Both the position numbers and the translations under genes were made by a program. The notes beneath the pieces were generated by a model, which did not search any database, was not told where the DNA came from, and saw only the letters and a list, made by a program, of their open reading frames with translations. DNA of 63,251 nt, filler included, from Globobulimina sp. (lineage: Eukaryota): the NCBI GenBank assembly GCA_003354225.1. It is 55 parts of 55 records of this genome, joined end to end, with 100 filler letters (N's around TTAATTAATTAA, not from the genome) between each part and the next. Parts side by side here need not be neighbours in the genome. Positions count along the whole stretch, not along the records: positions 11,531 to 12,583 come from PIVH01024774.1; positions 12,684 to 13,736 come from PIVH01024775.1; positions 13,837 to 14,889 come from PIVH01024776.1; 52 more parts are not named here. The stretch is one strand, 5' to 3'. Below, in pieces: positions 1-63,251 of the stretch. Position 1 is the stretch's first letter, and each line of letters starts with the position of its first letter.

Positions 1-1
1 T

Positions 2-637
2 ATATCCATCCAAGCCATTTTCAAGCATTTGTTCCTCAAAACCAATCCGTATCAGGAATACGATAACAGTCACAATCGATATAAGTACACCATAAAATGA
101 AGCAAAAAACATTGCGCTGAATAGCTGCCATACAAAAAGTCCACAATACATTGGATGACGGATAATAGCATACGATCCGGTGTCAACCACTTTTTGTTTT
201 CGTTCCTTTTGTATTCTTAATATTGGCGATAAATAACTATTATCATAATACGAACGAAAAAGAATATATGCACCAAATACCATCATCCCAAAATTAAACC
301 ATTTTAATAAAGGATAATCCACATTAAATTGAAGGAAATGCGTTGACCATTTATATCTCTTTACGTCCATTGGAATAATAATAAACCAGCTCAGCGTTGT
401 TATCAAACCTATCTTAAATATGATTTTATCTGCACCCACTTGATCATCTGATGACGTTTTCAATCTTTCATAGAACAATCCTGGATTTTTAAAAAATAAA
501 TAAATATGAATTATACTTCCCAGTAACATCACAAAAATAGTCCATAACCATCCATCAAACCACCAAAAATCTCCTGAAAGCCCTATCATAAGAAAGGGAA
601 GTAACAATTGTAAAACTAACTTGTGAAAACCTGCCAT
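2..637 (-). CDS. Isoprenylcysteine carboxyl methyltransferase (ICMT/Ste14/PEMT) family membrane protein, bacterial-type; 3' truncated by the window edge; alternative upstream ATG at 694
   Basis: Manual translation (absent from ORF track): MAGFHKLVLQ...SGDFWWFDGW...KNPGLFYER...DNSYLSPILRIQKERKQKVVDTGSYAIIRHPMYCG...RIGFEEQMLENGLDGY; RHPMY and EE motifs of the family; no introns. Confidence 0.85.
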   Translation of the reverse strand, partial: MAGFHKLVLQLLLPFLMIGLSGDFWWFDGWLWTIFVMLLGSIIHIYLFFKNPGLFYERLKTSSDDQVGADKIIFKIGLITTLSWFIIIPMDVKRYKWSTHFLQFNVDYPLLKWFNFGMMVFGAYILFRSYYDNSYLSPILRIQKERKQKVVDTGSYAIIRHPMYCGLFVWQLFSAMFFASFYGVLISIVTVIVFLIRIGFEEQMLENGLDGY

Positions 638-952
638 TAGACTAGTGCTAATTAACTTTTTTCTAAGAGGCAAGACAAAAAACTTCAGTTGCATATCAAA
701 CTTTTTTTGGGTACACCATGTTTTGCCTATCAAAAAAAGCAATATTCAACTGCACTGTGTTTACATAAAAAGCAGTGGCTAAACAGTAAATATACTGTTT
801 GTCTATTTGTTTAATATACATGGGGTACCCAAAAATGTTTTGAAATGTTATTATTTTGACAGATATAGGCTTCGTTAGCATAAATGAATCTTTTCAAAAA
901 CACCAAACACGGAAAGATCCGACATCAAGTCACTGTTATTTTTTATATAATT

Positions 953-1028
953 GACTTTTTAGGCTTAAACTTCTAAACACTTCTTTTGTGATTGGCAAGG
1001 TTTTTGGGCTAGCTAGAGTGGTTTTCAA
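953..1028 (+). repeat. Dispersed repeat family A, copy 1
   Basis: 76 nt, reverse complement of 55326-55401 with 1 mismatch; a diverged partial copy at 14323-14362. Confidence 0.9.
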
Positions 1029-1053
1029 CCTAGTATTCGAAGTTGACCTAGGT

Positions 1054-1153
1054 NNNNNNNNNNNNNNNNNNNNNNNNNNNNNNNNNNNNNNNNNNNNTTA
1101 ATTAATTAANNNNNNNNNNNNNNNNNNNNNNNNNNNNNNNNNNNNNNNNNNNN
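1054..1153. other. Artificial contig spacer N44-TTAATTAATTAA-N44 (first of 54; recurs every 1151-1153 nt up to 62101-62200)
   Basis: Identical 100-nt units with stops in all six frames; the intervening contigs are exactly 1053, 1052 or 1051 nt in descending order and sum with the spacers to 63251. Confidence 0.99.
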
Positions 1154-1155
1154 TA

Positions 1156-2106
1156 CAATTGCATTTAAGCGACAATATGAAGAAAGCGGTTGAATACTTT
1201 CGTACGAATAGATTATCCAAATACGATGGGCCGTTTTTAACAAAAGTCATTGCCCGACATATAAATGTCATATTTAACGATGCTGACAAAGACAATGAAT
1301 TTGTACGGTTGGCGTTTCTGAACCATTGTTATTACAAAAACATGTATTATTTTTATCATAATATTGACAAATATTGCAAATCCAATTGGTTTGCAAAAGA
1401 TTTGTCAGAAGAGGAGATATTGCTGATTTGGGATAGGAATACATTGCCAATCTATTATTATGACATTCAATTGGATGTAAATGACGATATAATGTATAGA
1501 TTTTGGGACATTTCATCGGATGCTCTGTATGCTGCAAATGTAAAATATAGGAATAATATGACGCATTTGTTTGAATATATTAATGCGTCGTGTATTATAT
1601 ATTTAACATCGCCGATTTTTAATTATCAGATCGAGAAAGAAACAGCAAAAAGCGATGAAACTTCGATGCGGAAATCAATGCGATATTTTGAGAGCATGTT
1701 TGAGTTTGAAAACAAACTGAAAGCCAAAACGAGTGATGGTACGCATACCGGTGATGTGTTGAGTATTGCTAAAAGCAAATGGGAATTAACGCCAATTATC
1801 GCATTGTTTAATAAATGTGATGTGTTTAAAATGGATATTGAATCGTTATGGGATGAATCAAAAACAATTTTATTGACGTTTCCGGAGTATGACGGGGAAC
1901 AAACGTATGAAGCAATTATAAATTATGTAAAGATAATATTCAAATCATTCAAAATGTATCATAAGAGACCATTTCATATATACGAAACTGTAGTGATTGA
2001 AGACAGTAAAGTACAGAGCATTGTGCATCATATTAAAACAATGACTAATTTATACACAACAAATAAGAGATTGCAACATCAGATCAACCGAAGCAAACTT
2101 GTTTGA
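1156..2106 (+). CDS. Divergent heterotrimeric G-protein alpha subunit-like protein, 5' truncated
   Basis: YRFWD, CIIYLTS, SMRKSMRYFESM, TPIIALFNKCDVF (G4 NKxD), FPEYDG and FHIYET occur in G-alpha order; G3 and G5 motifs are degenerate. Confidence 0.8.
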   Translation, partial: QLHLSDNMKKAVEYFRTNRLSKYDGPFLTKVIARHINVIFNDADKDNEFVRLAFLNHCYYKNMYYFYHNIDKYCKSNWFAKDLSEEEILLIWDRNTLPIYYYDIQLDVNDDIMYRFWDISSDALYAANVKYRNNMTHLFEYINASCIIYLTSPIFNYQIEKETAKSDETSMRKSMRYFESMFEFENKLKAKTSDGTHTGDVLSIAKSKWELTPIIALFNKCDVFKMDIESLWDESKTILLTFPEYDGEQTYEAIINYVKIIFKSFKMYHKRPFHIYETVVIEDSKVQSIVHHIKTMTNLYTTNKRLQHQINRSKLV

Positions 2107-2307
2107 TGTTATTAAGTGTAAATAATATTAATCAGTTTCATTGCGTTCAGAAATAATAAATGATACTACATCATAAAACCGTGTAAATAGAAGAAAGCAA
2201 AGGGTCNNNNNNNNNNNNNNNNNNNNNNNNNNNNNNNNNNNNNNNNNNNNTTAATTAATTAANNNNNNNNNNNNNNNNNNNNNNNNNNNNNNNNNNNNNN
2301 NNNNNNC

Positions 2308-3359
2308 AAAAACGAAAGAATCGGACTTATAAAAACGGAGAAGCGGCGAGTAAAGAAACAAAAACACGAACGTAATTCATCCAAAGTACAGGAAATATTG
2401 AAACGAAAAGAATTGGAAAAGGAGCAATTATTGAAATTGAACGAAGAGCACAAATTGAAGGAATTAGAGCGTATTCAAGCGGCCAAAGAAAAATCGAAAA
2501 AAGTGAAGCGAAATTATCGAATACGTTCGCAGTCAAACTGTGAGTCTCCAGATCGTAATGTAAAACATAAAAAAAATCATCATCAGACGAATAAAGTATA
2601 CGTACGGATTGAAATATGTTCTGATAATCCATCATTGTCAATATCCACCACACCGTTGGCCGATGTTGAAGTTGAGTTTAATTTAACTCCCATTCCGTCG
2701 GATGATTCAGAGGCAGAGCATAGTGATTTAGGCGCCGTCGAGTCTGAGAATGAATTGTTGCCATTGACTGTGCCCACATTAACCATGCCTTTGAACTCTA
2801 TTTCACCCAAGAAACCGAGGAAAAAATCATTGGATATCCCTGCGTCCATATCCTCGCAAATAGGTCCTTTGAACGATGAGGATGAATGTTTGCAATTGAA
2901 CGATGCCACAGAATATTGGATCAGTTTTGTGTGTTTTTTTGTGTTTTGATATGTTTATATGTTTTGTTTAATAATTAGCAGAAACATATAATGAAATGAA
3001 TGCAATTGGACGACAAATCAAAGAGATTGATAACATCCCACACATAGATGCACAAAGACCACCGGTACCAATTGCTGTGAGTAACAGTGCAGATTTAGCA
3101 CAAAATCAAAATCAAAACAAAAACAATGAAGAGGAAGAGGAGGAATATTATTTCCCAATGTCTTGTGGGGGTTTAATGAGAGAGAGATCACAATCTTTGA
3201 GCACACCGTCTTTACTGAAACGGGCAGAATCTGCGCCAATTATTGTGAGTGATGACAAAGGAACCGATTATTGGATCAGTTATGTGTTTTATTTTTATTA
3301 TTTGAAATAATATTTGTGCATTTTTGTATTTCTCGCAGAACAATATAACAAATCAAATA
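2308..3359 (+). CDS. Low-complexity hypothetical protein, partial; introns 2924-2978 (or 2981) and 3279-3338
   Basis: Two T-rich GT...AG introns interrupt the same (E/D)YWI motif in phase 1; splicing restores one open frame. Confidence 0.65.
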
Positions 3360-3520
3360 NNNNNNNNNNNNNNNNNNNNNNNNNNNNNNNNNNNNNNNNN
3401 NNNTTAATTAATTAANNNNNNNNNNNNNNNNNNNNNNNNNNNNNNNNNNNNNNNNNNNNCAACAAGGGAACCAACTTAGTCTGGCTAGCCGTGCACAGAA
3501 TAGATGCATTGGTTCACTTT

Positions 3521-4056
3521 TTAACTAAGTTTCTTTGTATATTCATTATATTGATTTCTATCCATCAATGATTGCAATTCACTCTCCTCTTTCAATCTTA
3601 CTTTGATAATCCAACCATCCGCTTCTGGCGAACTGTTAACGAGTCCTGGCTCCTCATTTAATCTCTCATTTACCTTTCAAAAACAAAACAAAAAACAAAT
3701 ATTGGAATTATATTAAATGAATATAATTGATATTAAACTCCAGTGACTTCGCCAGCAATCGGCATATATAATTCTGAGGCTGCTTTAACAGATTCAATTT
3801 GTCCAAAAACATCACCTTTATTGAATTCATCCCCGATTTCTGGAAATTCAACAAATACAATTTCCCCAAGCGAATCTTGTGCATAATGCGTAATCCCAAC
3901 AATAGCTTCTTTTTCTGTTTGCAAAACCCATTCATGGTCATCTGAAAAACGACATTCACCAAAGTTTCGATGAACCATATATTGCATTGTCAATAATGAT
4001 GATCGCGTCAATGGGCGACTCACTCTTTGCAATGGTAACCGAAAAATGCTCTTCAT
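3521..4056 (-). CDS. GCSH: Glycine cleavage system H protein, mitochondrial precursor (156 aa); intron 3674-3738
   Basis: HEWV, VGITHYAQDSLGEIVFVEFP, lipoyl-lysine motif IESVKAASE; exon 2 VNERLNEEPGLVNSSPEADGWIIKV; Arg-rich N-terminal targeting-like leader. Confidence 0.95.
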
Positions 4057-4172
4057 TTTTATATTTTAGTTGTATTTTTTGTGTTGGAAGAACAGTATTA
4101 AACAATAATGATGCACCAAGATCCAGATGTTTTTTTTTTGGAAGTGTTCAAACAACTTCTGACCCTAATATA

Positions 4173-4512
4173 ATGGCACAAGAACTGGCGGAAACAGATG
4201 ACATGTGGCAGTATGAAGAGAAACTAAAACTATCACAGGTTTATCTGATGTTCTTTCCTACGTTTTACGGTTTGTATATGAATTATATTTTTCACCGATC
4301 GTAGCTACGAACGGAAGGTAAATCATACACTGAAATTGGTGAAATATTGGGCCGAACAACAAATGAAGTTCGTATAATGGACCAACAATTGACTTACTTA
4401 AACAAACAGTTGAATGCAAAATTGGTTGAAGAAATTAAATGTTGCAGTCAAAATTCAAACGCTGTGAATATAATAAATATCACCAGAAAGCTGCAAATCC
4501 ATTTCAATTCAT
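4173..4512 (+). CDS. Myb/SANT-like helix-turn-helix protein, 3' truncated; intron 4239-4304
   Basis: Spliced product WQYEEKLKLSQ|LRTEGKSYTEIGEILGRTTNEVR fits the W..EE..L..L...G.S..EI...LGRT...VR pattern. Confidence 0.65.
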
Positions 4513-4638
4513 NNNNNNNNNNNNNNNNNNNNNNNNNNNNNNNNNNNNNNNNNNNNTTAATTAATTAANNNNNNNNNNNNNNNNNNNNNNNNNNNNNNNN
4601 NNNNNNNNNNNNAAAGATACAAAATTTATATATATATA

Positions 4639-5664
4639 TTAAAAATGCTCAGCCCATTGAAAATGAGGTGAATTCAAATCAATTTTATCCTCCTCATCAT
4701 CCTCAGATTCTGCATAGTCACTAAAATGATCAAAATTGCCGGTATCGAACGCAGAGACAATGTTCGGTTTATACGGCGGCTCTAACTTTTGCTCAAACAA
4801 ATCTTGCCAAATCAACTTATTTTTGAAAAATGGATGTTGCTTCACTTGGCGCGCCCCGCCGGCGCCGCTCCCCAACCGTTGATACGCATTCTTCTCCAAC
4901 AACTTCTGTATCAAATGTCGCAACTTACTGTTGATATCCTGCGGGAACTCCGGCTCATGAATCAGTATCTTCTCATACATTTTGATGTTCTCATCGTCCT
5001 CAAACGGCGGATGCCCCACAACCATCTCATACAGCAACACGCCCAGAGCCCACCAGTCCGTAGCAAACGACTGCACCCAATTATGGATCACCTCCGGTGC
5101 CAAATACTGCGGCGTGCCGCAGAGCGTACACGTCGTATTGCGGCGTTTCGCGAAGCCAAAGTCTGTCAACTGTAGATATCCCGCGCTGTTCAACAGTAAG
5201 TTTTCCGGCTTGAGGTCGCGATAAATAATGTCCATCGAATGCAAATGCTCCAATGCGAGGATGACGCAGCCGGCATAAAACCGCGTCGCATTCTTATCGA
5301 ACTTCTCATTGTACCGCAACACTGTGAACAGCTCGCCGCCCAACACCACCTCGGTCAGGAAGTAAATGGTCGACTCCGTCTTAAAAGTGGCGTACAATTT
5401 GATGCAGAATGGCGAATCCAACATCGTCAACACCCGCTTCTCATTAATTATATGTTCCTCCTGTCCAGTCTTCACCACTCGATACTTGCTCACGCACTTC
5501 AACGCGTAGGTCTTTCCCGGCGAGTTTTTATTCTCCACCAACGTCACCTTACCAAAGGAACCGATGCCTAACACATCCCGCTCCTCCAAGTCGCTCAATT
5601 GCAGCCCATTGATCCAGCTGGTCACAGCCTTTGGAGTACGACCAGTTGGAGGTCGGCAACCTGG
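4639..5664 (-). CDS. AGC-group Ser/Thr kinase (PKG/PKA-like catalytic domain), 5' truncated
   Basis: GIGSFG, YALK, YRDLKPEN, DFGFAK, TLCGTPQYLAPE and AGC C-tail PPYKP...DTGNFD. Confidence 0.93.
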   Translation of the reverse strand, partial: PGCRPPTGRTPKAVTSWINGLQLSDLEERDVLGIGSFGKVTLVENKNSPGKTYALKCVSKYRVVKTGQEEHIINEKRVLTMLDSPFCIKLYATFKTESTIYFLTEVVLGGELFTVLRYNEKFDKNATRFYAGCVILALEHLHSMDIIYRDLKPENLLLNSAGYLQLTDFGFAKRRNTTCTLCGTPQYLAPEVIHNWVQSFATDWWALGVLLYEMVVGHPPFEDDENIKMYEKILIHEPEFPQDINSKLRHLIQKLLEKNAYQRLGSGAGGARQVKQHPFFKNKLIWQDLFEQKLEPPYKPNIVSAFDTGNFDHFSDYAESEDDEEDKIDLNSPHFQWAEHF

Positions 5665-6016
5665 CNNNNNNNNNNNNNNNNNNNNNNNNNNNNNNNNNNN
5701 NNNNNNNNNTTAATTAATTAANNNNNNNNNNNNNNNNNNNNNNNNNNNNNNNNNNNNNNNNNNNNAACTCAAAAGTATTTAATAATTGATTGTATACGGA
5801 GTGGTACATTTATATATGTTGTTTATTTAAATTATACGTCAGTATTAGGGGGGTGTTGTTATATTGCAATGAATGATCCCTAGGTCTCGAATACTCTCGA
5901 TTTATAGTGCGCAATATAGGTTAACTCCACTCGTTTTTCCTATGCATATACAGAGAGTTTTTGCTATGAAATCTCAGAGGATTTGTGTAATTCTCATAAT
6001 CTCATTTAGGATATGA

Positions 6017-6817
6017 TTACTCACAATCAATGAAATCGTTATATTTATTGTAAATAACACGTAATTTGTTGTAAAATTGTTTATAATTACCATCGCTTTG
6101 ATAATTATTCTTATTTACATTTAGAAGAGTATCAATAGTTTGATATTGCCATTGTTTTTCGAAATTATTAATATTGCCATTCTCAAAAAATATTTTCCAT
6201 CTCATTTTATAATAATTTGACATTAAACCATTCCATTCACGACTCGCATAGTCATTTATCTCACCATTCGGACCCCATCGTGTCACTAAATTCCTTGCAT
6301 TCAATTCAAAATAATCCTTTTCTTGTTTATCGTTACCAAATTGTCGTGCATTATTTATCCAAAAATCCAATCGAAAATATTCAAAATCGCTTACAATTTT
6401 ATCTATGTCGTCAATGATATGCAACATCTTATCTTTCAAAATATGTTCAACCTCAACATCTTTTGCATTCTCATTAATCAATAAATAAATTTGTTGAAAC
6501 AAATCCGAAAGAAATTGTCGCGTTATCTCTGCGATATCATTTGCTAAAGTCTCCGATTTGAAAACGGCATTTTTATCTTCATCATTAGCAATAAGTCCTT
6601 TTATAAAAATGACAAATTTATTCCAAATCACAAATAATTTACAAACAGGATAATCCACCAAAGTTGTTTGAAATCCATTTGCTTTTTGTTTGTCTATATT
6701 TGCAGCAATAACTTTTAATTTAGGAGCAATAAATTTAAATTCTGAAGCACCAGAAACAATTCTTTTATTTGGCCGTTTTACAATTAACGAACGTGTAACA
6801 CTCCATTTCCCATTTGG
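6017..6817 (-). CDS. NAGLU: Alpha-N-acetylglucosaminidase (GH89) C-terminal domain, 5' truncated
   Basis: WINNAR...YFELNARNLVTRWGPNGEINDYASREWNGLMSNYYKMRW is the GH89 C-terminal signature; frame open to contig end. Confidence 0.9.
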   Translation of the reverse strand, partial: PNGKWSVTRSLIVKRPNKRIVSGASEFKFIAPKLKVIAANIDKQKANGFQTTLVDYPVCKLFVIWNKFVIFIKGLIANDEDKNAVFKSETLANDIAEITRQFLSDLFQQIYLLINENAKDVEVEHILKDKMLHIIDDIDKIVSDFEYFRLDFWINNARQFGNDKQEKDYFELNARNLVTRWGPNGEINDYASREWNGLMSNYYKMRWKIFFENGNINNFEKQWQYQTIDTLLNVNKNNYQSDGNYKQFYNKLRVIYNKYNDFIDCE

Positions 6818-7029
6818 TNNNNNNNNNNNNNNNNNNNNNNNNNNNNNNNNNNNNNNNNNNNNTTAATTAATTAANNNNNNNNNNNNNNNNNNNNNNNNNN
6901 NNNNNNNNNNNNNNNNNNTTTCAATACCCATTATTGTAAGTTCATCGGTCTCAGTAAATGAAGAATTTCAGATATTTGTCGGTAACAATTTAGAATTTAC
7001 GTCATCATCAACTGGTATCTTGTTATAAG

Positions 7030-7392
7030 GTGGCACTGGCACTGGTAATTGGACCCATTGACCCAAATACGATGATGGAAATTGAAAATATAGAATGGTC
7101 CACCTTGCGAATGAATGAATATTTGTTTAACATTGATGAGGATCCGACAGAGACCAAAAATATAAGAACGAATCCTGAAAATACGGCAATTTTGCAAGAA
7201 TTAAGAAGCTTTTTAACGAATTTAGCCGGCGAACCAGATACTTATAATACACAAGATTCTGCTCCTTCTGTTCATGCAAATCCTACTCTCTTTGACAATG
7301 TGTGGTATCCCATTATGATTCTATTAAATACAAAATGCAAATTGGTTGACAAAAAACAAAATAATAATATAATAACAAAAGCAACCAAATAA
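7030..7392 (+). pseudogene. Arylsulfatase B-like C-terminal fragment, disrupted or chimeric
   Basis: YLFNIDEDPTETKNI...ANPTLFDNVWYP resembles the sulfatase C-terminus; flanking frames are broken. Confidence 0.55.
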
Positions 7393-8072
7393 AAACTAAA
7401 AATAACTTAAAACGTAAAAAAATAAATAAATAAATAAAACAAATACATCTCACACAAATGGCTCATACTTCTCTCCTGGCTTTAACTGCAATAATTCTTT
7501 ACGTTCCCATTCCTCACACCTGCTCGCGAACGACATACGAGGTCAAATCGTCGTCGCTATCTTCTAATAACTCCATAATTTCTCCACCTTTTGCCGCTGC
7601 ATTAAATTTCATGAATTACTATCCATTTTTCTTCAATACGCGGCACATTCTCGTTCTTTTCCATCAATTTTTGATCGTCGTCTTCTAATTTCAACTCCAA
7701 AATCGACTCAGTAGGGTTTTTGCTTTTAGTTCATTTCTTCAATGAATGCTTTGATAATTGAAGAAAAAAAAACTTTTGTCATTTACAAACATTACATTTA
7801 GTTTTGTCATGGCACTCAACGAAAAGTCAATGCTTTTTGTATTGTTGATAACTTTCGTATCAAAACATAAGCAGGGACACCATGTTTTGCAAAGACTCTC
7901 ACCCTATACTTTTGTTTTAAAAAGACTGTTTTTGGCAAAATCATGTCGTCGATCCCCTTCGTTTCAGAACCNNNNNNNNNNNNNNNNNNNNNNNNNNNNN
8001 NNNNNNNNNNNNNNNTTAATTAATTAANNNNNNNNNNNNNNNNNNNNNNNNNNNNNNNNNNNNNNNNNNNNC

Positions 8073-9053
8073 AGTAATGATAATTACATTGTTGAGAATA
8101 TTGTTTTTGATGAAATATATATTGTTTTTCATGAAAAAGATAAAGGAAAATCAAGCGTCAGATTTGAGAACATTTTCAGCCAATCACCAAATCCGAAAAT
8201 TATTATTAAGAGTGGTGAGTGGTACAGGTATGGTGAAGATGAGAAAAGCAATCAAATATTATATAATGTGCAAGAAAGATACAACTTAGAATTATATTCA
8301 TTTTGCGGAGCTATTTCCAATTCCGATGAATTATGTGTTGGTGAACAAGATATTGTTAATAATGATTATCCAAATGATGATCAATATGAACAATGTAAGA
8401 TTCCATTGTCACCAAACTCACCATTCTTGAAGAATATGTTGATAGTTTTATGTGTTTTTGGTTTTTCGTGCGTGCTTTGTTGTGGTTTAGTATGTATCAC
8501 TAACATGTGTGAAATAAGTGAAAAGAAGGCGGCAGAAAGGAAAAGTTTGGAAAGGTTACAACGTGAAAAGATAAAAATAGAAAGGCGGCAGAAAGGAAAA
8601 GATAAAAATAGAAAGGATGTGAATGGTGTATATGTTGGATGGCGTTTGGAAATGGCAGAAGTGCGGAAAAAATTGAATGTTGAACGCCGTTTGGAAATGG
8701 AAAGAGTGCGAAAAAAAAATGCGAATGTATATGTTGGTGGGGATAATTATAAGGATAATTATCAAAGTAAACAAGGAAAGCATGAGGATAATTATAATGA
8801 TGCATTGGAGGATGAATTGGCAAAATCTGAACAATTTGAAAGGAAGATATCAAATAATAATAAAGAAAAAATTATCTCGAAACAACCAACATTATCGTAT
8901 TCAGCAATGAGTTGTGTAATTTGTCTGGATGTGTTATTGGAGAATGAAGCGACAAAATTGTTTTGTGGGCATAGATTTCATACAAATTGTATTGAGGAGT
9001 ATAATGAAAATAATTCCAAATGTCCATTGTGTAGAAAAACAATCGAATGTTAA
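8073..9053 (+). CDS. Single-pass membrane RING-H2 E3 ligase, 5' truncated
   Basis: Hydrophobic Cys-rich TM segment, then CVIC...CGHRFHTNC...CPLCR at the C-terminus; frame open from contig start. Confidence 0.85.
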   Translation, partial: SNDNYIVENIVFDEIYIVFHEKDKGKSSVRFENIFSQSPNPKIIIKSGEWYRYGEDEKSNQILYNVQERYNLELYSFCGAISNSDELCVGEQDIVNNDYPNDDQYEQCKIPLSPNSPFLKNMLIVLCVFGFSCVLCCGLVCITNMCEISEKKAAERKSLERLQREKIKIERRQKGKDKNRKDVNGVYVGWRLEMAEVRKKLNVERRLEMERVRKKNANVYVGGDNYKDNYQSKQGKHEDNYNDALEDELAKSEQFERKISNNNKEKIISKQPTLSYSAMSCVICLDVLLENEATKLFCGHRFHTNCIEEYNENNSKCPLCRKTIEC

Positions 9054-10377
9054 CAGCATGCACATATGTGATAATAATACATATTGCACCGATGTTTTTG
9101 CACAGGTTAATTATAAGCAAACTTNNNNNNNNNNNNNNNNNNNNNNNNNNNNNNNNNNNNNNNNNNNNTTAATTAATTAANNNNNNNNNNNNNNNNNNNN
9201 NNNNNNNNNNNNNNNNNNNNNNNNCTGTTGATGTTGGCGATCAATGTCCCATTTGGACCATGGTAATGCTTTCTGTTTCTTTTCTTTCTTTTCCTCCGTA
9301 ATGCTAATATCAGTGTCGATATCTACAGTTTTAGCACCTTTCATTGCATGTTTTTTCTTTGATCGGCTGTATATTAATTATATTCACGATACACTTATCA
9401 AATAATATCATATTATGGATTGATATTGGTCCAAACTACAGCGAGTTATACATAATTGTTTTTCTATACACTCTTCAAGCATACAAAAATATCGTTTTTC
9501 ATTTAAGGAGCAGTATAAACCCATAATATCCATAAACAGAACATGTGTTTGTGTACGTACCTAATTGAGCTTTTTTTCTTTTTTGCATCGTCATTATCAT
9601 TTGTATTAATTGTCAACTTATCACATTCTTCATCTTTTTGTTCAACATAAACACAATCAGTCCCACTGCTTTTTGTACCATTTCTTTTTTTCGATGTCCT
9701 ATATATATATTCGCAGCAAATTTTATATTGTATACATTGCCGCATTTCTTGTATATGTCAAATGTTTTTTGTATGCACTCAGTTGTTACTATCATACAAA
9801 AACAAATTTGACACATTGAATGCAGAAAAAAAAAGGTCATCTATTGCCAGACTTAGTCGTTGCAGTTTCTTCCTGTTTTATATCCTCATTATCATCTTGA
9901 TCCACCTTCCAATTTCCCCGTACTTTTCGCTTTGAAATTAATTGTTTGTCCTCTTCTTCCTCTTCCTGTAGAACCACAATATTGTTTTCTTTATATCTCC
10001 TATACCATAATTTTGTTATTGTTATTTCAAATGAGCGGAGATATATTTTCTAGACTTGTTTGGTGTGACTTTGGCAGTTTTTTTCTTTTTTTCATCATTA
10101 CCAATGCTCCAATTTTCGCCTGGTGTTGGCTGCGAAGTTGATATTACTTCTTCTTCTTCGTCCTTTTCACCAATGTGACTTTGGTGGGTTTCAGGCGTTG
10201 GCCTGTTTTTTTTACTTTGTTATGTTTACATTTTTAGATATGAGCAGAGACATTTTTTTTAGATACTTATCAACTTTNNNNNNNNNNNNNNNNNNNNNNN
10301 NNNNNNNNNNNNNNNNNNNNNTTAATTAATTAANNNNNNNNNNNNNNNNNNNNNNNNNNNNNNNNNNNNNNNNNNNN

Positions 10378-10959
10378 ATGCGAGATGACATACATCTAAA
10401 TCTCAAAAAAGAATCGTTTTCAATTAAAGACCATATTTCAGTGAATGCAATATCGAATATTGTATATAAAAAATGGAGGTCAGCTTTTGAGAAATCAATC
10501 TTTTGTGATAATTGTTGGAAATCTCTGTAAATATTCTTTCTGTCTTCATATGATATATTAATGCAAAGATCTGCTGCTTCCTCAATGTATTTGTCATATA
10601 AATATAAAGCAATGTTATATGCCGATAATGAATGCATTCGAGCATCAATTGGTAGCCATGAAATATTCAATATTTTGGATGAAAATGCGTGATTATCGCT
10701 TATTTTGCATAATGTACAAATATTATCCACAATCTCGCTGTTTCTAAACAAATTAATATTGTGTAGCACCGGAATTATATAATGGATTTATAAAACGAGT
10801 GCGTAAAAAGTTTACACTTAACGATAAGTTACATATTACAGCCTTAAACTGCGCCGCTTCCAATAAGAATAATATATTTTCTAAACTAAGTTCCTTCACT
10901 AAATGATTACATATGGCAATTAGTCCTTGCTTTGTATTCATTATCTGTGTATTTTGCAT
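10378..10959 (-). CDS. RGS domain protein fragment; two frames joined by an intron or frameshift near 10745-10860
   Basis: HLVKELSLENILFLLEAAQFK and YDKYIEEAADLCINIS...FDIAFTEIWSLIENDSFLRF are RGS-box hallmarks. Confidence 0.8.
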
Positions 10960-10981
10960 GCAATAAAACAGAAACTATCCA

Positions 10982-11428
10982 TCATGGTTCATCTCTTATT
11001 GTTTTTAAACAATCAAACATTAAATCTACTTGAGCCAGAATATCCTCCCCAATGGGTTGCGATTGACCGCCCCGCTCAACGAAGGCTTGGAAATCTCGTA
11101 TCAAGTGAGACCAACAAAGTTGCCGTCTTTCTTTATCCAGCCAATTATAGGCTGACCATCGGTCAGAGTTGACGATACCGGCAAATGTTTCCCCCAACAT
11201 TTCCTTCACTACCTTACCGCCACGACTACGACGAATCAAAAAGACGCTCAACTTTGTCGTTGTAGCAACCCATAGCCACGCTTTTTGATTTGCTTCGCGC
11301 CAGCCTGTTTCATCCATATGGACAGCGGCCTCTTTTTTTACCTCTTCCCTCGCTTCGGTAACTGCTTCGGCTATTGCTTCACTGGTTCTATGTTCTACTC
11401 TTGGTACTGTACCTGAACTCATAGATGC
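10982..11428 (-). mobile_element. Bacterial IS66-family transposase (TnpC) internal fragment
   Basis: VHMDETGWRE...WLWV...RSRG...SDRWSAY...QLCWSHLIRDF are IS66 DDE motifs; higher GC than the adjacent RGS DNA. Confidence 0.9.
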
Positions 11429-11551
11429 CTNNNNNNNNNNNNNNNNNNNNNNNNNNNNNNNNNNNNNNNNNNNNTTAATTAATTAANNNNNNNNNNNNNN
11501 NNNNNNNNNNNNNNNNNNNNNNNNNNNNNNATGCCAGGCAGCCAAGCTTAA

Positions 11552-12195
11552 GGTGGTGGTGGTGATTTATTGGGTGATTTGTTTGGTGGACCCTCCATAC
11601 CACACCTTCCAATAACAGCATGGGTGGAAGTGCTGATATATTTGGCTCGTTTAATATCGTCCAATCCCTCATCGTCCAGTGGCAATTCTTTAATGGGTAT
11701 AAACCGCGGCTTTGCTGCTCCTAAACAACAGTTAGGAGCAAAGGTAATGGGCTTCCCACGATCACATGAAACGGACCAAATATTATTTGACAATGGATCA
11801 TTGCAAGTCAGTTATTTTAAGATCTATAAACAACAGAAGTCGACATTATGCGTATTTATATCCAATGTATCTGCTCAAAATGTGTCTGGTATTCAAATAT
11901 CGGTCAAAAAGGATGCCTCGAAATGTCAGTTACAATTTGGGTTTGATGTGGCGAACAGCAGTCCATCGCCAAAATTGAAGAATGCGACCACTACCATCAT
12001 CGCACAGATAGATGGCGGGAAGACCGCGTGTCAAATGATCACGTTTGGATTATTAATCAAATAGTAATACCAATGCAACGTTTGGTTAAACCAATCCGCC
12101 GCAAATAGTGATACCATGCAACATTATATTGTCCATTGGTAATGACATATTGCCACCAATAAATTTACAAATATCGGATTTAATGAGACCCGGCA
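11552..12195 (+). pseudogene. Adaptin large-subunit hinge/appendage fragment (AP-4 epsilon-like), frameshifted
   Basis: GDLLGDLFGG hinge motif, ILFDNGSLQVSYFKIY...CVFISN beta-sandwich-like segment, and downstream LQISDLMRP in a broken frame. Confidence 0.45.
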
Positions 12196-12209
12196 TACAA
12201 CAGTTCATT

Positions 12210-12273
12210 GTGATGATAGCTTAAGGAAAGCATATATTTAAAGAAGATTTGGGTTCCAATCCCAATCATCACA
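12210..12273 (+). ncRNA. 64-nt minimal tRNA-like element, copy 1
   Basis: Acceptor GTGATGA/TCATCAC, D-arm GCTT/AAGC, T-arm TTGGG-TTCCAAT-CCCAA, shrunken anticodon arm, followed by TTTT; 59/64 identical to 14153-14216. Confidence 0.7.
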
Positions 12274-12938
12274 TTTTATTATTTTTGTTATTTAATTTTT
12301 GTTTGTGTTTCTGTTGTATATGTTTGTATACTTTGTAATTTTATATAAAAAAAACACATCAGTAATTCCACAAATATCAAACAAAAATTTATAACATGGA
12401 GTTTATGATGCTGTATTATCATTATTATGGAACCACCCATGCTTTTTATGGGTGTTTATGAGTATAATAATTTTCTGCAAGAGGTAATTTTGAAATGAAT
12501 TTTTGAATGTATATATAGTGATAGATGTTCCAAAGGGACAAGAATCACTTTTTGGAACGCTTGCAGCTAAAGCCCTTCGGTAGNNNNNNNNNNNNNNNNN
12601 NNNNNNNNNNNNNNNNNNNNNNNNNNNTTAATTAATTAANNNNNNNNNNNNNNNNNNNNNNNNNNNNNNNNNNNNNNNNNNNNTCTTTCTTGTGTTTTTT
12701 TATAATGGTGGAACGGATTTTTCAGCCTTTTGGAGGCATATATGAAATAATAATTATTGCCTTTGAATAACTTCGTTTGATTCAATTATATTTAGATACA
12801 ATAATTTTATTATACTTTCACAGCCTCTGGAGCATGGGAACGAGTCTTTTCAGACTTGACATGACACTACTTAAAATTACATGAGCAAATCAATCAACAC
12901 ACGCGGGGACTCAAATTACCATTCAACAATTTATCAAA

Positions 12939-12986
12939 TCAACCAATCAACCAATCAACGATTCAACCAATTAACGATTTAACTAA
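12939..12986 (+). repeat. Six degenerate 8-mers (TCAACCAA/TCAACGAT) directly upstream of the GT4 start codon
   Basis: tcaaccaa tcaaccaa tcaacgat tcaaccaa ttaacgat ttaactaa. Confidence 0.8.
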
Positions 12987-12992
12987 TAAATA

Positions 12993-13736
12993 ATGGATAA
13001 GGTCCGGGTAGCATATATCATTGATGAACTGGGCACAGGCGGGACCGAGAGACAATTAAAAAACTTGATTGAGGGATTAGACCGGTCTCGGTTTTTAGTA
13101 TCAGTTGTTTTGCTGAGAGGTGTGAAAGATCATCCATTAAAACCTGAAAATGTTAACATTTGTTATCTAAATATCACAAAAATATTCAGTTTTTCGGGTA
13201 TCAGGAAGATATTTTTATTATCGAAATTTTTTAAACAAGAGCAGTGTCAAATTGTTCAGACATTTTTTCAGGATGCTACTATTGTTGGATTCGTTGCTGC
13301 TAAATGGGCGGGGACAAAAAAGATTGTTATTTCGGTAAGAGATATGCTGTTTTGGTCTAAGCCGATGGTTCTTTTGATACATCAAATCATAATGCGCTGG
13401 TCTGATGCAATACTGGTCAATTCTGAATCAGTGAAAAATAAAGTCAAGCAGGTGAGCAGGAATAAGCGAATTAAAATTATATATAACGGGATAATTACCG
13501 GAAAAGAATTTGAAAAAAGTATAAGTGCCAATCATTCTGTCAAAAAAGAATTTTCAATCGCTGATGAGTTGCCTGTTGTTGTTTTAGTATCAAATTGTAA
13601 TCGACAGGTAAAACGGGTTGATTTACTTGTTGAAAGTATACCTCTTGTCGTTAAGGAAATCCCGGCATATTTTCTAATAGTTGGAGATGGCTGGATGAGG
13701 CCACAACTGGAAAAGAGCGCTGCCGAGTTAAAGATA
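12993..13736 (+). CDS. Bacterial GT4 (GT-B) glycosyltransferase, LPS/EPS biosynthesis type, 3' truncated
   Basis: IIDELGTGGTERQL, LDRSRF, ILVNSESV, IIYNGI, KRVDLL, IVGDG; intronless. Confidence 0.9.
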
Positions 13737-14152
13737 NNNNNNNNNNNNNNNNNNNNNNNNNNNNNNNNNNNNNNNNNNNNTTAATTAATTAANNNNNNNN
13801 NNNNNNNNNNNNNNNNNNNNNNNNNNNNNNNNNNNNACTCGTTTCTATACATTTGACTACTTAGTTAGTTACTTGAGTTGTTTATATTCGACTATGTTTG
13901 ACTGTATGAAAGTAGATGCTAGAGTTTCCGCGCACCCTCTTACCAGGGTGAGGTTGACGCAGAGGAATTCGAACAGCAATCACGGCGCCATTAATATTCT
14001 GAGTGTGGCTGACGACGATATAAAGGCGAATGACGTGGCGAGCAATCCGCTTTATTTCTGGCATCAATTGGAAGATTGGAGAGTGTCCACCCACCAATGT
14101 AATGACAATGGAGTGTGATCTAATTTGTTGTGATGAATGTGATGAATTTAAT

Positions 14153-14216
14153 GTGATGATAGCTTAACAAAAGCATCTAATTAAAGAAGATTTGGGTTCA
14201 AATCCCAATCATCACA
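14153..14216 (+). ncRNA. 64-nt minimal tRNA-like element, copy 2
   Basis: Same cloverleaf as copy 1; perfect B-box GGTTCAAATCC; followed by T6; preceded by two extra TGTGATGA units. Confidence 0.7.
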
Positions 14217-14453
14217 TTTTTTGTTTGTATTTATGTTTCTAATAAATTTGTTAGAATTTATTCGGTGTTTCCCCAAAATAGAAGATTAGAATTGATTCAA
14301 GCAAGAATATTTTTATACTTTTGACTTTTTAGGTTCACACTTCTAAACACTTTTTGGATTGACTTAACGATAAGTTGTATACATTTAATTCAATTATCTG
14401 AGAAACGCTTTGCAAATCCAGAAACAGTTTGCTATATGTTTGTCTTGGGTTTG

Positions 14454-14568
14454 TTCTGTGTTTGTTATAACTTTGTCTTGGGTTTGCAAATCCAGAACAA
14501 AGTTAGAACAAATTTATAATTGAATTTTCGGTATACAAAGGGGGGGGGGTTATCTTTTGGAATATATC
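14454..14568 (+). repeat. Dispersed repeat family B, copy 1
   Basis: Near-identical reverse complement of 57214-57351; diverged copies at 18235-18329 and 30378-30422 (core GGATTTGCAAACCCAAGAC). Confidence 0.9.
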
Positions 14569-14989
14569 TTTTAGTTTTTAAAGTTTTTTTGCAGGGCCCT
14601 AAATGTAGTCTAATGTAGGTGCAAAAAGCTTTAAAAAACTTAGTCAATCACAAAACACAGTTGCCAATCAGTTAGAACTCGGAACTTCAGAAAACTAGTA
14701 ATTTATTTCAACAATGCTGTCGTCTTTTTAGGGCTTAATTTTTGCTGTAAAGCTGGGATATGCATTACCATCACCAGTACTATCATCTGTATCAATCCTA
14801 CCATCGTTCGACCAAGAAACGAATTCCTACTATTTACATCACCAATGTCCATGAACTAATTATCTTCGTTCATCTGTGGCAGGATTGATNNNNNNNNNNN
14901 NNNNNNNNNNNNNNNNNNNNNNNNNNNNNNNNNTTAATTAATTAANNNNNNNNNNNNNNNNNNNNNNNNNNNNNNNNNNNNNNNNNNNN

Positions 14990-15319
14990 TTTAAACCAGA
15001 TGTTAATGACCCTTCTGATGGATTGATTGTATTCCTTCAAAATTTTGTAAATGCTGATATTAATGATGGCATATTTGCGCATGGAACTAAACCAAAACAT
15101 TTTTGTATTTATAATGAAGCCGCAAATTTTGCATATTGTAGAGGCGGCTGTGGAGAACAAAAGACATTTTTTGAGCTTGAAGCAGGTGATGTATTGATCT
15201 GTGCGAAAGACGCAGCATATTACGCTCCACATAAAGCTGAGAACGTTGATAAATGGACCAGAACGTTGATAAATGAACTCTCTCTCATGCGACGCAAACA
15301 AATCCCACGAATAATATAA
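14990..15319 (+). CDS. Hypothetical protein C-terminal fragment
   Basis: Frame open from contig start (FKPDVNDPSDGLIVF...) with protein-like composition; no recognised motif. Confidence 0.4.
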   Translation, partial: FKPDVNDPSDGLIVFLQNFVNADINDGIFAHGTKPKHFCIYNEAANFAYCRGGCGEQKTFFELEAGDVLICAKDAAYYAPHKAENVDKWTRTLINELSLMRRKQIPRII

Positions 15320-15844
15320 TCCCACTTTGCGCGATGTATCGCTTCTTCGCTGCCAGAATAAAACAAACAGAACATAAAAAATACAGAATATAAAAAATAT
15401 ACAGAACATAAAAAATAATTTTAATGATTATAAATGGATTTGGTGGTTTATTGTAAGTATGTGTTTAAAAAATTTGCAGGGTTTGAGGATACTATCAAGA
15501 AATAACACGACTGCTCACCGTATCGGAAGTGGCCGAAGGGACTACAATATAGCCTTTGCAGCAGGCACTTACCGTACCCAATAACTAATGTGATAAGCCA
15601 CAATGCACCATGTCACTCGATGACAATACGGACTCAATCCACAAAGTCGAGCTACTCCTCAAAAGAGTGCATCCGCAGTGAGGGACCGATGGACGGTGTC
15701 AGTGGACATGCAGCGAGTTAACAAGACGATGCTTCATAAGCGGTACGAGCCAAAGAAGAGATCGACGGACAGTGTGACCCGTATATAGTCACAATTAGCT
15801 ATTGGGCCAGTTTTTAATTGTTTATATTTGCGTATAATTCCATT

Positions 15845-15921
15845 GTGCGCGATCTGTCGATGTTGCGCGTCTGTCATTGTTGCGCGATCTGTCATTGTTG
15901 AACGAGATGTCATTGTTATAA
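15845..15921. repeat. Degenerate ~18-nt tandem repeat (TTGCGCGATCTGTCATTG)
   Basis: About four units visible; reads NNDRSR-like on the minus strand. Confidence 0.6.
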
Positions 15922-16229
15922 ATTGTAAATGATAGGTCTGCGAATTTGCGTGATGGTGACATGTCATTGTGCGAGATCCATTGATACCATTGCGCGATGC
16001 CATAATGCTAGAATAACTCATTTGTGTATATGTACGGTTTANNNNNNNNNNNNNNNNNNNNNNNNNNNNNNNNNNNNNNNNNNNNTTAATTAATTAANNN
16101 NNNNNNNNNNNNNNNNNNNNNNNNNNNNNNNNNNNNNNNNNTTGTATTGTTTTTGAATGGTCAACATTTTTATTTTCTTATTGCTGATTAACAAAAAGCA
16201 ATGTGTTTGATAATTAACAAACAAACGAA

Positions 16230-17160
16230 CGTGTACAGAGCAGCGTTTCTGCAAATTTGGCCGCATGGCGAAACAATAAACATATGTCCTCTGGAGTAGT
16301 GTGGCATTGGTCCTTTTCCACCAAGATTTTTTGAACATTTTGACTCCCCTGCTTTTTTGGTAAAATCTACTGAACGAAGAACTTTTCCAAACTTAGACAC
16401 GTCATCTGCAAGGCATAAGATCAATATAGGCAGATACAGATATAAGAGGTAATCTGTTTCTATACCCTTTACTAGTTCACCATTTTTCTTTAGTGTTTCA
16501 TGCACACTTTCCATTGCTATTTCTAAAAGTTTAAAATAATGGAATGATGTTGGCATTCATGGAATTTAATTTACAAACTTTTTGATCGAGTAATGGGACC
16601 GTCCATGCAAGATTTACCACTGGTTTCATTATCAATGTTTACTGTATCATCATCATCATCATCTGAAGAGCATTATCAGTGAAAATAAAGAAAATTTAAA
16701 AAAATTGATGATATACCAGATGAATCACTGCTAGCTCTTTCATGTTCAATCTCAGCCACAACTTCAGTGTTGGCTATTTCATCTGTTTGCATATCTGAAG
16801 AGACAAGAATAGATCTCCACAATATCATTACCTATGTGATTCTGCTACCTTCCAGAGCCCTTTTTTTAACATCTGTTCTTTGACATTTTTCGATAAATTG
16901 TCTCAGATTTGTAGGCCACTGCTTCTTTTCCATAATTTTTGAGTGCTCTGAACAGAATGCTTTTCCTGCCAGTGGCTGATTTTGGCAATTGGTTGGTACA
17001 TTTATGCCTGGCACTGGTGATTCATGCAACTTCTGCAACAATAAAAAACTTAAATTCATGAAAAATTCAAAAACTTCTGCAAATACAGCACCAGAAACAT
17101 GCATACTCCATATTTGAGTTTCCAATTTCCATCTGCTATTGCATACCATTCACACCCTGT
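16230..17160 (-). mobile_element. Intron-rich CxC5/CxC6-associated KDZ (Kyakuja-Dileera-Zisupton)-like transposase fragment
   Basis: Spliced motifs GCEWYAIADGNWKLKYGVCM, CQNQPLAGKAFCSEH, and KCSK...SRGHMFIVSPCGQI...LY; four or more ~55-60 nt GT-AG introns restore the frame. Confidence 0.6.
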
Positions 17161-17294
17161 ACACATACAATAACTTGTTGTTGTCTTTGACAGNNNNNNN
17201 NNNNNNNNNNNNNNNNNNNNNNNNNNNNNNNNNNNNNTTAATTAATTAANNNNNNNNNNNNNNNNNNNNNNNNNNNNNNNNNNNNNNNNNNNNG

Positions 17295-18186
17295 TCTAAA
17301 CCAGTGGAAAATGATGAAATGGGCTTATTTAATTACGAGGATATAACAGCACCAATGCTCGGAAATAATATAAATAATAATTCAAAAATAGATATGACAT
17401 CATCTATAGGCCAAGGAAGTAATGGTAACAATAAAGATACGGAGAATGATCTAAATGCATCAAATGCAAGTTGTTGGCACATAGAATACTATCAACCTTA
17501 TTTTGATATCGATACTAATCAGGAACTCCAACGCTTAACTAAAGCATTACTACCTTTTACCGGTGGCGAATTTTTTGATCCAGAATTGAATGAGAAGCCA
17601 GATCTGTATGTAATTAATATTTTAATTTTAATTTCTAATTGTTGCGCATATGCGCAATATATATATAAATAATAAATAATCGATCATATGATATACGTAT
17701 AGTTACGGTCCATTTTGGATAATCACAACATTGGCATTTTTAATGGCAGCAATGGGCAATTTTTCAGCGTATATAAATTCAAATGAGGATACAATTGGTG
17801 AAGGCGAATGGAGTGGAGATATAACACGAATATCCGAAGCAGCCTCATTTTTATATACTGGAAGTTCAATTGTGCCAATATTGTTATACGTAATCTTAAA
17901 AACCTATAATGTAGAACTTGGTTTAATTTGTTTAATATCATACTATGGATATTCTTTAATGCCGTTTGTTGTCGCATGCATTTTATGTATAATACCATGG
18001 AATATATTTGATTGGATTGTGGTATCATTAGCTATGTCTTTATCCATTTTGTTTTTAATTAAAAATATATATAAGCCATTATCGGAAGAGAAGAAAGCAA
18101 GGCCTGGATTTTATATTTTACTCATTATTATTGGGTGTCAATTTATTTTAGCCTTAGCGCTTAAACTCTATTTTTTCAAATTCTAA
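17295..18186 (+). CDS. Yip1-domain Golgi protein (YIPF1/2-like), 5' truncated; intron 17606-17702
   Basis: EYYQPYFDIDT...KPDL|YGPFWIITTL...GNFS, YGYSL, five TM segments. Confidence 0.92.
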
Positions 18187-18234
18187 TTTAATTTTAAAAT
18201 TGTAATTTGTGCGATCGTTGATCAATTAAACGAC

Positions 18235-18329
18235 ATATTCCATTGGATAACCCCCACCTTGTATACATTTGGTTCAATTATAAATTTGTTCGGATTTGCA
18301 AACCCAAGACGTACAAAGTTATAACAAAT
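18235..18329 (-). repeat. Dispersed repeat family B, diverged copy
   Basis: GATAACCCCC...TTCAATTATAAATTTGTTC...GGATTTGCAAACCCAAGAC...AAAGTTATAACAAA. Confidence 0.8.
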
Positions 18330-18445
18330 CTACAACAGCAAACCANNNNNNNNNNNNNNNNNNNNNNNNNNNNNNNNNNNNNNNNNNNNTTAATTAATTA
18401 ANNNNNNNNNNNNNNNNNNNNNNNNNNNNNNNNNNNNNNNNNNNN

Positions 18446-19497
18446 CACTAAACACATTATACATATTATAATAAAAAGAAGCAACATTAATGATATTGCA
18501 ATGATGAATAAATTGTTATTTTCAGATTGAACACCTGCTGCCATTTTGGATATTGATTCTTCAGTGGTTGTCGCAAGAATGGATGCAATCTGCGTTGTAA
18601 TTGTTGTGTGAATATCTGATGGCACATAGGTCGGATTCAACGTTGATATCATACTGGGATATATTGTTGGATTTGTTGTTGGATTTGTTGTCGGATTTGA
18701 TGTGCGATATATTGTTGGATTTGTTGTTGGGCAATTTTTTGTAGACTGAAATGACGGCCGTATGTGTGGGGTGATGCCATTTAAAACATGGCATGGATGC
18801 ATACCATAACGATGCACTTCATTTTCATTAATGATATTTAGAGCACATTCAGAATAATTCAAATATGTTATATCTAATTTCGATGAATAATACGATAAAC
18901 TCAAATTAAACCACAACATATTAACATAAAAATCATATTTTGCAGAGTTATTATTAAATATCAGATCAATCACAAACTGAAACGTATTATTATGATCAAT
19001 GGCATTGTATTCGCATAAATATAGTGAATAACCATTTTGATTGAACTGTGTGTCAATGAGAGCATCACATGGATCCAATGCGAATTGTGTGCGATCAAAA
19101 TCTTGACAGATATCAAATAAAATTATATTGCCCCACTCGGTTAAACTTGTTTTATTCATTGTACTGTCATTATCAATCCACGTGCACAATATATCACATT
19201 TATAATCAATCCAATTGTTATCAATACTAAACGCAACATCAGCCATTATTTTCATGCCTCCACCACATTGACAGCATGTTTCCATCGCAGTAAACTGATA
19301 AATAGGGTCAGAAAAGGGATAAAAATCATTTTTAGGTTTTAAAATACTGTTATTTTTGCACCAACTGTGCGATTCATAAAAATAACATTGATCACCAACA
19401 ATATCGGTCCAATCCAATGGGAAATCAAAACATTTAACTTCAAAATCAAAATATCCGATAATTGATTCATGCGTAGAATCTTCAATTTTAATATCAC
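18446..19497 (-). CDS. Type I membrane surface protein with a Cys motif (CCQCGGG), TNPT mucin-like stalk and TM helix; both ends truncated
   Basis: WTDIVGDQCYFYESHSWC...AMETCCQCGGG; 12-nt repeat encoding TNPT; C-terminal hydrophobic helix. Confidence 0.7.
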
Positions 19498-19602
19498 NNN
19501 NNNNNNNNNNNNNNNNNNNNNNNNNNNNNNNNNNNNNNNNNTTAATTAATTAANNNNNNNNNNNNNNNNNNNNNNNNNNNNNNNNNNNNNNNNNNNNATA
19601 TG

Positions 19603-20649
19603 TCACAAGTATTGAAATCTTCCGCGAAGAGTTCTAAACCTGACCCCAAACAATTTCGTTTCTTGATAATTTTGTTTATTTATCCGTTTCACCAATTTCA
19701 TGTCTTGCGAATTTGCATCGGTCTCAACCACGCACATTAACTGTCCTCCAATCTTCAATTGCTGTCTTAATAATGTTGCATCATGTTTTGTGATTGCCGC
19801 ACCACAATATATCCCATCAAAATTAGATTCTTCTTTTAAACCGATATCATTCACATTCGTATCACTCTGATGAAAGGATAATATGTCACTTAAATCCATT
19901 CGTTTACATGCATTCTGTGCTTGTTTTAATAATTGTGGATGATAGACACAACCATATGCTTTAAATGTTACATTGCTTTTATTAATATTCATATTTAATA
20001 ACAGTGCCACAGCCATTAAACTCGCCACATAGCCAGTACCACACCCAACATCTAAGAATTTAACACCAGCATCGCCATAGGTTGACTCTAATAAATATTC
20101 AAATTGTTTCAATGCATAAATATGAATATGCGGAGCAGATAAACTAACTCCATAATTTATATTAATCGGCGAATCTTTCGAACAGCAATGCTCTTTTTCC
20201 TTGTCTGGAACAAACAACTTCCGATCAACACGACCTATACAACCATTAATTTGCAACAAAAACAATATTAATATATACAGTATAACTCAACTGAATACAT
20301 CAAGCAATTTATCTGAAAAATCATTTTGTGATTTCATTGTCACAAATAATTGTTCCACTGCTTCAATCCGCGGCAATGCTCGTATCAATTGTTGCTGATT
20401 CACCATTGGTTTAATTGATAACTTATCATTGGTTTTCATCACCAATGGCGCAGATAATACGGATGTACCATACTTATTATATGAGCATACTAACATTTTA
20501 TAAGTAGTTGCTTCTTTTAAATCTGTTAAACTATGACTTGTCGGCGACGCTGTATCCTCGATTGCATCTTGTATAAAATTCGAAATATCTTTGTCATCGT
20601 CATCGCATTTCTCATCATCGGCATTCATAACACGATAATATAAAATATA
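19603..20649 (-). CDS. FN3-like segment fused to a protein-L-isoaspartate O-methyltransferase (PIMT/PCMT)-like domain; intron 20235-20291; 5' truncated
   Basis: LTDLKEATTYKMLVCSYNKYGTS (FN3 E-F-G strands); spliced VFS|RVDRKLFVP, SLSAPHIH, FLDVGCGTGY, FDGIYCGAA, QQLKIGGQL. Confidence 0.8.
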
Positions 20650-20749
20650 NNNNNNNNNNNNNNNNNNNNNNNNNNNNNNNNNNNNNNNNNNNNTTAATTA
20701 ATTAANNNNNNNNNNNNNNNNNNNNNNNNNNNNNNNNNNNNNNNNNNNN

Positions 20750-21395
20750 TCAATATGACGCTGGTTTGTTGCAAGCAATAGTCTTTTACCTGCTCCTTAA
20801 TCCAATCAGTCCACCAGTCTCTGTATGATACATTCTCTGATGTCTTTTCAATGATTTGTTTGTGTAAACCTTCCCAATTCATTGCTTTACGTACACTCTC
20901 ATCAATGACCAATGATTGCTCTTCATCCATTCTTCGAAATGCCGCATCCCATGACATTACAAATAAATTACGAAATACTGTCGCACCATAAAGAAGTTTA
21001 ATAACTTCCGATTTAAATTTCATTGATTCCACTTCTTTGTGCTCCTTATTACAATTATAAAACTTTGGCATTAATAACTTATTTAATCCATTCACCCACA
21101 TTCTGACCATATCATTTTCTCGCGCTTGCAACGACAAACAAGTTCCATCGCAGAGCAGAATTGATAATGTTGACCTATTATCATGTCCAATCTCCAGATA
21201 AATACGTTTAATATGTTTAAATCTGACTGAATTCGCTGATCGCATCTCCTTGATATTTGCTGCCTGAATTTGATAACTGACACCATTTTTAAATCTCATC
21301 CATTTTATTAAATATGGTCTGACGATCCTGTGCTTGAAATATGTATATTCAACTTTAAGTATTATTGATGTGAGCATGATGAGTACATCGATCAC
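20750..21395 (-). CDS. PH-domain-like protein fragment (probable intron near 21358-21411)
   Basis: TLSILLCDGTCLSLQARENDMVRMWVNGLNKLL fits PH strands 6-7 and the C-terminal Trp helix. Confidence 0.55.
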
Positions 21396-22232
21396 GCATA
21401 TTCTTACTTACGATATTCTCTCATATGACTTTAAAATGGGCGTTGCTACATCAATATTTGGTGAATTATATTTTTTAGCTGGTAGCTTAATAATGACATC
21501 GGGGATGTTATTCATATTTACTTTTTTTTCTTGTCTCTTTTTAAGGTTGTTACTAGAGCGTACTAGTGTATTTTCTCAATCACTTGCAATATATTTTATT
21601 GTTTTCTTTTCTTTATACTTTAATGAAGGAGTTATATTATTATCATTAAAATATCAGGTGTTTACCATTTTGTTATTTATAATTATGTATAAATTTTTCT
21701 TTACAAGAAGGAGTGCTAGCTTTGCAAAAGAACTTTAAAGTTTTCGCAATTTCACAATTCCATGTATTTCAATTAGCTAAAATACTTAAAGAAAAAGGCC
21801 TNNNNNNNNNNNNNNNNNNNNNNNNNNNNNNNNNNNNNNNNNNNNTTAATTAATTAANNNNNNNNNNNNNNNNNNNNNNNNNNNNNNNNNNNNNNNNNNN
21901 NGCGGGCATTGTATTTAAATAAAATATTACCAAACAATAGTGATTCTGAGGAACGTAGAAATTGGTTGATTGCATATAAAGAAAAGAAAATACAAACCGA
22001 TGTTTGGATTGGTAGATTATTTGAAAATGATAAAATTACCGGAACATCAATGCATATGAGTTTTAATAAAATTATTCTGCGTGTTAATGATTCAAATACT
22101 GCACCACAAACAGGAACAGGATGGCAAAAAGTATATAAACAATGTTTCAAAGCAAATGCTGCTGGCTTTGTACAGCGCATTGCAGCTGAATTTTTTTTCT
22201 ATAGATAGAGATTTTAGTTGGCTTTCAAGTTT

Positions 22233-22953
22233 TTCATATTTACTAATTGCTAATATTTAATATTTTATGAGGTATGGAACACGAGTGGACCATGCTGTTG
22301 TCATAAGGTTTTCGTTGTTTTTTATTTATCTAAATCTAATTTCCAACCAATAATTTGGATAGCATGAATTTGAGTAAACAATCGGGAGAGACTATAATTG
22401 AGACTTTGCTGAATTATATTGAGAGTGCTTCACATATAAACGACTTGGATGGGTTACTTCAAATCACTCCGTTAGAAACCATTAAATCATGTTTACAGAA
22501 TCATGTTACATATTTACAAAACCAATTAAATATGTCATCAAACAGCAACAACAAAGTTTATGACAATCCACGATGTTCATCGCAATACAATAAACTTCGG
22601 CATTTAGCGATATCTATTTCTCCGATTACAGATATTTTGCCACACGATATTATGAAATATGTATTGTCTTTTATTACAACTAAAACATTTTGTGATAATA
22701 AAGAAACAAACAGATATTATACATTTTTACCAGTACTTTCGAAACAATTTCAATTCATAATGAATGATGCTTATTTTTATGATTCTAAATATCCATTATA
22801 TATCCATGACAATCCTATCAAAAAAGTACGGAAATCCAAAAAAAACAAAAACGAATCCTATGATCCGTCTGCTATTCATATTTACTAATTGCTAATATTT
22901 AATATTTTATGAGGTATGGAACACGAGTGGACCATGCTGTTGTCATAAGGTTT
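22233..22953 (+). repeat. Exact 79-nt direct repeat (22233-22311 and 22875-22953), second copy ending at the contig end
   Basis: Identical TTCATATTTACTAATTGC...GTCATAAGGTTT copies 642 nt apart. Confidence 0.95.
22355..22888 (+). CDS. Hypothetical protein with an F-box-like motif, truncated by the repeat
   Basis: ITDILPHDIMKYVLSFI...LPVLSKQF. Confidence 0.45.
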   Translation: MDSMNLSKQSGETIIETLLNYIESASHINDLDGLLQITPLETIKSCLQNHVTYLQNQLNMSSNSNNKVYDNPRCSSQYNKLRHLAISISPITDILPHDIMKYVLSFITTKTFCDNKETNRYYTFLPVLSKQFQFIMNDAYFYDSKYPLYIHDNPIKKVRKSKKNKNESYDPSAIHIY

Positions 22954-24205
22954 NNNNNNNNNNNNNNNNNNNNNNNNNNNNNNNNNNNNNNNNNNNNTTA
23001 ATTAATTAANNNNNNNNNNNNNNNNNNNNNNNNNNNNNNNNNNNNNNNNNNNNTTCTGTAATATTGTAGATGAGAAGTCATTTGATCCTCCATTCCAGGA
23101 CGATCATCGAAACGCATGGTTCTTTTGATCTCGCTAAACACACTTGCCTCACTTGTCTCAGTCTTCGCTATCATGTAATGGAGGCGAGTCAATTCATGAA
23201 ATTCAAATAAAGCTGACATACAGCTATGAAGGTCGACATGTATATCTAGACAAAAAAGAATGTATTATTATTAGTTTATCTCCTCAAGCAGGTTACACCC
23301 CCAGGCCGGCCGACCAACCACGGCTATGGTAGAACAGTGGAAGTGGGTCACTTTAATTATAGAAAAATCCACATAAATAATCAATTAAACATACAAGAGA
23401 TGAATAGATGAAGTCCTGGAGTATTTCTGGCTATAATTAAATCTACATCAGAAGGGACATTATCTGACGAAGTGACAGAGACAATATGTAGCAAAGAAGA
23501 ATTGGTGGCCACATCCAATAACAATGTTTGCAACTCGTTATGACCTGAATGAAAGCATAAATTTTGAAATAATATTCGAAATCTAACAAAAATTGTTTTT
23601 TTTTACCAATAACATCAGTGACAATAACTTCTGTGAGGAACTTTGTATGTGCCACCAGTTTCAATAAATCATGACGAAATTGGACAGTCAGCTTCACATT
23701 TTCACATTCTATGCGGATAACGTTTTCCTCGACAATATGATGAAGTATTTCGGCCATTTCTACTGAACAAAGTGCCAAAGATCCAGTTAATGAGCCCACA
23801 TGAACGCCGCCACTTATCAGTCTCTGTATATGGGCTGAAAAGCAAAGTAAAAGTTTTGCTTTGTTTTGTATCAATCGCTCTAAACAGGTACGGAATAAAT
23901 AACATTGGAGATGATATGGGATGAAGGGAGGAACCAGGATCAAAACCAGTCAAGTATAACTAGAATATTGCATTAACTGATGTAACATGCAAGTAAATGA
24001 TGAAAGATGCATGAATAATTGTGTGCAGTATAGATTACATATCATAATACATCACAATCACTCACAATGTAATCGCAATGCATTTTTCCTTCCAGAAATG
24101 AGGTTNNNNNNNNNNNNNNNNNNNNNNNNNNNNNNNNNNNNNNNNNNNNTTAATTAATTAANNNNNNNNNNNNNNNNNNNNNNNNNNNNNNNNNNNNNNN
24201 NNNNN

Positions 24206-25136
24206 CATACGTCCGCAAAATATGATATTTCCACTGTTCCTCACAAAACAAATAACTGTCTCCAAACACACATTGAATGCCATAATTATGGCAATTCTCT
24301 GCATTGACACCATACAAAAATGCATATATATGAGTTGCGATTAACACACTCATAAATTGGAAATGATGCCATTCAGTCTCGAAATCATCAGCTTCGTAGT
24401 AATAAAAATCAAATAAGCCATCGCATATTACACTGAACACACTGATGTTATCTGCGTTGTTTGACTTTAATATCAAATCTGTCTCAGCCTGTCTTCGATT
24501 TGTAATATCGACAATAAATAGTCCCTCTGTTGGATATCTGTACAACTTTGAAATGTCAACGTTGACAATGTCTGCGTTCCCATTCAACGCAGAATAACCA
24601 GAATCTGTCCTTATTTCAACAGTATTATTCTCAGAAATATCTAAAATTGTGCCAGAACGCACAAATCCCGCATTTTCAACACAATATTGAACGTGCTCTC
24701 CGTTGCTGTATTGGGACTGAATGAGAATGGATGGAATGTGTATGAGTTGGTTGTCCGATGTCGCATTGATAACATTCATGGCTTCCCACAATGTGTCGAA
24801 AATTGTGAGTGTGAAATTGAACGACATTGAATACGATAATAAATACAAAGGGAGTTTGAGAGTAAACTCATTTTGGTGGTTAATGTTATGAGTTCCAAAT
24901 TTGATGCTTTTCCATGCAATGTCCGATAATTCCGATTTGAGACTGGTTTTAAATTTAAATAAGTACGACACGGAAAGTTCGTAATCTTTGTTGAATTTTC
25001 CGGTTTGTTCGTAATGCGCATATAATGAGTCGATGTTTGCTATTTCAACGCATAACATTCCATTTACAACCTTGGAATACTTTAATATTGGTATCAATGC
25101 CACAGGTTTTTGTGTGGACAAATGTGTAGTTGCCAT
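24206..25136 (-). CDS. Hypothetical protein, 3' truncated
   Basis: About 310-codon ATG-initiated open frame in AT-rich DNA; no recognised family. Confidence 0.6.
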
Positions 25137-25757
25137 GGTCTGGATTGGCTATGCCCAACTAAGTGATTTTCGAGACCGTTACATTTCATGTCTCCAATGT
25201 CTACACTTGTCTTTTAGATTGGCGATCCTAAATATGATTCTCATTAATGAATTTCGTNNNNNNNNNNNNNNNNNNNNNNNNNNNNNNNNNNNNNNNNNNN
25301 NTTAATTAATTAANNNNNNNNNNNNNNNNNNNNNNNNNNNNNNNNNNNNNNNNNNNNCTATCTTGATTTCATTCTGATGGTCCAGGACAGGTGACAGGGG
25401 TCCGGTCCTGGCGTGCGTGAGGCTACTTACACGCGCCAGAATATTACCACTTTCACACGAACTAAAAATGATAATATTTGAACTACCGAACCATGGCTAA
25501 ATTAGACATACTAATCCATTGATTTATGTTAAATATTCGTGGCGTGTCGAGCGATGTTGATGTATATTCGTATCGTATCGTGGGATAAATATCTTTCCAT
25601 CACGACGTACTGTTTTCTAAAGCTACTATCTAGTCGCTAGCTAGCTACTAGAGAGATACACAACATTACACATCATATTACCGGGGTATCACCCCCATTA
25701 CATACATGCGTGATGTGTAACTTCTAACATCGACCCAGGACGACAAATAATACAACA

Positions 25758-26389
25758 TCATCATTGATCTGTCAATGGGAAAATGAATGCGTTGAAAAAG
25801 CAGGTAATAAAATAACATTTATTAAATATCATGGTCGTGGGAGAGATACCAATGTTGAAACATATATTTCGTATAATGAGTAAAGAAAACGGAAAAGGTT
25901 GAATATTTGTTTTGTATTACTATTTTTGAAACGGTGTATTACTATTTGTTTTCTGCAATTGATAGATACAAAATGAAAACCACACAAAAACAGTTTGCTA
26001 GTTTTTCAGTAAGTAACCAAATATTGAAAATTGTACACAGACTCAAAGCATATACTGCATAAAATCGAATGGAATCGTATAATATTGGATGAATCGCATA
26101 ATATAAAAAATTCAAATTGTCATTACGTGCTCGAAATAAATGGTGCCTAACAGGTACACCGTTTACTACAAAATTAAGAGATATAGAAAATCAATTATTA
26201 TTTGTCGGACTTCCATCTGATTATCTCTGCAAATTAAATTTAAAAACAATATCAAAATTGTTCGAAACCAAAACTAAATCAACTAATGATATGTCAATGA
26301 AACACCAATCTGTGCCGTTAATGAATGTAATCAAAACGAAGAAAAAAAAGAAGATATATTTTTTATTGAATTTGAGCCAAACGAATTAA
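25758..26389 (+). pseudogene. SNF2-family (RAD5/RAD16-like) helicase fragment with frameshift/deletion
   Basis: SLICQWENE...KYHG (motif Ia), IEWNRIILDESHNIKN (motif II) and, in a shifted frame, ARNKWCLTGTP (motif III). Confidence 0.8.
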
Positions 26390-28183
26390 AATATTATAAT
26401 AAATTATTGNNNNNNNNNNNNNNNNNNNNNNNNNNNNNNNNNNNNNNNNNNNNTTAATTAATTAANNNNNNNNNNNNNNNNNNNNNNNNNNNNNNNNNNN
26501 NNNNNNNNNATTGAAATTAACATCGAATAAGGGTCTATCGCCCCAATGATCAAAATTTCTATGTACGGATATATGTAGTCATATGTACGGAATATGATCA
26601 TCAAAATTGATATGTACAGATATATGTAATCATACCATGATGTAATACAAAAAAATAAGTAAAAATTTACTTCAAAATTTTTTGTTGAATCATTTTTTGT
26701 CGTATCGAATAATATTCCTCCGTACACCTGAATGCATAAATATCTTAATCAAGTGTAGTTCCAGAGAAAGTCGTTGCACTAATTCTCAAGGGCGGTGGCC
26801 GGATGTGGAAATTAATTCATCAGAATTTTGCAAGAGATCCTGAGACAGGCCCTGGTGCAAGAGATCCGGGAGGAGAAAGTTTTTTAAGTAAAGTTTAAAT
26901 AAGTTATGTTGATATAATAACACAATATATCAACCAACTAACACAATAAAAAGAACAATCTAACCCAATAAAATACATATTAACAGTTTATATGGTTGTG
27001 ATTTGTCAACCAAATAAAAAGAAATATAAAATATATCAAACAATCATAAAAAATAAAAGAAAAAGGTTGTATATTTTTATTGTTAATAATTTAATTCATT
27101 AATATGACACTTGATAGTTTTCTATTTATCTTATTGCAAATTGTTAATTTAATGTCCAATAAACATTTAAAATATCCCGAATATATTTGTCATCATCGAA
27201 GAATCTATTTGTTATTTTCTTAAAATAGATTGTTTTAATTTGCTTTTCCTGTTTATGTTTCTTTGTTAAATATAATAATTTCTGTTTATCGATAAATTTA
27301 AATGGATTCTCTGAGTTGCAAATAAATTCAATAATTAATTTTTCTTGTTTTAATTTGAATTTTTCATTGATTCTATTTAAATATTTTAATCTGTGTTTAT
27401 ATTCCAATTTAAATTTATTTTTAATTAATCGTATTTGCATAATAAATTATGATGTGATAATCTATGATCTATTTCTTCGTCGTTTAGTACGATTGATCGG
27501 AAAGATTCCGATGCGTAAACTCCTTGAAAATGGTCCAATGAATTATTTGAGATATTATCTANNNNNNNNNNNNNNNNNNNNNNNNNNNNNNNNNNNNNNN
27601 NNNNNTTAATTAATTAANNNNNNNNNNNNNNNNNNNNNNNNNNNNNNNNNNNNNNNNNNNNCATCGTCAGTACAATCCACATCAATCCATCCTTCAATAT
27701 ATTGTTCCAGATATAGCTCAAACTTCAAAAAATAATTTATCCTCACACAATACGTATTATATGTCCTTTCCGTTTCAATAATACAAATCATTACTTTGGA
27801 TTTATAATACATTACGAACTTCTAAAGTATACAAATACAATAATGATACATTTCACTGATAATATACATATTATTTATAACGTACAATCAAGCAGATCAT
27901 TTCCGCCAACTAACTCTGTGCAGCGACCCATCAAATGCATATTGCAATTTGTGTACTTATGGATTATAGCACAAGATCGAAGCTTGAATTGTGTACATGA
28001 TTGAATACAAGTTATACATAACTCACACCAATCATAAATTGTCACAGTACAAAATTCAATCGATATCAATATCAAACAATATTTAAATAGTCTCAAACCG
28101 GAAGGAATATAATCCAAATATTACCCCATTAAATTACAAAAACACATAAAAAACAACAAGAAAAACACAAATCATATAATATT

Positions 28184-28711
28184 TCATACAATGACACATA
28201 CAGCCAAACAATTTCGTTTTTCAACCTCTTGATTGAGAGAAGGAAATACAAATTGGTTTACATCAAAGTTGGCAGATTTATTCTTTTGATCATGATATGA
28301 CTGTTTTAATAAATCAACAATTTCAGCTTGAATAATTTTGGACGATTTAAAAGCAAATCCTTTTAAAGATTCATTAAATTCCTTTTTTATTTCAATTTTC
28401 GTATATTTATCATCTTTGGGCGGCGGACCAATATGCTGTTGCTGTTCCGCATATATTTCATCATAAACGGGAACAAAGGGCGGCTTCAAAAAGCCCGATT
28501 GTAACAAGCCCCAATCAATAGCATCAAAAAACGGATGTTGTTTAATTTCGTCATATCCATTGCATCCCAGTCTATTTTGTGAGTTTTTTTGTAACAAACC
28601 ACGACATAAATTTCTACTTTTTGCGGTAAACCGCGACGAATCAAAAGGTGGATTAATTTCAACCACGTTGCGATCCAATTCGACGGAATGATTCGCGTTC
28701 CTTTTATTGCC
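28184..28711 (-). CDS. GRK-like AGC kinase C-terminal region ending in a CaaX motif (CVIV), 5' truncated
   Basis: LCRGLLQK...RLGC...IKQHPFFDAIDWGLLQSGFLKPPFVP...EIYA...IQAEIV; terminal CVIV-stop. Confidence 0.75.
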   Translation of the reverse strand, partial: GNKRNANHSVELDRNVVEINPPFDSSRFTAKSRNLCRGLLQKNSQNRLGCNGYDEIKQHPFFDAIDWGLLQSGFLKPPFVPVYDEIYAEQQQHIGPPPKDDKYTKIEIKKEFNESLKGFAFKSSKIIQAEIVDLLKQSYHDQKNKSANFDVNQFVFPSLNQEVEKRNCLAVCVIV

Positions 28712-28977
28712 AANNNNNNNNNNNNNNNNNNNNNNNNNNNNNNNNNNNNNNNNNNNNTTAATTAATTAANNNNNNNNNNNNNNNNNNNNNNNNNNNNNNN
28801 NNNNNNNNNNNNNAATATTTTATGAGGAATATATTCAACCATTTAAATGTATCCAATTGTTCAATCACGCAAATTTGACAGTATTGGCATATCAAATAAA
28901 GTCTACAATGCAATGAATGACATGAAATGAACCTCAAATATGATATGAGCGTACTATTATTTTAAAGTGATTCAAAC

Positions 28978-29084
28978 TTAAATATCCAATCCGGTAAATT
29001 TGTGCATACCAAATCTAATGGAAAGCAAAAGGTGAATACTATTCACATTTGTTATGCACAAAATTACACGGATTTGGTATTTAA
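28978..29084. mobile_element. Small MITE-like fold-back with ~37-nt imperfect terminal inverted repeats
   Basis: 28978-29014 pairs with 29047-29084; TTAA at both outer ends; inner hairpin GTGAATA-C-TATTCAC. Confidence 0.55.
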
Positions 29085-29388
29085 TTAATGTAAAATGGCA
29101 TCTGAATTGTCATTGGACAAGGACTGCATTACTAAGTTTACTTTGCTTTTTTTTACTTGTTTTGGGTTGTTTGGTTTTGTTTAGTTTCTTTTGCGTATGT
29201 GATAGATCTCGAGCTTATGAGGATTTGTGAGCTTGTTATCTTCCCACCGGATTCTTCTGAAACCGTTTTTTGTTGATTTGTATTTATCATTGTACTACAG
29301 TATAAGGAATTAAATTAAATCTTACAGCTTTGGTGTCCTACCCCCTCTTGGAAAAAAAAAAAATTGACTCAGAGTTTTGCAATAAATC

Positions 29389-29865
29389 ATGTCCTCGTGT
29401 TGGAAGTGTGTGTCTTGTGGTTTGGAAAATGATTGCAGTGCAACAAAATGCAAAGAATGTTTTCGTATTTGTCCTATCATTTCAAATAAGAATAATAAAG
29501 AATTATTAGTGTTTGGTTTTGTAAGACTATATCACAATGCTTATATTCCTGATACAATCGTTGTATTAATGGGACTGTGGGTATGGGTTCGTGATACATT
29601 CAATGAACATGACTCTGACAAGGGTTTGATTTTCCAATCATTCGCATACAATACAAATATGACATATGAGACTGTGCGAAGGCAATCTGGTACTGATTGG
29701 GTTCAGTATAAAACTGCTATTGGCACCGATGTACTTAGCAAAGGACAGAAACAAATATGGAAGTTTCAAATTTTGCAAGGATGCCCTGATCCAACTATTG
29801 TGGTTGGAATTATTGGGGATGAATATCTTAAATCAGTTGTTAAACAAACATTTATTGGCAGATTT
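29389..29865 (+). CDS. RanBP2-type zinc finger protein with a downstream SPRY/B30.2-like region, 3' truncated
   Basis: WKCVSCGLEN...KCKEC (W-x-C-x2-C-x3-N-x6-C-x2-C); LVFGFVR; GQKQIWKFQI...IVVGII. Confidence 0.7.
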
Positions 29866-30901
29866 NNNNNNNNNNNNNNNNNNNNNNNNNNNNNNNNNNN
29901 NNNNNNNNNTTAATTAATTAANNNNNNNNNNNNNNNNNNNNNNNNNNNNNNNNNNNNNNNNNNNNAATGAATAACATTCAAAAGCGGTGTATTTAGACTG
30001 ATAAAATCAGTCCGTACATGGCCTCACGCTCAACCTCTGCTCACTATTACGATATAAATATCTTTGTTCATCATCAAGAGTTTTAAGGCGGTTCATATCA
30101 AAACTTGTGATGAAGAATATTTCCTATAGAAATGATCCTGTACAAGTATTTCCTTAAAGGAACAAAAAACATAAAATATTCCATAAAAAAATTCACATTC
30201 TCATCAAATATTTACCATTGCACAAAATACAATTCTATTTATGGGAATCGAATCTCTCAAACTATAAAACCTCATTTGTTTATTATTGATATACTGTGAA
30301 TTCGGATTTGATTTGATTTGATTTGATTTGATTCAGTTTCTCAATGTTAATTCGTTCCGCAAAACATTCTAATGAATAATTCAAATAATAATCTGTTTTG
30401 ACTTTGTGTTGGATTTGCAAACTAATTCTATAAATTATAAAAAGTATAATTGTGATATGATATCGATGGGACGTAAAACTTACAATTATTTTTCAAAACA
30501 TTCTCCAAACAGATGTGTATATTTTATTGGTTTTGAATTTGTGATACAATTTGCATAACGGATACATAATAATTACAACAGTAATCCATAAAACAAATAG
30601 CATTTTCACTAAGTTTTGGTCAGATGCTACATGATTGAATGGTATAATTCTTGACATCGCTTCACTTTGCGATCAACATATACAAAGTTTAGATATGTAG
30701 TTCATTTTTGACCAGTTTGTTGTAGTAGTGACCAATCGCAATCATCAGTTTGTGAAAGTTTTGGGCAATATTAAACAACATCGCATTTATTGGGGAATAT
30801 TCAACAAAACAACTTTTATTTCAAATCCTCATTCTAATTCTAATTCATTCTCTGTTTTTTTGTCATTTATTATATATATCAAATCAAATCGATCATAAAT
30901 T

Positions 30902-31017
30902 ATGTCTGGAAAAGGAAAGCGAGGCAGAGGCAAAGGAAAAGGAAAAGGAAAACAAGTGTCCCGTTCAGCCAGAGCAGGTTTACAATTCCCAGTTGGTCGC
31001 TTAGCCCGTTATTTGCG
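30902..31017 (+). CDS. H2A: Histone H2A N-terminus, 3' truncated
   Basis: Manual translation [38 protein letters not shown] (AGLQFPVGR signature); absent from ORF track. Confidence 0.96.
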
Positions 31018-31117
31018 NNNNNNNNNNNNNNNNNNNNNNNNNNNNNNNNNNNNNNNNNNNNTTAATTAATTAANNNNNNNNNNNNNNNNNNNNNNNNNNN
31101 NNNNNNNNNNNNNNNNN

Positions 31118-31395
31118 ACAATGAGCGATGTTGTGCCAGCTTTAGGAGGACCGATAATTATTAGTGATGGAATGGACCGATAATTTTTATCTGACGATTG
31201 AGGCTCATTAATAATGAATTTCTGTTTGTGGTATGTTGTTTCGATTTGCATTGACTTATTTTCCTCCAGATTGTCATCGTTCAAATAAGCAATGATGAAG
31301 ATATTATCGTACATAAATAACACAGTGGTGATGGCAATGCATGCGAGTATTACAATTCTTGCATGAGACAATAAAAAACGTCGATGACGTGCCAT
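31118..31395 (-). CDS. Type II membrane sulfotransferase N-terminus, 3' truncated
   Basis: Basic N-tail, TM anchor, then PSLIIIGPPKAGTTSL (5'-PSB loop of PAPS-dependent sulfotransferases). Confidence 0.85.
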
Positions 31396-31418
31396 GGTTG
31401 AACACTAAAGATTTGAGT

Positions 31419-32165
31419 CTAAGCATCTGGCTGTATATCAGCTAAATATTGAGCTTGCGTGTGATTTACAGCACATCCAGAGTCAAAATACTGTGAACTA
31501 TTCACTGAGTCTAACCATACAGTCATATCGCTAAACAGTTGCTTATAAATAGCAGGATATTTATCAGTTACATTGGTGGTTTCAGTGGGATCATTCTCCA
31601 AATCATATAAGGCCGCAGCACATGTTTCATTTATGCAGCCATGGCTATGTACAACAATTTTAAATGTATTATTTGTCCATGCATGGCCCTCTCCAAATAT
31701 CCAACCCATTGCTTTCTCTCTGTCAACCACATTCAATGGGTCTTCAAACAGCGGCATCAATGACGCACCGTCAATTTCCCAGCTTGCTTTATCCGATGTT
31801 ACATTTAACAGATCCATAATGGTTGGCAATAAATCATATGTCACAATGGGATAACTCGAATTAAATCCTTCTGTATTTGCTATATAGCCATCAAACTGAA
31901 TGATAGTTGGTCCCCTTATCCCGCCCTCCCAAACATCTCTCTTTCTGCCACGTAAACCGTTTACTGAACCGGGCCAATCACTGTTACCATACGGACCGGC
32001 GAGGTTGCCTTCGGGGCCATTATCAGAAGTGAACCAAATCAATGTATCCTGCACCACATTATACTGCAACAACAAATCTCTGATATGTTTAATTTGCACA
32101 TCCATTGAGGATAAAGCACCAAAATAATCCAACTGAGCTGAGGAATATGAAACAGAAGCCTCTGA
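31419..32165 (-). CDS. Arylsulfatase (S1 family) C-terminal half
   Basis: DTLIWFTSDNGP, LRGRKRDVWEGGIR, DLLPTIMDL, IDGASL, LYDLENDPTE. Confidence 0.9.
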   Translation of the reverse strand, partial: SEASVSYSSAQLDYFGALSSMDVQIKHIRDLLLQYNVVQDTLIWFTSDNGPEGNLAGPYGNSDWPGSVNGLRGRKRDVWEGGIRGPTIIQFDGYIANTEGFNSSYPIVTYDLLPTIMDLLNVTSDKASWEIDGASLMPLFEDPLNVVDREKAMGWIFGEGHAWTNNTFKIVVHSHGCINETCAAALYDLENDPTETTNVTDKYPAIYKQLFSDMTVWLDSVNSSQYFDSGCAVNHTQAQYLADIQPDA

Positions 32166-32278
32166 TCAANNNNNNNNNNNNNNNNNNNNNNNNNNNNNNN
32201 NNNNNNNNNNNNNTTAATTAATTAANNNNNNNNNNNNNNNNNNNNNNNNNNNNNNNNNNNNNNNNNNNNAAAATGGTA

Positions 32279-32371
32279 AACAAGAATGGTCTAGTGTTAC
32301 ATTTATGCAACACTGAACAAGAAAAAAACTTGTCTAGTGTTACATTTATGCAACACTAAACCATTCTTGTT
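32279..32371. repeat. 93-nt nested palindrome containing a 26-nt direct repeat
   Basis: GTCTAGTGTTACATTTATGCAACACT at 32289 and 32332, itself an imperfect palindrome; outer AACAAGAATGGT/ACCATTCTTGTT inverted pair. Confidence 0.8.
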
Positions 32372-33064
32372 CAATAAATGTCGTTAACGGGTCAAAAGGA
32401 GTGGAGTAATTCCACTTTTACTGGCCTTTTTTGGGTAAATTTTCTAATAAAAAAGGACACTGTGAATCGAATTTCTTGATTTGGAAATAGGACGGAAGCA
32501 TGTTTTTTCAGTGTAACAGTGTTTTTCTTTGGTACATCCTTCCATCAGCTCATAAAAAAGGGCGTCGCCCTCATTATTCTTTGAATTAAATCTGGTATGT
32601 CATTATTCTGCAAATCAATCCCACAAACAATCGTTTGATATGGAAAATAATCAAAATATAGTCTTATAACATATACAGTATTTATTAATTGGATGTAGGA
32701 ATTTTATTATTTTATTATTTTGTTTATTTTATTATTTTGGTGGTTTGGTGGTGTTGTGGAGGAGATAGCAATCGAAATAACATTGGATACGTACATAAGT
32801 ATTGATGGCGAATTCGTTTAGGAGGTTGAGACCACATCAAGTCGACTGTCCGATGATTGGCAATCAGGCAATGAATATATAGGAGGCAAATCAATTGTGT
32901 TTATGTAATGGAAAGAAAAAAAAGGAATGAAAAAAATAACTTGTTGCAAGGGGTTATATTTTTAGCCAAAACATTTTAAAAATTCGTTTTTTGCAGAGAA
33001 ACGCTGCATCTTTTTATCATTGCTTTTTTATAAATACTATGAAGTGCAAAGAGAGCAGTTTATT

Positions 33065-33253
33065 GATGACTAGCTCACTTCAAAAAAATCTTAATATCAG
33101 GGTTCTCACCTCATAGACGACAAATTTTTACCTTTATTGCATAGATTTGTCTCTTCTTTCATATGTCAGAATCCTGGAAACATCTATCCTTGCACTGTCG
33201 TCTATGAGGTGATAACCCTGATATTAAGATTTTCTTGAAGTGAGCTAGTCATC
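33065..33253. mobile_element. MITE, 189 bp, 58-bp TIRs, 7-bp target-site duplication GTTTATT
   Basis: 33065-33122 vs 33196-33253: 56/58 complementary; GTTTATT at 33058-33064 and 33254-33260; non-coding 73-nt core. Confidence 0.92.
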
Positions 33254-33423
33254 GTTTATTTTATAGTTACAAAGTAAAGATACAAAATTAAAAAGATTTC
33301 ATACCCATAATCCATCGATCCNNNNNNNNNNNNNNNNNNNNNNNNNNNNNNNNNNNNNNNNNNNNTTAATTAATTAANNNNNNNNNNNNNNNNNNNNNNN
33401 NNNNNNNNNNNNNNNNNNNNNCA

Positions 33424-34341
33424 GTCCATATGCTGCTGAACTACATAATAAATAACCAAATAAATGTACCAATTACTTACAAAATATATGTAGATAACCT
33501 ACCGTTATTACAATTCATTGAAGGCGTCAACTTCCCAAAATACAACGACACCAAACTATTAATTGAAAATATCTTCATCAAACTCCAACAGATATACCAA
33601 ATTAAACCAAATACACATATATCATTCATAAAAATCAAATCGCATAATAACAACATATTTAATGACAAAGTCGATGAATTAGCGAATTTTGCAGCTAAAC
33701 ATGCAAAATACAGTCCAATTCTCTTCAACGAAATTACATATAATACCACAGTCACGCAACTACATAAACAAATAAATCATAGATGGAGCCAATCCTGGCG
33801 ACAAAGGAATACACAAATACACCAAGACAGCTACCAAATGTTTATAAATAACCCATTATTACATAATAAATTGTATAAAATGATAAAACAAATCAACAGA
33901 GATGAAGCGGCAATAATGATACGTCTCATCTCCGGCCATATAGAACTAAACCACTTTTTAAATAAACACCATTTCAAAGACACGGACAGAAATATCATAG
34001 AATCACCATACTGTGCCCAGTGCCAAAGTAACAAAATTGAATCGATAAACCATTTTATTCTCAAATGTACAGCCTATACACGGCAAAGGAAGAGGATGAT
34101 TGAATCGCTATGTAAATCATGGAATGGATTCAGACATAATAACTGGATAAGTATAGAGAACCTACTCTATCCATATAACATCCGACTCCCTCCAGACATT
34201 GAGACTGAACTAGAACTTGAAGTACAAATAAATATTTGGAAAAACATTCTTCAATTTATCAAAGAAACAAAAAGATTTAATTACCTGTACCAGGTGGACC
34301 TAGACAATATATGTCCTATCATTCCAGATCAAGGAATATAG
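33424..34341 (+). mobile_element. Non-LTR retrotransposon ORF2 C-terminus (RNase H plus CCHC-type zinc motif)
   Basis: KIYVDN...FIKIKSHNNNIFNDKVDELAN (RNase H), RLISGHIELN, CAQC...ESINHFILKC. Confidence 0.85.
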
Positions 34342-34574
34342 TGTACATTTGATACACTTATTTCTAAAAATATATTAGGGAGCATGTCAAAACAATGTGA
34401 TCGCTATATTTCATATTTTGAAAGTGGATCCCTACCTGATCCATGAGACTGAGTTTTTTTGACTGACTTTGTGNNNNNNNNNNNNNNNNNNNNNNNNNNN
34501 NNNNNNNNNNNNNNNNNTTAATTAATTAANNNNNNNNNNNNNNNNNNNNNNNNNNNNNNNNNNNNNNNNNNNNC

Positions 34575-34718
34575 GCAGCTAAAAAATTAAAAATCTTATT
34601 TGTTACTTCAGAAGTTGTTCCATTTGTAAAAACAGGCGGTCTCGCTGATGTTTCATCGGCACTTCCTCAAAAATTATTGGAACAGGGTCATCAAGTACGA
34701 ATTGTTGTACCAAAATAT
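34575..34718 (+). CDS. glgA: Bacterial glycogen synthase N-terminal fragment (48 aa), chimeric
   Basis: Manual translation AAKKLKILFVTSEVVPFVKTGGLADVSSALPQKLLEQGHQVRIVVPKY (KTGGLAD ADP-glucose motif); similarity stops abruptly after PKY. Confidence 0.92.
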
Positions 34719-35592
34719 GTTCGTCTTCATTGCCAAAATGATTGTCAATGTCAGGCAACTTTCTTTTAAGTGCGTGTTCTCCATATTTTGCACGCTTACG
34801 GCGTTTGACTGACTGTGCGATAGACCCAGGTAATCGTACTATTTTTAATGGGGGTTTAGAGGGTTTACGCTGTGGTTTTGCAGTATTACTGCTTCTAAAA
34901 TTGGGCAGAGCTAATAAGGGATCCACCTCTTCAGCTTTCTGCCACTGTGCTAATGTGGTAAATGTATTTAAATCGCCGTCTAAGTCACATTTTAATATGT
35001 TTTCCTTTTTCGAAGGACTGGCACCTTTCTTTGAGGGGCTATAATGGACAGAGCCAACCGGGGATATTTCCGGTGGTAAATCTGGCGTTGAATTGGTTGG
35101 CGTCTCTGTGCCACGAACCGATGCATCACAAATATCAGTTTTATCGATGGCTGCATCTAAATCAATCGATAACTGTTCAATAGAAACACCGGGAGTTATA
35201 GTACCAAAATGGGTGTTAGCTAGTTGACGGTGTGTTTGTTTAGTTACTTTTGCCGGGATATTGGCAACCAAAGACCCAATGGATGGGACTGATGGGTTTG
35301 GATTTGTATATAATAATGAATTTGACAATGGATCTGGCAATGAATTTGAATTTAAATTGGAGATTGTTGGGGTTTCAGATAAAATGGATTTGCGTTTTTC
35401 CGGTTTTGTTCCTTGTTTAATTGAATTATAATTATTGGAATTAGTCGGTAGCTGAGAATAAATAGGGGGCCAATGGGAGTCGATGCGTTTAGAGGGTTTA
35501 AAGGAAGGGGGAACTGGTTTATTGATGATTTGTTGGGAATAATGTTGGAAAGATGTTGTATTGCACCGTGTTTGCCTGCGCCCACTGAACAT
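34719..35592 (-). CDS. Ser/Pro-rich hypothetical eukaryotic protein; the ORF-track C-terminus is antisense glgA and spurious
   Basis: Long open frame with low-complexity composition and a basic VKRRKR segment. Confidence 0.5.
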
Positions 35593-35725
35593 AATCGAGA
35601 TGATGGCAATTGCATAATGTCACTANNNNNNNNNNNNNNNNNNNNNNNNNNNNNNNNNNNNNNNNNNNNTTAATTAATTAANNNNNNNNNNNNNNNNNNN
35701 NNNNNNNNNNNNNNNNNNNNNNNNN

Positions 35726-36121
35726 TTGCGATTGCTCTGCATTGCATAAGGGGCCATATTGTGATTTATATAAATATAACGATCCAGCGTTGTTGTTGTT
35801 GTTGTTGTTGATAGTGGCTGCTTTGAACCACAATGGGTATAATCCCTGAGGAGCTGTAGTATTTGTTAATGTCTGCCCGAACCAGATTTTGTCGATTGGG
35901 TCTGGTTTATCCCAAAAACCTTCATGGTCCAACCATAGCATTGTTAACGTGGCGGTTAATCCAAGGAAGAGAAGGATGCCAATCGAAATTAATGGTTTTT
36001 TGTTCGCAACAACGAAATTACATTTCGATATTGTTGAGGTGACGGAGGAGTATTCAGATTGTGTCGAGTCTATTGATGCGGACATCAATTTGCTACGTTC
36101 ATTTGTTACTTTTGTTGTCAT
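35726..36121 (-). CDS. Type II single-pass membrane protein, 3' truncated
   Basis: ATG start, KKPLISIGILLFLGLTATLTMLWL TM helix, poly-Asn tract. Confidence 0.6.
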
Positions 36122-36154
36122 TGTACTCAGTAACGTTTTTCAGTAACAATTATC

Positions 36155-36777
36155 ATGTCAACAGATAATGATTCTGTGCCGTGGTGCGAAACAGGCGAAC
36201 CAGATCCTATTCTGGTTGCATGTTATGTTGTAATGCATTTAGTTTGGATTGTCAATAGTTTATTAGCATTGATTGGTGCATATAATATAATCAAAACTGA
36301 AGAAATCAAAACAGAAAGACACAAACATAAGAATTTTTCATCAATATTCAAAATATTATACATAATAATAAGTGTATTATTTATGTTGTCGCCTCCTGGT
36401 TTTGCATTTGGTTTACAATCCGGATGGGAGTGCTGGTACAATGCATTCCTACCATGGGAAGGTACTCATGTCAGGTAGACAGATTTCAGAGTATACAGAA
36501 ACGTTTTTGCATCAAATATTTGTCACTCAGATAGAGACGTTTTTGCCTGCTTCCTCTGAAATTTTTTTTGTCACTCTAAAAAAAGCAGCGACCGTAATGG
36601 TTGGCGTAACGTCTTATTTGTATGGTTTGGCAGTGATTTATTTATTCTTCTTGTTGAGATTGAGAATAATTTTCGATGGCATTGGAATCAATGTCAACAT
36701 GCTTTTGTGGGTAATATTTTTGTTTTCGTTTATTATTCAATTAATTCTGCCGATACTGACAACGTTTTCTTCTCTGT
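36155..36777 (+). CDS. Orphan multi-pass (7TM/GPCR-like) membrane protein; intron 36462-36585 (or 36588); 3' truncated
   Basis: Four TM helices after splicing; FFLLRLRIIFDG motif paralleled in 47238-48266. Confidence 0.6.
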
Positions 36778-37036
36778 NNNNNNNNNNNNNNNNNNNNNNN
36801 NNNNNNNNNNNNNNNNNNNNNTTAATTAATTAANNNNNNNNNNNNNNNNNNNNNNNNNNNNNNNNNNNNNNNNNNNNATTTCTTTAGAATCAACGATTGA
36901 CAGCACATATGCTACTATTACAACAAAGATAACCTGAGAACACATTAATTATAAGAGTGCTTATGAGATGAGTAAACAGTTTTAATTAATAGATGATTCA
37001 CTTAATTCATGAAAATTTTACATTATAGTTTTAATA

Positions 37037-37828
37037 TCATAATTTATGGCTCTTTTTGAGACAAATACTAACAATGAATGCAGAAAACGAAGACAATGCT
37101 GCAAAAAAGAAAGGATAAGAAACATTAATATCAAGCAAATATCCTAACGTTACTGGTCCAATAATATACGTTACACCGTCCATTGCATCGATAAACGACA
37201 TTATTTCCCCTCTGTTCGTCTCGTTAGTATAATAAGAAGCGATGGAAGGTGTTGACATCACAAACAATGAGTGTCCAATTCCAATACTAACACCCATCAA
37301 AATAATGTCGCTTAATGCGTATCCAGTGCTCGAACAGAAAATCATTGTCGAGAAACACACAAAACTCCCCAGAATTGGTGTATTTTTCAAACCAATATTT
37401 TTTTGTATTATATTAAAAATATAACCCGAAGTTATTGCGTACACTGTTGCTATCGGCGTAATACTGAAACCAATCTGTAACTTTTTAAACCCATATTTTC
37501 GCATTAAAAACAAGGAAAACATTGATATGTAAGCCACCATTGCCATTGCCTGCAAACATTGCGCTAATCCCAAAACATGCACAGTTAATGGTACACCATC
37601 AGATTTATTTGTATTTATTTCTTGTACATTGTCGCTATTATTCATAATTGTATTTGTATTTGTATGCGATTCTTTTAATTTGACAAAAGCTATCACAAAA
37701 CCCACGGCACCCAACGTAGATGCTGTCAGGTAGGCAGCGCGAATGTGCATCAACTCCATCATAACAGAGCCAATTAACGGACCAATAATGTATGCCAAAG
37801 CCACTGTGCCCCCTAAATAACCAAAATA
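37037..37828 (-). CDS. MFS transporter (TetA/DHA1-like), 5' part replaced by a chimeric fragment
   Basis: Motif C-like GGTVALAYIIGPLIGS, central loop, ETNRGEIMS, IIGPVTLG; eight TM helices. Confidence 0.85.
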   Translation of the reverse strand, partial: YFGYLGGTVALAYIIGPLIGSVMMELMHIRAAYLTASTLGAVGFVIAFVKLKESHTNTNTIMNNSDNVQEINTNKSDGVPLTVHVLGLAQCLQAMAMVAYISMFSLFLMRKYGFKKLQIGFSITPIATVYAITSGYIFNIIQKNIGLKNTPILGSFVCFSTMIFCSSTGYALSDIILMGVSIGIGHSLFVMSTPSIASYYTNETNRGEIMSFIDAMDGVTYIIGPVTLGYLLDINVSYPFFFAALSSFSAFIVSICLKKSHKL

Positions 37829-37927
37829 AAGCACAATAACCAAGGGCACTATGGTCCATACAACCTCCAGAGGAGTATTACCATGTATGAAAGCCCCATC
37901 CTCGTCATCGCCCTTTTTACGCCGAAA
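37811..37927 (-). CDS. coxB: Bacterial cytochrome c oxidase subunit II TM fragment, fused in frame to the MFS gene
   Basis: Manual translation FRRKKGDDEDGAFIHGNTPLEVVWTIVPLVIVLYFGYLG (HGNTxLExxWTxxP signature); higher GC. Confidence 0.85.
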
Positions 37928-38031
37928 CANNNNNNNNNNNNNNNNNNNNNNNNNNNNNNNNNNNNNNNNNNNNTTAATTAATTAANNNNNNNNNNNNNNN
38001 NNNNNNNNNNNNNNNNNNNNNNNNNNNNNCA

Positions 38032-38343
38032 TCGGATTGTGATGTATGGAGGTTTGAAAGGAGTGTATTGGACGATCATAAGTCTACGTTACAGCTAAAA
38101 CACGCGGTGGAAAAGATGGTGGTGTCTGCGTATCAGCATTTGCACGCAGCAAAGGATTTGGAGAAGGAAGGAATGACTGACAATATAAAATCGTTGTTTC
38201 TATGCTCAATGGCTGCACAGAGATATTTGATACAATTGGAAAAGGTGGGATTTGATGTGTTTAGTACAAAATTGCTTGCAATGGGTATGGGATTATCATG
38301 GAAAATGGAGTTAGTCAAGAAATCAATGAGAAATACATTTTAA
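38032..38343 (+). CDS. NDUFAF6: NDUFAF6-like complex I assembly factor (squalene/phytoene synthase fold) C-terminus
   Basis: AYQHLHAAKDL...LFL...YLIQLEKVGFDVF...RNTF-stop parallels the NDUFAF6 C-terminus. Confidence 0.7.
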   Translation, partial: SDCDVWRFERSVLDDHKSTLQLKHAVEKMVVSAYQHLHAAKDLEKEGMTDNIKSLFLCSMAAQRYLIQLEKVGFDVFSTKLLAMGMGLSWKMELVKKSMRNTF

Positions 38344-38391
38344 ATAACAAAGTCAAAGTGCGAGAGTGCAAGGAGATGCATGAATGTTTGT

Positions 38392-38937
38392 TTATGAGTC
38401 GTCGAGCATTTGCACGTCATTGTCTTGGTTGTCATCGCCATGATCTAATTGATAGTTTCTTGAGGTTAAACAATATGGTTTTGGCGGTAGTTTCATTTTG
38501 TGATGATGCGAGACAAAGGGAAGTGGGATGCGGTTTACTTGAGCTGCATCTTCCATCATTTCCAACAGATTTGGAGAATAGATTTTGCGTTTCTGAATTT
38601 GCCGTTTTGCAAAATCAATATCGTTCATATCAATTGCATCTTTTTTACTCTCTGTTCGATGTAATACATTTTCTGCAGCTTCTTTTAAAATGGATGATAA
38701 ATATTGATAGGAATAATCATGTAAAATATCCAATATTGCTTCGTCATAATCTGTTATGCCTTGTTGTTCCAATATATCCTTACACCATTTATAAGGTGTT
38801 GGCTGCTTAATATTGCTGTTAATTGTATTACCACTGCTTGATGTATTTACTGTTTCCAATGAATCTTCTTTTCGTACCGAAAGTGACATGAGTTTAGTGA
38901 CTATAATTGATTCACTAAACGATGAGTTTTGATACAT
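38392..38937 (-). CDS. TAF9: TFIID subunit 9 (histone fold); alternative start at 38889
   Basis: ILEQQGITDYD...YSYQYLSSILKEA...IDMNDI...NRIPLP...LPPKPYCLTSRNYQL. Confidence 0.9.
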   Translation of the reverse strand: MYQNSSFSESIIVTKLMSLSVRKEDSLETVNTSSSGNTINSNIKQPTPYKWCKDILEQQGITDYDEAILDILHDYSYQYLSSILKEAAENVLHRTESKKDAIDMNDIDFAKRQIQKRKIYSPNLLEMMEDAAQVNRIPLPFVSHHHKMKLPPKPYCLTSRNYQLDHGDDNQDNDVQMLDDS

Positions 38938-39573
38938 AACACCCCTAAGTCAGGGTAAGTCAATGGAAGAGTGCAAGGATGAAACGTGTACATAATCATT
39001 TTATATAAACAAAATGTTGTGTTTTAATTTATAAAAACACGACACAAAGGAAAAATCAAATTAATAATTTGAACTATATTNNNNNNNNNNNNNNNNNNNN
39101 NNNNNNNNNNNNNNNNNNNNNNNNTTAATTAATTAANNNNNNNNNNNNNNNNNNNNNNNNNNNNNNNNNNNNNNNNNNNNCTATTTTGAGCTGTTTGTAT
39201 TTGAATACCTCTACATTAAAACATGTACAATTTTTGTATTTCCGAAACAGTAAACATGTACAATCTCCGAGGACTTTACCGACAAAACGATCGAATAAAG
39301 CAACGCAAACAGAAATAACTAGTCAGGTTTCTCCTCATCACTGTTCAATGTAAATTATGTGTTTTACTATACAGAGATAAATTTTATATGGAAATAGAAA
39401 AAGATTTGAAGAGAATTTAAAAAGAAAATATAATGAAAACTATAAAAAAAGCAAAATTATACATACAAATTAAAATTATAAGTGGATTATCATATTTCTT
39501 GTATATAAATATCAAATCCATTATTTTTACAACTCGCGAGCTCCAAACATTTATACAATAATAATAATAACTT

Positions 39574-40153
39574 CTAAATCATTGCGATATTAAATTTAGC
39601 GCCGGGTTCAATCATTCCTCCGTCAGACATAAATGGCGTTTCTTTTTCATTGTTATCCATTTCTAAGTTTATTAACACTTTTTGTTGGACCCATTTAACA
39701 AACATTGCCCATTTTTTCTCATTTCTTGCTCCATTTTTTTTATTATCATTACTATTTTTGATGATTTCCGTATACACATATTTATCACAAGTGTTTTTAA
39801 CCGCATTTTCTAAGATATTTCTTGCTTTCACATAATCATTAAATACAAAAAAATAACAATAACTTAAATGAATATAATGAGCTAGCACCATAATATGGCC
39901 TTAATTCAATAATAACTTCCATCCATTTTATACATTGCATTATTATTTTTCTATCAACTTTCCATTCAAGTTCATTACGCAAATATTCGCAGAAAATTAT
40001 TACCATCAAATACATATTAAATGTTGCTGTTTTTTGAGCAGGTTTTTGTGTCTCAAATGCTGTGATATCAAAACCATAGTCATTATGATAATATTCCCAA
40101 CATTCTGTCATAATATCCATAATTTGAGTTAATTGACAGCCATTTGCGATCAT
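39574..40153 (-). pseudogene. TPR-like helical protein with a single-base frameshift near 39885
   Basis: Two overlapping ORFs join as IELRPYYGA/AHYIHLSYCYFFVFNDYVKARNILE. Confidence 0.45.
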
Positions 40154-40331
40154 ACAACGTATAAAATGTACAAAATGCTTATATTTGTGAAAATATCGTC
40201 TGCGTTGATTTCCATTCCAGATATTTTTAAANNNNNNNNNNNNNNNNNNNNNNNNNNNNNNNNNNNNNNNNNNNNTTAATTAATTAANNNNNNNNNNNNN
40301 NNNNNNNNNNNNNNNNNNNNNNNNNNNNNNN

Positions 40332-40960
40332 TAAATAAAGCATATTACAAAGGCTGCTGACCCATAGCCACGATATGATTTTAAAACAAATAAAAACCCA
40401 ATTAATGAGATATCAGTATGACATCCTGTTTTTTCATACCATTTACCTGGAAAATCGATCCAGTCATTAGATGGATTATAACCATCCAATGGACAGTATG
40501 TTCCATTTGTATTGTTTGTATAATCAAATGCTTCTTGCGCTTTAATATATGTTCATTATGTTGTGTACGTGTAGGTATATAAAATGATCAAACCTGAATT
40601 ATGGAACATATCTTCACAATAAGTACAATTAGTACATGATGGAACACAGTAAGATAAATCAAAGCGTGTAACAATATGCAAATTGTCATCATATTGCGTT
40701 GCATTCAGTGAAATATAATAACAAGGACAGCAGAAATGTTCATACTGTGCATGTTCACCAATGGTTTTGTGATGTGCCCAATATAATAACACTCCCATGC
40801 AGCAAAAACGAATGACATTGAATATCACATAACCGAAGAATTGATGTCTTTTGGGGCATTTAACACAGCAGCAGCAATAGTTGCTATTCCTGCAACAAGC
40901 GCAGTGAATTGCTGCTTCATTGTCGTCATTGGCAGGTACGAGTGGTTCTTGCTCAGACAT
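40332..40960 (-). CDS. Cys-rich membrane protein; intron 40540-40593; 3' truncated
   Basis: MSEQEPLV start, TM helix, Cys-rich ectodomain; splicing joins two ORFs in frame (NS|AQEAF). Confidence 0.7.
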
Positions 40961-41001
40961 TCAAACTTGAAAATCCTGTAAGCAAGTCGACACATTCAAT
41001 A

Positions 41002-41382
41002 ATGTCGTTTCTTTGTACAGGAGAATTACAGCAATTAGTGTCAGGTTACATTCTATTGAATGGATTCTGCAATTTAGGCACTGATGTATGTCAGTTATTA
41101 TATCAGTTTTGTTCATCATTTGAGAGCAAAATTCTTAGCACTGCTCAAATTGAGACATTACGCTCGTTTCTCTTTGAACATAGGTCTTGGAATTTGCATG
41201 ATAACCACATGAATTTATTGTATTCATCATCAACAGTTGATCATCAATATCACAATTTGATTAAAGCAGATACATATTCGTTACTTATTGTTCGTTCGAA
41301 TGATAAAAAAATCTATGATGGGTTTACTCCATTTCATTGGGAAATAAACCATAACACTTTCAGAATAAATTACGGCGGATAT
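41002..41382 (+). CDS. Degenerate TLDc-domain-like protein, 3' truncated
   Basis: LVSGYI motif, then NLLYSSS...YSLLIVRSNDKKIYDGFTPFHW resembling TLDc LLYRAS...IFGGFT..W. Confidence 0.55.
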
Positions 41383-41482
41383 NNNNNNNNNNNNNNNNNN
41401 NNNNNNNNNNNNNNNNNNNNNNNNNNTTAATTAATTAANNNNNNNNNNNNNNNNNNNNNNNNNNNNNNNNNNNNNNNNNNNN

Positions 41483-42532
41483 TTTCCATGTAAAATTAGC
41501 GCTTCTCGCACCTAAATTTGATGTAGATCTGGCATCAATATTTGCAACATCACAACTTCCAATCACTGAGGCAAAATTAAGCGAAATTAATGGTTGGACG
41601 GGATTTATTGCTGTGGCTGGATAAAATGCTAAATCATTCAGGACAGCATGTCGAATTTGAAAATTATCTTCAACTCGAAGGTAATGAAATGATTCACTGT
41701 TTAGAATCAACTCCATTTCTGGTATAATGGTTGATGCTGAAGACAATGAGATGATAATATCAATGTTTTTTATTTTATTTGTAAACAAACACGTTGCTCC
41801 TCGCAATGCGTTATTTGGCCGAGAAACAGAAAATATCTCATCGCATTGATCAGCATTGCCATACACTAACAAATCATTATTGTCATTGTTATTTGTTAAA
41901 TCTATAAAAATTTCTAAAAACGAATCAGAGAAAAATGCAGTCACACCCCAGTCAATTGGTGTTGTTGGACCTAAAGTGGTCGGAGTTAAAGTTGTCGGAT
42001 TTGTTAAATTATCACCAAATACAACCCACCCTTTTGACCACTGATTGGTTGGTATTCCGCCATGATCGATATTAATTTTCACACCGCCAAACGAATAAAT
42101 AATATTGGTCACCGCATCAAATGTAATAGCACCTAATGTTTGAGGATACGGCATTGTCGAATTTAAATTTACAATAATATCGTTTTCGTAGTCATATACA
42201 CGAATAGCATCAGAAACATAAGCGTTGTTATAATCCGTACCACCAAATAATAAAATATATGACAACTGCGGTATTACGGAAGCATGCATTTGCATTAAAT
42301 GTATGGCATTGCCAGCTAAATCAGTTATAGTTTGTCGAGAGGACGTCCATTCATCAGAAATGAAATCATATCTTACTATCAAATTTGTAGTGACACCGCC
42401 AAACATATATAATGTATCACCCACACCAACACAAACGGATTGTAGCATATGTACGGGAATATCTCTTTTCTTACTCCAGCTTTGACTGGCTACATTGTAC
42501 AAATTATTATCATACACTCGCTGCCATCCGGG
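41483..42532 (-). CDS. Large extracellular protein fragment: Kelch repeats, PTT stalk, start of a REJ-like domain
   Basis: LYMFGG, ILLFGG and IYSFGG with YD...W spacing; IGSCDVANIDARSTSNLGARSANFTW. Confidence 0.7.
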
Positions 42533-42680
42533 ANNNNNNNNNNNNNNNNNNNNNNNNNNNNNNNNNNNNNNNNNNNNTTAATTAATTAANNNNNNNNNNN
42601 NNNNNNNNNNNNNNNNNNNNNNNNNNNNNNNNNGTGTTGATTTTTTTGTTAATCCAATTTACTTTTAACTTTGTAATATG

Positions 42681-43684
42681 TTATTATTATTATTATTATT
42701 ATTATTTATTCACGCAAATAATACAATTTACGTACTTTCATAAGGAATAGGTACTTGTTAGTTCAATAGATATCAATCACAGCATAAAAAGTTAGTAACA
42801 TCACAAAGTTGAAATATAACTCAAAATATCTTTAATTTGAATGCTATCAAGGCCACAGTCGGCCTGACCATCAAGGCACATATTAAGTTCCATAATCTGT
42901 GCCACAATCCGCATGGTGGCATCATCAGGAGGCACAGGATGATCCATATTCTCCAAAAAGGCAATATTTGAGTATAATACTGAATGGGTGTTACCCTGTG
43001 AAAGCTCATGAAGAGACTTAACCACTGGGTTGTCTGACCCCATCAGTGTATTATTGAATTTCTGGAATCTTTTTATTACTTGAGTTTTCAAATTATCATT
43101 TCCTGCCAGGAGTGGTAGTAGGATGGAATGGGACACATTTGGTAGTCTCCATACCTTACGCTGAACCACATTCCAGGCAGTTCTGATTTTATCACTGGCA
43201 CGATCAGCTAACTTCCATGATTGAGAACCATGCACAGAGGTGCAATATGTCTGTATTAATCTAGATTTCACATTTGCAGGTGCGACTGAGAAAGCACTTA
43301 AAACATAATTTGCAGTACGAACGAAGTGGGCTCTCTTATGTTCAATGTCACAGTGATCAGATAGGTTAGGAGTAATTAGGGTACCCAAGTACTTAAACTT
43401 TTCGACCCACTCTACATCCCTGCCAGTAACTGTAATCACAGGAAGTTGGGCAGTAACAGTTATTCTTGGAGTAAAAGCCATTACTTTAGTTTTACTTGAA
43501 TTAAATTTTACCTTGTATTCAACACCATAGTTTTCCATAGTATTAATCATTCGTTTCAACCCATCAATTGTGGGGGCTAACAGCGTTAAGTCGTCTGCAT
43601 ATGCAAATGCGCCATAAAAGTTATTATTGATGTGGCAACCTGCGCCAGCATTCTCTAATCTAGACAAAAGTTCGTCCAGATATA
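42681..43684 (-). mobile_element. Non-LTR retrotransposon 3' end: RT (42801-43684), short 3' UTR, AATAAA and (TAA)8 tail; RTEX/CR1-group-like
   Basis: GAFAYADDLTLLAPT, KFNSSKTKVM, VEKFKYLG; microsatellite tail at 42681-42704. Confidence 0.9.
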
Positions 43685-44027
43685 NNNNNNNNNNNNNNNN
43701 NNNNNNNNNNNNNNNNNNNNNNNNNNNNTTAATTAATTAANNNNNNNNNNNNNNNNNNNNNNNNNNNNNNNNNNNNNNNNNNNNAGGTGACTTGATTAAA
43801 ACGAAAACACTTCGACCATGACCTGATTGTTGAGTTCCTCCTTGATTTTGATCAGATTTCTCCATTTCTACAGCAGTTTCCATTTGATCTAATGATAGGA
43901 CTAGGTTTTTGGTGTAAAACTTTCAACATTCAGAAATACGAACAGACAAAAAAGTATACAATATATTTTATATATCTTCTTCAAAATACAAAGAAATCAA
44001 AAAAAAAATTATACACAAGCACACACA

Positions 44028-44834
44028 TTAAATGTGAAATGACCAGCCGTTTGGACGTGAACCAGGATGCTGTGATCCATTTGAATATGGATAAGCATTT
44101 AAGAACTTCAAGCTTGCATTATTATGAAAATTATGTTTTTCATAATCAACCCCTAACTCTCTGATCCAAATTCCAACACCAATATCAAACCAATTTTGAT
44201 AAATTAATAAATCTCTCTCCAACTCATTCATATTTGCATCACTATTTTTATATTTTAATCTCAATAATAATTTCCATAAATAGCCTCTATACAAATGGTC
44301 ATTATCACCATCGAGTATTCTTACAATGCCATCCATATTACAATCATCACCATTAAACACTATGTTTCTTAATTCCTTCAAATCCATAATATTGTCGATT
44401 TTATCTCTTTCAAATTTAAATGGATCACCATAATCCTCATATGGATCACCCAGTTTTTCTGCAGATTCGCGTATCGGTGACGCAGTTAACAACTGTGGCG
44501 GTCCGGGAATAAAACTGTCGTCATCCTCATCATCCATACCGCTATGTATTCCAATTCCGGGTTTATCACTTTTGATAAATGGATGTGTAATAAATCGGAC
44601 ACAGGTCACAGGCATCACACTCACACTATTTATTTTCAATGAATTGTACCATTCATTAATAAACAACGGGGCGCACATATTCATATTATGTACATCACTC
44701 ATTTCTTGATCCAATAACACACATTCAACCACTCCCTGTTTGGGCCATATTATCTGTCCAATCGTTGCTGCGTTGACGTGTACGTTTCTATTATTTATAT
44801 CCTCGAATTCAATGCTATTTGATACTGCAATGGG
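44028..44834 (-). CDS. Hypothetical protein C-terminal fragment
   Basis: Long open frame in AT-rich DNA; no recognised family. Confidence 0.5.
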   Translation of the reverse strand, partial: PIAVSNSIEFEDINNRNVHVNAATIGQIIWPKQGVVECVLLDQEMSDVHNMNMCAPLFINEWYNSLKINSVSVMPVTCVRFITHPFIKSDKPGIGIHSGMDDEDDDSFIPGPPQLLTASPIRESAEKLGDPYEDYGDPFKFERDKIDNIMDLKELRNIVFNGDDCNMDGIVRILDGDNDHLYRGYLWKLLLRLKYKNSDANMNELERDLLIYQNWFDIGVGIWIRELGVDYEKHNFHNNASLKFLNAYPYSNGSQHPGSRPNGWSFHI

Positions 44835-44944
44835 ANNNNNNNNNNNNNNNNNNNNNNNNNNNNNNNNNNNNNNNNNNNNTTAATTAATTAANNNNNNNNN
44901 NNNNNNNNNNNNNNNNNNNNNNNNNNNNNNNNNNNGCCGGCGCC

Positions 44945-45010
44945 GACCGTGCCGGCTTCGACCATGTCGAGCAACTTTTGGTACCGCTCTTCATGTTCCT
45001 TTTCGACCTG
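44945..45010 (-). CDS. Rubrerythrin-like 22-aa bacterial fragment fused in frame to the transposase tail
   Basis: QVEKEHEERYQKLLDMVEAGTV matches the rubrerythrin ExxH helix (VEKxHEERYxKLL..VE.GTV); abrupt GC rise. Confidence 0.55.
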
Positions 45011-45960
45011 TTCATCAATGTCTATATTTTCATTTTCAACTTCATTTTCTATTTCTTCTTCAATTATTGGCTCATTAGTAGTGACAGTGGTCGACGTCAT
45101 TGTTGATGAAGTGACATAAAATTCCTCAGGTGGCATGTTATCTCCCCATGCGATTTGGGCTAACAGCAGTCGAGCTGAATCTGAATTGTCCGGGGCATTT
45201 TTTAGCTTTACATTGGGAAAGTGCTTGATAATGGCAGCTTGATGTTTACAAAAATTTCCACTTGCGCCATTACGACAGGGGCAACTTCCAATTGCTGCAT
45301 TAACCAAATATGGAGGTTGACCTTCAACACTACTGGGGACAACAAAAAGATCATCTCGCAAATGACCGATTTGCTCTTTCTCGATATAAGCCCCACGTTT
45401 GGCAACTTTGTCCAACTTCTGACGAATGAATAAATCCTCTCCTCGAGCAAATTTAACCAAACGATTATGGTAATACTGTTCAAGTTCGATACCAATAAAT
45501 TCAACCATTTGAACTTGGTTATATGCTCGGTTCCTTAAATATATAATGTTAAATACATTGTATGGTTTGTATTTCATCACTAATATTACATGACTGTCTG
45601 TACATAGTAGTAAGGATATAAATATACACGCAAGTATGTACCGTACCTGCATAAAACAAGATCTTTAAATATTCGGATAGTGGCCTCAGCGAAATTATTC
45701 GTGTTGTTTCCACGCATGGACGCAGGACGATAAGCGACACACCAGTCTTCTTTTCGAGCCCAGTAATTAGTTACAAAATTCCCCCACTGAGGATATTGCT
45801 CTACTGAATCAGCTGCCATTGCTCTGTCGAATGCCGCATGCATTTCATCCTGTTAAAAGACGGCAATATAAAAGGAAAATTTGTTAAAAATAAAACTAGT
45901 AATTTACGGTATTTGGAGCTCTCATGATATCTTGAAATTGTCTCATCTTTTTTTTCCTGC
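45011..45960 (-). mobile_element. MULE (Mutator-like) transposase with SWIM finger; introns 45534-45646 and 45850-45907
   Basis: YW.RKEDWC..YR...RGNNTNNFAE (catalytic Glu region), KDLVLCR|NRAYN after splicing, SWIM CPC-x8-CKH. Confidence 0.85.
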
Positions 45961-46377
45961 ATTTTCTCATACATTCCTTCACCATTNNNNNNNNNNNNNN
46001 NNNNNNNNNNNNNNNNNNNNNNNNNNNNNNTTAATTAATTAANNNNNNNNNNNNNNNNNNNNNNNNNNNNNNNNNNNNNNNNNNNNTTTGCCCTTGAAAA
46101 TAGTACAATCATTCATGCGTTCAGCTTTTATCACGCATTAATTTCTCCAACGCAGCATACAGTATTAGATTTTTGTTTTTTATATACTAGTATTATTAAT
46201 ATATTTTCTTTCAAATGATGTCTTAATAGTTATCAAACTATTTATGATGCTGCAATCATATTTCAAGTTTCTTGGAAACTTTAAGAAATCAATTTTGAGA
46301 GAGCGTGAATAACTTTTATTTTACATCGAGCTAACGGGAGAAATAATGTTATTATGTTGATAGTAAAGTTAATATTT

Positions 46378-47135
46378 TCAAATATATTCAGTGACAGCAT
46401 TGGTTCCTTCAATATTTGCAGCGTTTTGTTGCAATGTTTTAAATGTTCAGATAATTTGTTTCTGTCTCTAAACACACGAATATTGAATGGATATCCTCCC
46501 AAATCGGTTGCTTTAAGATCTGGTAAATCCGCAGCTTCAATGCTTTCTGACTCAAATCCTTTTCGTAAAACATCACAATATTTTGCAAAGTATCCATTGT
46601 TTAAAGATCGTACCCAAATTATTATTGTATTTAAATCCCATGATTTATATTTATTGACATCTGGCTTTGTAACGGATACAACATATTTTTTAATATCTTG
46701 TAAATGTTTCAGGGTTGATTTACAACTTAATTCCGTTTTATTTATCTCTTCTTCAATAAACAATGAATCTGGATTCAAATCAAACATTTTTGACAATTCC
46801 TTCCTATCATATTTCGTAATAAATGCATTCATTTTATTCGTCAATTTTATTAATTCGTTTTTTAAATCATCATCTTTCTTTTCCTCTTTATTGTCATCAT
46901 TGGATTGAATATCTTGCTCCATTTTAATTTGATCACTTTTATTTAATAACTCCGGCGGCAATAAGTCACTAATTCTGACACAAAAATGGGAATCGATATT
47001 ATAATGATTCCACGGCATAAAATGTACAGTTTTATTATTTGCAATTACAACATTCCAACTTCCCGGCTTTGGACATTTAAAATTTGCTCTTTTCCATTCA
47101 GCATCACCATATAAATCCATATAAAATATATCATC
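46378..47135 (-). pseudogene. Coiled-coil plus SAM-domain protein C-terminus; probable 1-nt frameshift in an A-run near 46440
   Basis: YKSWDLNTIIIWVRSL...FAKY...IEAADLPDL..DL...FNIRVFRDRNKL (SAM); shifted frame gives a compact TLQQNAANIEGTNAVTEYI-stop. Confidence 0.65.
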
Positions 47136-47237
47136 GANNNNNNNNNNNNNNNNNNNNNNNNNNNNNNNNNNNNNNNNNNNNTTAATTAATTAANNNNNNN
47201 NNNNNNNNNNNNNNNNNNNNNNNNNNNNNNNNNNNNN

Positions 47238-48266
47238 CATTTATCCATGTTAACCGTATTCATTGTTCGCCTCAAAATGTGTTTCACAAACTCTGTGTTT
47301 GGTGTCTCCAAAATTAAAATGCGTTTCTTATATTGTTGCTTAATCAGCTTAACAACCTTCTCATTCATAATTATTGTGTTAGTCACAAACGATTGCAATC
47401 CGCAAACTATTATCATATCCGAGATTATATGGGAATTATTCATCGAAATTATGTGTTTATATCTCGTATATTTATTTGTATCCAAACTACAAAGTTTGGT
47501 GAAAACTGCCATCGGAACCAACCGGAAAGATTTACGTTCTACGATTTCATACAATATTTCACAAAAGTCGCGCGACAGCAGAATGTCAAAAAGAGTGAGC
47601 AGGTCGGTCAATGATACCACTACAGCACGGTCTGCACGCTCTGAACGTGGACGATCCCCTTCTCCCTCACCTTCCCCATCACCCACACCACGTAACACAC
47701 GTTCACCATCACCCTCTCCATCGCCGAAACCAAGCACACCCAATCAAACTGTATTAAATAATCAGAATTTAGTCAATGTGATGACAAAAATGACACTGTT
47801 AGTGGTTATTTCAGTGCTTGGCTCCATATTGTCACTGATTGGCAATGTTTATGTAGAAATTCATGAATTGGAAACTATAGAAAAACATACTGCTGATATA
47901 CAATCAATGTATGCCTTTTTGTTGCCAGTGTTTGATATGATATTAGCATCGTTGATGTTGTATTTACAATTTGATTTCACCAAGAATGTATATGTCAGAC
48001 TGTGTGGTAAAATGGATATTATATTTATTGAATTTTGTGGTGATTTGCTGGATACTCAGATAACGAATACTAAACAACAGGAACTGAAAAGTGTGCAGAC
48101 TGTATCATCCATCAAGGAAACAACATTAACAATACAACAGAGTAATATATCGAGTAGACACAGTTCAATCAATTTAACGCCGACAACGCAAAATAAGACA
48201 AAGCGATTGACGTTGGATATTACGCGGCCATCGGAAATTAAAAATGCAAAAAAACAATCCGTATAA
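47238..48266 (+). CDS. Orphan 7TM/GPCR-like protein (last five helices) with an SP-repeat intracellular loop, 5' truncated
   Basis: FIVRLKMCFTNS, YLFVSKL, (SP)n loop, VMTKMTLLV, D...MLYLQF..T..Y..LC. Confidence 0.65.
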   Translation, partial: HLSMLTVFIVRLKMCFTNSVFGVSKIKMRFLYCCLISLTTFSFIIIVLVTNDCNPQTIIISEIIWELFIEIMCLYLVYLFVSKLQSLVKTAIGTNRKDLRSTISYNISQKSRDSRMSKRVSRSVNDTTTARSARSERGRSPSPSPSPSPTPRNTRSPSPSPSPKPSTPNQTVLNNQNLVNVMTKMTLLVVISVLGSILSLIGNVYVEIHELETIEKHTADIQSMYAFLLPVFDMILASLMLYLQFDFTKNVYVRLCGKMDIIFIEFCGDLLDTQITNTKQQELKSVQTVSSIKETTLTIQQSNISSRHSSINLTPTTQNKTKRLTLDITRPSEIKNAKKQSV

Positions 48267-48523
48267 TGTTACAATTTCGAGTTTTAATNNNNNNNNNNNN
48301 NNNNNNNNNNNNNNNNNNNNNNNNNNNNNNNNTTAATTAATTAANNNNNNNNNNNNNNNNNNNNNNNNNNNNNNNNNNNNNNNNNNNNGTTTCGAATAAA
48401 ACATTTGCTGGAACTGGATACATCCAATAATGCATTTACAAGCAGCTACAACACCGAGTCTCATAATTGACATTTTATACATATACATTCCATTTCTGCA
48501 TTGCGCCAATATTCGAATAAATC

Positions 48524-49439
48524 ATGATCATCCATAAATATTTAACATTATGCTGCATACTATTATTCCACCAAATTAATTGCCAAACACGTTCATTACT
48601 TTCAACACATTTACCTGCGGCAGGCGTGCCTTTACCAACTAGCAACTCTCCAACAAAGAACAACAAAGTATGTGAAGCCTTATTTGCAGCCTGGGCTTAC
48701 TCAATGATGAAGCCAAGGAAAGTTAAACCAGAAATTGCAAAAGATTTTCGACTAAAAAAAGTTGACTACAATTTTCGGGGAAATCAATATTATATCTCAG
48801 GAACACAAAAAAGGAGTGCAAAAATTGACGAAAATAGTCCATGGGTTGCATGTCAAGGATTAATTGATGACAAGTCTCCAAATGATGGAGGCTACGCTCG
48901 ATATCAAAATATCAAAGTATTTATCGATCCGAATGATCCACGAAGAGCCAAAATGCGGATAAAATACAAAAGACACAAAGGTTGGGTGCATAATACCATT
49001 GTCAAGGATTATTCGCATGTAACAGTATTTGACCGTAGATTTACAGATGAAGGATATTATGATTATTTAGCTGACAAACAATATGTTTATGGAATTTACG
49101 GGGATTATCATGATTATTCAACAGCTGCTAATCGTTGGTGGCCTGGCTTTGATTTATTGAGTGCATATATTGAGGCAAATTTTGCTTTGTGGAATAAAAT
49201 TACGCAAACATTCGGTATGAAATATGATGCGGATCTGGATCAATGGTTGTTAGCACCATCAGGGACTACAAACATTGGAGATTTTAATAATGCACAGTTA
49301 GGATATTTAGGCCTAAAAAAAGAAAAATACATAGGTTTATATAAAGAAATCATGAAAGATTTGCAGACAGAGGTGACTGCCATAAAAAAGCGTGCAAGGT
49401 TTGAGGGAAGGACTGATCTCCGAATGAAGCGGAAATATA
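48524..49439 (+). CDS. Secreted hypothetical protein, 3' truncated
   Basis: Signal-peptide-like N-terminus and about 305 open codons. Confidence 0.6.
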
Positions 49440-49539
49440 NNNNNNNNNNNNNNNNNNNNNNNNNNNNNNNNNNNNNNNNNNNNTTAATTAATTAANNNNN
49501 NNNNNNNNNNNNNNNNNNNNNNNNNNNNNNNNNNNNNNN

Positions 49540-50444
49540 AATGGAAGGTTTTGCAATATGTCGCAGATAACCGGATCAATGTCGCAAATAATTGGGTCTA
49601 AGCAGGGAGTGAGAAACGAATAAAGAAAGTTCAGTACACGTCTACCATTCATATTTAGTGCAATTTTCATGTCGTCTACATCTCGGACAAGTTCGGCCGA
49701 TTGTTCTACCCCAAATCCATTAGTTTTCACAAAACCAACCCAATCGTCCCAGTACTGAACTCTTTTTACCAGAACAAAATGAAACAGGTCTTGTGCTTGC
49801 GAATTTGGCATGAATATTTGAAGATTTGGGCGGTGTGGTGCCGAAAAAGCATTCCAAGCATTGGGGGTTACATTGGTGCGCATGAACTGATACCATTTGA
49901 TAAATTCATAACTGCCTTTGAAATTTACAAACCATCTTTTACATACTTGTTCGAAATCATAACCTTGGAACAAGTGATCGTGGTATATTCTCTGATTAGT
50001 TAATGCTTTTTTAAGACTGTATGGTAAGTTTAGCTTGAATATTGATTCTATTATTTGATCAATAATTGCAGGTATTCTAAACAAAATAAGATCATATTTT
50101 GATATCAAAGAATAAATAACAGACCTGAAGTATATGTCCCTTTCATAGGAGTTTTCAGTGTTTACAAACATATAACATAATATTTTATTCGAATGCATAG
50201 TTTCCAGTATGTTATTTTGGGACAATTGCCGCAAGGTAGGCGGAGTCTGGACTATATCGTGATTGAAATTTTTCACTCGCTCATTTCTACCTTCCTTTGT
50301 GATCCAGCCACGAAGTGTGGGTTCTTGAAACGTTATTGTTTTCGTTGTCGACCCGTCCCAAACTACTTTGTACATATCACTTCTTGTCTGTCTGTATGAA
50401 AAAAATTTCTGTCCCAGGTTGTGGTAGATCTTGGCACCATTCAC
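49540..50444 (-). CDS. Hypothetical protein, 3' truncated
   Basis: About 300 open codons; weak SOCS-box-like PPTLRQLS...LNLPYSLK segments. Confidence 0.5.
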
Positions 50445-51168
50445 ATTCTAAAATATTGATTTTTCGTACTTCGTCTGTCCTTAGTTGATTTTTGATGTTC
50501 AGTGTCTGAATGTATTACTATTGAAAAATACGAAAAATGATGCGACCTCGTGTCCGATGTAACTTTTGAGACAAAAATATTTCTAAAACANNNNNNNNNN
50601 NNNNNNNNNNNNNNNNNNNNNNNNNNNNNNNNNNTTAATTAATTAANNNNNNNNNNNNNNNNNNNNNNNNNNNNNNNNNNNNNNNNNNNNTGAAGTTAAA
50701 GAAAAGGTGTATTGTCATTTGACATGGCAATAGGTTTTAGTATAAAACATGAATTATGGTACCGATATGTGTACAAACAGCATTTTTCTTCTTTGCATTA
50801 GTATGTCATTTTGTGGCTCGTACTAGTTAATTAAATTGTAAAATTTGATAAAAATATCAACCGAGGTCAGAGGTACAATAATAGTATTGCAACAAAGAGG
50901 CAACAGCTTCCTCAGGGCACTGAATCACAACAGAAAGGCAGTTGACGAAAGATTTATTCAGGCGATGACTCTTAACTCACACTTCAGAAAAGCAACTTAA
51001 AGAACAGCCCATCAATAAGTAAATAACCACTTTCATAGAAAGATTGTGATATGTTTTACTGACAACACCAAATTTAAAAGTTTAATCTGTTAAGGTTTTG
51101 CAACTTTTTTTATAGTATTGGTGGCCCTGAAGAGGGCCGTTTGGGTTTGTTTTTCTTGGTTTGGTCGA

Positions 51169-51453
51169 TTACTTCTTCTTTTGATGAAGATAGAAGTCCA
51201 AATGGCTGTTCACAACCTTTTGAAGTTGAGCTTTGGCGACGCGTTCCCAATCTTCCAATTCTTTAGTGAGTTTGTCATCAGCTTTCGGCATGTCTTTTGC
51301 ATCAACAAAGTCCTTCCAATTGACTTGAAACTTTGTGAACTTCTCAGTGAAGCTGGTCGTTGAAGCTTGAGCTTTGGATTGGTCCTCATTTTGATTTGAT
51401 GAGCTTGAAGCATCCTTGCCAAGAATTCTCTTTTCGAGTTCGGCCAGATCCAT
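51169..51453 (-). CDS. Small hypothetical protein (94 aa)
   Basis: ATG-to-stop, helical charged composition; unrecognised. Confidence 0.45.
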   Translation of the reverse strand: MDLAELEKRILGKDASSSSNQNEDQSKAQASTTSFTEKFTKFQVNWKDFVDAKDMPKADDKLTKELEDWERVAKAQLQKVVNSHLDFYLHQKKK

Positions 51454-51986
51454 TCTGTCTGTCAGTAGAGAAGAGTTTCAGAACAACAAAATAATACAAA
51501 TGAGACCTCATGTTTCCGACCCTGTTTTTATTGTGAGAGGTGGTAATCTATAGTCGCCCATTGGTGTTAAATCAATTTGGGCTATACCGACCTATTGAGT
51601 GTGTATACTCAGCCAACCCCAGTAGGTCGACCACGGCTGCGTCAATACCAGCGCCGTGCAACATCTCCGGCACGACGTATACGCTGGACGATATTGACGT
51701 GACCACCGTCACTGTTGCAACGGCCGCATTGACGTTTATTGNNNNNNNNNNNNNNNNNNNNNNNNNNNNNNNNNNNNNNNNNNNNTTAATTAATTAANNN
51801 NNNNNNNNNNNNNNNNNNNNNNNNNNNNNNNNNNNNNNNNNAAACTCCGTTATTTGCTCATACAACGGTGCACTCGCTCGAGTTATAACATTATCTGCAA
51901 ACAAACTGGCAGCAAAACACAAATTTGCAGTGGAACCCCTCACCGCTGACAAAGGACGGAATTGCTATGTCAGACATTGTCGACAC

Positions 51987-52880
51987 TCAAACCCTGACCG
52001 TACGTTTTTGGCAAAGCACAGAAAACATGCAAATAGTTATCATTCCACCATCGATGTGCAAGGATAACAGAAACGCAATTAAACATATTTTAACTTGATA
52101 GGAAGTCGGCGTTACATTAAAATCGACATTAAAATGTGGTTTTACTTTGTTTTTGTTGATCGATAACGGCTTAGATCTCCTACCAATGGCCACCTTCACT
52201 GGTCTGACTCGTCTTACCTGCGTAGGATCCGATTTATATCTATTATGCGACGGCGATGGGTGTAAAATATTGTGCGATGAATGGGAATGCTGCAAATATA
52301 GATTGCCAGGCGGTGTCTGCGAGGAACACGTGTTGAGCGATATGGTCTGTGTGCTTTTGAGAGGCGTTATTGTATGGTGTACAATGTGATGGTCTCCAGA
52401 TTCGCTCTCTTCCTCATCCGACTGCTCATTGTCATTCATGCCATGCTCCGGTCTATGATTGCAGTTTTTAGATGTTTTGGCGGTACGAAACGAGAACAAG
52501 CCATCCGACTGACTTCGCATCCGCGATAATCGCGATTTGTTCTTATGGTGTTTGCGTAACCGGGAGTGATATGGCGGGGTATTATTTTGCGAACGCGTTT
52601 TGCGTAAAATGTGGAGATTTTTGTGTGGTTTCTTGCTTTTGTTGGCAGGCTTTGTCAGTTCCAGTTGCGATTTGGCGGCATATTCCATGTGTTTTTGGTG
52701 TGCGTTGATGGCCATCTTCATGGCGACGGTGTCTTGTTTCCGTTCGATACTTTTTCGTGCTTTTGTGGGTGTGCTGGTGTTGCAATTCGCAGTGGGCGAC
52801 TCTGAGGGTAATGAGGAAGATCTATATTGCAGCAATGAGGAGGATTGGCGCACTAAGTTCAGATTCATATAATAGATCAA
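51987..52880 (-). CDS. Basic low-complexity hypothetical protein fragment
   Basis: Long open frame rich in S/K/R/H; the 3' end probably runs into an intron. Confidence 0.5.
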   Translation of the reverse strand: MIYYMNLNLVRQSSSLLQYRSSSLPSESPTANCNTSTPTKARKSIERKQDTVAMKMAINAHQKHMEYAAKSQLELTKPANKSKKPHKNLHILRKTRSQNNTPPYHSRLRKHHKNKSRLSRMRSQSDGLFSFRTAKTSKNCNHRPEHGMNDNEQSDEEESESGDHHIVHHTITPLKSTQTISLNTCSSQTPPGNLYLQHSHSSHNILHPSPSHNRYKSDPTQVRRVRPVKVAIGRRSKPLSINKNKVKPHFNVDFNVTPTSYQVKICLIAFLLSLHIDGGMITICMFSVLCQKRTVRV

Positions 52881-52992
52881 TGATCATATCTANNNNNNNN
52901 NNNNNNNNNNNNNNNNNNNNNNNNNNNNNNNNNNNNTTAATTAATTAANNNNNNNNNNNNNNNNNNNNNNNNNNNNNNNNNNNNNNNNNNNN

Positions 52993-53621
52993 ATATATCT
53001 TTCCATGGCATGCGCTATATTTTGAGCTTCATCTTTACCATCAATTTTATCTATAAATATTGCATTACCAATACCAACATCACAATATATTCGTGCACCA
53101 GAATGTGTGCCTGCAGATCCATATTCTTCTACGGTTATATTTATTTTTTCAACTTCAGCGTTTGATACTGAATCCAGATGGATTTTTTCAGCTGATACAT
53201 ATTGATGTTTTGTACAACAATCTGAGATATATGGCACTGCCAAACAATTAGTAGTTGTCATATGCATTGTAATGTATTCCCCGTCTTTTCTGTTTTCAAC
53301 ATATTTTAATTCAATCTTTTGATAAAAATATGATGCAATGCATATATGAATCAATGTAATTAATATAATAATATATCCAACAATCGCCCCACCGCTATAC
53401 CAATATCCGGATGAGATTACATCTAAAATAAATATCATGAAACCGACCCACATACAGCAAATTGCACAACCCAGAGACATGACACCTGCATCATCCGTAC
53501 CTTTCATTAATTGAAAAAATGGTTTGTTTTCATCACGTGAATCTGTCCTGACTTTGGTTGTTTGTTTTGTTTCGTTAAAACCGGTACCAGAAGTGGAGTC
53601 TCCTTCTTTTGATTCTGACAT
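52993..53621 (-). CDS. Two-TM hypothetical membrane protein, 3' truncated
   Basis: ATG start and two hydrophobic helices. Confidence 0.6.
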
Positions 53622-53779
53622 GGTTGTTTTAATATTTCTAGCTGAGTTTTATTATAAAGAGGTTCTAGATTATATCCACTATGTAATATACTAATTATAT
53701 AAACGAGTAATAAACAATTAAAATAAACAGCAGTATGATATGTACATTATTATTAAATAATAACATGGATCGTATTATA

Positions 53780-54043
53780 TCATAAAATCATAGACTGTTT
53801 GGTCACTTTGGTGTGCCCTTTCAAAGTGTTGTCACACGCCGCAATCGTAGATTTCATAAAATTAAGCAAATTCCATTTAATATCATAATTCATATCATAC
53901 CAAAAATTAACTGCAAGCACTCTACCAAATTCATCCACATTTTGCCTAACTTCATGGAAATATAATCCCGGAAGATATAACATTTCGCCTTTCCTCACCG
54001 TAACCTCCATTTTATTGCATTTATGTAAATGTTTATTTTTCAC
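53780..54043 (-). CDS. JMJD7: JmjC-domain protein C-terminus (JMJD7-like)
   Basis: VTVRKGEMLYLPGLYFHEVRQ...AVNFWYDMNYDIK. Confidence 0.85.
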   Translation of the reverse strand: MKNKHLHKCNKMEVTVRKGEMLYLPGLYFHEVRQNVDEFGRVLAVNFWYDMNYDIKWNLLNFMKSTIAACDNTLKGHTKVTKQSMIL

Positions 54044-54143
54044 NNNNNNNNNNNNNNNNNNNNNNNNNNNNNNNNNNNNNNNNNNNNTTAATTAATTAAN
54101 NNNNNNNNNNNNNNNNNNNNNNNNNNNNNNNNNNNNNNNNNNN

Positions 54144-55192
54144 TTTACACAAATTAACTGATTGTACGAGTCAACATTCGGTTCTTTCAAGATCTTCACT
54201 GAATAATTGCAATCTGGTCCTCCGCCGATGATATTCCATAGCTCAACAACCTCGAAAACAGTATAAAATCCAATACAGGAAGCCACAGAGCCGCATAAAC
54301 ACATACTATTTAACGTGAAATTGATATCACTTAAACCATATTTGCTCTCAATATAAAAATGGCCGCCACAGCCTGTACCAATGCAATTAAAATGAGTATC
54401 CTGTAATATTAGCTCCGCATCGCCGTAGATGCTGATATATGAACAGCTGTATGAGTTTATAGCCATTGCGACGCAGGTTATATTTATAAATGTCTGCGAA
54501 GTGGGATAATAAATATCAAAGCCATACAATGCGTTAAAACCGGTGGCTTCGATGTATAACTCGTCTACGTCTGGCGGATATAGTTCTAAATTGCCGCAGG
54601 AATACGATTCAATGCAAGAGATATTGATTATGTGTGCGTGTGGTGCCATTATTGTCGTCTCCCAGCAGGTCGAAATAATATTGGCGCCGTGTCCTGGTTG
54701 GGTTTTATTGCCATGACAATCGATATGAAATTGATGCACATCCGGTACTGCTATGTAACCAAATCGACAGCCACCATGATGACAGTGATAGAGAACGGTA
54801 TCCGAATTATCAAATTGCCCAATCAAATTAAAACAGGAATGTTTGTCGCAAAACGTTTCAAATGTATTCATATCCGTTGCTGTTATTGTGCTGTCTGTAC
54901 ACGATTTGAACCCGATACATTTTAAATATATATTGTATGGATTATTAAGATATGGCGCAATGATTACTGCTTTTGAACAAGAATCATCTGAGATACAATT
55001 TATAATACATTCCGTATTGAATGGTGAACAATGAATAGATGACTGACTGCAATCAAGACACGTGATATTGCAAATTGTATAGTTATTGGCACAAGCTATG
55101 CTGGTATTGCTTATATTTACAATTATATTTTGTATTGTCTCGTCAACGACATTTTTAATAGATTCGCATGTATATAAACTCATCAGTAACAT
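54144..55192 (-). CDS. Cys-rich repetitive extracellular protein
   Basis: Recurrent I-x-C-x4-SC-x4-I units over about 350 codons, with a hydrophobic leader. Confidence 0.7.
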
Positions 55193-55325
55193 AANNNNNN
55201 NNNNNNNNNNNNNNNNNNNNNNNNNNNNNNNNNNNNNNTTAATTAATTAANNNNNNNNNNNNNNNNNNNNNNNNNNNNNNNNNNNNNNNNNNNNTTACCT
55301 AGTATTCGAATCCTAGTATTCAAAA

Positions 55326-55401
55326 TTGAAAACCACTCTAGCTAACCCAAAAACCTTGCCAATCACAAAAGAAGTGTTTAGAAGTTTAAGCCTAAAAAGT
55401 C
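55326..55401 (-). repeat. Dispersed repeat family A, copy 2
   Basis: 75/76 match to the reverse complement of 953-1028; both copies are flanked by CCTAGTATTCGAA. Confidence 0.9.
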
Positions 55402-55569
55402 AGTTGTTTAATTTTATGTTTATAACTTTGTATGCAAACCGTTTCTGTATACAACTTATCGATCAGTGGGAATAGAATTTTCACGGAGAAAGCCAGTTGT
55501 GGAACATCTCCGCGAGGTTTAGTCATCCAAAAGTTAACACTTTTAAAAACAAATACAGTATGTACGTCA

Positions 55570-56196
55570 TTATTCATTATTATTAGTATGGCTGTTTTCC
55601 TCTTTAAAATCATTTAAGATATTCCATTTTGATTTCTTTTTTTTAGCTTTTTTTTCTAACAATTTATCAATTTTCTTGATTTGTTTTTGTAAATCATTTT
55701 GCATAAAGTCAATTTCTTTTAATTTTTTAAGTAATATATTTTTTCTTTGTTGCGCTATTTGTTTAAAATTATAATTTGATTTCATCCATTGATTAAATAA
55801 TTGCGATTCAGATTGTTTATTATCTAATCCTTCAATCTCAGCTAAGAATAATCCAATAAATATATTTGATATTATCATTGTGACAAAACCAATATAGAGA
55901 ATGAAATAAAATGACCATTCGACCCGCGTAGCAATCATATTCAAATACATTATTTCATTCCATCCCTCACCAACCATCAATTGCATTAATGTCAAAATTG
56001 CAGAGCCCAATGTATTAAAATTTGCATTTGCGTCCGTCGAATATATCGAATCCAATACATAGTCAGTTTTATACGCAAATATTGTGCAACCAATCCTTGC
56101 CCAAATAAATATAAATATAAATAAAAATGCTAATAAATCTAAGAAGTGTGGTATTATGGTAAAAATGAGAACAATTAATCGTTGATTTGCTTCCAC
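55570..56196 (-). CDS. Voltage-gated-superfamily cation channel (TPC/Cav-like) S5-pore-S6 plus coiled-coil tail
   Basis: NFNTLGSAILTLMQLMVGEGWNEIM pore helix and filter; YFILY...ISNIFIGLFL S6. Confidence 0.85.
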   Translation of the reverse strand: MEANQRLIVLIFTIIPHFLDLLAFLFIFIFIWARIGCTIFAYKTDYVLDSIYSTDANANFNTLGSAILTLMQLMVGEGWNEIMYLNMIATRVEWSFYFILYIGFVTMIISNIFIGLFLAEIEGLDNKQSESQLFNQWMKSNYNFKQIAQQRKNILLKKLKEIDFMQNDLQKQIKKIDKLLEKKAKKKKSKWNILNDFKEENSHTNNNE

Positions 56197-56694
56197 TTGG
56201 ACCTTGTTTGAAATTTTGTGAAATATGATTGGTTAATTTCTCAATAATTTCAGCTATACCATAACCTTGCGTTATCAACTTTATATTTGGTACATGATCG
56301 AATAATATCATAGGCTATTACTACGTACCTTTTTTTTTTTGTTTGNNNNNNNNNNNNNNNNNNNNNNNNNNNNNNNNNNNNNNNNNNNNTTAATTAATTA
56401 ANNNNNNNNNNNNNNNNNNNNNNNNNNNNNNNNNNNNNNNNNNNNAAATTGTGTTAAACTGTTGAGTGCGAGGATTGGACAGTATACAGTGCAACAAAAA
56501 TATGTGGGTAACACCAGCACCAAAATTAGGGAATAATACATGTGAATAATATTAAATGTGTATAATTAATTAATTAATTATTTACTTACTTACAATTTTA
56601 ACAACAAAATACCGTACAATAACTACAATTAATCTGAAAGTGAAGTTAGTGAGCCTTTTATTTCTCGGCCACACCATGCATTATATTGATTTCA

Positions 56695-56805
56695 TTATTT
56701 ATCTGCATCGCCGTCTCCCGCTGCAAATAATCGCGAGAAAAGACCAATGGATAATCCTAAGACGATTATTACTATGGCTATATCCCAAATAGATGATAAA
56801 TCCAT
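56695..56805 (-). CDS. Candidate 36-aa single-TM microprotein
   Basis: MDLSSIWDIAIVIIVLGLSIGLFSRLFAAGDGDADK-stop. Confidence 0.4.
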   Translation of the reverse strand: MDLSSIWDIAIVIIVLGLSIGLFSRLFAAGDGDADK

Positions 56806-57213
56806 ATTAATTTCGGTTGATTTAAGTGTAATGAGTTTTTGAATGCAAATGTTATTCGCCTAAAACGTTGTTGTCCACAGTATTCGTTTAAAATAGTGAT
56901 GCCTTTTTGTAATGTGTTGTGTTGTTGAGGACACATAGGATGTATTGTATATCGTTTATACCTCGTACAAGCTAAAGGATGCGCGAAACCGAAACGATGA
57001 AAATTGACTAGAGGAGTTAGTTAACACTTTTTTTTTTTGTTATCACGGAAACGATTAAGATGGATTTCCTTCGTTTCTCAGAAACAATAAAAATCTGACG
57101 CTGAAAACCAGATGCTCTTAAAAATCGTTTCTCTGAACGCTATTAGAGTTTTCCTATTTAACCATGATCAACTTTTTTTAATCATTTGTGATTTGTTAGA
57201 GAAAAGGCTTAAC

Positions 57214-57351
57214 GATATATTCCAAAAGATAACCCCCCGTTTGGATAACCACCCCTTGACACCCCTTTGTATACCGAAAATTCAATTATAAATTTGTTCT
57301 GACTTTGTTCTGGATTTGCAAACCCAAGACAAAGTTATAAAAAACACAGAA
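57214..57351 (-). repeat. Dispersed repeat family B copy, with an insertion in the C-run
   Basis: Reverse complement of 14454-14568 plus about 23 extra nt. Confidence 0.9.
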
Positions 57352-57488
57352 CTAAAATAGTAACTCAATAGTTGCTAAATCGTTGCTGAATAGCCTAGGT
57401 TTCTAAATAGTTACTAAATAGTTATCCATTATCGTTTTTGTTTTGAAATAATTACTAAATAGTTTCTAAATAGTAACTAATTAGTTGC
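57352..57488. repeat. Degenerate 11-nt tandem repeat (CTAAATAGTTA)
   Basis: About ten variant units directly adjoining the family B copy. Confidence 0.75.
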
Positions 57489-57596
57489 ATTTTCGTNNNN
57501 NNNNNNNNNNNNNNNNNNNNNNNNNNNNNNNNNNNNNNNNTTAATTAATTAANNNNNNNNNNNNNNNNNNNNNNNNNNNNNNNNNNNNNNNNNNNN

Positions 57597-58646
57597 AATC
57601 ATAGCCAATGCATTCCGTGGTTGATCCATCGGTACCATATGTCCGGCATTCAATACTTTTAAAAACGTGAATCCAGCATACGATTGAGAATAACCTGCAA
57701 TTTTATTATCCACAAACCATGTTATATTTTTAGCATTATTCCATTGGGTATTTCCACTCCAATTTAATTCCTTGACCCATTTATATCCTCCATACCAATT
57801 ACAAATAAAATCATATTCGCCATGATATATTAACGCAGTTATATTATTTTCAATCATTTCTGGAATATCCACCGCAAAATTCAACATCCAATCACCTGCC
57901 AATATTAATTCAATCCCCACTCCGTTAGAACACGCTTCCCATTTATTTTTAGCTGCATTTAAACCATTGATTGTTGAATTTAAATTGAAAAACAAATCAA
58001 TATCAGTAAAATTATAACATAATGGTGGCATCGTACATGGCTCCCTTACATCATATTTATTAATGCCGGTGCTTTCTATGGGTAACTCTTCACATAAGTC
58101 ACAAATACCCGTTGCTAAAATACATGCCTCCCATCCTTCTAATGTCTGTGAACAATTATTAATTGCAGCTAAACACCGTGGCAGGCATTCCAACATTAAC
58201 TCATATTCATCTCTTCCAATTACACCATAATCCAATGCATAATCTGCATATTCTTGATATTGATTGTATGGATCAACTAATCCATCGCCAATGGCAAATC
58301 CTGCTAAATTTATCCCAATGTTGCCTGCTTTTAAATTCTTGTTTTCATCAAAAATATGTTTGCTGAAATGAGGAACATAATGTCCAGCATAGGACTCACC
58401 AGTGACATACAATGGCAATGCTGCGTATTTTGCATGGTCTTTCAAGAATTGTTGCAATAATTCATACAAATCAGCAGCAACCTCATTCTCTGTGTAGACA
58501 CCATCGATAATAGGTCTATCACCATAAGAATATCCAGAACCGGCTGGGCTATCAATCCACATAATATTACTCGCATTATTCCATGAAAACGGATTGATTT
58601 GTAATTCCGTGTAACTGTTGTTTTTTAATACATATGGACCATTTTC
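57597..58646 (-). CDS. Serine carboxypeptidase (peptidase S10), both ends truncated
   Basis: ENGP, NPFSWN, IDSPAGSGYSY, TGESYAGHYVP (catalytic Ser), GEYDFICN (Asp), NAGHMVPMDQP (His). Confidence 0.95.
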
Positions 58647-58958
58647 CNNNNNNNNNNNNNNNNNNNNNNNNNNNNNNNNNNNNNNNNNNNNTTAATTAAT
58701 TAANNNNNNNNNNNNNNNNNNNNNNNNNNNNNNNNNNNNNNNNNNNNGATTAAACAAAAATAAGCCCAATTAATCAGATATAAACAGATTAGTTGAAAAA
58801 ATGTATTAACTCACAAAAAGAGACAAAAAATGCTATATTCTTAACACAAATTTGCTTAAAGTATATGCTTAATGTTACTCGTTAGCGATACAAAGAACTA
58901 ACGAAATAACCAGTAAACACAATAAATACGCCACCGACAGTGGCGTCTATGACAAAAG

Positions 58959-59729
58959 TTAGCAGCTTTGGTGACCCGTATTATTGTGAGGGCCACCAAA
59001 CTTATTTAGAGATATTTGCATATTATTAATATTATTATTTGTAACAAAAATATCATTGTCACTATCTTGATCCATTTCGCTGTCATTATTTTCATTATTT
59101 GTGTCTTTATTTGCAACAAAATTTATATTCCCATTGGATTCGGTCCATATTTTATTTTTTAACGCATATTTTATGGTTTCTACCGGTGATATTTTATGCG
59201 CTTTATAGTTAAATATCCTTTGCATTGCATCAATTAATAATGGTTTTGCAAAGCTGCACTTCGAGACTTTCATCGCTTGTTTTTGTATTTCTTTAATTAC
59301 CGGATCATGTATGCGAATCTCATCAATTTTTCGCTGAAAATCCGTCGTTTGAATCTCGTTTTTGATTAATAACTTTGGGTCGGACTGGTTTTTAATTGAA
59401 CCAATTCTCGAGATTCGTATTTTGAGCCCGCATGGAAGCCCATTTATTGTCCAATTTGTGGGAGAAAATGAGCGTTCATCACCTTCTAATTTTTCAATCC
59501 TTGTATTCGATGATAACTCAAATTGATTGTACTGAAAAATGCGATGTAATGAGTCAAATGAATTGAAAATTTCCCATTGATGCGGGATTAATTCCGGGAT
59601 ATTGATTGATAAAAATATACATATTTGTTGCAACGATGACTTTTCTTTAATACTACACGACGAAAATGCAGCGTTTAAGCCATGAATGCGATATTTATAA
59701 GTGGCAGACTGAATCTCTACCATTGCCAC
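58959..59729 (-). CDS. Hypothetical protein (possibly retroelement ORF1-like)
   Basis: 256-codon open frame; no diagnostic motif. Confidence 0.35.
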   Translation of the reverse strand: MAMVEIQSATYKYRIHGLNAAFSSCSIKEKSSLQQICIFLSINIPELIPHQWEIFNSFDSLHRIFQYNQFELSSNTRIEKLEGDERSFSPTNWTINGLPCGLKIRISRIGSIKNQSDPKLLIKNEIQTTDFQRKIDEIRIHDPVIKEIQKQAMKVSKCSFAKPLLIDAMQRIFNYKAHKISPVETIKYALKNKIWTESNGNINFVANKDTNNENNDSEMDQDSDNDIFVTNNNINNMQISLNKFGGPHNNTGHQSC

Positions 59730-59898
59730 CTAAAAGTGATACGAGTTTACGACTGCGCACTAAATGTTTATCTACCAAAGGATTTTCCAGATCATCAGNN
59801 NNNNNNNNNNNNNNNNNNNNNNNNNNNNNNNNNNNNNNNNNNTTAATTAATTAANNNNNNNNNNNNNNNNNNNNNNNNNNNNNNNNNNNNNNNNNNNN

Positions 59899-60949
59899 GA
59901 CAGCGCGTTTGGAGCACATCGATTTCTGTATGACGGACACGTGCAAAATCAACAGGGGATTGAGAATTTAGTGATGGAGCATAAACCTGACGGTATTTGA
60001 CTATTTTTTTGCATTTTCTATAACAAAATAAAACGTATGCAGATGCAGATAAACAAATTAATTTCTCGCATTCGTATGCAACACAGCCTGATAATTCTGT
60101 GCGATCTGCAGAAACCTATACGATGATAAATATATATTTGCGTTGGACGATGAAGGTATATTGTTTCGTTTTTCTTACATTGCAATTGTAACAATTAAAA
60201 AGTTGTAATTTATTATAAAAATGGTACTGATACGGCCGGAATCACATTTCGTAGCAACGCAGATGTTCAAGAAAATGGTACACTTTCTTTAGAAGGCACC
60301 ACATCTTCACAAAGAGTTCAATTTACATATCAATCGTTGGTCATTTGTGGTATACAATTAAGTTCGGAATAAAATAAAGATGGATGCATGCAATATCCGC
60401 GTAGCTCAATTGGCAGAGCTTTGGTTGCGTTGAACTAAATATACAGGTTCGACTCCTGTCGTGGTACATCAATCAATTCAGTCATCCAACACACAGACGG
60501 AGACAGCGTACGTTGTATTTCTGTGAATCCGACTGTTTCACCAACAAATACGGTAACTATGTCTGCCATGCATATGCCTGATGGACGCAGAGAACAACAA
60601 CTGTTCAAGGCGATGGATCCATAAATAATGGCTGGATTACAGACCAATATTATTTGTACATTGCTATTTCTGGCGGAGTTTTGTGCTGTTGTTTGATTGG
60701 TGTGTAATAATAATGTTTTTTGTTTGTTGCGTTGTATACATTACACACAAATCAGTTTTATTGTTTGCGAGAAGAAGCAAAAAAGAGAAGAAATATATGG
60801 GGCCGACGTCGACAGATCTCGTTGAAATTACGTCAGTGTCCGAATTGAGGGCAGATAAAAGTAATGAGAACTCACCAAACAATGTTATAGAAGATATGAT
60901 GAAAATTATTGAAATTGAGAATAAAAAAGACAATGTACAGAAAGATGAT
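59899..60949 (+). pseudogene. Frameshifted type I membrane protein remnant with introns, interrupted by a tRNA-like element
   Basis: Fragments SVNPTVSPTNT, YLYIAISGGVLCCCLIGV-stop and KKYMGPTSTDLVEIT lie in different frames; GT-AG intron-like segments near 59993 and 60156. Confidence 0.45.
60395..60467 (+). tRNA. tRNA-like gene or pseudogene with an 8-nt anticodon loop (TGCGTTGA; Asn-GTT-like) and a frayed acceptor stem
   Basis: TAGCTCAATTGGCAGAGC D-arm (A box), TTGGT/ACTAA anticodon stem, ACAGG-TTCGACT-CCTGT T-arm (B box); only 5/7 acceptor pairs. Confidence 0.7.
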
Positions 60950-62816
60950 NNNNNNNNNNNNNNNNNNNNNNNNNNNNNNNNNNNNNNNNNNNNTTAATTA
61001 ATTAANNNNNNNNNNNNNNNNNNNNNNNNNNNNNNNNNNNNNNNNNNNNTGCCAGCAAAGAAATTGGTATTGACTGTGCCAAGAAAAGTGGGTATTGTTG
61101 ATGTCTTGAAACCATACATGAAGATGAAGAAGATGAACAAGTCAATATCGATTCAGCTCATTGTTTGATGCATTTTGGTGGTTAGAATATTTTATGTATG
61201 GGCTAAACATGCTGAGCATGTGTAAATTTGTCAAATGGTCTAGCATGTAATGCTAAAAAATATTTTGCTCAAATAACCCCACCCAGGTAATTATCATGTT
61301 AGTAGTAATTATGTGCCATCGCCAGGTGTACTGTAATATCATCAGTATATAATAGCATTTTACTGTATCATTGCAATATATACTTACTGATACTAATATA
61401 TTGCAACTAAATGAAACTTGGGGTTATTGATTGTGATGTGATGTCTTTGTTTCGTAGGTAATTTAATAAAAGTTTAGTAAGGTCAGTGTTGTGAAAAGCA
61501 TTTTATGGTAAAAGGCAGCTTTTTACTCTTTTGCAAAATAACAGGGTATTAAGAACGTGTAATTTTGTATTTTTGCCAACAAAATATTCCCTGATGTTTT
61601 CCATTTTTCATGTTGTAGTATATTGATTTATTATTAATTCAAAAAGGTTAAAATACTTGGAATATTTTATGACAATACATTTTGTTGTGTTGTTATAAAA
61701 TAATCAAAAAAAATCCGGTTTCTGATTTTATATCGATAATAATACAAAAATGTATTCCTTGTTATATATTATATTATTACCTTTCTCATGTTTATAAATA
61801 AAAATCCTACATTTATGTTATAAATTTTGTATTATCTCATGTTTGCTACATAACTGTACATCTCATGTGTTACATGTAATGCTAATTAAGAAGAGATAGC
61901 ATAAACTGAAATGTTGTATTCTTATTGAATAAAATTTGCAAAAGGTTTTCAGTGTTTTCAGTTTGGTGAAATGTGTTGATCGATAGTATGAGCTATGTTA
62001 TATGTTGTCTAATGTTCTAAGTGCCCATCAGTTGTATTAATGATCCTAGGGGGGAAAGTTCCATTGTTCGAAGTTTGATCCATTCATGTCAGTAAATCAG
62101 NNNNNNNNNNNNNNNNNNNNNNNNNNNNNNNNNNNNNNNNNNNNTTAATTAATTAANNNNNNNNNNNNNNNNNNNNNNNNNNNNNNNNNNNNNNNNNNNN
62201 CAATTTATGGCGCTATCTCTAAGTGTTTGGAAATCAATAATTTCTACATTAACTTCATTGCCATTTAATTGTGTAATTAATCTGTTTCCATATATTGGCC
62301 CTTCCCATTCATCCACCAACATATCAATTAACTTCGTTATTCTATTGTCATGTATTAATGATTGAGTATAACAGATAATTGTTGTGTGCGGTGTACTCTG
62401 TTTGCAGATATCATTCAATTCGATAATAACCTATTTATTTAAAGAAAACAAGTCTTCTGATAACAGAGGCTACAGAAGATTAAGATGTGTAATAACTTCT
62501 GTGGTTGCTTTAAAAACTGCTGTTTCTCGTTCCAACAGATGATTTTTAATTTTCTCTTTTAGAACTGGTTTGGAATCAGCCAGGAATTTCTTATATTCAT
62601 TATCAGGACAATACACCCATTTTACACTGGATGGACGCTTGTTGCTTGACTGCTTGACAGCATTTAGCATGACGAAAGCAAGAATACTAGTATTCTTGAG
62701 GAAAGGTTGATGTTTAAAAACTTAGCTATATATATAGAGTTTTATAGCTTTCAGCATATTTATCTTTTTAATAAGCCCCTTTTCATAGAAACATTGACAA
62801 GAATAATTATAAACAA

Positions 62817-63251
62817 ATGATATCCCGCCTGAAAATTGCTCAGAGTTCCAGCATTGTAGCTATTTGTGTTTGTATAGTAGCATTGATATATGATGACTTA
62901 TCAGGATATCGAGAGAACAATTCACATTTATTAGTATGTGGATGGAATGGTGTTTGTTTCAAAGAATCACCATCAGACGAATTTGATTGTATCGAATATG
63001 AAGATTGCGATAAATTGGATATCGAAACTTTTCCAAATGATAATTGTTCAACACATGAGAGAACCGGAGCAATATATCTAGGATTTAGCATAATATCCAT
63101 AGTGTTATCAACATTAATTATTGTAGCAAATAAATGTACGCCATCCTATTCATTTAGAATTTTAGCATTGATATCTGCGATTTTATGTATGTTTGCAGCA
63201 ACTTGGTGGATTAAACAGGCAAATAAAGGATTTAAATGTTATAACACCAGT
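62817..63251 (+). CDS. Claudin/PMP22-like tetraspan membrane protein, 3' truncated by the window edge
   Basis: Manual translation: TM1 IVAICVCIVALIY, loop CGWNGVC...C...C...C, TM2 GAIYLGFSIISIVLSTLIIV, TM3 ILALISAILCMFAATWW; absent from ORF track. Confidence 0.6.
   Translation, partial: MISRLKIAQSSSIVAICVCIVALIYDDLSGYRENNSHLLVCGWNGVCFKESPSDEFDCIEYEDCDKLDIETFPNDNCSTHERTGAIYLGFSIISIVLSTLIIVANKCTPSYSFRILALISAILCMFAATWWIKQANKGFKCYNTS

Follow-up and report, generated by a model that had tools for sequence, protein, structure and literature searches.

Rodent ID elements are 'simple' tRNA-derived SINEs, and the tRNA-like small RNAs mascRNA and menRNA are cut from MALAT1 and NEAT1_2; the mascRNA and menRNA loci are single-copy and lie at the 3' ends of conserved Pol II lncRNAs, with a triple-helix element upstream. 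In Entamoeba, normal and different tRNAs make up units that are themselves tandemly arrayed. The genomes of Foraminifera are large and rich in repeats, with hardly any annotation, and a title-level literature search found no paper on SINEs or tRNA-like repeats in this group. SINE definitions are given in the SINEBase paper (PMC3531059), and PMC3079666 mentions the tRNA gene arrays of Entamoeba, whose genes are separated by short tandem repeats.

The DNA analysed here (the window; 63,251 nucleotides of Globobulimina sp. assembly GCA_003354225.1, filler included) is a chain of ~1.05-kb contigs with N/TTAATTAATTAA spacers, in which two 64-nt cloverleaves, W1 (12210..12273) and W2 (14153..14216), lie on the plus strand of unlinked contigs and fold as the sequence-only reading had proposed. 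The acceptor stem of both copies is GTGATGA/TCATCAC (7 bp; 12210-16/12266-72 in W1), and the terminal inverted match goes beyond the stem, to 9 nt for W1 and 11 nt for W2, in agreement with the perfect stem and the 9-11-nt match reported before. The D arm is GCTT-5 nt-AAGC (12219-31 in W1), the T arm is TTGGG-TTC(C/A)AAT-CCCAA (12249-65), and the discriminator is A (12273 in W1); the anticodon-like arm between them (12232-48) occupies 17 nt, not the 16 nt first counted between the D and T stems. Five positions differ between the copies, four of them in loops, as had been noticed, and the fifth in the anticodon-like stem, where W1 has A.G and W2 has C-G within a fully paired ATCT/AGAT stem. Minimum free energies from folding are -16.5 kcal/mol for W1 and -17.3 kcal/mol for W2 (z = -3.0 and -4.4, respectively, relative to shuffles), and a 27-nt pattern of the T arm and 3' acceptor strand occurs twice in the window, versus 0.00 occurrences expected.

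The cloverleaf family is related to tRNA. With the Rfam tRNA model RF00005 (gathering score 29) and lax filters, W1 scored 46.0 bits and W2 48.2 bits, within a range of 41.6-51.4 bits over six copies tested, all above the gathering threshold. Neither W1 nor W2 was found by Rfam in gathering mode with default filters or by ARAGORN in standard mode; the metazoan-mitochondrial mode of ARAGORN called both as tRNA-Leu(UAA) without a variable loop. The latter call means little by itself, because this mode gave 7-12 calls in shuffles versus 16 in the window, where a canonical T arm was present only in calls of the cloverleaf family and in one degenerate tRNA. The call, the AT-rich sequence and the short D loop would agree with NUMTs of a mitochondrial tRNA-Leu gene, but this origin is extremely unlikely, given that the T arm has the canonical form of cytosolic or bacterial tRNAs, that homology between copies ends at the cloverleaf borders, that there are about a thousand copies, and that foraminiferal mitochondrial genomes, as described in part of PMC10127745, have no tRNA genes.

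A high-copy family had been predicted from the two copies in the window, and the prediction is supported. There are 16 distinct copies with different flanks, including W1 and W2; the other 14 are in metagenome and MAG records of a Globobulimina project. Six copies were ascertained by an exact T-arm/acceptor pattern, a search that yielded four loci in one named metagenome and two (L005 and L006) in named MAG records, and gave no match in a scan of viral_contigs. The covariance model search covered the window, the retrieved loci and two MAG records; model R1, with which W1 and W2 score 90.1 and 93.8 bits, produced 10 strong matches (53-95 bits) in the MAG records, eight in one and two in the other, of which eight are new besides L005 and L006. 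In DNA run X1 (246 Logan contigs aligned), summed depth over the element was 7,918 in one half and 24,951 in the other, versus ~11 on the adjoining unique adaptin sequence, and contigs pile up over the element ~2,000-fold relative to adjoining single-copy sequence, a depth that is not a copy number. The family is abundant and dispersed, in the order of a thousand copies. The AT-rich nuclear genome that carries it is that of a protist, probably a foraminiferan near Globobulimina.

Across 15 aligned copies the four stems are kept, with 95.9% of pair cells paired; the loops of the D, anticodon and T arms drift. Departures from the consensus number 28/546 in stems versus 42/286 in loops (p = 5e-6 for copies that are not independent), a preference for loops that supports the earlier reading. 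One stem pair clearly covaries, D-stem pair 13:19 being C-G in eight copies and U-A in seven, a compensatory change, and the observed covariation score was reached by none of 500 shuffles. The stems are thus conserved with one compensatory pair; their sequences are almost invariant, however, so the structural support is mostly conservation, which recent amplification alone could give. Singleton sites (seven in stems, three in loops) match the expectation of random decay after copying.

An alternative is that the copies are functional small-RNA genes, encoding either a minimalist tRNA of Leu-UAA / Ser-UGA type, possibly serving mitochondria without tRNA genes of their own, or a mascRNA-like non-decoding RNA. 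This appears unlikely, although the fifth anticodon-stem pair has been restored in two different ways (U-A in nine copies, A-U in one, unpaired in five), terminators are kept, the anticodon-like arm of the GCTC subfamily consists of five perfect pairs and a 7-nt loop containing U33 and A37, and foraminiferal mitochondria lack tRNA genes and have truncated rRNAs according to the same part of PMC10127745. The canonical connectors, D-loop GG and T-loop TTC of a functional decoder are wanting: nucleotide 26 and the variable loop are absent from all copies, the 17-nt gap between the D and T stems being exactly one 5+7+5 arm, GG is missing from 11/15 copies and TTC from 6/15. Decoding is unlikely for an RNA with neither nucleotide 26 nor a variable loop. 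The anticodon-like triplets (TAA in eight of the 15 copies, TGA in three and in L004, which has a 4-nt loop insertion, CGA in one and TAT in one, the fifteenth copy, L019, having a deletion in this loop) differ by single transitions on one and the same acceptor stem, and a G discriminator is limited to two closely related copies. Judged against the mitochondrial-mode calls in shuffles, the window has no other conspicuous minimal tRNA-like gene, and part of PMC3079666 describes ordinary tRNA genes in Foraminifera. It is most improbable that source genes make a processed 64-nt minimalist nuclear-encoded tRNA (with a UAA/UGA loop, a 5-bp stem and zero-length connectors), possibly imported into foraminiferal mitochondria, of which the thousand copies would be retro-copies.

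The cloverleaf contains, by reading, an A-box-like sequence, TAGCT(T/C)AA(T/G)G., comparable to the consensus TRGCNNAGTGG, and a B-box-like sequence, GGTTCAAATCC, comparable to the consensus GGTTCRANYCC, with a spacing of ~24 nt that is below that of tRNAs. Judged from their sequence, these boxes could serve as the internal Pol III promoter that marks a tRNA-derived SINE. The T-run seen behind both copies at the outset is real: a Pol III-terminator-like TTTT (12274..12277, plus strand) directly follows the discriminator of W1, and TTTTTT (14217..14222, plus strand) that of W2. The run varies from T4 to T9 among copies and is retained in copies with differing flanks; 13/16 copies have TTTT within 12 nt behind the cloverleaf (background 0.096), and in 10/16 it lies no more than 5 nt away (background 0.026), an enrichment of terminator-like sequence.

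On balance, the cloverleaves are probably a dispersed, Pol III-type family of tRNA-derived (SINE-like) repeats, most likely selfish or leftover small-RNA genes rather than an mRNA-ending signal. Of the two readings offered at first, a Pol III ncRNA or SINE and an RNase P-type 3'-processing signal, the former is retained as a tRNA-derived Pol III-type element and the latter is not. In this reading, the unit consists of a short A/T-rich leader, the 64-nt cloverleaf with its A- and B-box-like sequences, and the oligo-T run directly behind it. RNA polymerase III may transcribe source copies from the internal boxes and stop at the T-run, and the intact acceptor/T-arm half could make the RNA a substrate of RNase P, RNase Z and the CCA-adding enzyme. 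Selfish SINE-like spread through the genome, presumably by retroposition, would have been followed by random decay of the copies.

The leaders and tails of the element are more varied than the cloverleaf. The A/T-rich leader of W1 (12192..12209, plus strand; ..CATACAACAGTTCATT), just before which adaptin homology stops, resembles by reading the leaders of L004 and L008 and also the 3' half of the 40-bp hairpin unit that is repeated in front of other copies. The leader of W2 (14119..14152, plus strand) has a motif, TCTAATTT, that is common by reading to L007, L010 and L021; behind the motif come two incomplete duplicates of the element's 5' end (GTGATGAAT). W1 has a T/G-rich tail ending in ATATAAAAAAAACA (12274..12359, plus strand) that is shared with L007 and repeated in X1, where depth on the tail is 2,261-3,579 and falls to ~130 after 12358; W1 and L007 are 83.6% identical over 171 nt including the cloverleaf, and their 86-nt common tail ends in A8-10. 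A search of the two MAG records with this tail gave L007 as the single true match, plus one poly-T artefact. The T-run lies inside the unit common to W1 and L007, so Pol III would halt before the shared tail, a misfit with a classical SINE. In L004, (ATCAC)n and (CCAA)n follow the cloverleaf, and a 9-nt direct repeat, AAGTCGTTT, flanks the leader, cloverleaf and 79-nt tail together. In a test for target-site duplications over 10 copies, the longest shared flank word averages 7.5 nt in a copy's own flanks versus 6.9 nt (sd 1.2) in mismatched flanks, and a word of at least 9 nt is shared in 2/10 copies versus 7.8% of controls. A reverse-transcriptase ORF (RVT_1) is present within the same window; none of the matches of W1 revealed tail similarity to the contig of this ORF. 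A primer-binding-site-like sequence complementary to the 3' end plus CCA had no true match in the 90 kb searched. A Helitron 3' hairpin was rejected, there being no CTRR end.

In five copies (L009, L011, L015, L017 and L019), the cloverleaf stands behind 300-450 bp of tandem ~40-bp GC-hairpin units, with a GC hairpin 11-24 nt upstream of it. An upstream 5' region is common to L009, L011, L015 and L017, and a tail sequence to L009, L011 and L017. In this array subfamily the cloverleaf does not head the repeat but is internal to one of 1 kb or more. A homology search with an ORF of L017 that reads through the element found nothing, and on the short contigs whole units were not seen in tandem. 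The array subfamily, the 86 nt that W1 and L007 share past the terminator and the finding of no clear target-site duplications would be explained if the cloverleaf were a module in larger repeats (minisatellite-bearing units or transposons of another class) whose spread relied on duplication at the DNA level or on the machinery of another element, Pol III transcription of the cloverleaf itself being irrelevant to this spread. This explanation is unlikely; most copies, however, have only the cloverleaf and a few flanking bases in common, the common 5' region occurs in L027 without array or cloverleaf, the tail of W1, the artefact aside, matches only L007 in the two MAG records, and the T-run is kept although the flanks differ.

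The surroundings of W1 show it to be in a dead gene copy. A broken AP-4 epsilon adaptin gene fragment (11552..12191, plus strand) lies upstream, of which 11552-12051 corresponds to residues 489-655 of the homologue P0002 and 12090-12191 to residues 656-688; P0002 runs on to residue 797, the W1 adaptin being cut 109 residues before the end of its homologues. The two parts are separated by a 37-nt frameshifting insert (12052..12088, plus strand) that is flanked by the direct repeat ACGTTTGG, ends in AT..TA or TT..AA, and is missing from homologous contigs of X1, X3 and X4, in which 12051 is joined to 12089. At the break at 12190, homologous contigs of X2, X3 and X4 run on into adaptin coding sequence without the element; adaptin protein homology stops at 12191 in the window. 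Thus, the W1 site is 'filled'. Speaking against the SINE-like reading, the insertion at W1 exceeds 390 nt, and adaptin does not resume on the contig. Depth in runs X2-X4 is high on the adaptin part and low on the element, which gives these runs an RNA-like look. Neither the 37-nt insert nor the break at 12190 has GT..AG ends, so a spliceosomal intron was rejected for both; Globobulimina introns are reported to be canonical in part of PMC6783311.

The earlier impression that both copies are just downstream of coding-like sequence is not supported, since W1 follows this frameshifted, truncated adaptin and the ORF upstream of W2 has no homologue and no Pfam family. Another rival reading makes the cloverleaf an RNase P-dependent signal, of MALAT1/mascRNA type, that forms the 3' end of an upstream transcript. 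In the three loci with an identifiable gene fragment (adaptin at W1, RabGAP-TBC at L004 and a kinase at L007), the fragment is indeed upstream on the same strand, and the GC hairpin of the array subfamily could shield a new 3' end. All three fragments nevertheless stop inside the domain or protein rather than at its end, the element is missing from homologous adaptin contigs, no hairpin, A-rich tract or U-rich motifs were noted by reading within 60 nt upstream of W1 or W2, and about a thousand copies with Pol III-type terminators fit such a signal poorly. A 3'-end-forming role is therefore very unlikely.

As a Pol III-type repeat family, the cloverleaves would offer a candidate unit of Pol III transcription for a lineage without any characterised one, and a defined family with a covariance model provides the means to mask and date repeats. 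The family escapes standard tRNA finders and the default filters of Rfam, and so would be left unannotated or be mis-called as a mitochondrial tRNA. It may also mark host contigs that contaminate bacterial bins, two public 'MAG' records carrying copies. Should the RNA prove to be transcribed and processed, its cloverleaf, which has no connectors, would offer an unusual test in nature of the requirements of RNase P, RNase Z and the CCA enzyme.

Compared with known systems, the cloverleaves resemble reduced metazoan mitochondrial tRNAs, as modelled by ARAGORN/ARWEN, in their length of 64-66 nt, short D loop, AT-richness and Leu(UAA) call, but differ in their nuclear context, canonical T arm and connectors of zero length to either side of the anticodon arm, and in a presumed host lineage without mitochondrial tRNA genes (part of PMC10127745). 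Like the Entamoeba arrays, the array subfamily links tRNA-type genes to short tandem repeats; unlike them, it involves a single aberrant tRNA-like sequence that is dispersed. With mascRNA and menRNA the family has in common a cloverleaf of ~60 nt, intact acceptor, D and T arms, a non-standard anticodon region and, by analogy, an RNA that would be expected to be acted upon by the same three enzymes, whereas its copies number about a thousand, bear Pol III-type terminators, include one in a broken gene (W1) and have no triple-helix element at W1 or W2. It departs from SINEs in keeping the whole cloverleaf, including the perfect 7-bp acceptor stem, in having the oligo-T terminator directly behind the cloverleaf and inside the common unit, and in the arrays of hairpin minisatellites that precede the tRNA-like part in one subfamily. 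As in tRNA-derived SINEs, however, a tRNA-related region with A- and B-box-like sequences is abundant, has unrelated flanks and forms subfamilies with diagnostic changes, and, as in simple SINEs, the short body shared by W1 and L007 ends in an A-run.

The window is not a single molecule: it chains 55 contigs of 1,051-1,053 bp each through N/TTAATTAATTAA spacers, with an overall GC content of about 30-35%. Thus the two 64-nt tRNA-like cloverleaves, W1 (12210-12273, + strand, on contig 11531-12583) and W2 (14153-14216, + strand, on contig 13837-14889), are unlinked, as the sequence-only reading had assumed. Direct reading of the sequence agrees with its description of both copies: each has the acceptor stem GTGATGA/TCATCAC, the D arm GCTT-5 nt-AAGC, the T arm TTGGG-TTC(C/A)AAT-CCCAA, and a discriminator A followed by TTTT (W1) or TTTTTT (W2), and four of the five positions that differ between them are in loops. 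The spacing between the D and T stems, given there as 16 nt, is 17 nt by our count, an exact 5+7+5 anticodon-type arm without nucleotide 26 or a variable loop. Both copies fold more stably than their shuffled versions (z = -3.0 for W1 and -4.4 for W2), and a 27-nt pattern derived from the element occurs twice in the window versus 0.00 expected.

Neither copy was detected by ARAGORN in standard mode or by Rfam in gathering mode. When the filters were relaxed, Rfam's tRNA model scored W1 at 46.0 bits and W2 at 48.2 bits (gathering score 29), its alignment favouring another register, which has A26, a stub of 3 bp and a variable loop of 4 nt; over 15 copies, pairing is 84.4% in that register versus 93.3%, plus a fifth pair, in the 5-bp/7-nt register. 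The metazoan-mitochondrial mode of ARAGORN, a noisy mode that made 16 calls in the window versus 7-12 in shuffled sequences, assigned both copies to tRNA-Leu(UAA). An origin as NUMTs of a mitochondrial tRNA is nevertheless unlikely, because foraminiferal mitogenomes carry no tRNA genes (PMC10127745). The window also contains a degenerate tRNA-like sequence of ordinary size (60395-60467, + strand; Rfam tRNA, 36 bits), for which ARAGORN gave no sensible anticodon and acceptor pairing is poor by eye.

An exact scan for the T arm and 3' acceptor strand located four loci among the named metagenome records PJEL01..., together with two in named MAG records (PIVX01..., PIVJ01...). A covariance model built from the first eight copies found none beyond W1 and W2 in the window (next best match 11 bits), and in the two MAG records gave eight strong matches in one and two in the other (53-95 bits); the other 9 of 19 matches in these records scored at most 29 bits, in GC-richer sequence. 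Counting duplicates once, 16 distinct copies have unrelated flanks. When Logan contigs of four sequencing runs were aligned to the W1 contig, the summed depth in run X1 was about 11 over the unique adaptin part versus 7,918 and 24,951 over the two halves of the element, 2,261-3,579 over the next 70 nt and about 130 thereafter. These counts and depths support the predicted high-copy family; since summed contig depth is not copy number, only a size of the order of a thousand copies is claimed. The element is also present in run X2, from a different study and organism. Both MAG records (eight and two copies, on short contigs) are titled as bacterial, so a eukaryotic repeat in them indicates that host sequence contaminates these bins. 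A second repeat on the W1 contig (12431-12583), unrelated to the element, has a summed depth of about 2,500-3,200 in X1 versus about 11 for unique sequence.

The acceptor and T stems are nearly invariant among copies. D-stem pair 13:19 is U-A in seven copies and C-G in eight, a clean compensatory change that marks two subfamilies. At the fifth pair of the anticodon-like stem, five copies have A.A, nine have U-A and one has A-U. Pairing holds in 95.9% of all pair cells, and none of 500 shuffles reached the covariation score. Differences from the consensus number 28/546 in stems versus 42/286 in loops among copies that are related, six of them ascertained by the exact pattern; the bias keeps its direction with only model-found copies or only columns outside the pattern. 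Singleton changes show no loop bias (seven stem sites, three loop sites). Such variation is the pattern expected of a few source genes under structural constraint, with copies then decaying randomly. The loops do not match those of a functioning tRNA: the T-loop TTC is missing in 6 of 15 copies and the D-loop GG in 11 of 15, and the "anticodon", always on the same acceptor stem, reads TAA in eight copies, TGA in three (four if a copy that has a 4-nt insertion is counted), CGA in one and TAT in one. That the element works as a minimal tRNA or as another small RNA is of low probability: the drifting loops and the single acceptor stem across several "anticodons" argue against it, as does the lack of any further minimal tRNA-like gene in the window. 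Of 16 copies, 13 have TTTT no more than 12 nt from the discriminator, compared with a background of 0.096, and the runs vary from T4 to T9.

The upstream sequence of W1 (11552-12064) encodes the C-terminal appendage region of AP-4 epsilon adaptin (homologues carry PF14807 and PF01602). Positions 11552-12051 align to residues 489-655 of the homologue P0002 and, past a frame-shifting 37-nt insert (12052-12088) flanked by the direct repeat ACGTTTGG, positions 12090-12191 align to residues 656-688; P0002 extends 109 residues more. GT..AG ends are found at neither break, the insert or 12190. The insert, which the homologous contigs of three runs lack (among them one contig of X1, a DNA-like run), is either an indel of a pseudogene copy or something odder. 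Contigs of X2, X3 and X4, about 4% different from the window, lack the 37 nt and past 12190 encode the expected next adaptin residues, with no element. Because the adaptin is frameshifted, cut short and element-free in homologous contigs, W1 belongs to no 3' UTR but sits about 18 nt past the point where a dead gene copy breaks off. The claim that both copies closely follow coding sequence is not supported: at W1 the coding-like sequence is real but broken, and the W2 ORF matched no Pfam family or homologue. An RNase P-type 3'-processing signal, the other function proposed, is likewise not supported by the evidence from W1, the homologous contigs and W2. Two other loci have incomplete same-strand fragments upstream, of a RabGAP-TBC domain (profile positions 95-196 of 216) and a kinase (89-220 of 263).

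Leaders are A/T-rich, frequently start with CAT(A/C) 11-24 nt upstream of the cloverleaf, and recurrently contain the motif TCTAATTTATT. In the C-G subfamily the cloverleaf lies directly downstream of tandem arrays of a unit of about 40 bp (element-strand coordinates L009:744-1185, L011:128-586, L015:265-752, L017:291-578 and L019 ~320-500), each unit consisting of one GC hairpin (GGCGGCGAAGCCGCC or GGCGACGCAGTCGCC) and an A/T-rich stretch, its 3' half similar to the leader. Unit lengths vary, and all three forward frames are open throughout. A 5' region is common to L009, L011, L015 and L017, and is found alone at L027; L009, L011 and L017 share tail sequence. Past the cloverleaf, W1 and L007 have 86 nt in common, terminating in ATATAAAAAAAA(A)ACA. 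At L004 a 9-nt direct repeat encloses the leader, cloverleaf and 79-nt tail; in a target-site-duplication comparison of 10 copies, the two flanks of a copy showed no clear excess of similarity over mismatched ones. Element ends also seed microsatellite-like slippage, as (ATCAC)n running on from the 3' acceptor strand at L004:600-540 (- strand) and as a duplication of GTGATGAAT ahead of the 5' end of W2 (14128-14145).

The family is thus tRNA-derived, abundant and dispersed; its stems are conserved, it carries sequences resembling promoter boxes and T-runs resembling terminators, and at least one copy has inserted into a dead gene or is joined to one. Source copies would be transcribed by Pol III, the acceptor/T half may be recognised by tRNA-processing enzymes, and the family could have spread as a SINE-like retroposon. 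An ORF with a reverse-transcriptase domain (42804-43682, - strand; RVT_1, 34.4 bits) could supply the activity for retroposition; among the W1 matches, no tail similarity to its contig was seen. The SINE interpretation is weak at three points: the T-run lies inside the shared unit, target-site duplications and a LINE-type tail are not demonstrated, and one subfamily carries arrays. The separate explanation that the cloverleaf is carried within larger repeats is therefore retained.

Eukaryotic and bacterial pieces are both present in the window. A histone 3' UTR stem-loop (51099-51143, - strand; RF00032, 40.5 bits, above gathering) lies on a contig that is probably foraminiferal, and a eukaryotic-type serine carboxypeptidase is encoded. 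The contig between W1 and W2 encodes a bacterial-looking family-4 glycosyltransferase (12990-13736, + strand; PF13439, PF13579), and the assembly is therefore a mix of host and bacterial contigs. A separate repeat on the W2 contig (14450-14574) recurs on two other contigs (~57208-57355 and ~18224-18328), with identities of 81% over 148 nt and 73% over 120 nt. Since the named records with copies belong to a Globobulimina (foraminifer) metagenome project described in PMC6783311, the element's host is probably a foraminifer of this kind.

Neither SINEs nor tRNA-like repeats of Foraminifera were described in any paper returned by a literature search. The element is useful for annotation and for recognising bacterial bins contaminated by host, and it is a candidate Pol III unit from a poorly known lineage, whose tRNA genes are reported as ordinary in PMC3079666.
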